From Octopus sinensis (taxonomy: Eukaryota): a stretch of 64,000 bases of DNA. Both the position numbers and the translations under genes were made by a program. The notes beneath the pieces are model-generated. The model searched no databases. It was given only the letters and a program-made list of their open reading frames with translations, and had not been told where the DNA came from. Within the stretch, counting starts at the first letter, position 1; each line of letters starts with the position of its first letter. The stretch lies in contig NC_043026.1 in NCBI RefSeq assembly GCF_006345805.1, positions 11,635,579 through 11,699,578 on the forward strand, in the 5' to 3' direction. Below are positions 1-64,000 of the stretch, in pieces.

Positions 1-311
1 ATATATATATGTATGTATATATATATATAATTGAGTATATATATATATATATATGTATGTATATATATATATTCTATATGTAAGGTATATATATATATAT
101 ATATATATGTTGTATATATATATATATATTATAGTATGTATATATATATATATCTATTATGTATGTATAAAATATATATATATGTGTATGTATCTATATA
201 TCTGTGTATTGTATATAATATATATCATATATATATATAATAGATGTATATATATGTATTTATATGTATATATATATATAGTATATATATATATGTCTAT
301 ATATAGATATG

Positions 312-342
<31 letters not shown>

Positions 343-360
343 TTATCTATATATATCTGT
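1..360. repeat. Degenerate (TA)n/(TATG)n microsatellite
   Basis: Near-continuous TA dinucleotide tract; similar tracts at 1140-1620, 3247-3450 and 4815-5025. Confidence 0.95.
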
Positions 361-628
361 AATTTAATAAGGGTGAGAGAATAAGATACTAATTAATAGA
401 TATCTATTCAACACCAAGTGGCCCTAGTGCTCGCGAAACTGGATTATTATAATATTTTTATAATATATTATATATTTTTACAAATAAATATAAGAGAGTG
501 GCACTATATGGCTCACTCTAGCACCGTTAATCAAAAGTTTCAACACAAAAAATTACTGTTTCCCATGAAGTCAGTACGATTGTTAGCTAACCCGGACAGG
601 GCAAATAAAAAATAACAAAAATACAGAT

Positions 629-710
629 TATTGGGACAATTGTTTCGCTATTAATGAATTAAATGTAATTTTACTTACAAAAAAATCCACTTTGAGCTCG
701 TCAGCCAACA
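629..710 (-). ncRNA. Minimal type I hammerhead ribozyme motif
   Basis: Minus strand reads UGUUGG-CUGACGA-GCU...AGC-GAAA-C-AAUU-G-UC-CCAAUA: intact core, 6-bp stem I, 3-bp stem II with long loop, 1-bp stem III with palindromic loop, GUC cleavage triplet. Confidence 0.7.
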
Positions 711-897
711 ACATCTGGATGAAATCCACTCAATCACACGCCAGTTTTACCATAACGATAAATACGCGTGTGGTTCAATTGATACATCCTGTTAGCTGGG
801 GAATTTGAATTATAACGTCGGATGTAATCAATGAACCACACGCGTATTATCGTTATGTAAAATCTGGCGTGTGATTGAGTGGATTTCATCCAGATAG

Positions 898-979
898 TTT
901 TGGCTGACGAGCTACAAGTGGATTTTTTTGTAAGTAAATTACATTTAATTCATTAATAGCGAAACAATTGTGCCCAAAA
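898..979 (+). ncRNA. Second hammerhead motif (mirror copy; cleavage triplet altered to GUG-C)
   Basis: ttttgg-ctgacga-gct...agc-gaaa-caattg-tgc-ccaaaa. Confidence 0.55.
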
Positions 980-1238
980 TAATCTGTATTTTTGTGATTT
1001 TTTTATTTGCCCTGTCCGTGTGAGATAACATCGTACTGACTTTCATGGGAAAAATGTATTTTGTGTGTTGAAACCTTTTGGTTAACTGGTGCTAGAGTGA
1101 GCCATATAGTGACCACTCTCTATATTTATTGTAGAATATAATGTATAGTATATATATGTATTATATATATAGTGTATATATATATATGTATATATATATA
1201 TATGTATATATATATATGTATATATATATATATTATAT

Positions 1239-1284
<46 letters not shown>

Positions 1285-1624
1285 GTATATATATATAGAT
1301 GTATATATGATATATATATATGTATATTATATATATGTATATATATATATATTATATGTATATATATATAATATGTCTATTATATATATATATGTATATA
1401 TATATACATATATGTATATATATATATAATTATATGATTATATATATATATACATATATTATATATCTTAATTATGGATATATATTATATATGTATATTA
1501 TATATATATATGTATATAGTATGTATACTATGTAATTATTATGGTATATATATCTTATATATGTAGAATATATATATAATATATATATATATATACATAT
1601 ATATCTATACATACCCTATATAGA

Positions 1625-3246
1625 CAGTTGTGGCCAAAATGTCTGAACGGCATTGTTTCGTCCGAAACAGTCGATATAATTTTTATCAAAGTTGTTTATA
1701 TTCTATAATTTTCACAGACATAAATACGATATAATTGTTATTGCCTGACTTTGTGTAATTTGAGAGGATAATACAAAAGTTATGATGATTAGTGATTTAC
1801 TGCAAAACCCATGGCGGCCAAAATGATCAGAACGGTTGCTTTTTACTCAGTGGTTTAGTATATGTAACTGGCAACTCTAATGTTTTTGAATTTGTTACGT
1901 GACGGTTCGTTTACTAAACATTAGTAAGAATATTTGCAGTGTATGTAATTTGTTAATATAATGCCACTTACTCCGTTACCAGTTCGTCAGCAGATTATTA
2001 AGCTTCGAAGGAGGATAATGTAAGTATTGGATCTATTGCAAAGATTGTTAACAAGTTAAAAAGTGTTGTACACGGTATTCTTAAGGTCTACGATGATTGT
2101 GGTTCGTGTGAAGCAGGAAAGTTTACAGGTAGGCCAAGAAAAACGACCAAGAGAGAAGATCATGTATGGTAAAGTTGGTTTTAAAAAGGACAGATTTAAA
2201 ACTGCTGCTGCTGTTTCTCGGAAAATGAGCATGATTGAAGAAAACTTTATCTCGAAAAAACTGTGCCTCGTCCGTTTAGTTGAACATGACCTACAAGCAA
2301 GAGCACCTGAGTGAAGCCACTGATCAGCTCCAGAATAAAAGTGTCGTCTTACCTTTGCAAACCGAACATGTGTTATGATCTCAAGAAAAATGGCAAAACG
2401 GTGCATTTCAGTGATGAATCTAAGTTTATGCTATTTGGCTCAGATGGGAAAAGGTACGTTCGTAGAAAGTAGGTGAAAATTGTTGCCTAAATGCCTTAAG
2501 ACTAGTGTTAAATTCGGTGGAGGAAGTGTCATGGCTTGGGGAATGATATCTGGAGATGGTGTGGTGGGGGCCTTTGTTGCGATTACATGGAAGGAAATGC
2601 AGGAGTTTATAAACAACTTGTAAAAGATCATGTCTTGCCTGTGCTGAGAAATTCAACTAAGCGACTACCCATATTCATGCAGGACAATGCCCCATGTCAC
2701 AAGGCTAATGTGGTCATGAACTTCCTCAAGGCTGAAAAGGTTATTGTTATGGATTGGCCAGCTCAAAGCCCAGATCTCAATCCTATTGAAAATGTGGAAT
2801 ATTCTAGGAGAACGTTCGAAAGCCAAAAATCCTAAAACAACTGGGCAATTATGGAATGCCCTTCAGGAAGAATGGAATAAGATCACCCAGCAAGAAATTG
2901 AAAATTTAATTTCCTCATGCAGTCGAAGATGTCAGAGTGTGATTGAAGCTAAAGGGCTTCACACTAAATATTAAATAATTCCAGTATTCTCTGTCATTTT
3001 TTATTATTTTGTTATTTTTTCAAGCGTTCTGATCATTTTGGCCGCCATGGGTTTTGCAGTAAATCACTAAATCATCCATAAATTTTGTATTATCCTCTCA
3101 AATGACACCAAAATCCTAGATTATAACAATTGATATTGTATTTATTGTCTGTGAAAATTATAGAATATAAAACAACTTTGATAAAAACTTATACCTACTT
3201 TTCTGACGAAAACAATGCCGTTCTGAACATTTTGGCCGCGCAACTG
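1625..3246 (+). mobile_element. Full-length Tc1/mariner DNA transposon (DD34E, IR/DR-type long TIRs) inserted in a (TA)n tract
   Basis: Termini cagttg...caactg; TIRs ~1625-1835 / ~3023-3246, each with inner and outer ggccaaaatg..gaacg direct repeats; right end followed by TA. Confidence 0.92.
1961..2974 (+). pseudogene. Tc1 transposase, frameshifted
   Basis: Fragments across frames: FSDESKF, FMQDNAPCH...WPAQSPDLNPIEN (34 residues between D and E), C-terminal RRCQSVIEAKGLHTKY*. Confidence 0.9.
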
Positions 3247-3256
3247 TATATGTATG

Positions 3257-3297
<41 letters not shown>

Positions 3298-3359
3298 ATA
3301 TGTATATGTATATATATATGTATATGTATATAAATATATGTATATATATGGTATATATG

Positions 3360-3403
<44 letters not shown>

Positions 3404-3459
3404 ATGTATATACATGTGTAATATATATTATATATGTATGTATGTATGTATGATGATGT

Positions 3460-3625
3460 ACAACGGGCTTTTCTTCAGCTTCTGTCTACCAAATCCACTC
3501 ACAAGTTCTTGGTAGGCCCGAGGCCATAGTGGAAGACAGGTGCTGAAGGTGGCATGCAGTGGAACTGAACCCAGAACCATGTGGTTGGGAAGCAAGCTTC
3601 TTACCACACAGCCAAGTCTGCACCT
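3460..3625 (-). mobile_element. tRNA-derived SINE head (family 1)
   Basis: Minus strand tggctgtgtggtaag (A-box) ... ggttcagttcc (B-box-like); related copies at ~14695-14843, 22455-22603, 29827-29975, 35705-35853, 42237-42320, 54847-54998. Confidence 0.7.
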
Positions 3626-4029
3626 ATATAGGCACATTCGGATTATACGGTAGGAAGCAATATTTTCTAGTTTGCATATTTATTGCTAACGCCTTAATTG
3701 TACAGCAGTATCATCACTATTAAATCTCAGAGCGAGATGTAAACAGTAACCGCTCGACAATGTAATGTATAAAAGCCATCTCAATTTGGCTAACCACAAA
3801 GTGGGGGAGTTACTGTAGCTTTTTAGCCCCACGAGCAGTTACTGTTTACATCTCGCTCTGAGATTTCATAATGCTTACAGTCAGTTTTTCGAAATCAGTG
3901 GCAGACGTCACTAGAAAAACTCTTATATATTTGCAAAGCAGGCCTTGTCGTTCATTGTGACCTGGTGGTTACCGCCTGTTGATAAGAGACAATAATCTCG
4001 AAACCGGTCCGGTGCGTATCACTCAGGCT

Positions 4030-4670
4030 TGCGAGGAAGGGATGGCCTCCCTTGCAAAGCACGCGGAATTCTGTTCTTGATTCGACGGTCATTCGGAATG
4101 CTCACAGCAGCCATATTCCTACCACTCTATGTCACGCTGGTGAGACCCATATTGGAATACGGGATTCAAGCCTCTTCTCCTTATCTCCTCAAAGACATAC
4201 AGCATCTCGAAAGAGTCCATAAGCTGGCTACCCCGCATGGTTCATGGTCTCAAAACTTGTCCTATGAAGAAAGGCTGAGGACGCTCGACTTTATTCTCTT
4301 GAAAAACGCCGCCGCGTGGAGATCTCATTCTCGCCCGCAACATCATAAGCGGAAAAGTGAACCTCTCGAAAGAGCTGTTCTTCACTCCTGCTCCAGAGCG
4401 TCGGCTGCGGGGGTCATTCCGAAAAGCTCTACCTGCGACGATTTCATCTCAATCGAAGGAGAGGAGCTTTCTCCGTCCGGGTTGCGGATCCCGTGGAACA
4501 GCTGCCAGACGAGATGGTGAAGATGCCGACGACCGCTTTGTTCAAGTCTCCCTTGACCTCAAGTGGCCTGAACTCTTTACATGAACACCACCCTGTACTT
4601 AACTCCATGTCCCCCTACTTGGCCTTGCTATTTGCTTTTGAGCCAAATTAACTAACTAACTAACTAACTA
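4030..4670 (+). mobile_element. CR1/L2-group LINE 3' fragment with (CTAA)n tail
   Basis: LYVTLVRPILEYG...DIQHLERV...LSYEERLRTL and ...FSVRVADPWN-type RT C-terminal motifs; ends aattaactaactaactaactaa. Confidence 0.85.
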
Positions 4671-4815
4671 ATACTTCAAGGGCACTGAAAAGGTGTCTAA
4701 AGCCAGCTGGAGACGATGATCTCCTGGGGCTAAAAAGCTACAGTAACACCCCCACTTTGTGGTTAGCCATATTGAGGTGTCTTGTATACTTTACAGTATC
4801 GTCACTGATCTCTGT

Positions 4816-4847
<32 letters not shown>

Positions 4848-4880
4848 TATATATGTGTTAATATATATATGTATATATGA

Positions 4881-4949
<69 letters not shown>

Positions 4950-4971
4950 TATATATATATAGATTATATAT

Positions 4972-5007
<36 letters not shown>

Positions 5008-5029
5008 CATATATATATATAATATATGT

Positions 5030-5367
5030 GAAGGCGCATGGCTCAGGGGTTTAGAGCGTCGAGTTACGATCGTGAGGTTGTGAGTTCGAATCCTGGACCG
5101 GGCTGCGTGTTGTGTTCTTGAGCAAGACACTTTATTCCACGTTGCTCCAGTTCACTCAGCTGTAGAAATGAGTTGCGACGTCACGGGTGCCAAGCTGTAT
5201 TGGCCCCTTTGCCTTTCCCTTGGATAACACTGGTGGCGTGGAGAGGGGAGGCCGGTATGCATGGGCGACTGCTGGTCTTCCATAAAACCACCTTGCCCAG
5301 ACTTGTGACTAGGAGAGTAACTTTCTAGGTGCAATCCCATGGTCAGTGTCGTGACCGAAGGGGGTCC
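5030..5367 (+). mobile_element. tRNA-derived SINE (family 2)
   Basis: A-box tggctcaggggtttaga, B-box gagttcgaatcc, body cttgagcaagacactt...cactcagctgtagaaatgagt; near-identical inverse copy at 50819-51137. Confidence 0.85.
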
Positions 5368-5454
5368 CAGATCCCCAGTATATATATATGTATGTATATA
5401 TATATATATGTGTGTGTGTGTGTATTCGTGTGTTTGCATCTGTTTGTCCCCACC

Positions 5455-5632
5455 ACCACCACCTGACAACTGACAGTGTGCTTATGTCTCCATAACTTAG
5501 CGGTTCAGCAAATCAGGGCAATAAGATAATTACTAGGCTTACAAAGAATAAGTCCTGGGGGGCGATTTGTTCGACCAAAATCCCCTAAGTTGGTGCTCCA
5601 GCATGGCCACAGTCAAATGACTGAAACAAGAA
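5455..5632 (+). mobile_element. SINE 3' tail segment following a microsatellite
   Basis: Ends gctccagcatggccacagtcaaatgactgaaacaag; recurs at ~43935-44111, ~44945-45124 and inverted at ~54736-54800. Confidence 0.6.
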
Positions 5633-6141
5633 GAATAGGTGAACAATAACCAGTGTGTTTATAGACTTTACCAATTGATTCTTCCCAAATATAACAATAT
5701 TGATTTCAACACACTCAAAACAAATTCAAAATCTGGAGGAAATTGCTTTTATTAAAACTATTACAGAGGTAAGTTATCTCAACAGTATTTAGTTGAGTTA
5801 ATATAAAACATAGAGTGTGGGAAGGCTCTTATCACACACTGTTATATTTCTTTTCCAATGTACATACATTTAATTATAGAAGACGGTGTTTGGTTTTAAA
5901 TTTTCATAGGAAGAAAGAAATTTGACACTAAACCATATTCCTTCATGTGGTAAGCAGTAACTAAAAAAAGGTTGGCAACTTAAAAGTTCAAACAGCTGTA
6001 AAAGACAACCTCAGAAAGAGAGCCAATGATGGGTGGCTTGGTTGTTGTCATGGGTAAAGTTCACAAAGCTAAGCCCACCTCACTTCAGGTGGGTACTTAA
6101 AATGTTTGTGGTTGTTAAGAAGTTCCACACTGATAGTTACA

Positions 6142-6500
6142 TCATCATCATTGTTCGACCATGGTCGAGACAATGGAATTTACTATGTTACGCCAGACTT
6201 CACGGTCCATCATAGCATTACGGAGGTCCTGTTGCTGGATGCCTGTATCCCTGGAGATTACATCAGGGTAGGAGAGTGTGCGACCTCTGGTATTGCGAGT
6301 AGATGCTTCCAGAGGAGAGAGTAGAAATTACTTCTTTTTCAGCTCTACACATGTCCAGCAAACTGGACTCTCCTACCCTTCACAAGAGATGATACAGGTG
6401 GTAGTTTCCCATATATTTGCATTTTGGTTGGATGGCGCTTCCACGAGAGATTTTGAGCTCTCATAAGGAGGCGAGTGTAGGTTCCATCCAACCGCCTCTC
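6142..6500 (-). mobile_element. RTE-type LINE 3' fragment with (GAT)n tail
   Basis: Minus strand encodes RRVQFAGH...SYPDVISRDTG...NAMMDREVWRNIV; absent from the paralogous site near 46350. Confidence 0.75.
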
Positions 6501-6564
6501 ACTTTCATCTGGATACATTTACAATCGCTTAAGTCATGATGTTGAGAGAATGACTTACCACAAA

Positions 6565-6890
6565 TTGGCTTCTGTACCCGTGGCATGTAAAAGGGCCCCA
6601 TTCGAGTGTGATCGTTACCAATGTCGCTTCACTGGCACACCTGTGTAAAGAGATCTGAGCGAGGTCATTGTCAGTAACTCCTGACTGGCGCCCGTGCCGC
6701 TGGCACATAAAGGCACACACTACACTCTCGGAGTGGTTGGCATTAGGAAGGGGACCCAGCTGTAGAAACCGTGCTAGATCAGATTGGAGGTTGGTGCAGC
6801 CATCTGGTTCGCCAGCCCTCAGTCAAAATCGTCCAACCCAATTAGCATGGAAAGCGGACATTAAACAATGATGATGATGATGATGATGAG
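6565..6890 (+). mobile_element. SINE-like element with (GAT)n tail
   Basis: Ends ccaacccaattagcatggaaagcggacattaaacaatgatgatg; related inverse copy ~43640-43910; absent from paralogous site ~46420. Confidence 0.65.
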
Positions 6891-6904
6891 TGATGTGGTT
6901 TCTA

Positions 6905-7057
<153 letters not shown>

Positions 7058-9004
7058 CTATGGTTTCTCTCCTGTATGAATACGTTTATGTATTGTTAAG
7101 TTACTACTAAAAGAGAATGATTTACCACAGATATTGCACTGATATGGCTTCTCTCCTGTGTGAATACGCCTGTGTGTCATCAAATTATTACTTTGAGAGA
7201 ATGATTTACCACAAATATCACACTGGTATGGCTTCTTTTCTGTGTGAATATACTTGTGTATTATTAACTTACTACTGTCAGAGAATGACTTCTTACAAAC
7301 ATCACACTTAAATGGCTTCTCTCCTGTATGAGTACGCCAATGAGTAGTCAACCTGTCATTCCGAGAGAAAGATTTATTGCAGATATCACATTGGTATGGC
7401 TTCTCTCCTGTATGAATACGTTTGTGATAATTCAAAACACTGCTTTGAGAGAACGATTTACCACAGATATTACAGCGATATGGCTTCTCTCCTGTATGAA
7501 TACGTTTGTGCTTAGTTAAGTTAATATTTTGAGGAAATGATATACCACAAATATCACAAATGTATGGCCTCTCTCCTGTATGAATACGCTTATGTACTTT
7601 TAAGGCACCATTTTGACAGAATGATTTACCACAGATATCGCAGTTATATGGCCTCTCTCCTGAATGAATACGCTTATGTGCTTTTAAGGCATTACTTTTA
7701 TGGAATGATTTACCACAGACATCACAGTGAAAAGGTTTCTCTCCTGTATGAATACGTTTGTGTGCTCGTAAGTTAGAACCTACAGTGAATGTTTTACCAC
7801 AGATGTTGCACTGATATGGCTTTTCTCCAGTATGTAAAGACTTGTGTGCAGTGAAGTATTCAAGTCGAGAGAATGATTTACTACAGATATCACACTGATA
7901 TGGCTTCTCTCCTGTATGAATACGTTTGTGAAAAGTTAATCTAGTATTTCGGGTGAAAGATTTACCACAAATTCCACACTGATATGGTTTCTCTCCTGTA
8001 TGAATACGTTTGTGTTCAGTTAGAGCAGAAGTATGAGTGAATGATTTACCACAGATATCACAGCGATATGGCTTCTCTCCAGTATGAACACGTTGGTGAG
8101 ATGCTAGACTACCATGTACTGAGAATGATTTACCACAGATAACACATTGATATGGCTTCTCTCCTGTATGAATACGCTTGTGAATATATAAAGCACTCCC
8201 TCCAAAGAATGATTTACCACAAACATCACAGTGATATGGCTTTTCTCCTGTATGAGTACGTTTGTGTCTAGTCAGGTGTCCATTCTGAGGGAATGATTTG
8301 CCACAGATATCACAGTGATATGGTTTCTCTCCTGTGTGAATACGTTTGTGTTTAGTTAGGTATCCATTCTGAGAGAATGATTTGCCACAGATATCACAGT
8401 GATATTGTTTCTCTCCTGTGTGAGTACGTTTGTGTCTAGTCAGGTGTCCATTCTGAGAGAATGATTTACCACAGATATCACAGTGATATTGTTTCTCTCC
8501 TGTGTGAATACGTTTGTGTTTAGTTAGGTATCCATTCTGAGAGAATGATTTGCCACAGATATCACAGTGATATTGTTTCTCTCCTGTGTGAATACGTTTG
8601 TGTTTAGTTAACTGCTCACTTTCAAAGAATGATTTACCACAGATATCACAGTGATATTGTTTCTCTCTTGTGTGAGTACGTTTGTGTCTAGTCAGGTGTC
8701 CATTCTGAGAGAATGATTTACCACAGATATCACAGGGATATGGTTTCTCTCCTGTGTGAATACGTTTGTGTTTAGTTAGGTATCCATTCTGAGAGAATGA
8801 TTTGCCACAGATATCACATCCATATGGCTTCTCTCCTGTATGTACACGCTGGTGGTCTGTTAAGTGATCATTTCGATAGAATGATTTCCCACAGATATCA
8901 CATCCATATTGTTTCTTCCCTGTATGAATACGCTTGTGTTTAAACTGGTTACCTTTCTGGGAGAATGACTTTTCACACGATGGTTTTCCTTTATCTTTAG
9001 GCAT
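7058..9004 (-). CDS. Poly-C2H2 zinc-finger protein, family A copy 1 (~22 fingers, no KRAB/BTB visible); two more fingers out of frame to ~6902
   Basis: 648-aa ORF of CxxC-x12-HxxxH repeats with TGEKP linkers; putative splice acceptor of the coding exon near 9414. Confidence 0.93.
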
Positions 9005-10004
9005 GTCTTCAAGAAAAAATCAATTTAAGTTTGTGATGTTTTGCAATACTTTTCCTTCTCAAATCAAAATATTTCTATATTTCTATATATTCTTGTTGAT
9101 TCTATTTCTATTGTTTATTCTTTACAACTTTTTCTGCTGCTGCATTTCTGTTTCAATGTTACCTTTATCTACAATCTCTATGAAATTTATCCAAGTTTAA
9201 TTAGAGCACACAAACTCACTTTGTATACACTCCAGATACGGCAGAAGTTTGTTGATAATCTCAGTTCAGAGCAAAATGTCTTTGGAATTTTACAATGAAT
9301 TCATAGAAACAGTGGTAGCTGTCTCTTCCCATATAACATTTACATTCAGTCTTTAAAAAAGATAGAATGGTTTTGAAGGTTCCTCTTCTGTTATGCCAAT
9401 GTCATCTGTTATTCTGAAAATAAGAAGAACACAGATTAATTAAAATACAGAGGCAATTGAAAATCAGAGATTTAATAGTGGAAAAGTTATTCCATTCTAT
9501 TTCTATAGAGATTAATTGCAGGAGAACAAATATTACTTAACGACTGAACATTTTAATTTACTAAAAATCTACATAACAGAAGCATACACATTTGTAAACT
9601 AGAGATACACCTTCACATTGTGTTAACATTATAATATATATATATATTTTTTTTTTTTTTTTGCTCGGGTCGAAACCAAATTAAAATAGGGTGACTGAAG
9701 TGTAATACAAAATATTTCTCAAACTAAATCAAAAACAAAAAAAACGCACGGCAACGATTGACGGTCACCAAAATAGGTTTCGTAGCCAGAAACAGCAGCC
9801 AAATCACGCTCAAATCAGCCAAGTTTCATGATAAAGGGTACGACAGACACAAAGAATCGATTTCGTCAAAACAAATGGGATTCCTTCGATATATAACTCG
9901 ACAAAATCAAAGCACTTCACTTCGGATATTTCCGTGGAAGCAAATGACAGTCCGATCTGTTTCTGCTTGGAAATTTGCGGAATTACATCCACCCATGAAA
10001 CAGA

Positions 10005-10528
10005 TAAGAACCAAATATGCGTGGCTTTTTTTTTCTTCAAGTTTAAAACGAGACATTGCTGGCATAATTTCGTTATATCTAAACTCCACAACCCACGGAA
10101 ACACCCGAAGTGAAAGGTTTGGTTTTGTCGAGTATATCGAAAGAATGCCAACAATGACTAAAGATGAAATATTTTCATTGTTGAATACTTACGGAAATGT
10201 TTTATAAAGGACAGTGTTGTTATAACTGCGTGTGTGTGTGTATGGTAGTTGTGAATAGAATTGCTGAAAAATGTATTATAAAAGCGTGTGCAGTGGACGA
10301 GAAATGCTTAATTACTGTGCATGGTGCTTGATTAAAAGGAATTCATTAAGGAGGCAAAAATTGGGAAGTGAAGAAATAAACGGAAGCAATCTTAGTGCGC
10401 ATGCGTATGTTGTATGGCAGTGCGATAGAAGCTGACCCCTATTTGAGCCCCTTTTCCTCTCAGTGCTATTGAAACGACGTCAGATATATTTTGCTATCTT
10501 AACGCTGCGAGCTGGCAGAATCGTTAGC
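10005..10528 (+). repeat. Left copy of ~520-bp direct repeat flanking the ZNF-B array
   Basis: Near-identical to 42325-42845. Confidence 0.9.
10395..10405. promoter_or_regulatory. NRF1/EWG-like TGCGCATGCG motif in putative ZNF promoter
   Basis: tgcgcatgcg retained at paralogous positions ~42713 and ~49796. Confidence 0.45.
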
Positions 10529-12054
10529 TGCATGAGGTTTTTATCATTTACCTTGGGTGAGATGCAATTAAAGGTGTGATTAATATAATTTTAACGTCTC
10601 TATTTGTTATATTGGGGACTTTTAATATATGAACGGTGTCGTTCAAACGCGGTGAATAAAGGAATAATTATCAACAGCTTCTACACGTGCTTCTAATTAA
10701 GACGAATCTAATCTAATTATATCAGATGTAGTAATACCTCGTGTTCAGGTGAACGTTGATCTCTATGAATAACACGAAGCGACTTACATGATTTGTGATT
10801 TAACATTTCTCTTGATCACAGCTTTAGTTGGTTGATCCCTATTTTACAGGAAAGGGGGGAAAAAGCTTTCAATCGAGGAACTTTGCTCGCCCTTCTTCAT
10901 ATTTCATTTGGACCTTAGATCGAAAGCACGAATTGTTTGTATGCCTGTTGTAGCAAATATTGTGCGCATTTCTACTATCCATGGTGGGTAAAACAAACTG
11001 GATTTCAAGAAAGGATCCTGGTGAACAACAAGTATTCTAATGGTAAGTCTGAAAATATATCTACATAGCATTTGTTGCACACTTGTTAACGGAGGTGTGT
11101 GATATCTAAGACAAGAAACTGAACCATAGGAGGGTAGTCTATATCTACAGACATTTGTCAGCTTTTTAGACAAGACCTCCCTCACAACGGGTTTCCTTTT
11201 GGTAAACGATATTTCCCCTTTCGACACCCGATTTGTGTAATTTTCTTTTGAGTCCTTTAATCGTTTAATAATGTATATTTTGTCAGTAAATTTAGGGCAT
11301 AACTACAGAAATGCGGGATCCTTTCTGTTTGGGGAGTTACCAAAATTGAAATTGCAAAAATGTTTATATCATTGTTCTGTGACCCTAACCACATCTTTTC
11401 AGGGAGTTCTCAAAAATGAAGCCCCCCAACATCAAAATATTATTTCCTGCCTAACCTGAACTCATCACATATAAATTTATATAGGTAGATAGATATAGAT
11501 ATGTATATATGTGCGTGCGTGAGAGTAATGTTACACAATGTTAAAGAGTAGTTGTAGTTTACAAATTTTTACATTTCACCCAATGTATATGATGTCATTT
11601 GTTAATAATAAAGAAATGTTGTAACATTTCTCTTTTGATCTTTCCTCTTTTCTAATTCTGTTTCTTTATTATTTCAGATTACGGATGACATTGGCATCAA
11701 AGAAATTTTCTTTTATAATGAATACATCTTCAACATTTTTCATCTTTTAAAGTCTTGAGGAAAAGTTTACACAGAACGCATCGAAGCCTATTTCTATAAA
11801 TCTTTGTTAGAAATTCTATGAAATGTTTGCTCTGAACTGAGATTAATAGCAACATTTTCTATTTCATTAGCTGATGCTTTGCATTCTCGTTACTCTTTGA
11901 TGACTTTCTAAATTTGTAGCATCTTTAGATATCTGAAGTTTGCATTGAAAATATTTGTAAGGAATAAACTATAAAAAGAAGGATAAAGATAGGGGTAAAA
12001 CTTTAATGTGGTGAGAAAGGCCAAGGATTGTTTCTATTTTGATTCCTCATAGAA

Positions 12055-13586
<1,532 letters not shown>

Positions 13587-14949
13587 TAGAGGCCTTTAAG
13601 GTGTGATTTCTGTGGTAAATCATTCTCTGAGAAACGTTACTTAACTGCACGTATCTATCCATACAAGAATTTGACTGTATTATTTATGAAATGTCTTTGC
13701 AGCACACAGCAACAGACGTTTTAAAAGCCTTTGTCCTTGTGGGCATTGTCAGTAAATGATGAACCCTTGGTAACATTCATAATCATCAGGGTTCCTTTTT
13801 GAGGTATTGTTAATGATGCCAACCCTTTTTTTGTAAGCACTTACCAAGGATAAACGTAGTTTTGCTGGGCACAGTATTTGTTAGAATTCTGTGTAGAAAA
13901 TAATTTGTATAACCATAAATATTCCCACTTTAGGAACCACTAGATTAGACAATTGTGAGGAGTGGAAACAGTGATGTGCAGATAAATATAGTTGTGTGTG
14001 TAGCAGAATATAGCACACACGAGAGGCCCATTGATATTAAAGCTGAAATCTAAAAGAGGAGAAACGTGTGAGGCAGTGCAGCATCATGAGAGCAGACGGT
14101 GGAGAAATCCAGGTGAACATCTTTTAGAGTAACTGGGTTTTTAGGAAGACACAATTTCTTGCATTCTGAAAATATATACTCCATGAAGAAGATTGTGAAA
14201 TCGTGTGGAGTTGACGTGGTTAAATAAATATGTATTCAACACTGAAACTTGCTGACTTGGTTTTTATATGTACCTAAATATGTATGTTTGATTGCTTCTC
14301 GTTTATTAATTGCATCCAAGGTCTTTGATCTTTGTTTGCTTGTTTATTTCAGCTTGCTTCTTATTCCTCTGGTCAATTTGCTTCTGATGAAGCAATTAGA
14401 TGAACAAAGCTGCTCTTTGTGTTTCTCTAGGCTGTGGGTTCGTTTAGTTATCTCAGATAAAAAGTTGAATATATCGTTAGAGCACATCCAACCCTACGCT
14501 TAATAAATGTTTCTGGTTTTGTGTCGAGATATTGAAAAGCTGTGGCCCTGGAAACCCTAAACCGTTGCAGTATGGATTCTTACCCAAGATGGAAAGTAGG
14601 TGCTTGGTACGATGCAATGGCATTCAGTCCAGGGGTTACTATAGTTTCATTACCAAATTTAGGGGTGGATCTTAAAAACTGTATATATCTATATACACGG
14701 GCTTCTTACAGTTTCCATCATCCAAATCCACTCACAAGGCTTTGGCTGGCCCGAGGCTATAGTAGAAGAAACTTACCGAAGGTGCCAAGCAGTGGAACTG
14801 AACTGGGGAACTATGCGATTGATAAGCAAGCTACTTACCACACAATTTTGTATTTAAATGCTTCAAATTGTGTAGATTACAATTATATAGGAATTTGTTG
14901 GGGCTAAACACTACCTGGAGTAGGGGTGGGCAATTCACAGAGTTTGTGA

Positions 14950-15370
14950 AAACGTATGAGGAAATAAAGATGTGTGAATTTGCCGAAACTCCTGTCCCCT
15001 CATCCTGAAAATGTTTCTCGCAAGTGGTAGAAATAGACCGGATGGTCTTGTCATCTGTGCCTGGGTTAGAGGTAAGGTGCCTCATTTGGGATGCCACACT
15101 CTCCTTTGCTCCTTCTCACATCCTGGATGCTGCAGTATAATGGCGGGGTCTCTGCTTCCGTAGCAGAATGGAAGAAAACCCTGAGGTATCGGGACCTGAC
15201 AGTGAACTATCTCTTCTACCTTGTGGTGTTTGAGACATTCAGAGGGACTAGGCCATTATCTATGAAGTTCTTGTCAACATTGGCATGTGATGCCCGTGTG
15301 GGTGCATGGTTTTTCTTAACACCTTAGCCTCGCTGTCACTTGTAGTAATACTGTGAGGATGCTGGATTGC
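14950..15370 (+). mobile_element. Decayed restriction-like-endonuclease (RLE) 3' end of a CRE-like non-LTR retrotransposon; also at ~22700-23130, 30080-30500, 35960-36380
   Basis: Spliced frames read RPDGLVICAWVRGK/CLIWDAT...SASVAEWKKTLRYRDL..YLFYLVVFETF...KFLSTLA...HLSLAV..SN, matching the RPDG..W..GK.L.WD.T...AE..K..KY...VET RLE pattern. Confidence 0.7.
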
Positions 15371-15434
15371 TTCAGTAGGTTCTATCAAACCTTTTGGCAT
15401 GCAACCATCGGCTGTGATAAAGGAAATACCTCCT

Positions 15435-15967
15435 GATATGCTGCAAATCCCTTATTTTGGTTTGGAAAAGTGGGAGGACACTCCCATCTTGGAATCATTG
15501 GAAATTTATTTTCTTCCTTGAATGAATTCCTGTGACCTAATATGCTACAAAACCTGTTTGGGGTCCGACCGAAAACGGGATGGAGTGAGCTAGAAGCCTT
15601 AGAATGTTCGCCCCCCCACCACCATTGATCTCTTTATCTACAAAGTTTTCAGTAAGGAAAAAAATTGGATTCTTTTGCAGGGAATCAAGTACCCTGACCT
15701 CCCAATATGCTGCAAATCCCTTATTGTGGTTAACAAAAAATGGGGGCGTTCCCCACTTTTTTCATGCAGGTGAAAAAATCAGTGTCCAATTTTATGGACA
15801 ACAAAAAGAGTTTTTGTAGCATATTAGGTCACAGGAATTCATTCAAGAAAATAAAAACGCGAAAATATCAAATGATTCCGAAATGGGAAGGGGTGACCCT
15901 ACCTTCTTGTTTTCCAAACCAATATAAGGGACGTGAAGCATCTTATTAGGTCAGGGTACTTGATTCA
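15435..15967. mobile_element. MITE-like element with nested inverted repeats (units 1, 2, 4; partly deleted in unit 3)
   Basis: gaatgaattcctgtgacctaatatgctacaaaa vs ttttgtagcatattaggtcacaggaattcattc; gaatcaagtaccctgacct vs aggtcagggtacttgattc. Confidence 0.6.
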
Positions 15968-16638
15968 CCCCAAGAATCCAAGTTTTGTTTTTTTTTCTCT
16001 TAGTGAAATTATGCGGTTGTTAATATTGGAATTTAATGGAAAAAGCAGGCTCTTCATCCAGCTCCCCTCTCTACCTCCCCTTATTCTCCTCACCATTCCC
16101 ATCACAACCTGCATCGCCTCCTGCACCCCACCCGACTCTCACTTTGTGCAGCTTCTATTTTATAATTTCATGCATGCGTGAAAATTAATAGAAGAAAACA
16201 CTTTCATTTCATTTCTTGTTACGGGTCAGGGGAGGAGGTGGGTTTTATTTTTGTTTTTGTTTTGTATATTTTGAAAAATTAGAATTTACAGTTTTTTTTC
16301 AGAATCGTAATCTCCTTATTTTTCTAAATATTTCATCAGAAATATTTTGTTTTTAGTTGAAAATTTAAGAAATTGCGTGGGGAGATAAAAAAACTTTTTT
16401 ATGCGGATTTGGAATCTCCGCACTCGATATCGTGGGTTGCTGTAAAAACAAAACAAAAAAAACATCGGAAAGAGGGTGCGGTCCATTGTCTTTCCCCCCG
16501 CCGTAAACGGAACCCTTCCCCCTTTATTTCAGGGAAAAGTGAAAAAGCGAACGAAAGGGATATGGGACTGAAATTTTGATGTTGGGATTGTTGAAAAATT
16601 CTTTTCCAGAATCGAAATTTTCATAGACTAAAAACATG

Positions 16639-17734
16639 GGATCTTTTCAATTCTGAAGCCAGTTTTTTCAAATTTTTCCTACTGAACCAAACATTTGAAA
16701 CTTCGTATCCTGGTAGAATGTGTCAAAAGTAAACTTAATTGTAAACCAGAATGAAAACGGAATTGAACTTCTAAGTTTAACGTTGTTTAATAATTAGAAT
16801 TTTAACCAATGATATTCCGTCATTCGGCTTTATTTTATTTACTCCGTATTAAACACTTAAATTAAATGTAAACAAAGATTTCGTTTCTAAGCTAATGCGT
16901 TTCATTTCACTTATTGTATTTATTTGTGCAAAAGGCAAGAAATTTAATATTAAAAAAGCAAAGAGCTGGCAGAAAAGAAACGTTAGCACGCCGGGCGAAA
17001 TGCGTAGCCGTATTTCGTCTGTCGTTACGTTCTGAGTTCAAATTCCGCCGAGGTCGATTTTGCCTTTCATCACACACACACACACACACACCACACGCGC
17101 GCGCATACAGACACACACACACACACACACGCTCGCACACGCATATATATAATTATACATACATTACACGCACGCACACACACACACATATATATATATA
17201 TATGTGTATATATATATATATATATATCATAAGTTTAATTATATAAGGCTCACACATTTTAGATATTTAATACATCCGCACGAATATGTGTGTTTATTTA
17301 TTTCATAAATATTTACATACATATATGAACATACATATATACAGATAAATAGATAGATAGATAGAGAGATAGAGAGAGGGAGAGAGAGAGAGAGAAAAGG
17401 ACAGACAGACAGAAAAAAAGGACGACGTTTTATTTCAATGAGTTCAAGCAAGATAAATGTAATATAGTAAGAGAGGGGGAGGCAGACAGACTTACAAAGA
17501 GAGAGCAGACTCCGTCAAAAGTGCTTTCAACGTCACACTAACAGATCGCAGTAACGTTTTACATATGAAAACAAGCAATCTCATTGCTTAAAATTCGCAG
17601 TTTTAATCTACGATTAAAGTCATAAAATAGATTTTTCTCAAATAAACTAGTTCCACTCTATGAGTACACGAAATTTCAAATTATTTAGTTAACTAGAAAG
17701 ATCTGGGGTCCTGGCCACGATATTGAAAAGATCC
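16639..17734. mobile_element. 1.1-kb non-autonomous TIR element, 8-bp TSD (Merlin- or hAT-like)
   Basis: aaaacatg|GGATCTTTTCAAT...ATTGAAAAGATCC|aaaacatg; empty sites in units 3 and 4; contains a SINE fragment and microsatellites. Confidence 0.85.
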
Positions 17735-19522
17735 AAAACATGGGATTCCGGAAAAAAACAAAAAGGAATTTGAAAGCCGGGAAGCTCCGTTTCGATCTTC
17801 GCTATAGTTGAGGGTCGATGGTCGAAAAAGTTTGGCGACCCCTGATAAAGGCGTAGGGACACCACCTGCTGTGTTTCTAATCATATGTCCGTTTAATGAA
17901 CAAACATACGATTATATGCATTCTAATGCTAAGATGTAATGATGTCAGAAATATTTGGCTGCTTTTTTTAGCAGGTTCAGTGACCATGCGCAGACACTCT
18001 TGTTGAGACGTAATTACTATTTAGCTGGATGAGGTTTTTATCATTTACCTTGGGTGAGATGCAATTAAAGGTGTGAATTAATATAATTTTAACGTCTCTA
18101 TTTGTTATATTGGGGACTTTTAATATATGACACCGGTGTCGTTCAAACGCGGGAATAATTATCAACAGCTTCTACACGTGCTTCTAATTAAGACGAATCT
18201 AATTATATCAGATGTAGTAATACCTCGTGTTCAGGTGAACGTTGATCTCTATGAATAACACGAAGCGACTTACCTGATTTGTGATTTAATATTTCTCTTG
18301 ATCACAGCTTTAGTTGGTTGATCCCTATTTTACAGGAAAGGGGGAAAAAGCTTTCAATCGAGGAACTTTGCTCGCCCTTCTTCATATTTCATTTGGACCT
18401 TAGATCGAAAGCACGAATTGTTTGTATGCGTGTTGTAGCAAATATTGTGCGCATTTCTACTATCCATGGTGGGAAAAACAAACTGGATTTCAAGAAAGGA
18501 TCCTGGTGAACAACAAGTATTCTAATGGTAAGTCTGAAAATATATCTACATAGCATTTGTTGCACACTTGTTAACGGAGGTCTGTGATATCTAAGACAAG
18601 AAACTGAACCATAGGAGGGTAGTCTATATCTACAGACATTTGTCAGCTTTTTAAGTATTCCTGAAGACAAGCAGGAAGACCTCCCTCACAACGGGTTTCC
18701 TTTTGGTAAACGATATTTCCCCTTTCGACACCCGATTTGTGTAATTTTCTTTTGAGTCCTTTAATCGTTTAATAATGTATATTTTGTCAGTAAATTTAGG
18801 GCATAACTACAAAAATGCGGGATCCTTTCTGTTTGGGGAGTTACCAAAATTGAAATTGCAAAAATGTTTATATCATTGTTCTGTGACCCTAACCACATCT
18901 TTTCAGGGAGTTCTCAAAAATGAAGCCCCCCAAACATCAAAATATTATTTCCTGCCTAACCTGAACTCATCACATATAAATTTATATAGGTAGATAGATA
19001 TAGATATGTATATATGTGCGTGCATGAGTAATGTTACACAATGTTAAAGAGTAGTTGTAGTTTACAAATTTTTACATTTCACCCAATGTTATATGATGTC
19101 ATTTGTTAATTAATAAAGAAATGTTGTAACATTTCTCTTTTGATCTTTCCTCTCTATCTAATTCTGTTTCTTTATTATTTCAGATTTACGGATGACATTG
19201 GCATCAAAGAAATTTTCTTTTATAATGAATACATCTTCAACATTTTTCATCTTTTAAAGTCTTGAGGAAAAGTTTACACAGAACGCATCGAAGCCTATTT
19301 CTATAAATCTTTGTTAGAAATTCTATGAAATGTTTGCTCTGAACTGAGATTAATAGCAACATTTTTCTATTTCATTAGCTGATGCTTTGCATTCTCGTTA
19401 CTCTTTGATGACTTTCTAAATTTGTAGCATCTTTAGATATCTGAAGTTTGCATTGAAAATATTTGTAAGGAATAAACTATAAAAAGAAGGATAAAGATAG
19501 GGGTAAAACTTTAATGTGGTGA

Positions 19523-21341
<1,819 letters not shown>

Positions 21342-24300
21342 AGGCCTTTAAGGTGTGATTTCTGTGGTAAATCATTCTCTGAGAAACGTTACTTAACTGC
21401 ACATGTATCTATCCATACAAGAATTTGACTGTATTATTTATGAAATGTCTTTGCAGCACACAGCAACAGACGTTTTAAAAGCCTTTCTCCTTGTGGGCAT
21501 TGTCAGTAAATGATGAACCCTTGGTAACATTCATAATCATCAGGGTTCCTTTTTGAGGTATTGTTAATGATGCCAACCCTTTTTGTAAGCACTTACCAAG
21601 GATAAACGTAGTTTTGCTGGGCACAGGTATTTGTTAGAATTCTGTGTAGAAAATAATTTGTATAACCATAAATATTCCCACTTTAGGAACCACTAGATTA
21701 GACAATTGTGAGGAGTGGAAACAGTGATGTGCAGATAAATATAGTTGTGTGTGTAGCAGAATGTAGCACACACGAGAGGCCCATTGATATTAAAGCTGAA
21801 ATCTAAAAGAGGAGAAACGTGTGAGGCAGTGCAGCATCATGAGAGCAGACGGTGGAGAAATCCAGGTGAACATCTTTTAGAGTAACTGGGTTTTTAGGAA
21901 GACACAATTTCTTGCATTCTGAAAATATATACTCCATGAAGAAGATTGTGAAATCCTATGGAGGTGACGTGGTTAAATAAATATGTATTCAACACTGAAA
22001 CTTGCTGACTTGGTTTTTATATGTACCTAAATATGTATGTTTGATTGCTTCTCGTTTATTAATTGCATCCAAGGTCTTTGATCTTTGTTTGCTTGTTTAT
22101 TTCAGCTTGCTTCTTATTCCTCTGTGTCAATTTGCTTCTGATGAAGCAATTAGATGAACCAAGCTGCTCTTCTTCGTGTTTCTCTGGGCTGTGGGTTCGT
22201 TTAGTATCTCAGATAAATAGTTGAATACATCGTTAGAGCACATCCAACACTACGCTTAATAAATCTTTCTGGTTTTGTGTCGAGATATTGAAAAGCTGTG
22301 GGCCCTGGAAACCCTCAACCGTTGCAGTATTGGATTCTTACCCAAGATGGAAAGTAGGTGTTTGGTACGATGCAATGGCATTCAGTCCAGGTGTTACTAT
22401 AGGTTTCATTACCAAATTTAGGGGTAGACCTTAAAAACTGTATATATCTATATACAACGGGCTTCTTACAGTTTCCATCATCCAAATCCACTCACAAGGC
22501 TTTGGCTGGCCCGAGGCTATAGTAGAAGAAACTTACCCAAGGTGCCAAGCAGTGGAACTGAACTGGGGAACTATGCGATTGATAAGCAAGCTACTTACCA
22601 CACAATTTTGTATTTAAATGCTTCAAATTGTGTAGATTACAATTATATAGGAATTTGTTGGGGCTAAACACTACCTGGAGTAGGGGTGGGCAATTCACAG
22701 AGTTTGTGAAAACGTATGAGGAAATAAAGATGTGTGAATTTGCCGAAACTCCTGTCCCCTCATCCTGAAAATGTTTCTCGCAAGTGGTAGAAATAGACCG
22801 GATGGTCTTGTCATCTGTGCCTTGGTTAGAGGTAAGGTGCCTCATTTGGGATGCCACACTCTCCTTTGCTCCTTCTCACATCCTGGATGCTGCAGTATAA
22901 TGGTGGGGGTCTCTGCTTCCGTAGCAGAATGGAAGAAAACCCTGAGGTATCGGGACCTGACAGTGAACTATCTCTTCTACCTTGTGGTGTTTGAGACATT
23001 CAGAGGGACTAGGCCATTATCCATGAAGTTCTTGTCAACATTGGCATGTGATGCCCGTGTGAGTGCATGGTTTTTCTTAACACCTTAGCCTCGCTGTCAC
23101 CTGTAGTAATACTGTGAGGATGCTGGATTGCTTCAGTAGGTTCTATCAAACCTTGTGGCGTGCAACCATCGGCTGTGATAAAGGAAATACCTCCTGATAT
23201 GCTGCAAATCCCTTATTTTGGTTTGGAAAAGTGGGAGGACAGTCCCATCTTGGAATCATTGGAAATTTATTTTCTTCCTTGAATGAATTCCTCTGACCTA
23301 ATATGCTACAAAACCTGTTTTGGGGTCCGAAAAACGGGATGGAGTGAGCTAGAAGCCTTAGAATGTCCGCCCCCCCCCACCACCATTGATCTCTTTATCT
23401 ACAAAGTTTTCAGTAAGGAAAAAAAATGGATTCTTTTGCAGGGAATCAAGTACCCTGACCTCCCAATATGCTGCAAATCCCTTATTGTGGTTAACAAAAA
23501 ATTGGGGGCGTTCCCCACTTTTTTCATGCAGGTGAAAAAATCAGTGTCCAATTTTATGGACAACAAAAAGAGTTTTGTAGCATATTAGGTCACAGGAATT
23601 CATTCAAGAAAATAAAAAACGCGAAAATATCAAATGATTCCGAAATGGGAAGGGGTGACCCTACCTTCTTGTTTTCCAAACCAATATAAGGGACGTGAAG
23701 CATCTTATTAGGTCAGGGTACTTGATTCCACCCCAAGAATCCAAGTTTTGTTTTTTTTTCTCTTAGTGAAAATTATGCGGTTGTTAATATTGGAATTTAA
23801 TGGAAAAAGCAGGCTCTTCATCCAGCTCCCCTCTCTACCTCCCCTTATTCTCCTCACCATTCCCATCACAACCTGCATCGCCTCCTGCACCCCACCCGAC
23901 TCTCACTTTGTGCAGCTTCTATTTTATAATTTTATGCATGCGTGAAAAATTAATAGAAGAAAACACTTTCATTTCATTTCTTGTTACGGGTCAGGGGAGG
24001 AGGTGGGTTTTATTTTTGTTTTTGTTTTGTATATTTTGAAAAATTAGAATTTACAGTTTTTTTTCAGAATCGTAATCTCCTTATTTTTCTAAATATTTCA
24101 TCAGAAAAATTTTGTTTTTAGTTGAAAATTTAAGAAATTGCGTGGGGAGATTAAAAATTTTTTTAATGCAGATTTGGAATCTCCGCACTCGATATCGTGG
24201 GTTCCTGTAAAAACAAAACAAAAAAAACATCGGAAAGAGGGTGCGGTCCATTGTCTTTCCCCCCGCCGTAAACGGAACCCTTCCCCCTTTATTTCAGGGA

Positions 24301-24403
24301 AAAGTGAAAAAGCGAACGAAAGGGATATGGGACTGAAATTTTGATGTTGGGATTGTTGAAAAAATCTTTTCCAGAATCGAAATTTTCATAGACTAAAAAC
24401 ATG

Positions 24404-25092
24404 GGATCTTTTCAATTCTGAAGCCAGTTTTTTCAAATTTTTCCTACTGAACCAAACAATTTGAAACTTCGTATACTGGTAGAATGTGTCAAAAGTAAAC
24501 TTAATTGTAAACCAGAATGAAAACGGAATTGTAACTTCTAAGTTTAACGTTGTTTAATAATTAGAATTTTAACCAATGATATTCCGTCATTCGGCTTTAT
24601 TTTATTTACTCCGTATTAAACATCTTAAATGTAAACAAAGATTTCGTTTCTAAGCTAATGCGTTTCATTTCACTTATTGTATTTATTTGTGCAAAAGGCA
24701 AGAAATTTAATATTAAAAAAGCAAAGAGCTGGCAGAAACGTTAGCACGCCGGGCGAAATGCGTAGCCGTATTTCGTCTGCCGTTACGTTCTGAGTTCAAA
24801 TTCCGCCGAGGTCGATTTTGCCTTTCATCACACACACACACACACACACCACACGCGCGCGCATACAGACACACACACACACACACACGCTCGCACACGC
24901 ATATATATAATTATACATACATTACACGCACGCACACACACACACATATATATATATATGTGTATATATATATATATATATCATCAGTTTAATTATATAA
25001 GGCTCACACATTTTAGATATTTAATACATCCGCACGAATATGTGTGTTTATTTCATAAATATTTACATACATATATGAACATACATATATAC

Positions 25093-25131
<39 letters not shown>

Positions 25132-25513
25132 GAGATAGATAGAGAGATAGAGAGAGGGAGAGAGAGAGAGAGAAAAGGACAGACAGACAGAAAAAAAGGA
25201 CGACGTTTTATTTCAATGAGTTCAAGCAAGATAAATGTAATATAGTAAGAGAGGGGGAGGCAGACAGACTTACAAAGAGAGAGCAGACTACGTCAAAAGT
25301 GCTTTCAACGTCACACTAACAGATCGCAGTAACGTTTTACATATGAAAACAAGCAATCTCATTGCTTAAAATTCGCAGTTTTAATCTACGATTAAAGTCA
25401 TAGAATAGATTTTTCTCAAATAAACTAGTTCCACTCTATGAGTACACGAAGTTTCAAAATTATTTAGTTAACTAGAAAGATCTGGGGTCCTGGCCACGAT
25501 ATTGAAAAGATCC
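24404..25513. mobile_element. Second copy of the 1.1-kb TIR element (unit 2)
   Basis: Same TIRs and aaaacatg TSD. Confidence 0.85.
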
Positions 25514-27347
25514 AAAACATGGGATTCCGGAGAAAAAAACAAAAAGGAATTTGAAAGCCGGGAAGGGCTCCGTTTCGATCTTCGCTATAGTTGAGGGTCG
25601 ATGGTCGAAAAAGTTTGGCGACCCCTGATAAAGGCGTAGGGAACACCACCTGCTGTGTTTCTAATCATATGTCCGTTTAATGAACAAACATACGATTATA
25701 TGCATTCTAATGCTAAGATGTAATGATGTCAGAAATATTTGGCTGCTTTTTTTAGCAGGTTCAGTGACCATGCGCAGACACTCTTGTTGAGACGTAATTA
25801 CTATTTAGCTGGATGAGGTTTTTATCATTTACCTTGGGTGAGATGCAATTAAAGGTGTGAATTAATATAATTTTAACGTCTCTATTTGTTATATTGGGGA
25901 CTTTTAATATATGACACCGGTGTCGTTCAAACGCGGGAATAATTATCAACAGCTTCTACACGTGCTTCTAATTAAGACGAATCTAATTATATCAGATGTA
26001 GTAATACCTCGTGTTCAGGTGAACGTTGATCTCTATGAATAACACGAAGCGACTTACCTGATTTGTGATTTAATATTTCTCTTGATCACAGCTTTAGTTG
26101 GTTGATCCCTATTTTACAGGAAAGGGGGAAACAAGCTTTCAATCGAGGAACTTTGCTCGCCCTTCTTCATATTTCATTTGGACCTTAGATCGAAAGCACG
26201 AATTGTTTGTATGCGTGTTGTAGCAAATATTGTGCGCATTTCTACTATCCATGGTGGGAAAAACAAACTGGATTTCAAGAAAGGATCCTGGTGAACAACA
26301 AGTATTCTAATGGTAAGTCTGAAAATATATCTACATAGCATTTGTTGCACACTTGTTAACGGAGGTCTGTGATATCTAAGACAAGAAACTGAACCATAGG
26401 AGGGTAGTCTATATCTACAGACATTTGTCAGCTTTTTAAGTATTCCTGAAGACAAGCAGGAAGACCTCCCTCACAACGGGTTTCCTTTTGGTAAACGATA
26501 TTTCCCCTTTCGACACCCGATTTGTGTAATTTTCTTTTGAGTCCTTTAATCGTTTAATAATGTATATTTTGTCAGTAAATTTAGGGCATAACTACAAAAA
26601 TGCGGGATCCTTTCTGTTTGGGGAGTTACCAAAATTGAAATTGCAAAAATGTTTATATCATTGTTCTGTGACCCTAACCACATCTTTTCAGGGAGTTCTC
26701 AAAAATGAAGCCCCCCAAACATCAAAATATTATTTCCTGCCTAACCTGAACTCATCACATATAAATTTATATAGGTAGATAGATATAGATATGTATATAT
26801 GTGCGTGCATGAGTAATGTTACACAATGTTAAAGAGTAGTTGTAGTTTACAAATTTTTCCATTTCACCCAATGTTATATGATGTCATTTGTTAATTAATA
26901 AAGAAATGTAGTAACATTTCTCTTTTGATCTTTCCTCTCTATCTAATTCTGTTTCTTTATTATTTCAGATTTACGGATGACATTGGCATCAAAGAAATTT
27001 TCTTTTATAATGAATACATCTTCAACATTTTTCATCTTTTAAAGTCTTGAGGAAAAGTTTACACAGAACGCATCGAAGCCTATTTCTATAAATCTTTGTT
27101 AGAAATTCTATGAAATGTTTGCTCTGAACTGAGATTAATAGCAACATTTTTCTATTTCATTAGCTGATGCTTTGCATTCTCGTTACTCTTTGATGACTTT
27201 CTAAATTTGTAGCATCTTTAGATATCTGAAGTTTGCATTGAAAATATTTGTAAGGAATAAACTATAAAAAGAAGGATAAAGATAGGGGTAAAACTTTAAT
27301 GTGGTGAGAAAGGCCAAGGATTGTTTCTATTTTGATTTCTCATAGAA

Positions 27348-28712
27348 ATGCTGCAAAATATGCGAAAATCATTGTATCGTTGTGATATCTGTGGTAAGTC
27401 AACCACTAGAAGTGCTGCCTTAGATAGTCACAAGCGTACTCACACAGAAGAAAAACCGTTCCAGTGTGATATCTGTGGTAAATCATTCTGTCAAAATAGT
27501 GTGTTAACTACTCACAAACGTATTCATACAGGGGAGAAGCAAGTTCACTGTGATATCTGTGGTAAATCATTCTCTAACGGAAGTGCCTTAATTGTACACA
27601 AACGTGTTCATACAGGTGAGACACCATATCACTGTAATATCTGTGGTGAATCATTCTCTGAAAGCAGTTGCTTAGCTAAACACCGATGTTTTTATACCAA
27701 GGAGCAGCTATTTCACTGTGATACCTGTGGCAAATCATTCTCTAGCAGCAATTACCTAACTAGCCACAGACATATTCATACAGGAGAGAAGCTATTTTAT
27801 TGTGATGTCTGTGGTAAATCATTCCCTGTAAACAGTAACCTAACTACACACAAACGCATTCACACAGGGGAAAAACCATTTCACTGTGATATCTGTGGTA
27901 AATCTTTCTCTGTAAGCAGTAGTTTAGTTGGACACAAACGAACTCATACAGGAGAAAAGCCGTATCACTGTGATATCTGTGGTAAATCATTCTCTCTAAG
28001 CGATCACTTAACTAGACACATACGTATTCATACAGGTGAGAAGCCATATGAGTGTGATGTCTGTGGGAAATCATACTCTGATAGAAGTGCCTTAATGAAT
28101 CACAAACGTAATCACACAGGAGATAAGCCATTTCCTTGTGATATCTGTGGTAAATCATTCCCTACAAACAGTCGCTTCAATAGACACAGACGTATTCACA
28201 CTGGAGAGAAACCATTTCACTGTGATATCTGTGGTAAATCATTCTCTGAAAACTGTCAATTAACTGCTCACAAACGTATTCATACAGGAGAGTGGCCATT
28301 TTGTTGTGATATCTGTGGTAAATCATTCTCTCAAAATTGTCGATTGACTTCTCACAAACGTATTCATACAGGGGAGACACCATATCACTGTGATATCTGT
28401 GGTAAATCATTCTCTCTAAACTTTAAATTAACTGCTCACAAACGTATTCATACAGGTGAGAGGCCATTTTGCTGTGATATCTGTGGTAAATCATTCTCTG
28501 ACGGAAGTAACTTAAATGTACACAAACGTATTCACACAGGAGAGAAACCATATCAATGTGATGTCTGTGGTAAATCATTTTCTCGAAGTGATAGTTTAAC
28601 ATATCACAAACGTGTTCATACAGGAGAGAAGCCATATCACTGTGTTATCTGTGGTAAATCGTTCTCTCAAAATTATCAATTAACTTCTCACAAACGTATT
28701 CATACAGGATAG
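27348..28712 (+). CDS. Poly-C2H2 ZNF family B copy 3 (16 fingers, 4th lacks its second His)
   Basis: Intact 454-aa ORF. Confidence 0.92.
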
Positions 28713-31700
28713 AGGCCTTTAAGGTGTGATTTCTGTGGTAAATCATTCTCTGAGAAACGTTACTTAACTGCACATGTATCTATCCATACAAGAATTTGAC
28801 TGTATTATTTATGAAATGTCTTTGCAGCACACAGCAACAGACGTTTTAAAAGCCTTTGTCCTTGTGGGCATTGTCAGTAAATGATGAACCCTTGGTAACA
28901 TTCATAATCATCAGGGTTCCTTTTTGAGGTATTGTTAATGATGCCAACCCTTTTTTGTAAGCACTTACCAAGGATAAACGTAGTTTTGCTGGGCACAGGT
29001 ATTTGTTAGAATTCTGTGTAGAAAATAATTTGTATAACCATAAATATTCCCACTTTAGGAACCACTAGATTAGACAATTGTGAGGAGTGGAAACAGTGAT
29101 GTGCAGATAAATATAGTTGTGTGTGTAGCAGAATATAGCACACACGAGAGACCCGTTGATATTAAAGCTGAAATCTAAAAGAGGAGAAACGTGTGAGGCA
29201 GTGCAGCATCATGAGAGCAGACGGTGGAGAAATCCAGGTGAACATCTTTTAGAGTAACTGGGTTTTTAGGAAGACACAATTTCTTGCATTCTGAAAATAT
29301 ATACTCCATGAAGAAGATTGTGAAATCCTGTGGAGGTGACGTGGTTAAATAAATATGTATTCAACACTGAAACTTGCTGACTTGGTTTTTATATGTACCT
29401 AAATATGTATGTTTGATTGCTTCTCGTTTATTAATTGCATCCAAGGTCTTTGATCTTTGTTTGCTTGTTTATTTCAGGTTGCTTCTTATTCCTCTGTGTC
29501 AATTTGCATCTGATGAAGCAATTAGATGAACCAAGCTGCTCTTCTTTGTGTTTCTCTGGGCTGTGGGTTCGCTTAGTATCTCAGATAAAAAGTTGAATAC
29601 ATCGTTAGAGCACATCCAACACTACGCTTAATAAATCTTTCTGGTTTTGTGTCGAGATATTGAAAAGCTGTGGGCCCTGGAAACCCTAAACCGTTGCAGT
29701 ATTGGATTCTTACCCAAGATGGAAAGTAGGTGTTTGGTACGATGCAGTGGCGCTCAGTCCAGGTGTTACTATAGGTTTCATTACCAAATTTAGGGGTAGA
29801 CCTTAAAAACTGTATACATCTATATACAACGGGCTTCTTACAGTTTCCGTCATCCAAATCCACTCACAAGGCTTTGGCTGGCCCGAGGCTATAGTAGAAG
29901 AAACTTACCCAAGGTGCCAAGCAGTGGAACTGAACTGGGGAACTATGTGATTGATAAGCAAGCTACTTACCACACAATTTTGTATTTAAATGCTTCAAAT
30001 TGTGTAGATTACAATTATATAGGAATTTGTTGGGGCTAAACACTACCTGGAGTAGGGGTGGGCAATTCACAGAGCTGTGAAAACGTATGAGGAAATAAAG
30101 ATGTGTGAAGTAGCCGAAACTCCTGTCCCCTCATCCTGAAAATGTTTCTCGCAAGTGGTAGAAATAGACCATATGGTCTTGTCATCTGTGCCTGGGTTAG
30201 AGGTAAGGTGCCTCATTTGGGATGCCACGCTCTCCTTTGCTCCTTCTCTCATCCTGGATGCTGCAGTATAATGGTGGGGGTCTCTGCTTCCGTAGCCGAA
30301 TGTAAGAAAACCCTGAGGTATCGGGACCTGACAGTGAACTATCTCTTCCACCTTCAGGTGTTTGGGACATTGAGAGAGACCAGGCCATTATCCATGAAGT
30401 TCTTGTCAACATTGGCAGGTGATGCCCGTTGGGGTGCATGGTTTTTCTTAACACCTTAGCCTTGCTGTCACCGGTAGTAATACTGTGAGGATGCTGGATT
30501 GCTTCAGTAGGTTCTATCAAACCTTGTGGCGTGCAACCAGCTGCTGTGATAAAAGAAATGCCTCCTGATATGCTGCAAATCCCTTATTTTGGTTTGGAAA
30601 AGTGGGAGGACACCCCATCTAGGAATCGTTGGAAATTTATTTTTTTCATTGAATGAATTCCTCTGACCTAATATGCTACAAAACCTGTTTTGGGGTCCGA
30701 AAAACGGGATGGAGTGAGCTGGAAGCCTTGGAATGTTCGCCCCCCACCGTCATTGATCTTTTTATCCACAAAGTTTTCAGTAAGGAAAAAAAATTGGCCT
30801 TTTTTGCGTGGAATCAAGTACCCTGACCTCCAAGTTTTGTTTTTCTTCTCTTAGTGAAAATTACGCGGTTGTTAATATTGGAATTTAATGGGAAAAGCAG
30901 GCTCTTCATCCAGCTCCCCTCTCTACCTCCCCTTATTCTCCTCACCATTCCCATCACAGCCTGCATCACCTCCTGCACCCCACCCGACTCTCACTTAGTG
31001 CAGCTTCTATTTTATAATTTTATGCATGCGTGAAACATTAATAGAAGAAAACACTTTCATTTCATTTCTTGTTACGGGTCAGGGGAGGAGGTGGGTGTTT
31101 TTGTTTTTTTTTCAGAATCGTAATCTACTTATTTTTCTACATATTTCACCAGAAAAATTTTGTTTTTAGTTGAAAATTTAAGAAATTGCGTGGGGAGATT
31201 AAAAATTTTTTTAATGCAGATTTGGAATCTCCGCACTCGATATCGTGGGTTCCTGTAAAAACGAAACCAAAAAAGCATCGGAAAGCGGGTCCATTGTCTT
31301 TCCCCCCGCCGTAAACGGAACCCTTCCCCCTTTATTTCAGGATAAAGTAAAACAAACGAAGGGAAGGGATATGGGACTGAAATTTTGATGTTGGGATTGT
31401 TGAAAAAATCTTTTCCAGAATCGAAATTTCCATGGCCTAAAAACATGGGATTCCGGAGAAAACAAAAAGGAATTTGAAAGCCGGGAAGGACTCCGTTTAG
31501 ATCTTCGCTATAGTTGAGGGTCGATGGTCGAAAAAGTTTGGCGACCCCTGATAAATGGTTGGGAACACCACCTGCTGTGTTTCTAATCATATGTCCGTTT
31601 AATGAACAAACATACGATTATATGCATTCTAATGCTAAGATGTAATGATGTCAGAAATATTTGGCTGCTTTTTTTAGCAGGTTCAGTGACCATGCGCAGA

Positions 31701-33231
31701 CACTCTTGTTGAGACGTAATTACTATTTAGCTGGATGAGGTTTTTATCATTTACCTTGGGTGAGATGCAATTAAAGGTGTGAATTAATATAATTTTAACG
31801 TCTCTTCGTGTTATATTGGGGACTTTAAATATATGACACCGGTGTCGTTCAAACGCGGGAATAATTATCAACAGCTTCTACACGTGCTTCTAATTAAGAC
31901 GAATCTAATTATATCAGATGTAGTAATACCTCGTGTTCAGGTGAACGTTGATCTCTATGAATAACACGAAGCGACTTACATGATTTGTGATTTAATATTT
32001 CTCTTGATCACAGCTTTAGTTGGTTGATCCCTATTTTACAGGAAAGGGGGAAAAAGCTTTCAATCGAGGAACTTTGCTCGCCCTTCTTCATATTTCATTT
32101 GGACCTTAGATCGAAAGCACGAATTGTTTGTATGCGTGTTGTAGCAAATATTGTGCGCATTTCTACTATCCATGGTGGGAAAAACAAACTGGATTTCAAG
32201 AAAGGATCCTGGTGAACAACAAGTATTTGTTGCACACTTGTTAACGGAGGTCTGTGATATCTAAGACAAGAAACTGAACCATAGGAGGTTAGTCTATATC
32301 TACAGACATTTGTCAGCTTTTTAAGTATTCCTGAAGACAAGCAGGAAGACCTCCCTCACAACGGGTTTCCTTTTGGTAAACGATATTTCCCCTTTCGACA
32401 CCCGATTTGTGTAATTTTCTTCTGGGTCCTTTAATCGTTTAATAATGTATATTTTGTCAGTAAATTTAGGGCATAACTACAGAAATGCGGGATCCTTTCT
32501 GTTTGGGGAGTTACCAAAATTGAAATTGCAAAAGTGTTTATATCATTGTTCTGTGACCCTAACCACATCTTTTCAGGGAGTTCTCAAAAATGAAGCCCCC
32601 AAAAATCAAAATATTATTCCCTGCCTAACCTGAACTCGTCACATATAAATTTATATAGGTAGATAGATACAGATATGTATATATGTGCGTGCATGAGTAA
32701 TGTTACACAATGTTAAAGAGTAGTTGTAGTTTACAAATTTTTCCATTTCACCCAATGTTATATGATGTCATTTGTTAATTAATAAAGAAATGTTGTAACA
32801 TTTCTCTTTTGATCTTTCCTCTCTATCTAATTCTGTTTCTTTATTATTTCAGATTTACGGATGACATTGGCATCAAAGAAATTTTCTTTTATAATGAATA
32901 CATCTTCAACATTTTTCATCTTTTAAAGTCTTGAGGAAAAGTTTACACAGAACGCATCGAAGCCTATTTCTATAAATCTTTGTTAGAAATTCTATGAAAT
33001 GTTTGCTCTGAACTGAGATTAATAGCAACATTTTTCTATTTCATTAGCTGATGCTTTGCATTCTCGTTACTCTTTGATGACTTTCTAAATTTGTAGCATC
33101 TTTAGATATCTGAAGTTTGCATTGAAAATATTTGTAAGGAATAAACTATAAAAAGAAGGATAAAGATAGGGGTAAAACTTTAATGTGGTGAGAAAGGCCA
33201 AGGATTGTTTCTATTTTGATTTCTCATAGAA

Positions 33232-34596
33232 ATGCTGCAAAATATGCGAAAATCATTGTATCGTTGTGATATCTGTGGTAAGTCAACCACTAGAAGTGCT
33301 GCCTTAGATAGACACAAGCGTACTCACACAGGAGAAAAACCGTTCCAGTGTGATATCTGTGGTAAATCATTCTGTCAAAATAGTGTGTTAACTACTCACA
33401 AACGTATTCATACAGGGGAGAAGCAAGTTCACTGTGATATCTGTGGTAAATCATTCTCTAACGGAAGTGCCTTAATTGTACACAAACGTGTTCATACAGG
33501 TGAGACACCATATCACTGTAATATCTGTGGTGAATCATTCTCTGAAAGCAGTTGCTTAGCTAAACACCGATGTTTTTATACCAGGGAGCAGCTATTTCAC
33601 TGTGATACCTGTGGCAAATCATTCTCTAGCAGCAATTACCTAACTAGCCACAGACATATTCATACAGGAGAGAAGCTATTTTATTGTGATGTCTGTGGTA
33701 AATCATTCCCTGTAAACAGTTGCCTAACTACACACAAACGCATTCACACAGGGGAAAAACCATTTCACTGTGATATCTGTGGTAAATCTTTCTCTGTAAG
33801 CAGTAGTTTAGTTGGACACAAACGAAGTCATACAGGAGAAAAGCCGTATCACTGTGATATCTGTGGTAAATCATTCTCTCTAAGCGATCACTTAACTAGA
33901 CACATACGTATTCATACAGGTGAGAAGCCATATGAGTGTGATGTCTGTGGGAAATCATACTCTGATAGAAGTGCCTTAATGAATCACAAACGTAATCACA
34001 CAGGAGATAAGCCATTTCCTTGTGATATCTGTGGTAAATCATTCCCTACAAACAGTCGCTTCAATAGACACAGACGTATTCACACTGGAGAGAAACCATT
34101 TCACTGTGATATCTGCGGTAAATCATTCTCTGAAAACTGTCAATTAACTGCTCACAAACGTATTCATACAGGAGAGTGGCCATTTTGTTGTGATATCTGT
34201 GGTAAATCATTCTCTCAAAATTGTCGATTGACTTCTCACAAACGTATTCATACAGGGGAGACACCATATCACTGTGATATCTGTGGTAAATCATTCTCTC
34301 TAAACTTTAAATTAACTGCTCACAAACGTATTCATACAGGTGAGAGGCCATTTTGCTGTGATATCTGTGGTAAATCATTCTCTGACGGAAGTAACTTAAA
34401 TGTACACAAACGTATTCACACAGGAGAGAAACCATATCAATGTGATGTCTGTGGTAAATCATTTTCTCGAAGTGATAGTTTAACATATCACAAACGTGTT
34501 CATACAGGAGAGAAGCCATATCACTGTGTTATCTGTGGTAAATCGTTCTCTCAAAATTATCAATTAACTTCTCACAAACGTATTCATACAGGATAG
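33232..34596 (+). CDS. Poly-C2H2 ZNF family B copy 4 (16 fingers), nearly identical to copy 3
   Basis: Intact 454-aa ORF. Confidence 0.92.
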
Positions 34597-37500
34597 AGGC
34601 TTTTAAGGTGTGATTTCTGTGGTAAATCATTCTCTGAGAAACGTTACTTAACTGCACATGTATCTATCCATACAAGAATTTGACTGTATTATTTATGAAA
34701 TGTCTTTGCAGCACACAGCAACAGACGTTTTAAAAGCCTTTGTCCTTGTGGGCATTGTCAGTAAATGATGAACCCTTGGTAACATTCATAATCATCAGGG
34801 TTCCTTTTTGAGGTATTGTTAATGATGCCAACCCTTTTTTGTAAGCACTTACCAAGGATAAACGTAGTTTTGCTGGGCACAGGTATTTGTTAGAATTCTG
34901 TGTAGAAAATAATTTGTATAACCATAAATATTCCCACTTTAGGAACCACTAGATTAGACAATTGTGAGGAGTGGAAACAGTGATGTGCAGATAAATATAG
35001 TTGTGTGTGTAGCAGAATATAGCACACACGAGAGGCCCGTTGATATTAAAGCTGAAATCTAAAAGAGGAGAAACGTGTGAGGCAGTGCAGCATCATGGAG
35101 CAGACGGTGGAGTAATCCAGGTGAACATCTTTTAGAGTAACTGGGTTTTTAGGAAGACACAATTTCTTGCATTCTGAAAATATATACTCCATGAAGAAGA
35201 TTGTGAAATCGTGTGGAGGTGACATGGTTAAATAAATATGTATTCAACACTGAAACTTGCTGACTTGGTTTTTATATGTACCTAAATATGTATGTTTGAT
35301 TGCTTCTCGTTTATTAATTGCATCCAAGGTCTTTGATCTTTGTTTGCTTGTTTATTTCAGCTTGCTTCTTATTCCTCTGTGTCAATTTGCTTCTGATGAA
35401 GCAATTAGATGAACAAAGCTGCTCTTTGTGTTTCTCTAGGCTGTGGGTTCGTTTAGTATCTCAGATAAAAAGTTGAATACATCGTTAGAGCACATCCAAC
35501 CCTACGCTTAATAAATGTTTCTGGTTTGTGTCGAGATATTGAAAAGCTGTGGGCCCTGGAAACCCTAAACCGTTGCAGTATTGGATTCTTACCCAAGATG
35601 GAAAGTAGGTGTTTGGTACGATGCAATGGCATTCAGTCCAGGGGTTACTATAGGATTCATTACCAAATTTAGGGGTAGATCTTAAAAACTGTATATATCT
35701 ATATACAACGGGCTTCTTACAGTTTCCATCATCCAAATCCACTCACAAGGCTTTGGCTGGCCCGAGGCTATAGTAGAAGAAACTTACCGAAGGTGCCAAG
35801 CAGTGGAACTGAACTGGGGAACTATGCGATTGATAAGCAAGCTACTTACCACACAATTTTGTATTTAAATGCTTCAAATTGTGTAGATTACAATTATATA
35901 GGAATTTGTTGGGGCTAAACACTACCTGGAGTAGGGGTGGGCAATTCACAGAGTTTGTGAAAACGTATGAGGAAATAAAGATGTGTGAATTTGCCGAAAC
36001 TCCTGTCCCCTCATCCTGAAAATGTTTCTCGCAAGTGGTAGAAATAGACCGGATGGTCTTGTCATCTGTGCCTGGGTTAGAGGTAAGGTGCCTCATTTGG
36101 GATGCCACACTCTCCTTTGCTCCTTCTCACATCCTGGATGCTGCAGTATAATGGCGGGGTCTCTGCTTCCGTAGCAGAATGGAAGGAAACCCTGAGGTAT
36201 CGGGACCTGACAGTGAACTATCTCTTCTACCTTGTGGTGTTTGAGACATTCAGAGGGACTAGGCCATTATCCATGAAGTTCCTGTCAACATTGGCATGTG
36301 ATGCCCGTGTGGGTGCATGGTTTTTCTTAACACCTTAGCCTCGCTGTCACTTGTAGTAATACTGTGAGGATGCTGGATTGCTTCAGTAGGTTCTATCAAA
36401 CCTTTTGGCATGCAACCATCGGCTGTGATAAAGGAAATACCTCCTGATATGCTGCAAATCCCTTATTTTGGTTTGGAAAAGTGGGAGGACACTCCCATCT
36501 TGGAATCATTGGAAATTTATTTTCTTCCTTGAATGAATTCCTCTGACCTAATATGCTACAAAACCTGTTTTGGGGTCCGAAAAACGGGATGGAGTGAGCT
36601 AGAAGCCTTAGAATGTTCGCCCCCCCCACCACCATTGATCTCTTTATCTACAAAGTTTTCAGTAAGGAAAAAAAATTGGATTCTTTTGCAGGGAATCAAG
36701 TACCCTGACCTCCCAATATGCTGCAAATCCCTTATTGTGGTTAACAAAAAATTGGGGGCCTTCCCCACTTTTTTCATGCAGGTGAAAAGATCAGTGAGGG
36801 TGGGGTGAAATTTCTGAGGCTTCCACCTCACCCCACCCCGTTTTATGGACCCCAAAAAGAGTTTTGTAGCATATTAGGTCACAGGAATTCATTCAAGAAA
36901 ATAAAAAACGCGAAAATATCAAATGATTCCGAAATGGGAAGGGGTGACCCTACCTTCTTGTTTTCCAAACCAATATAAGGGACGTGAAGCATCTTATTAG
37001 GTCAGGGTACTTGATTCCACCCCAAGAATCCAAGTTTTGTTTTTTTTTTCTCTTAGTGAAAATTATGCGGTTGTTAATATTGGAATTTAATGGAAAAAGC
37101 AGGATCTTCATCCAGCTCCCCTCTCTACCTCCCCTTATTCTCCTCACCATTCCCATCACAACCTGCATCGCCTCCTGCACCCCACCCGACTCTCACTTTA
37201 TGCAACTTCTATTTTGTAATTTTATGCATGCGTGAAACATTAATAGAAGAAAACACTTTCATTTCATTTCTTGTTACGGGTCAGGGGAGGAGGTGGGTTT
37301 TATTTTTGTTTTTGTTTTGTATATTTTGAAAAATTAGAATTTACAGTTTTTTTTCAGAATCGTAATCTCCTTATTTTTCTAAATATTTCATCAGAAATAT
37401 TTTGTTTTTAGTTGAAAATTTAAGAAATTGCGTGGGGAGATAAAAAACTTTTTTATGCGGATTTGGAATCTCCGCACTCGATATCGTGGGTTCCTGTAAA

Positions 37501-39511
37501 AACAAAACAAAAAAAACATCGGAAAGAGGGTGCGGTCCATTGTCTTTCCCCCCGCCGTAAACGGAACCCTTCCCCCTTTATTTCAGGGAAAAGTAAAAAA
37601 ACGAACGAAAGGGATATGGGACTGAAATTTTGATGTTGGGATTGTTGAAAAAATCTTTTCCAGAATCGAAATTTTCATAGACTAAAAACATGGGATTCCG
37701 GAGAAAACAAAAAGGAATTTGAAAGCCGGGAAGGCTCCGTTTCGATCTTCGCTATAGTTGAGGGTCGATGGTCGAAAAAGTTTGGCGACCCCTGATAAAG
37801 GCGTAGGGAACACCACCTGCTGTGTTTCTAATCATATGTCCGTTTAATGAACAAACAAACGATTATATGCATTCTAATGCTAAGATGTAATGATGTCAGA
37901 AATATTTGGCTGCTTTTTTTAGCAGGTTCAGTGACCATGCGCAGACACTCTTGTTGAGACGTAATTACTATTTAGCTGGATGAGGTTTTTATCATTTACC
38001 TTGGGTGAGATGCAATTAAAGGTGTGAATTAATATAACTTTAACGTCTCTATTTGTTATATTGGGGACTTTTAATATATGACACCGGTGTCGTTCAAACG
38101 CGGGAATAATTATCAACAGCTTCTACACGTGCTTCTAATTAAGACGAATCTAATTATATCAGATGTAGTAATACCTCGTGTTCAGGTGAACGTTGATCTC
38201 TATGAATAACACGAAGCGACTTACCTGATTTGTGATTTAATATTTCTCTTGATCACAGCTTTAGTTGGTTGATCCCTATTTTACAGGAAAGGGGGGAAAA
38301 AGCTTTCAATCGAGGAACTTTGCTCGCCCTTCTTCATATTTCATTTGGACCTTAGATCGAAAGCACGAATTGTTTGTATGCGTGTTGTAGCAAATATTGT
38401 GCGCATTTCTACTATCCATGGTGGGAAAAACAAACTGGATTTCAAGAAAGGATCCTGGTGAACAACAAGTATTCTAATGGTAAGTCTGAAAATATATCTA
38501 CATAGCATTTGTTGCACACTTGTTAACGGAGGTCTGTGATATCTAAGACAAGAAACTGAACCATAGGAGGGTAGTCTATATCTACAGACATTTGTCAGCT
38601 TTTTAAGTATTCCTGAAGACAAGCAGGAAGACCTCCCTCACAACGGGTTTCCTTTTTGTAAACGATATTTCCCCTTTCGACACCCGATTTGTGTAATTTT
38701 CTTTTGAGTCCTTTAATCGTTTAATAATGTATATTTTGTCAGTAAATTTAGGGCATAACTACAGAAATGCGGGATCCTTTCGGTTTGGGGAGTTACCAAA
38801 ATTGAAATTGCAAAAATGTTTATATCATTGTTCTGTGACCCTAACCACATCTTTTCAGGGAGTTCTCAAAAATGAAGCCCCCAAAAATCAAAATATTATT
38901 CCCTGCCTAACCGGAACTCATCACATATAAATTTATATAGGTAGATAGATATAGATATGTATATAGGTGCGTATATGAGTAATGTTACACAATGTTAAAG
39001 AGTAGTTGTAGTTTACAAATTTTTACATTTCACCCAATGTTATATGATGTCATTTAATTAATTAAGAAATGTTGTAACATTTCTCTTTTGATCTTTATTC
39101 TCTATCTAATTCTGTTTCTTTATTATTTCAGATTTACGGATGACATTGGCATCAAAGATATTTTCTTTTATAATAATACATCTTCAACATTTTTCATCTT
39201 TTAAAGTCTTGCGGAAAAGTTTACACAGAACGCATCGAAGCCTATTTCTATAAATCTTGGTTAGAAATTCTATGAAATGTTTGCTCTGAACTGAGATTAA
39301 TAGCAACATTTTTCTATTTCATTAGCTGATGCTTTGCATTCTCGTTACTCTTTGATGACTTTCTAAATTTGTAGCATCTTTAGATATCAGTGAGGTTTGC
39401 ATTGAAAATATTTGTAAGGAATAAACTATAAAAAGAAGGATAAAGATAGGGGTAAAACTTTAATGTGGTGAGAAAGGCCAAGGATTGTTTCTATTTTGAT
39501 TCCTCAAAGAA

Positions 39512-41215
39512 ATGCTGAAAAATATGCGAAAATCATTGTATCGTTGTGATATCTGTGGTAAATCAACCACTGGAAGTTTTGCATTAGATAGACACAAGCG
39601 TACTCACACAGGAGAAAAACCGTTCCAGTGTGATATCTGTGGTAAATCATTTTCGTTAAATGATACTTTAACTTCTCACAAACGTGTTCATAAAGGAGAG
39701 AAGCCATTTCACTGTGATATCTGTGGTAAATCCTTCACTCAAAGATATGACTTAACTAATCACAAACGTGTTCATACAGGAGAGAAGCAATTTCACTGTG
39801 ATATCTGTGGTAAATCATTCTCTCAGACTAATAATTTAACTAGACATAGGCGTATTCACACAGGAGAGAAACCATTTCACTGTAATATCTGTGGTAAATC
39901 ATTCTCTGACGGAAGTGCCTTAATTGTACACAAACGTGTTCATACAGGGGAGACACCATATCACTGTAATATCTGTGGTGAATCAATCTCTCAAAGCAGT
40001 TGCTTAGCTAAACACCGATATTTTTATACAAGAGAGAAGCTATTTCACTGTGATACCTGTGGCAAATCATTCTCTAGCAGCAATTACCTAACTAGCCACA
40101 GACATATTCATACAGGAGAGAAGCTATTTTATTGTGATGTCTGTGGTAAATCATTCTCTGAAAACAGTAACCTAACTACGCACAAACGCATTCACACAGG
40201 GGAAAAACCATTTCACTGTGATATCTGTGGCAAATCATTCTCTAGCAGCAATTACCTAACTAGCCACAGACATATTCATACAGGAGAGAAGCTATTTTAT
40301 TGTGATGTCTGTGGTAAATCATTCTCTGAAAACAGTAACCTAACTACGCACAAACGCATTCACACAGGGGAAAAACCATTTCACTGTGATATCTGTGGTA
40401 AATCTTTCTCTGTAAGCAGTAGTTTAGTTGGACACAAACGAAGTCATACAGGAGAAAAGCCGTATCACTGTGATATCTGTGGTAAATCATTCTCTCTAAG
40501 CAATCACTTAACTAGACACATACGTATTCATACAGGTGAGAAGCCATATGAGTGTGATGTCTGTGGGAAATCATACTCTGATAGAAGTGCCTTAATGAAT
40601 CACAAACGTAATCACACAGGAGATAAGCCATTTCCTTGTGATATCTGTGGTAAATCATTCCCTACAAACAGTCGCTTAAATAGACACAGACGTATTCACA
40701 CTGGAGAGAAACCATTTCACTGTGATATCTGTGGTAAATCATTTTCTCTAAACTGTGAATTAACATCTCACAAACGTATTCATACAGGGGAGACACCATA
40801 TCACTGTGATATCTGTGGTAAATCATTCTCTCAAAACTGTCATTTATCTTCTCACAAACGTATTCATACAGGTGAGAGGCCATTTTGCTGTGATATCTGT
40901 GGTAAATCATTCTCTGACGGAAGTAACTTAATTGTACACAAACGTATTCACACAGGAGAGAAACCATATCAATGTGATGTCTGTGGTAAATCATTTTCTC
41001 GAAGTGATAGTTTAACATCTCACAAACGTGTTCATACAGGAGAGAAACCATATCACTGTGATGTCTGCGGTAAATCATTCTCTGATAGTACTACATTAAA
41101 CAAACACAGGCGTATTCATACAGGGGAAAAGCTATTTCACTGTGATATCTGTGGTAAATCATTCTCTGAGAAACGTTACTTAAGTGCACATGTATCTATC
41201 CATACAAGAATTTGA
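39512..41215 (+). CDS. Poly-C2H2 ZNF family B copy 5 (20 fingers, terminal finger intact)
   Basis: Intact 567-aa ORF ending HVSIHTRI*. Confidence 0.93.
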
Positions 41216-42324
41216 CTGTATTATTTCTGAAATGTCTTTGCAACACACAGCAACAGACGTTTTAAAAGCCTTTCTCTTTGTGGGCATTGTCAGTAACTAA
41301 TGAACCCTTGGTAACATTCATAATCATCAGGGTTCCTTTTTGAGGTATTGTTAATGATGCCAACCCTTTTCATAAGCACTTACCTGGGACACACATAGTT
41401 TTGCTGGGCAGAGGTATTTGTTAGAAGTCTGTGTAGAAAATAATTTGTATAACCATAAATATTCCCACTTTAGGAACCACTAGATTAGACAATTGTGAGG
41501 AGTGGAAACAGTGATGTGCAGATAAATATAGTTGTGTGTGTAGCAGAATGTAGCACACACGAGAGGCCCATTGATATTAAAGCTGAAATCTAAAAGAGGA
41601 GAAACGTGTGAGGCAGTGCAGCATCATGGAGCAGACGGTGGAGTAATCCAGGTGAACGTCTTTTAGAGTAACTGGGTTTTTTGGAAGACACAATTTCTTG
41701 CATACTAAAAATATATACTCCATGAAGAAGATTGTGAAATCCTGTGGAGGTGACGTGGTTAAATAAATATGTATTCAACACTGAAACTTGCTGACTTGGT
41801 TTTTATATGTACCTAAATATGTATGTTTGATTGCTTCTCGTTTATTAATTGCATCCAAGGTCTTTGATCTTTGTTTGCTTGTTTATTTCAGCTTGCTTCT
41901 TATTCCTCTGTGTCAATTTGCTTCTGATGAAGCAATTAGATGAACAAAGCTGCTCTTTGTGTTTCTCTAGGCTGTGGGTTCGTTTAGTATCTCAGATAAA
42001 AAGTTGAATACATCGTTAGAGCACATCCAACCCTACGCTTAATAAATGTTTCTGGTTTTGTGTCGAGATATTGAAAAGCTGTGGGCCCTGGAAACCCTCA
42101 ACCGTTGCAGTATTGGATTCTTACCCAAGATGGAAAGTAGGTGTTTGGTACGATGCAGTGGCGTTCAGTTGAGCTGTTTGTAATTCTTTCATTACCAAAT
42201 TTAGGGGTAGACCTTAAAAACTGTATGTATCTATATACAACGGGATTCTTACAGTTTCCGTCATCCAAATCCACTTACAAGGCTTCAGCAGGACCGAGGC
42301 TATACTAGAAGACACTTACCCTGG

Positions 42325-42845
42325 TAAGAACAAATATGCGAGGCTTTTTTTCTTCAAGTTTAAAACGAGACATTGCTGGCATAATTTCGTTATATCTAAA
42401 CTCCACAACCCACGGAAACACCCGAAGTGAAAGGTTTTGGTTTTGTCGAGTTATATCGAAAGAATGCCAACAAATGACTAAAGATGAAATATTTTCATTG
42501 TTGAATACTTACGGAAATGTTTTATAAAGGACAGTGTTGTTATAACTGCGTGTGTGTGTATGGTAGTTGTGAATAGAATTGCTGAAAAATGTATTATAAA
42601 AGCGTGTGCAGTGGACGATAAATGCTTAATTACTGTGCATGGTGCTTGATTAAAAGGAATTCATTAAGGAGGCAAAAATTGGGAAGTGAAGAAATAAACG
42701 GAAGCAATCTTATGCGCATGCGTATGTTGTATGGCAGTGCGATAGAAGCTGACCCCTATTTGAACCCCTTTTCCTCTCAGTGCTATTGAAACGATGTCAG
42801 ATATATTTTGCCATCTTAACGCGGCGAGCTGGCAGAAACGTTAGC
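42325..42845 (+). repeat. Right copy of ~520-bp direct repeat
   Basis: Matches 10005-10528. Confidence 0.9.
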
Positions 42846-43048
42846 GCACCGGGTGAAATGCGTAGCCGTATTTCGTCTGCCGTTACGTTCTGAGTTCAAA
42901 TTCTGCCGAGGTCGACTTTGCCTTTCATCCTTTCGGGGTCGATTAATTAAGTACCAGTTACGCACTGGGGTCAATGTAATCGACTTAATCTGTTTGTCCT
43001 TGTTTGTCCTCTCTGTGTTTAGCCCCTTGTGGGTAATAAAGAAATAGG
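42822..43048 (+). mobile_element. tRNA-like SINE (family 3)
   Basis: ggcgagctggcagaaacgttagc...gagttcaaatt...gaggtcgactttgcctttcatcctttcggggtcgat; partial copies at ~16963, ~24726, 10505. Confidence 0.8.
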
Positions 43049-43849
43049 TATTGTTAGGTGGAGTCAGTGATTACCAATTGTAAAATTGTAACGGTAATTT
43101 GTGATGATTGTTGGAGTCGGCAGTTAGCGATTGCAACGGGTGTTGATGTTGCAGATGAGTAAGATGACAGAAGAACATTGATCGAAATTGTAAACAAAAA
43201 TTAATTCATCGTAACTTAGTATGTAGTCAAAACCATAATGGGTTCATTTGTACAATTAGTAAATGGAAAAGCATACGAGGTTAAGAGAGTTAATTTCTTC
43301 TTGAGTAAGTGTGTACACGTTCTTATTGTAGTAGTAAGCCATAGATGCTGAGACCCCCTTCGGTCATGACTGACCGAGTGATTGCACCTAGAAAGTTACC
43401 CTCTCAGGTACAAGTCCAAGCAAGGTTGTTTATGGAAGACCAGCAGTCGCCCATGCATTTACGTTTTATTTATTATTTTGCACTTTACTTAATCATCGTT
43501 ATATGTTTTTCTTATATTTTATCTTTCTATAATATGCAATTTTCTAGATTGTGCAAATTAATTTTTCATTATTGAATTGATAGGTGTTTTTTTTTCTAAT
43601 TGATATATATATATATATGTGTGTGTGTGCGCATGTATGTCATCATCATAGTTTAACGTCCGCTTTCCATGCTAGCATGGGTTGGACGGTTCAACTGGGA
43701 AGATCTGGCAGTGTTTCTACAGCTGGATGCCCTTCCTAATGCCAACTACTCCGTGAGTGTAGTGGGTACTTTTTACGTGCCAGACGGGGCTGGCGAACGG
43801 CCACGCATGGATGTTGTTTGTTACGTGCCACTGGCACGGAGGCCAGTCG

Positions 43850-45308
43850 ATTTGGCGCTGGCTACGGCCGCGTTCGGATGGTTCTCTTATGTGCCACTGG
43901 CACTCATATCACGTGTATATGTATATGTTTATCCCTACCACCATTGCCTGACAAGCGGTGGTATGCTTACACCTCCGTAACTTAATGGTTCAGCAAAACA
44001 GACTAATAAAACAATTACCAGGCTTACAAAGAATAAATCCTGGGGTCAATTTGTTCGACTAAAACCTAAGTTGGTGTTCAAGCATTTTCACAGTCAAATG
44101 ACTGAAACAAGAAAGAGGTGAATGTGTTTATAGCAGGGATGTGCCGCCTGGGTAGGCAGTGTCTACCCTGAATAAAATAGATCGATAATAATAGTTTCCT
44201 TTTATGGCAAAACATGCACCAAATTCAATAAAATCAAGAGGGTTACTCTGATTACTCTGCATAAAAGACAATATAATTTATTTTTTTGTAGATCAGGTGG
44301 ATCTATTATTCAGGGACCATTTGAGCGGGATGGGCTACTCAACCTGAAGAAAATTCTAACTGGGCCCCACCGGCTAGGTCATGTGCAGTTTATCTTGATA
44401 TGAGATCACCATGTCGCACACATATGGTTGTGATGCATGTGCCTGGTGTACCTTTATCAGACGGGTAGTCATGATGGGTATATTGGGCTTCGTATATTTT
44501 ACCCCAGTGTCACTTTGATGGCATGAACTGTTCTCTCACTCAATAATAATAATAATAATTATAAAAATCTTGGTTCTTTTCACTTTGACAATACAAACAC
44601 TTATTATCCATCATCAGTTAAATATAACTAACATATAAACATAACAAATATATCTTTATTAATCACAAAACAATAAAATTAACCTATTCTATTCTCAAAA
44701 CAAATATAAATGTATTAACCATTAGGCTACTTATTATTTTAATGACATTTAAATAATATTTATATATTATACAAAACTCCCAAAAATAAGCAAACGTAAC
44801 CAGCAGTCGACCTGGCGCTGGCTACGGCCACGTTCGGATGGTTCTCTTACAAGCCACCGGCACTGGATACGGCCACGTTCGGATGGTTCTCTTACGTGCC
44901 ACTGGCACTGGTATCACTTGTATATATATATATGTGTGTGTTTATCCCTACCACCATTGCCTGACAAGCGGTGGTATGCTTACATCTCCGTAACTTAATG
45001 GTTCAGCAAAACAGACTAATAAAACAATTACCAGGCTTACAAAGAATAAACCCTGGGGTCGATGTGTTTGACTAAAACCTAAGTTGGTGTTCAAGCATTT
45101 TCACAGTCAAATGACTGAAACAAGAGGTGAACATGTTTATGGCAGGGATGTGCCGCCTGGGTAGGCAGTGTCTACCCTGGAGAAAATAGATCAATAATAA
45201 TAGTTTCCTTTTATGGAAAAACATGCACCAAATTCAATAAAATCAAGAGGGTTACTCTGATTACTCTGCATAAAATACAAAATAGTTAATTTTTTTGTAG
45301 ATCAGGTG
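43850..45308 (+). repeat. Local direct duplication (~43850-44300 vs ~44813-45308)
   Basis: ggctacggcc..ttcggatggttctctta through gtagatcaggtgg occurs twice. Confidence 0.8.
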
Positions 45309-45511
45309 GCCATAATTTGCCCCTACCTTTCAATTGCAGCATTAAAGCCATACATATGCTATGTACATTCCTCCAACATTGTTTTCCTTACATACTATAT
45401 AGGTAGAATTAAATCTGCCTCCAACATGGTTGCACGCCTTATTTTTCTTTGTTTTACAACATTAACATCACCTACTGCCGACCCTGAGTAATTACTGTTA
45501 ACACATGCCTG
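45143..45511. mobile_element. hAT-type MITE (369 bp)
   Basis: gtttatgg|CAGGGATGTG...CACATGCCTG|gtttatag; 8-bp TSD; empty site gtttatag at 5657-5664 in the paralogous block; truncated copy from 44134. Confidence 0.8.
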
Positions 45512-46434
45512 GTTTATAGACTTTACCAATTGATTCTTCCCAAATATAACAATATTGGTTTCAACACACTCAAAACAAATTCAAAATCTGGAGGAAATTG
45601 CTTTTATTAAAACTATTACAGAGGTAAGTTATCTCAACAGTGTTTAGTTGAGTTAATATAAAACATAGAGTGTGGGAAGGCTCTTATCACACACTGTTAT
45701 ATTTCTTTTCCAATGTACATACATTTAATTATAGAAGACGGTGTTTGTTTTTAAATTTTCATAGAAAGAAAGAAATTTGACACTAAACCATATTCCTTCA
45801 TGTGGTAAGCAGAAAATAAAAAAAGGTTGGCATCATTAAAAGTTCAAACAGCTGTAAAAGACAACCTCAGAAAGAGAGCCAATGATGGGTGGCTTGGTTG
45901 TTGTCATGGGTAAAGTTCACAAAGCTAAGCCCACCTCATTTCAGGTGGGTACTTAAATGTTTTTTGGTTGTTAAGAAATTCCACATTGCTCCTATAAATA
46001 TATACCTGTGTGGTCCGGCCTGGAACCGGGTGCATGCTTCAAAGAAGCAAGGATACTGGTCGGCCGGATAACCTGAACGAGTCTAGAAAATGTGACTTTT
46101 TGTGTGTTTTAAACAAAGAAAAAAGAATTCTGAACATTGTGTTAAGTAAGAGGTTTATTGCCTCATTGTGTCTTTGGGGAAAAGGGAAAAAAGAACATTG
46201 TTTTAGAGAAGCAAAAGTCAGCGGGCGCTTTTCCTCTTCTCCCATCATCATTCATACCATCAATGTCCGTGTCCAGCCCGCGAAGCTTCCATCTGTGTGA
46301 TGCCCTTTTGGCAAATTATATGAAATAAAGAAGTTCCACATTGATACAGTTACACTTTCAACTGGATACATATGTGTCTAGATAAGCCATGACCTTGAGA
46401 GAATGATTTACCACAAATATCAGTGATGTGGCTT

Positions 46435-48240
46435 CTATCCTGTATGAGGACATTTGTGTACTCTTAAATTACTAAGTTGAGAAAATGATCTGCTACAAAT
46501 ATCACATTTATAAGGCTTCTCCCCTGTATGAGTACGTTTATGTCTTGTTAGGCGACTACTTAAAGAGAATGATTTACCACAGATATCACACTGATATGGT
46601 TTCTCTCCTGTATGAGCACGCTTATGTATTGTTAAGTGACTACTTAAAGAGAATGATTTACCACAGATATCACACTGATATGGCTTCTCACCAGTGTGAC
46701 TACGCTTATGTACTATTAAACTACTACTGTCAGAGAATGACTTCTTACAAATATCACACTGATATGGTTTCTCTCCTGTATGAATACGCTTGTGTATTGT
46801 TAAGCCAGAACTTACAGCGAATGATTTACTGCAGATATTACACTGATATGGCTTCTCCCCTGTGTGACTACGCCTGTGTGACTTCAAATTACTACTTTGA
46901 GAGAATGACTTCCCACAAATATCACACTTATATGGCTTCTTTCCTGTATGAATATACTTGTGTGTTCTTAAACTACGACTGTCAGAGAATGACTTCTTAC
47001 AGACATCACACTGAAATGGTTTCTCTCCTGTATGAATACGTTTGTGAATAGTCAAATTGTTACTGTGCGAAAAATATTTATTGCAGATATCACACTGGTA
47101 TGGCTTCTCTCCTGTATGAATACGTTTGTGAGAATTCAAAGCACTGCTTACAGAGAATGATTTACCACAGATATTACACTGATATGGCTTCTCTCCTGTA
47201 TGAATACGTTGGTGAGATGTTAATTGAATATTTTGAGGAAATGATTTACCACAGAAATCACAACTGTATGGCCTCTCTCCTGTGTGAATACGCTTATGTT
47301 TATTTAAATTATTCTTTTGAGAGAATGATTTACCACAGATATCACAGTTATATGGCTTCTCTCCTGTATGAATAGATTTATGTACTTTTAAAGCATTATT
47401 GTGATGGAATGATTTACCACAGATATCACAGTGATAAGGCTTCTCTCCTGTATGAATACGTTTGTGTGATTGTAAGCTACAACTTACACTGAATGTTTCA
47501 CCACAGATATTACACTGATATGGCTTTTCTCCTGTATGTACACGCTTGTGTGCAGTGAAGTAGTCAAGTCGAGAAAATGATTTACTACAAATATCACACT
47601 TATATGGCTTCTCTCCCGTATGAATCCGTTTGTGAGAAGTTAATGAAGTATTTCGGGTGAAAGATTTACCACAAATGCCACACTTATATGGTTTCTCTCC
47701 TGTATGAATACGTTTGTGTTTAGTTACGCTTGATGACAAAGAAAATGATTTACCACAGACATCACAGTGATATGGCTTCTCTCCTGTATGAATTCGTTTG
47801 TGTTTAGTTAAGTCAGAACCTTGAGTGAATGATTTACCACAGATATTACAGCAATATGGTTTCTCTCCTGTATGAACACGCTTGTGAGATATGAAAGCAT
47901 CACTTCGAGAGAATGATTTACCACAAATACCACAGTGATATGGCTTCTCTCCTGTATGGGTACGTTTGTGTCTAGTTACGTTATCATTCTGAGAGAAGGA
48001 TTTGCCACAGATATCACATCCATATGGCTTCTCTTCCGTATGAACTCGTTGGTGAAATGTTAAACTACTACGTAAAGAGAATGATTTCCCACAGATATTG
48101 CAGCAAAATTGCTTCTTCCTTGTATTATTGCACTTACGTTTTGTTAGGTTACCATTTTCAGAGAATGACTTTTCACAGATATTAAATTCACATGATGGCT
48201 TTCCTCTGTCTTTAGGCATGTCTCCAACAGAAAAATTCAT
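46435..48240 (-). CDS. Poly-C2H2 zinc-finger protein, family A copy 2 (~20 fingers)
   Basis: 601-aa ORF; N-terminal [11 protein letters not shown] and flanks homologous to 5655-10415. Confidence 0.93.
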
Positions 48241-50040
48241 CTAGTTTTTGCAATATTTATTTCTGAAATAATAATATGTCTATATTTCTATATATTTTTT
48301 GTTCCTATTCTTTAATCGTTGCTATTTTTTCAGCTGCTGTATTTCTGTCCAATTTTCCTTTTATCTAAAAACTTCTGAAAATTTATCCAAGTTTTATTAG
48401 CACACAAACTCACTTTGTATACACTCCAGATTATGACACAGAAATTTTGCTAATAATCTCAGTTCAGAGCAAAATGTCATTGGAATTTTACAATGAATTT
48501 ATAGAAATAATGCTAGCTGTCTCTTCCATATAGCATTTAAAAGATAGAATGGTTTGAAGGTGCATTTTCTGTTATGCCAATGTCATCTGTTATTCTGAAA
48601 TAATGAAAAAAAAATCAGTTTAAAATATGGAGGCTACTTGAAAAGCAGAGATTTAATAGCGGAAAACTTATACCATTTCTATAGAGATTAATTGCAGAAA
48701 GAAATATTTACTTTCACGACTGAACATTTTAATTTACTAAAATTTACATAACAGAAGCATATACATTTGTAAACAAGAGCTACACCTTCACATTGTGCTA
48801 AAATGTATTAAACTATAAAATAGTAGACGATAACACTCTCTCTCTCCAAAATAATAATTGGACATGGTTATTCAGCCCCAGGTCAGCTTTGACTGGACAA
48901 ACATGATTCAAAGCATTCTCTCCAAAGACATCGTCATCACCACCATAGAACACATTGACAATTGTTGAACGATTTGTTTTAATTTGCCTCTTATGGCATG
49001 GTTTCTATGGTTTGATGCCCTTCCTTATGCCAGTCACCTTATAGAGTGTACTAAGTGCCAGCAAAAGTGCCCTTTATGTGGCACCATTACAAGTGCTCTT
49101 TATGCGGCACCAGCACGCGGTGCTTTTGTCATGGCACCAGCATTTGTAGAAATAACACACAGAGCAACAAGCACGCACGCACAACCCATTGGCTTTGTCT
49201 TCCCAATTGACAATTGAAAAGACAACATGTGGTCACGGAAATACCGATTCAGTGTTTACATTATTTCGAGTTAAAACGAAAGATCGCCAAGCACAGGAAT
49301 CGATGTAATCGACTTATTCACCAGCTAAATTGCTGGCATTGTCATAAAATTTGAAACCAAATTATAACAGACTGAGTCTAGTGTAATACAAAATATTTCT
49401 CAAACTAAACCATACAACAAACTAACGTTGCAACGATGGACAGGCAACAAAATAGGTTTCATAGCAAGAAATAGCAGCCAAATCACGCAGAAAGTATGCA
49501 AATTTCATGTATAAAATGTAGGACAGACACAAAGAATCAATTCGTCAAAAACAAATGACTACAAAACTAAAAGACGAAATATTTTCATTGTTTAATTATA
49601 CTTACAGAAATGTTGTTATAACTCTGTGTGTGGTAGTTGTGAACTTTATTCTAAGTGTGTAGAATTGTTGGGAAATGTATTATAACAGTGTTTGTGGTGG
49701 ACGAGAAATGGTCAAATAAAAGTGCGTGGTGCTTGATTAAGAGGAATTCATTAAACAGTGAAAAATTTGGAACGGTTAAAGGGAATGAAGTTCAGTGCGC
49801 ATGCGTATGTCGTATTACCGCTTTCCAGCCGCTCACTCTTGCTTCAGTTCTTTTTCCTCTCATTCCTTTTGAAAAGATGTCACAAATATTTTTGCCTCCA
49901 GGCAAACTACAATGTGGTACCCCATAATCTGTCTGAGTTAAATAATAAATCAGTTAATGATTTAATGAAAAATATCTTCCATCGTAACAATAAATGTATT
50001 TTCACAGGAAAAAATAAAACCATGTGTGATAACACTATTA

Positions 50041-50438
50041 CGATCCTTTCGGTTTGACCGGCAGTTTTTTAAAAATAATTTCCACGTACCTAAACACTTT
50101 TAAACTTCGTATACTGGTAGAATGTGTCAAAAGAAAACATCTTTTTCTCTTGCTTTATTGAGAAAATTCTATGGTTTGTAGGATATGTTTTTTTCTTCAA
50201 TTTCAACCAATCAATGACGTCTATTGAGGTGAATTCAATTTCTGCCGTAGTGTCAATTATTTCCCGTGTTATATGAAATTGTCCGTTATTTATGAGAAAA
50301 TAGATACCCCGTGGCCATAAACTGAGGGGTCACTCGTAAACAGAGCTGGATAACAAAACCATCCCCTCTTTAGTGTCCACCCATAATTATGACCCTAGTA
50401 TCGATCTATTGCATTTCAATCTGGTTTAGGGTTAGGGT

Positions 50439-50440
<2 letters not shown>
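50041..50440 (+). mobile_element. Fragment related to the GGATC-terminal TIR element family
   Basis: gatcctttcggttt...aaacttcgtatactggtagaatgtgtcaaaag matches 16640-16728. Confidence 0.5.
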
Positions 50441-50470
<30 letters not shown>

Positions 50471-50818
50471 AAGCGATATTTTCCTCTAACATAAGTAATC
50501 TATTCATGACAAATGTTTCTTAATAATGGAGCTAATCTTAATCAATTCATCTGAGTACTTGTAATCTTATAGTGAACCACGTATTTGTTTTTAATCCCTT
50601 ACCCTGTGTGCCTTGGCATGATTTGCGCAAACCCAACCACATAGGTTATCCTATTTAAAGTCATAAATATATTTTCTGGGTGTAAGGTCATACATGGCCG
50701 TGTAGTGAAAAGCTTACTCCGCTAGTTGACGTGAGGCATTTACCAGTGATGTCACGCAATGGGACCAAATCCGGAACGTGGTGATTGCAGTCAATTTAAA
50801 ACATAAATAAAGCAATAA

Positions 50819-51137
50819 AGGGTATAAACCCCCTTCGGTCACGAATGACCATGGGATTGCACCTAGAAAGTTACCCTCCTAGACACAAGTCCGGGCAAGG
50901 TTGTTTATTGAAGACCAGCAGTCGCCCATGCATACCGGCCTCCCCTCTCCACGCCACCAGTGTTATCCAAGGGCCGATACAGCTTGGCACCTTTGACGTC
51001 GCAACTCATTTCTACAGCTGAGTGAACTGGAGCAACGTGAAATAAAGTGCTTTTCTCAAGAACACAACACGCAGCCCGGTCCGGGATTCGAGCTCACAAC
51101 CTCACGATCGTAAGCTCGACGCTCTAACCTCTGAGCC
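50819..51137 (-). mobile_element. tRNA-derived SINE (family 2) with 12-bp TSD
   Basis: Reverse complement of 5030-5367; flanked by ataaagcaataa at 50807 and 51138. Confidence 0.88.
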
Positions 51138-51374
51138 ATAAAGCAATAAGCATAATATACTTACATAAAAATTATAAGTATTATGCAATACATCAAATAA
51201 TTATTATCCATCATCAGTTAAATATAACTAACATATAAACATAACGAATATATCCTTATTAACACAAAACAATAAAATTAACCTATTCTATACTCAAAAG
51301 AAATATATATACCATTAAGCTACTTATAATTTTCATATTTAAATAATATTTATATATTATACAAAACTCCCAAA

Positions 51375-51998
51375 AAGCAAACGTAACCACCCGGCTATGA
51401 ATCGTCAACGAACTTAGATTTTATTGTCGCGATAACAGTATAAGGGAGATAACTCAGAAGTAAAAACGGTTGACAATTTATTCAAAAATATTTGTGTCTG
51501 CTTTGACAATTCTATGAATTTGAGGTCTTGTCCTGTTCTAAAATATTGATGGATCTACACAATTTATAGATAGACTAAAAATTTATTGCAGATTAATACA
51601 AAAACTGCAGTAATAATGTCCTTCCTCCAGCTGGTTGTGAATCCGCCCCTACTCCTAGTCAAACCGGATCGAGCAAACTCCTGGCCAAACATTGTTTCTT
51701 CCAGTCTTTTCATGGATATATTTTATTGTATTGTGTCCTTTCGCTTACATGTAGGTATAATGTGGTTCGCTGTTGATTTGGTTGGTACCAGCACAGCGAG
51801 AAGACCACATACAGAACATCCCGCCAATTTAGAACAAATCACCAACTATAAATTGTCGTTTCGTAATCTAAAACTGTACAAATTTTATTTCTTTCGAAGA
51901 GATTAATTCACAAGAAAAAATACACATTGTTTCTAAGATGGTCTCTCATTCACAGAAGTGTGATGTCAACACTAAAAATACTTTTTCTCATCGCACTT
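51375..51998 (+). repeat. Left arm of ~630-bp inverted repeat bracketing the histone genes
   Basis: Reverse complement of ~62409-63060. Confidence 0.85.
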
Positions 51999-52458
51999 CT
52001 GAATGGAATACTCAACTTGGTCCTTAACGCTAATATGATGTAGATACAAGTTTCCCAGTCCAGTGGCCCTTCTGTTAGAATATGGATCAAGGTTTACTTC
52101 AATATCAGATCTTCCTCGCATATAAACCACATACCGCTCCTCTCCTACACTATCGGCCTGCATTTGATAGTTCTAATCCAGCAGCGTGCTCTTGGTACTA
52201 AGTACATTTGCTACCAACCAAAAAGGCCTCTTACAGTTCAAGTACGCAGTGCCAAATGAATTGGAATGAATAAATTCAAAGCTTAAAACGCTAGTCACAA
52301 CAGAAGCAAATCCACGAGGGACGAACAGTAGCCACAAAAAAATACCAAACCCACAACTCCAGAACAAAAACATGTCATTTCGAAACAACTCACGATACTA
52401 GAACACGAAAACATACCACTATCTTAAGGGTTAGTAGAACTTTACGAAAAAATTTAGA

Positions 52459-52474
52459 GGCCCTGAAAAGGGCC
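52459..52474 (-). terminator. Histone 3' stem-loop (H3)
   Basis: GGCCCTTTTCAGGGCC on minus strand. Confidence 0.95.
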
Positions 52475-52508
52475 GTTGGGCTAAAGCAGTAGCTTCATTA
52501 TTTTCAAC

Positions 52509-53528
<1,020 letters not shown>

Positions 53529-53568
53529 ACTGGTGAAGTTTTTGTGGTCGTGAATAGCGACAAAACCC

Positions 53569-53584
53569 GGCCCTTTTCAGGGCC
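53569..53584 (+). terminator. Histone 3' stem-loop (H4)
   Basis: GGCCCTTTTCAGGGCC. Confidence 0.95.
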
Positions 53585-53825
53585 ACTCATATCTTAATGT
53601 AAGCCACCTCACCTTTTCGATATGCTTAAGTAGATTTAGTTTGAATATCTGCTTCGGTTTCTTCCTTGAGTTTCTCAATCTTTTTCGTTTATTTCACAGA
53701 TATCAGTTTGCAGCTTTTCCAAAGTTTTGCCTTTTGCATTTTTTTCTTCGATTTTCCATTTTAACCTCAGGGTTAAACCCTTTCTTGTTTTCCTTTTGTT
53801 TACGAGCGGACCCACGATCTTTCGG

Positions 53826-55978
53826 TTAAACCCGGTCAAAGAAAGATTGCCAATTTGTGTAATAGGCGTAAAACAACTTCTAAACGAATATGAAAAAAAA
53901 TGCGCACACGCGAAAGGGGAGTTGGGGTGAGGCTTCGGAAGATTTGCATCGGGAATTTCTGAAAGCGTCTGACCCGGGCACAAAAACAAAAACAGTGTAA
54001 TAGGTGTAAAACAACTTGCTCTAAACGAATATGATGAAAAAATTGCGCGCTCGTGAAGGGGTGGTGGGGGAGAGGCTTCGGAAATTTCACATCTCCAGTC
54101 CACGGCCTTTAAACTAAGAAAAAAATAGTGTAATTGGGTGTAAAACTACTTGTTCTAAACGAGTATCAAGAACACACTCACACATGAATCAAACTCCGTA
54201 TTTTTGTACGTATTTCGCAAAAAAAAAAAAAAAAATTAAAGAAATTCTGGAAAAAGTGAAGTGTTGGATCTCCGCCATGTGAATCAAAATGCGTGTCAGA
54301 ATCTAACTATATATAAATCAATTGACAATGCATATATGGATTCGTCTTTCTCTTCGCTTAGTCGTTTTTACCGAATTTTATTTGGCCTGATAAAGTTTAT
54401 AAGTATTTTCTCCATTTCAGATAAGCATCCGTTGGGTACAGATTTACTAGCGTAGCAAGATTGCAGTCAGTTGTTTATTTAGTCGGCTACAATAGGTTAT
54501 ACTATACTATATGATTGTATTTAAGTTCCAGTAAAAATAATAAAATAAAAAGTAAGCAGATCAATTTTTTTAAAGAATAATATAAATGTACGTTTGTAAT
54601 GTACCCTTTTAAAATTCTCGGGTATCTATCTATCAAACAAATGTCAGGTGTTTTAAAATTTGTTCAGTGGAAAAATAGGTAGTGAGATAAATTTGGTCGT
54701 TCCTCCCTGAGTCTAGAATAACAAAGTAACATTTTACTTGTTTCAGTCAGTTGACTGCGGCCATGCTAGAGCACCGCCTTTAGTCGAGCAACTCGACCCC
54801 GGGACTTACGTACACGCACATATATATATATATATATACATATATACGACGGGCTTCTTTCAGTTTCCGTCTACCAAGTCCACTCAAGGCTTTGGTCGGG
54901 TCGGGGCTATAGCAGAAGACACTTGCCCAAGGTGCCACGCAGTGGGACTGAACCATGTGGTTGGTAGGCAAGCTACTTACCACACAGCCACTCCTGCGCC
55001 TATATTAATCATAATTTTCCAAAAAGCCTAACAATTTGCATATGTCTTGCTCTAATTTCAGAATATTTTCATTTCAATTACCAGCAGGTCATCTATTAGT
55101 TGACAGCAAGAGAAAGATTAACTGCGATATATGTATATTCACTCGGAAGGATTATAAATAAACCAATCAAAGAATGTTTCACTGTAAGTTGGCTGCCGAG
55201 TTTCGGTGGGAAAAACAGGGCTCGTGGGGTCGGCAATCGCGGTGTTCCCACTTCATGTGTCGTTTTTATGTTGTGCTGTAAAAATTTGTGTATCATTCGA
55301 TTTCTTCGATTTTTGTTTTCAATCTCATGTAATAATTTTTAAAGATCATTTATATGTAAATTTCATCTGTGTCTCATGACCCCAAATCATGATGTATTGT
55401 CCCCCTCTTCGTTAGCCCCTTGTGGGTAATAAAGAAATATGACCTAAGTGTGTTTATGTAACTGTATTTCTTGAAAAGATCTTGTAGAAAAACATGGTAC
55501 TAACAAGTTATCTCATAAGGAATGTTTTCTTTAACTTTAAAATTTCTTCACTTTTTCCAGAATTTCTCTTTTTTGTTGCGAAATACGTACAAAAATACGG
55601 AGTTTATGATTCATGTGTGAGTGTGTGTTCTTGATAATCGTTTAGAACAAGTAGTTTTACACCAATTACATTATTTTTTTCTTAGTTTAAAGGCCGTGGA
55701 CTGAAGATGTGAAATTTCCGAGGCCTCTTCCCCACCCCTCTTTCGCGAGCGTGCACTTTTTTCATCATATACGTTTAGAGCAAGTTGTTTTACACATTAC
55801 ACTTTTTTTTCTTGTTTTGGTGCCCGGGTCAGACGCTTGCGGAAATTCCCGATGTAAATTTTCCGAGGCCTCTCCCCACTCTCCTTTCGCGTGCGCGAAT
55901 TTTTTTTTCAAATTCGTTCAGAGGAAGTTGTTTTACACTATTACACAAGTTATTTTTTGTTTTTTTGACCGGGTTTAA
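53826..55978. mobile_element. ~2.15-kb foldback-like element with ~435-bp TIRs (53826-54261 / 55545-55978)
   Basis: ttaaacccggtcaaa...tttgaccgggtttaa; arms contain ~120-bp subrepeats; partial third arm at ~63820-63985. Confidence 0.75.
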
Positions 55979-56739
55979 CAAACACTATGCGTGGTCGCCC
56001 GAAACCCGATGGTTTAATGATTTGGATATCGGGTTGTATGTTTTTGCGAAAATCAATATTACTCCCAAAGAGTTCTGCATAAGTGCAGCTGAAGGCTATT
56101 TTAATATGTGGGATCGTCCTAAATGTACATGGATAAGGCACTCATGTTTACATTATTGACCTTTCAACCTCACCAATGGCAAACAGTAGCAGTTATTTAC
56201 AACGAAAAAAAAAGAAACAAATATAAAATACGCCCACAAATTGATTCTCACGGAGTTCAAATGATAGCGTGTTCATGAACAAATATTTTGAAAAATTAAT
56301 TTTCACCCTTCCACTAGACTTTATTGGCACTACTCACTTAAAACCATTTGTTTACAAAATTACATTTTCAGACGATAGGGTGTTTAGGGAGACTTTAGCT
56401 ATTACAAGCACATCCCACGACCACCTCGGTATTCTTTCGTTATGCGTTGAAAAATTACGTCAAACGGAAACAGCTGTTTTACTCAAAGCGTTCGGTAATT
56501 TCTAGAATTCTTTGTTCCTCTGATCTCATAAAAGAGAAATTTGACAGGGATGAGTAGTATGTCGACGGGGGTGTGATGCGAGACAGAAAGTGCATATATG
56601 AAGAAGGAGAATAAACAGCCAAACTTAACATATCTTTGAAAATTTTCAGAATCGGATCCTCCATCACCAAAAACGTGGGATTCCGTTAAAAGCGTATCCA
56701 CTTTTCCGAAAGTTGGGCGATCTTTCGTCTCTAGTAGAC

Positions 56740-57093
56740 CTTTCCGATTTCCGTAAAAAACTTTTATTATTTTACATATGGGCTTGCGGGAACTTTTGAA
56801 GTAATGAGAGCGAAAGAGACTAAGAGAAAGCGATTGTATGACGAGGGAAGTTCTTTTGAAGTTACCGTGCATGTGAAGCCATTGATGTACATGTGTGTTT
56901 GATGGGGTGTGGGAGACAGACAGTATGTTGTGTAAGTGAAGTGCTTCTGTTAGTGTGTGTGAAGAGAGAGTAATGTGTGAAAGAGAGATAACTGAAATTT
57001 TTTACTCGGTGTATGTGTATATGTATGTATATTACTTCAAAAGTTCCCGCAAGCCCATATGTAAAAAAAAAATTTTTTTACGGAAATCGAAAG
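56740..57093. repeat. Inverted repeat (~65-bp arms, ~225-bp spacer)
   Basis: tacatatgggcttgcgggaacttttgaagtaat vs attacttcaaaagttcccgcaagcccatatgta. Confidence 0.8.
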
Positions 57094-57788
57094 TTGCAAG
57101 GAAATAATCGGATCTTGTGTGAATTTTCCGAGGGTACCCACTCCCTAGGTTCGTTTGCGCACCCAGTAGGCTGCCTCTTTTTGCTCCTGTTAACGGGTGC
57201 ACTTTCATCTGACAAATAATTTTCTTAAAAAATGCATCTTCAAGGTGTGACAGCATTAGCCCCTGAAAAGGACTTGATTTACGAGTAAATTCAAGTTAAA
57301 TAAATTGTTCTATCTAAACAACGCAAATAGATTAGGAGCAAATTGCAAGATAATCCAAAAATTGTCGATCCTATAACAAATGTTCATACAAATTCGGTCG
57401 GGGGGTGCTAAAAACAGGTGTTATTTTGTTTATAAAAAATCATTTACTTTGTGTAAAGAAACCCATCTATTAATTTGCATACGCGCACAAGCGTAGGGAC
57501 CACTCTTCTCAAACAGTACCGTATTGTCATTGTATTTTACTACAAATATTCCGTCAATAACTCTTTATTAGATTAAAATAAAACAAAGTGGCTGCTACAC
57601 GGGAAAATACGGTAACGGTAGTGACAAGTTCGCTCGCTGGTTGCTAGTGTAGAAGGCAAGATGCACGGTGCTGACTAGAAAGGAAAAAAAGCGGAATCGT
57701 CTTCGCGCAACACATCTATGCGGTGAGTAACGAACTAAAATCGCAGATCAATAGACAATCGATAGTTTACAATCACGAAAATATAGGT

Positions 57789-57804
57789 GGCCCTTAAAAG
57801 GACC
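57789..57804 (-). terminator. Histone 3' stem-loop (H2B)
   Basis: GGTCCTTTTAAGGGCC on minus strand. Confidence 0.93.
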
Positions 57805-57825
57805 GTTTTCTCGAGAGACCAAGAT

Positions 57826-58203
57826 TTACTTGCTGCTGGTGTATTTGGTAACAGCCTTGGTACCTTCAGAGACGGCGTGCTTAGCCAACTCCCCAGGGAG
57901 AAGCAGACGGACAGCAGTCTGCACCTCACGGCTACTGATGGTTGAACGTTTGTTGTAGTGGGCCAAGCGGCTGGATTCAGAAGCTATTCTTTCGAACAAA
58001 TCGTTGACGAAACTGTTCATGATGGACATAGCTTTGCTGGAAATACCAGTGTCGGGGTGGACTTGTTTCATTACTTTGTAGATGTAGATGGAATAACTTT
58101 CCTTCCTCTTCTTCTTACGCTTCTTGTCTCCTGCGGGACGTGAAGATTTGGCCTTGGAAGCCTTCTTGGCTCCTTTCGAAGCGGTAGCTGGTGCTGGTGG
58201 CAT
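57826..58203 (-). CDS. H2B: Histone H2B
   Basis: ...[27 protein letters not shown]...[11 protein letters not shown]. Confidence 0.99.
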
Positions 58204-58456
58204 GATGTCACTAGTGCTGGTAACTTCGCAGCTACCCTATTTATAGCTGTCAAGTAGGCTCAGCAGATGAACATTTTTTGCAAATCGGCGCCGTTCATTT
58301 TCATTGGTTGAATTTGACAACTATGTCACGTGACAAAAGCCCGCTTATTTTTCACCTGCTTCTCGACTGCTGGAGCCGATTAAGCAGTATTTAAAGGCGA
58401 AAATCTCTATATAATTTTTTAATTCGCCTGTTACAAACTAGTATCGAACTTTGAAA
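58204..58456. promoter_or_regulatory. Divergent H2B/H2A promoter
   Basis: TATA-like boxes near 58238 (minus) and 58388 (plus); ATTGG near 58303; GTCACGTGAC at 58325. Confidence 0.75.
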
Positions 58457-58834
58457 ATGTCTGGACGTGGTAAAGGAGGTAAAGTGAAGGGAAAGAGCAA
58501 GACCCGTTCATCCCGTGCTGGACTTCAGTTCCCTGTCGGTCGTATCCACCGTCTTCTCCGTAAGGGAAACTATGCCCAACGTGTTGGTGCCGGAGCTCCA
58601 GTCTACTTGGCTGCAGTGATGGAATATTTGGCTGCCGAAGTGTTGGAATTGGCAGGAAATGCTGCCAGAGACAACAAGAAATCGAGAATTATTCCCCGTC
58701 ATTTGCAGTTGGCCATCCGTAACGACGAGGAGTTGAACAAACTTTTGTCTGGAGTGACCATCGCCCAAGGTGGTGTTCTCCCCAACATCCAGGCTGTTCT
58801 TCTCCCCAAGAAGACCCAGAAGGCTTCCAAGTAA
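58457..58834 (+). CDS. H2A: Histone H2A (canonical)
   Basis: [32 protein letters not shown]...; ATG at 58457; no SQEY motif. Confidence 0.99.
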
Positions 58835-58868
58835 GCGCCTTCGCTGATGGCGTTTGCCTTCGTATAAC

Positions 58869-58884
58869 GGCCCTTTTCAGGGCC
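58869..58884 (+). terminator. Histone 3' stem-loop (H2A)
   Basis: GGCCCTTTTCAGGGCC. Confidence 0.95.
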
Positions 58885-59503
58885 CCTCATTTTCTACACA
58901 TAGTCTTCTTGCCGGTTTTCTTTGCGATCTTTAATGCGGGTGGTTTATCTTGCCCGTTTCTAACATAGGAAACGGTAAAACAACACCGATCCGTTTTTTT
59001 TAAAATACAGATTACCCAAGAGATCGTATCGTGGACATCCTTTAAGTAACTTCTTCCTGACAATAATTTCTTGGATGTTAAGGGCAGTGGCGATACAATA
59101 AGCGGATACGGTGTCAATAGAGAAAGAGCGGGCAGGCGGTGCTGTGATGTGGAACCAGTCTATCCGAATTGCGTGTGTCGGGGCTTAATTTAAACTAGGT
59201 GGAGTCGCTTACAAAGGTTTGATATAAGGGAGGTTTGGCTGTTGTTTCTAGCCCACACTTCGTTTCCTTGTCACTCACATGTTGATGTTTTACAGCCGGA
59301 GTGACTCACGCGTTGTCCATTGCTGGGATTTAAGTAAGAAAAGACGATTGAAACATTTGGGAAAATTCTATTAAAAGAAATATTTTACACAACCCTTTAT
59401 AAGTCACTGTAGGATGACTCCCAGCAATGACCTCTCTGATATTTTAACATTATAAATAAGGGATGGGGGTGAAAAAGTTGGAATTCCAGGATTTTATTAA
59501 AAT

Positions 59504-59664
59504 ATAGAATGGTTGTATACTATCAGTCCAACACGAACGTGACAGTAAGGGGGGGGTACACCACCGCTGTATAGCCCTAGGAAGCATTTCGTAGGGCTAT
59601 ACAGCGGTGGTGCGCACCCCTACTGTCACGTTCGTGTTAGATTGACAGTATACAACCATTCTAT
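59504..59664. repeat. 161-bp near-perfect hairpin (palindromic MITE-like)
   Basis: atagaatggttgtatact...ccaccgctgtatagcccta / tagggctatacagcggtgg...agtatacaaccattctat. Confidence 0.9.
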
Positions 59665-60328
59665 CGCCCCACCACCGTACATGTCTCTGCGAGAGATTTA
59701 GTTTTTCTTATATTAAAGATATAAATGTATCGAAATTTGCCGAAAAATATTGGTCATCAATGTAAGTAAAAAAAAAAGGCTAATAGGTGTAAAAAGATCT
59801 AAAACGAATTTGGGCGAGCGAACGAGGGAGATGGCTTTCGGGAAATTCACACGATCCCTCATAACTTTCAGGAAAGATGGGTACCTTTTCATGAAAGTTT
59901 ATACAGATATCTTTCAAATAGCATAGATTGCAATTTAGAATTTTTAGGGAGTCTTTTTCCAGTGGGTAGGGAAAACAGTTTCGGCTCAGAAATACCACAT
60001 AAGTTATATTTTTAAACTCCCGCCTTCCGGACCAAATTTTTTGCTCTTGAATACTTTTCGGTAAAAGAATTAGAAAATTATTTTCAGAGGTAAAAGTGAG
60101 ATTTAGCTGTCGTTTCTAGCACATCCCAGGACAATCCTCATCGTTTCTCTCGCTCGCGCATGTCTTGATGTTTTTCCAATATTTTTCTCCCCATAAACAC
60201 TATAAAAAAAAATGTGAAGATTTATTTTCTTTCAGTCCCGATTGTTTCTTTTTATAATTTAAAATATTGGAGAGACTGAAGTCATTTCTGGCATTTATCC
60301 ACTGATTTAAAAAAAAAAAAAAGGTATG

Positions 60329-60761
60329 TATTATATACATTTGGAAAATGATAGAGCAAAAGGTGCCAAACTTTGGTATCAAAACCTACCACTCACTGCG
60401 CCACGGAAGACGCTGCCAACTACCACCAATCAACAAAAAGGCTGGCCAGGCAGCAAAAACCCTGCGAGAGTCAAGTCTGTTGGTTCGAGGAGCACAACTA
60501 TTCAACTCCATTCCAGTACATGTCAGAAATCTATCAGGATGCAGTGTGGAATCATTCAAATTGCAGCTGGATAGATACTTAAGCACCATTAGAGATGAAC
60601 CCCATCTCCCAGGATATACACAACGAGCACAAACTGACTCAAACTCGCTCCTACACATGTCAAAATTAAACAGAATACAACCTGGCAACCACACCAGACT
60701 CTGAGGGTGGAGTCTTCGACTTGGCCTGAGCATAGACTCAAACTCAAATGAAATGAAATGT
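60329..60761 (+). mobile_element. CR1/L2-group LINE 3' fragment with short-repeat tail
   Basis: IYIWKMIEQKVPNF...GAQLFNSIP...FKLQLDRYLSTIRDEP...SNSL; tail aaactcaaactcaaatgaaatgaaatg. Confidence 0.75.
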
Positions 60762-62408
60762 AAGAGATAATTAATTCTAAATTAGCGTACTTTCTGTTAG
60801 AAAATGTTTCTCTCTTAGACACACAGCCTTATTTGTTGTTGATGCTTGTATCACCAATGGAGCAAGCGTGTGGTCCAATTGGTATCTTCAAGGTGGTGGG
60901 AAGGGTAAAAATTTTCCAAACCGATTTTTCATAAATTGGCATTTCGAAGGCTGTGATGAAAAACAATTGGAAAATCCCCGTCAAAACGGAGAAATACCAA
61001 ATTTCGTGGTTTTCTTGATCCGAAACACCTCTCCCCACTCGAGTTGTAAAAGCTTTTCTCTTACAAATTTCTTTATAATCGTAAACTATGCCGTTTGAAA
61101 AACAGTTGTATAAACTTTCACTAAAAGATACCTATTTTCTTGAAAGTTGTGAGGGAAAAGTCGGATCGTGTGAATTTTCCGAAGTTCCTCGCCCCACCCA
61201 CCCCTTTTTCATATTCGTTTTCTACACATTTTTTAAAACCTATTAGACTGGGATCTTTTTCTTTGACCTGGAGTCACCAAATATTGAAATACATGTTTGT
61301 GTCAATGAAACATGTGTGGTCATGAGAAGTGCTAGAAATAACTGCCAAATCTCCCTTAAATCACCTGTCGTTTAGTTTCTCCCATAAGTGCATCATGCCA
61401 AGAAAATTGACCAAATTTACTCTGGAGGGAAGGATCAATATAAAGATCCTCATCTGTTGACGAAAACAATAAAAGCCAGCCTACTGGGTGTTAACAACTG
61501 TGTAGAGAACGAAAATGAAAAAGAAATTGTGCAAATTTTCACAAGATCTGATTTTTCTCTCATAGCTTTCGGGAAAAAGGATATACATCGATTTTTTTTC
61601 TTCCCGGAAACCCACGTTTTCGGCTATAGAGAATCCGATTCCGAAAAAAAGATTTTCGAAAATGGCAAATTCAAAATTTCAATTTCCAGCTCCCCCATTA
61701 GACCCCTAACCGCCACCCTATTCTTCATTTTCCACTTTTTCTGGAAATTTTCTTTTGCAAATTACGAAGATTATGATTCTGAAAAAAAAAATTGTAAAAT
61801 TTCAATTTTTTAAAAAGGAATGACAAAATACCCCCAACACCCTCTCCTCCCAATTTTTGGCCTTCAAGCAGGCTGGCTATCCACATGCTAGAAATAACAG
61901 CCAAATCTCAAATGAGCAAGACCATTTTCAGTTCCATACACACGATGTTTTGCGCTGGTCAAATGATTCTCTTTAATTTCATTTTGTCGCAGTATTTCTT
62001 TTGCAATTTCTACTTTTCTCTTTTCAAAAGAGTTTGCTTTTATTTCTGCATTCATATTTTTTAGTAACTTTCTTAACAAAAAAATGAACACTTTAATTTC
62101 ACATGAAAGGGATAGGACATAATGTAATAAAATATATCCCTAAATATCCATGAAAAGACTGGATGAAAGAATGCTTGGCCGGCCATGAGTCTTTTTTTTA
62201 ACATTGCACCTCCTTGAAAAGTGTATTTTACGAATTCTTACGTTTTAGATGTCAGAGGTGGCAAATGCGAAATTTTTTTCAAATTTCACTCCTTAATTTA
62301 AAATGTTGGCTTTGTTTACCTTAGATCCCTGGATCTACATCATATTAACGATAAAGACAAAGTTAAATATTAGGCGATCTAAAGAATGTCTAAATATTCC
62401 ATTCGGTA

Positions 62409-63060
62409 GTACGATGAGAAAAAATATTTTTAGTGTTGACATCACACTTCTGTAAATGAGAGACTATCTTAGAAACAATGTGTATTGTTTCTTGTGAATT
62501 AATCTCTTCGGAAGAAATAAAAGCTTGTACAGTTTTGGATTCGAAACGACATCCGAACTAATTTATAGTTGGTGATTTGTTCTCTAAACTGGCGGGATGA
62601 TCTGTATGTGGTCTTCTCGCTGTGCTGATAACAGCCAAATCAAGAGCGAACCAAATTATACCTACATGAAAGGGAAAGGACACAATATAATATAAAATAT
62701 ATCCTTAGATATCCATGAAAAGACTGGATGTGACAGTGCTTGGCCATGAGTTTGCTCGATCCGGTTTGACTAGGAGTAGGGGAACATTCACAACCAGCTG
62801 GAAGGACATTACTGCAGTTTTTGTAATAATTACAATCTGCTGTAAAGCTTTATGCTGTCTATTGATTGTGTTAATCCGTTAATGTTTTATAACAGAACAA
62901 GACCTCAAATTCGTGAAATTATCAAATAAGACAAAATATTTTTGATATTCGCTAAAATGTCAGCCAGTTTACGTCCGAGTTATCTCCCTTCCGCCGTTAT
63001 CGAGACAGCAATAAAATCTGATTTCATGATTAATATATAACGAAATGGTTACGTTTGCTT
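62409..63060 (-). repeat. Right arm of inverted repeat bracketing the histone genes
   Basis: Reverse complement of 51375-51998; partial extra copy at ~62100-62190. Confidence 0.85.
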
Positions 63061-64000
63061 ATTACCCCTAAGGGTTTACATGGATGGGGACAATACGATG
63101 ATTTGGGGGTCATGTGGATGAAATGGAACTATTTACAGTGAAATCAAATGGATTATTTACAATGAAAAATGAAATTGAACAAGAACAAACAAACAAAAAA
63201 GGGACAAATGAAGTCAAAAGAACAGGGTAGCCGACCCCACGAGCCCTGTTATTTTAACTGAAACCTTTTGGTAAGGGATCACGGCGTGTTCATGCAAGGC
63301 CTTTCACACCTAGCATCCATCTCTTTTTGAATACAGACACCTTTTCTCTTGCCCCACCTTCCTTTTTAGATGGAACCTGAAAAAGTTCGTTAGGGCGGTG
63401 ACAGAGATCATGGTGTCTGACAGACATTATACCTTTCACTCTAGTCTTCCATATAACCCCTTTCGCAACTGCTACCGTCACGAGAAAGCAATGCTTACCT
63501 TCGTTCGTCATGAAACCAGGCGGGTCAATTTTTAAGATTGACTCAGACGACAGCTGAACTCTTCTTCCGTCTGACAACAGGTGTACGGCATAAACCCACA
63601 CGTCCGAAATGGTTACGTTTGCCTTGCCATCACCAAGTCCCGGGTTCGGTCCCATTGCGTGGCATCGCTGGTAAGTGCCACACGTCAGCCGATCGCGCAT
63701 TGAATCTAGAACCACGGTTGCGAAATAAGCTTTTTATTGCACAGCTATGGATACCCTCACATCCTGAAAATATATTTATGACTTTAAATAGTCTAATATA
63801 CCTTCAGCTCGGGGGAATGGCTTCGGAAATTTCACATCTTCAGTCCACGGCCTTTAAACTAACAAAAAATAGTGTAATTGGTGTAAAACTACTTGTTCTA
63901 AACGAGTATCAAGAACACACACTCACACATGAATCATAAACTCCGTATTTTTGTACATATTTCGCAAAAAAAAAATAATAAAGAGAAGAAATGCGAGTGC

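What the first reader, a model, noticed from the sequence alone, without database searches (positions are those of the whole stretch)
471..1140. Palindrome carrying a mirrored pair of minimal hammerhead ribozymes with an unusually long stem-II loop
Seen: each arm contains CUGACGA...GAAA-C-AAUU-G-UC flanked by a 6-bp stem I (intact on the minus strand at 710-629, predicted cut after position 635; mirror copy at 898-979). Stem II is GCU/AGC closing a ~45-nt AU-rich loop. Known: minimal hammerheads with 1-bp palindromic stem III occur in Penelope-like element pseudo-LTRs and retrozymes and cleave as dimers, and Penelope pLTRs are often inverted. Inference: this is a non-autonomous self-cleaving retroelement sitting between (TA)n tracts. 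Transcription from either side would give a ribozyme-bearing RNA that can also fold into ~320 bp of dsRNA (ADAR/Dicer substrate).
Basis: partly seen in the sequence, partly recalled or inferred. Interest (0 to 1): 0.75.

Follow-up and report, generated by a model that had tools for sequence, protein, structure and literature searches.

The report
Two-armed hammerhead retrozyme insertion
This palindrome is one back-to-back insertion of a young, protein-free 535-base repeat that carries a hammerhead-ribozyme motif and is scattered through the genome; the two arms of such insertions end at two different fixed points, which suggests that a Penelope-type retrotransposon enzyme likely copies one RNA from both ends of the cut target DNA.

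Summary
The palindrome and both hammerhead motifs are real. They are one copy of a 535-bp non-coding tandem unit, a non-LTR retrozyme: 2,062 exact core matches genome-wide against 3 for the control, inserted in (TA)n tracts. The element spans about 360-1135. Across subfamilies about 75% identical, the core is nearly invariant except N7, and stem I covaries. The '45-nt loop' is a long, interrupted stem II. Here the two ribozymes lie on opposite strands, so a read-through RNA is predicted to bury them in dsRNA; this copy is likely dead.

The interest lies in the insertion footprint. 21 of 32 young insertions in an unselected sample are head-to-head. In 31 of 31 such insertions one arm ends at site A and the other at site B, about 127 nt apart. 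The arms differ by 0.45% against 1.8% between insertions. This suggests both target strands are primed on one RNA by a Penelope-type enzyme.

Cleavage, circles and the partner element are untested or not found. The window's own junction was not confirmed in other runs. The scan already noted this pattern on other DNA of this genome.

The parts
1..356 (.). Left (TA)n target tract
   Evidence: TRF array 1-356. G30/C7 skew has the same sign as in the right tract, so the flanks are not mirrored.
360..789 (-). Left arm: partial monomer (unit positions about 1/7-445), RNA sense on the minus strand, outer 3' end at site A against the TA tract
   Evidence: 93% identical to natural monomer L030:1370-1904.
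360..481 (-). 'Tail': the about 127-nt stretch between sites A and B, present on this arm only
   Evidence: The family ends precisely at A (33 of 43 ends) or B (29 of 39 ends).
624..717 (-). Type I hammerhead motif with intact core (CUGACGA 704-698, GAAA 646-643, GUC with predicted cut after 635) and extended stem II
   Evidence: model R1 85.5 bits (R1 was built with this sequence in it).
789..790 (.). Head-to-head (5'-to-5') inversion junction, unit position 445 joined to 476, 1-nt overlap
   Evidence: Not bridged in other runs.
790..820 (+).
790..1135 (+). Right arm: partial monomer (unit positions 476 to about 128), RNA sense on the plus strand, outer 3' end at or within about 10 nt of site B (1130-1140)
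   Evidence: The exact end is blurred by noisy sequence.
891..986 (+). Second hammerhead motif; an extra G972 breaks the cleavage triplet as assembled (probable sequence error)
1136..1613 (.). Right (TA)n target tract
   Evidence: TRF.

Best explanation
The palindrome is one head-to-head insertion of a 535-bp, non-coding, hammerhead-bearing tandem repeat family, likely a non-LTR retrozyme pasted into (TA)n by a borrowed Penelope-like RT/GIY-YIG enzyme. SHOWN: family size, youth and (TA)n targets; a conserved, covarying type I hammerhead fold; arrays of 1 to about 17 units; 5'-to-5' polarity; two precise outer ends A and B, always one per arm; arms more alike than separate insertions; scattered junctions with short overlaps. 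INFERRED: (1) Head-to-tail arrays are transcribed, and neighbouring ribozymes likely pair through the palindrome ACAAUUGU, cut at GUC and release monomers that are likely ligated into circles. (2) A Penelope-type enzyme, possibly a dimer, would nick both strands of a TA tract and prime one strand at A and the other at B on the same RNA. (3) Each cDNA would run a variable distance, through the ribozyme cut site and often several laps, which needs a circle or an uncut multimer. (4) The two cDNA 3' ends would anneal by 1-5 nt of microhomology, giving the palindrome. This copy has less than one unit per arm and only one sense ribozyme per strand, so it is predicted to be a dead end whose read-through RNA would form about 330 bp of dsRNA. 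My odds: real genomic feature 0.93; retrozyme family 0.95; Penelope-type mobilisation 0.85; two-site priming on one RNA 0.6; circular template 0.5.
For: Family: 2,062 exact 14-mer core matches against 3 for the control; best copies 95-100% identical, tandem period 535; 20 of 24 listed public runs hold the unit, from 11 studies. Ribozyme, 45 aligned copies: C3 44, U4 43, G5 44, A6 44, G8 45, A9 45, G12 44, A13 45, A14 44, A15.1 45, U16.1 44; H17 is C or U in 45; N7 takes all four bases. 6 of 11 stem-I pairs change on both sides; 95.5% of cells pair, against 28-42% when partners are slid. RNAalifold finds stem I and the apical hairpin unaided. 127 of 140 young units have an intact core. The monomer folds with z=-6.8. 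Polarity: 19 of 19 mixed clusters among 43 on C1 have 3' ends outward. 21 of 32 young insertions in the unselected C1 sample are inverted; 31 of 31 independent inverted insertions pair A with B, p about 5e-10 if each end chose at 0.5. Arms differ at 0.45% of sites against 1.77% between insertions, and are closer in 30 of 31 insertions. Junction offsets do not depart from uniform (35 junctions, KS p=0.42). Overlaps of >=3 nt occur in 9 of 19 clean junctions against 7% by chance. Only 2 of 112 inner ends fall within 280-295, around the cut site. In 2 of 2 head-to-head insertions of a protein-coding Penelope-like family in the same genome, a tail of about 35 nt is on one arm only, and both arms end in (TA)n. 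PMC11167929: a Penelope-like protein cuts and extends both strands of AT-rich DNA, starts at two internal RNA sites that define the tail, and is predicted to be a dimer.
Against: No cleavage, circle or transcript was shown. No Penelope-like element sharing sequence with the unit was found in 60 fetched stretches, only 150 of 5,029 GIY-YIG candidates having been scored. PMC11167929 saw no difference in start site between the two target strands in vitro, and found ribozyme cutting unnecessary. The 127-nt tail is far longer than the 30-40 bp published for Penelope elements. 83 of 98 rare substitutions covered by both arms are on one arm only (later mutation and assembly error can do this). Gene conversion could also make arms alike. 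The monomer's lowest-energy fold masks the core (5.6 kcal/mol below the active fold), and the double hammerhead (-303.4) is only 3 kcal/mol better than two singles and 8 above the dimer's minimum. The oldest subfamily often has a mismatch at 10.1-11.1 (19 of 45 copies unpaired). Covariation rests on about 4-5 related subfamilies, not 45 independent events. Sites A and B were defined from the same data. The window's junction is unconfirmed.
Confidence: 0.6

Rival explanations
1. Self-priming: one strand (an antisense RNA or the cDNA) folds back and is copied into the second arm, and the endonuclease then trims the outer ends to A and B (model of PMC3846280; PMC8557442 ascribes the tail to endonuclease resolution).
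For: It explains near-identical arms, microhomology and head-to-head polarity. 19 of 31 insertions are geometrically compatible.
Against: 12 of 31 insertions, this one included, have each arm holding sequence the other lacks, so they need extra trimming. Among the 19 compatible ones the would-be template is the A arm in 12 and the B arm in 7 (my tally). Junction offsets show no significant bias to short loops.
Confidence: 0.2
2. Same two-site priming, but the template is an uncut linear multimeric transcript of an array, not a circle; the ribozyme is then incidental to insertion. This concerns the template only and does not compete with the priming model.
For: PMC11167929 found unprocessed RNA to be the main substrate. 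Arrays of up to about 17 units exist as possible donors. The core is predicted to be masked in the monomer fold.
Against: The core and stem I stay constrained across subfamilies about 75% identical. In L136 the two arms differ by 0.08% while the insertion is 2.6% from other insertions, as laps round one circle would give; a homogeneous donor array would too.
Confidence: 0.35
3. Two separate RNAs, perhaps held together by the hammerhead dimer palindrome, each prime one target end.
For: The palindrome ACAAUUGU is intact in 42 of 45 copies, and junction offsets look independent.
Against: Arms are closer to each other than to other insertions in 30 of 31 cases, and 0-0.3% apart in insertions 2-4% from the family. 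Two free RNAs would not explain 31 of 31 A+B pairs.
Confidence: 0.07
4. The palindrome in this window is a fold-back read or assembly artefact.
For: The sequence is indel-rich, the copy may lie at a contig end, and its junction is not bridged in other runs.
Against: Each arm has sequence the other lacks; the TA flanks keep one strand skew (p=4e-7); the ends follow the family's A+B rule; polarity is always 5'-to-5'; a contig of run X7 shows another such inversion as a loose end.
Confidence: 0.05
5. The hairpin was kept as a regulatory dsRNA (ADAR or Dicer substrate) for the zinc-finger gene cluster nearby.
For: About 330 bp of dsRNA is predicted (-452 kcal/mol); zinc-finger repeat arrays lie within 6 kb.
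Against: About two thirds of young insertions have this shape, so it needs no local selection. The A>G signal is not significant.
Confidence: 0.05

Closest known systems
Metazoan non-LTR retrozymes (PMC7229834, passages seen; bioRxiv 10.64898/2026.07.22.740005, parts 1-3 of 5 read)
   Same: Non-coding, low-GC tandem units, one type I hammerhead per unit, short stem III with a palindromic loop, dispersed arrays, highly paired monomer fold, proposed dependence on Penelope-like elements.
   Different: The unit is 535 nt (170-400 nt in PMC7229834; 51-972 bp in the preprint). Stem II encloses about 50 nt, and Rfam misses the motif. Two-armed insertions with fixed ends are not described in what I read ('inverted' occurs 0 times in PMC7229834). 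No pLTR homologue was found; circles are untested.
Penelope-like element pseudo-LTRs with inverted 5' copies and a 'tail' (PMC3846280 and PMC8557442, passages; PMC4209133, parts 1-2 of 4)
   Same: Head-to-head inverted arms, tail on one end only, (TA)n targets, variable 5' truncation, and hammerhead pairs on opposite strands 100-700 bp apart (already noted in PMC4209133).
   Different: There is no RT/GIY-YIG ORF, and the tail is about 127 nt rather than 30-40 bp. The one-end rule is described there as optional or frequent; here it holds in 31 of 31.
Poseidon element of the green anole, in vitro (PMC11167929, parts 1-2 of 4)
   Same: Two internal start sites that define a tail; AT-rich target; both strands cut and extended.
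   Different: The sites are 30-40 nt apart there, no strand preference was seen, and the element is autonomous.
LINE-1 twin priming (recalled; no call)
   Same: Both target strands prime on one RNA and the cDNAs join by microhomology.
   Different: In L1 the arms do not overlap and the second site is variable; here both sites are fixed and the arms overlap or run several units.

Membership tests
Type I hammerhead ribozyme | Core CUGANGA / GAAA / UH with only N7 free | tested here: met
   43-45 of 45 copies at each of the 11 fixed core positions; N7 takes four bases; H17 is C or U. The window's right arm reads GUG as assembled.
Type I hammerhead ribozyme | Three helices around the core, helix I open-ended | tested here: met
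   Stem I 96% paired with 6 of 11 pairs changed on both sides; stem II 88%; stem III 2 bp, 99%.
Type I hammerhead ribozyme | Match to an Rfam hammerhead model | tested here: not met
   No hit at gathering level or at E<=10 / E<=0.5; probably because of the long stem II (inference).
Type I hammerhead ribozyme | Self-cleavage at the NUH site | not testable with these tools
   Needs in vitro transcription. Folding predicts a masked monomer.
Metazoan non-LTR retrozyme | Head-to-tail units, each with a hammerhead | tested here: met
   Period 535; arrays of 1 to about 17 units; 127 of 140 young units have an intact core. The window copy itself has no complete unit.
Metazoan non-LTR retrozyme | Low GC, dispersed, no LTR structure | tested here: met
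   GC 172 of 535; copies on many contigs; ends abut (TA)n directly.
Metazoan non-LTR retrozyme | No protein-coding ORF in the unit | tested here: met
   A 535-nt unit cannot hold an RT; no open frame of 250 aa or more overlapped the copies in L088 and L089. Short ORFs were not listed.
Metazoan non-LTR retrozyme | Expressed as linear and circular monomer RNA | not testable with these tools
   Only contigs were offered, and none of the listed holders is on record as RNA.
Penelope-like element (autonomous) | ORF with RT and GIY-YIG endonuclease | tested here: not met
   None is part of, or homologously linked to, the unit. It works like a Penelope end but is not an autonomous member.
Penelope-like element (autonomous) | Inverted 5' copy, one-sided tail, microsatellite target | tested here: met
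   the same footprint in 2 of 2 head-to-head coding elements.
Penelope-like element (autonomous) | Target-site duplication | tested here: inconclusive
   Not discernible inside (TA)n.

The most novel reading that the evidence does not exclude
Each head-to-head insertion records a Penelope-type RT dimer sitting on a single ribozyme-made RNA circle, with one subunit priming each strand of the cut TA target at its own fixed site (A or B) and both running laps round the circle. This would explain Penelope inverted repeats, the one-sided tail and retrozyme tandem arrays in one mechanism, against the published self-priming model, and it would run on a long-helix-II hammerhead variant that Rfam misses.
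Probability: 0.4. Interest if true: 0.72.

Novelty: new member of a known kind. Interest (0 to 1): 0.5.

Why it matters
The element class is known, so the ribozyme itself would not surprise a specialist. How Penelope-like elements build tandem and inverted insertions is named as an open problem in PMC8557442, and how retrozymes are mobilised is open in the 2026 preprint. This family gives many young insertions with nucleotide-precise ends. It turns the published remark that a tail is 'often on one end' into a strict rule (31 of 31), and supplies a small defined RNA with two predicted start sites for an in vitro test. It also indicates that searches relying on Rfam will miss long-stem-II hammerheads in this lineage.

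Tried and rejected
Rfam scans found no hammerhead match for this motif; hits were AT-repeat noise, apart from a different weak hammerhead at 3961-4032.

Partner search: a Pfam accession I recalled is not in the library. The GIY-YIG family search scored 150 of 5,029 candidates. I examined 25 returned loci and 35 larger stretches, many overlapping. Copies of the unit beside Penelope-like ORFs (L088, L089, L095, L100, L175) are separated from them by TA tracts or other sequence. The apparent similarity in L178 was low-complexity AT sequence. Three Penelope 3' ends scored no more than about 2 SD above shuffles.

A 12-mer search for the window's junction was too short to inform (184 matches against 116 for the control).

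Public runs: no RNA holder listed. One run guessed to be RNA holds a 154-nt contig of the unit; this is not counted as evidence. No contig bridged the window's junction, and one run laid nothing. The opposite-strand joint 777/832 may reflect the unit's own internal hairpin and was not counted.

ADAR signature: not significant (p=0.08).

Rows dropped before the 31-of-31 count (40 inverted rows): 4 cut by a locus edge, 3 old copies under 90% identity, and 2 local duplicates. One of the old copies (L137) parsed as A+A, but its second arm runs into another element and its end is unresolved. Microhomology: of 35 junctions 8 were unresolved, 7 gave negative values and 1 was a duplicate, leaving 19. 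The variant analysis kept insertions of at least 94% identity, which excludes the window copy (93%).

One search crashed and was redone as without partition functions. The Pfam scan of neighbouring window genes failed on stop codons and was not repeated.

Literature searches listed no paper on cephalopod retrozymes or on a two-site, two-strand model for Penelope insertions. The library lacks most subscription papers, I opened no supplements, and the preprint's supplements are closed.

Full report
Observation. The inverted repeat is present: 445-789 against 820-1169, with 320 identities, 13 mismatches and 29 gap positions. Rfam does not detect them. The window copy is noisy: against a family copy its arms show 23 and 19 gap positions but only 7 and 5 mismatches. 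The right arm has an extra base in the cleavage triplet that none of the other 90 distinct ribozyme sequences shows.

The family. A search of the window's own genome (G000, 2.7 Gb) gave 564 candidates, of which 40 were scored. It is likely an octopus-like genome; that is an inference from its size, the C2H2 arrays and earlier notes. The loci show a 535-bp unit in head-to-tail arrays, 95-100% identical to the natural monomer L030:1370-1904. A 14-mer of the ribozyme has 2,062 exact matches against 3 for the reversed control. Older subfamilies at about 75-92% identity also exist. Twenty of 24 listed public runs, from 11 studies, hold the unit, some of which may be the assembly's own source. In unit coordinates the window holds a left arm 7-445 and an inverted right arm 476 to about 128. 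The element therefore starts near 360, and the 'spacer' belongs to the right arm.

The ribozyme. I aligned 45 of the 91 distinct ribozyme sequences, leaving out truncated ones and many near-duplicates. Each fixed core position is kept in 43-45 of 45 copies, while N7 takes all four bases. Stem I is about 11 bp with an internal loop, and 6 of 11 pairs change on both sides; sliding the partners drops pairing from 95.5% to 28-42%. These changes come from a handful of subfamilies, so they count as few independent events. Stem II begins with 4 bp and continues to an apical hairpin with the loop GUAAAA in 43 of 45 copies, so it is not an open loop. Stem III is 2 bp inside the palindrome ACAAUUGU (42 of 45 copies). 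The isolated motif prefers a fold that masks the core, by 5.6 kcal/mol. In a natural dimer the double hammerhead is 3 kcal/mol better than two singles but 8 above the minimum. This fits weak, dimer- or protein-assisted cutting as reported in PMC4209133, PMC7229834 and PMC11167929, but activity is untested. The whole monomer folds far better than shuffles (z=-6.8). In the window the two motifs lie on opposite strands; a read-through RNA from either side is predicted to pair 10 of 10 core bases with the other arm. With less than one unit per arm, this copy cannot yield a monomer.

The insertion footprint. Among the first 100 core matches on contig C1, 19 of 43 clusters hold both orientations, and all 19 have 3' ends facing outward. 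I fetched the clusters not already covered and mapped all arms. In that unselected sample, 21 of 32 young insertions are inverted. Outer ends are precise: 33 of 43 ends at site A stop at the same base, and 29 of 39 at site B, about 127 nt away; almost all run straight into (TA)n. After removing edge-cut, old and duplicated rows, 31 of 31 inverted insertions pair one A end with one B end; the window copy is one of them. Inner ends are scattered, with 2 of 112 near the cut site, so the template was not a cut linear monomer. Junction offsets fit a uniform distribution (p=0.42). Arms differ by 0.45% against 1.77% between insertions. Clean junctions overlap by 3 nt or more in 9 of 19 cases against 7% by chance. 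Against a simple reading, 83 of 98 rare substitutions covered by both arms lie on one arm only.

Artefact test. Each arm of the window copy holds sequence the other lacks, the TA flanks keep the same G-over-C skew, and the ends obey the family rule. A contig of run X7 shows a different inversion junction of the same polarity as a loose end. The window's own junction, however, was not bridged by any contig laid, and the copy may lie at a contig end. I put artefact at about 5%.

The likely enzyme. The genome holds young Penelope-like elements with RT and C-terminal GIY-YIG domains that end in (TA)n. A second such family shows a tail of about 35 nt on one arm only, in 2 of 2 head-to-head insertions. 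None shares sequence with the unit, so the partner is unidentified. PMC11167929 shows that such a protein cuts and extends both strands of AT-rich DNA and starts at two internal sites that define the tail, though without strand preference in vitro.

Mechanism and rivals. The simplest account is two-site priming of both target strands on one RNA, circular or multimeric, followed by microhomology joining (0.6). Self-priming with later trimming, proposed in PMC3846280, is the main rival (0.2). It needs extra trimming in 12 of 31 insertions, and in the other 19 the template would be the A arm in 12 and the B arm in 7. Whether the template is a circle is about even.

Comparison with what is known. 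The family meets every non-LTR retrozyme feature I could test and fails the test for an autonomous Penelope element. Opposite-strand hammerhead pairs (PMC4209133), inverted 5' copies and one-sided tails (PMC3846280, PMC8557442) are published for Penelope elements. My seven searches listed no paper on cephalopod retrozymes or on this two-site model, within a library that lacks most subscription journals. Of the papers, I read parts 1-3 of 5 of the 2026 preprint, parts 1-2 of 4 of PMC11167929 and of PMC4209133, and passages of PMC8557442, PMC7229834 and PMC3846280; I saw no supplements. Earlier notes of this scan describe the same two-ended pattern in other retrozyme families of this genome, and a 534-nt family that may be this one. 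Sequence look-ups returned nothing. My reading was noted before those look-ups, and the notes are not counted as support.

Verdict. A real, probably inert copy of a new member of a known class. Its value lies in a strict, testable insertion rule. Interest 0.5.

Noticed in passing
window 1623-3247: Tc1/mariner-type DNA transposon with terminal inverted repeats of about 70 bp and a frameshifted transposase; the family name rests on recalled motifs in the translation.
   Followed up: partly
window 3961-4032 (+): A second, small hammerhead-like motif with a U3-A8 core variant and an ACCGGU palindrome; Rfam HH9 31 bits, below the 52-bit threshold. It is followed by what looks like a LINE 3' end at about 4100-4670 (recalled motif).
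   Followed up: partly
window 6889-48098: Eight 84-bp tandem arrays typical of C2H2 zinc-finger genes (the label is recalled from the repeat unit).
   Followed up: no
L086:1174-4874; L090; L096: Young (about 99% identical) Penelope-like family with a 479-aa upstream frame overlapping a 781-aa RT+GIY-YIG frame, a CX4CXXC motif before the endonuclease and (TA)n at the 3' end; the overlap recurs in L092 and L093, so a frameshift or a two-ORF layout is possible.
   Followed up: partly
L176, L182, L179: Another Penelope-like family whose two head-to-head insertions (L176, L182) carry a tail of about 35 nt on one arm only; L179 shows an end with the tail.
   Followed up: partly
L093:6344-7170; L089:851-925 and 6168-6247; L165:5167: Other hammerhead elements with long stem II and palindromic stem III, the L093 one also head-to-head, so the long-helix variant is not limited to this family.
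   Followed up: no
L100:5080-5115; L174:5132; L170, L175, L178 3' regions: Minimal hammerheads, several with the U3-A8 core, in the 3' regions of protein-coding Penelope-like elements.
   Followed up: no
unit positions about 1-60 and 128-185 (window 360-420 and 482-540): Sites A and B each follow a predicted hairpin and a similar pyrimidine-rich motif ending in CUUAU, kept in older subfamilies: candidate recognition modules.
   Followed up: partly
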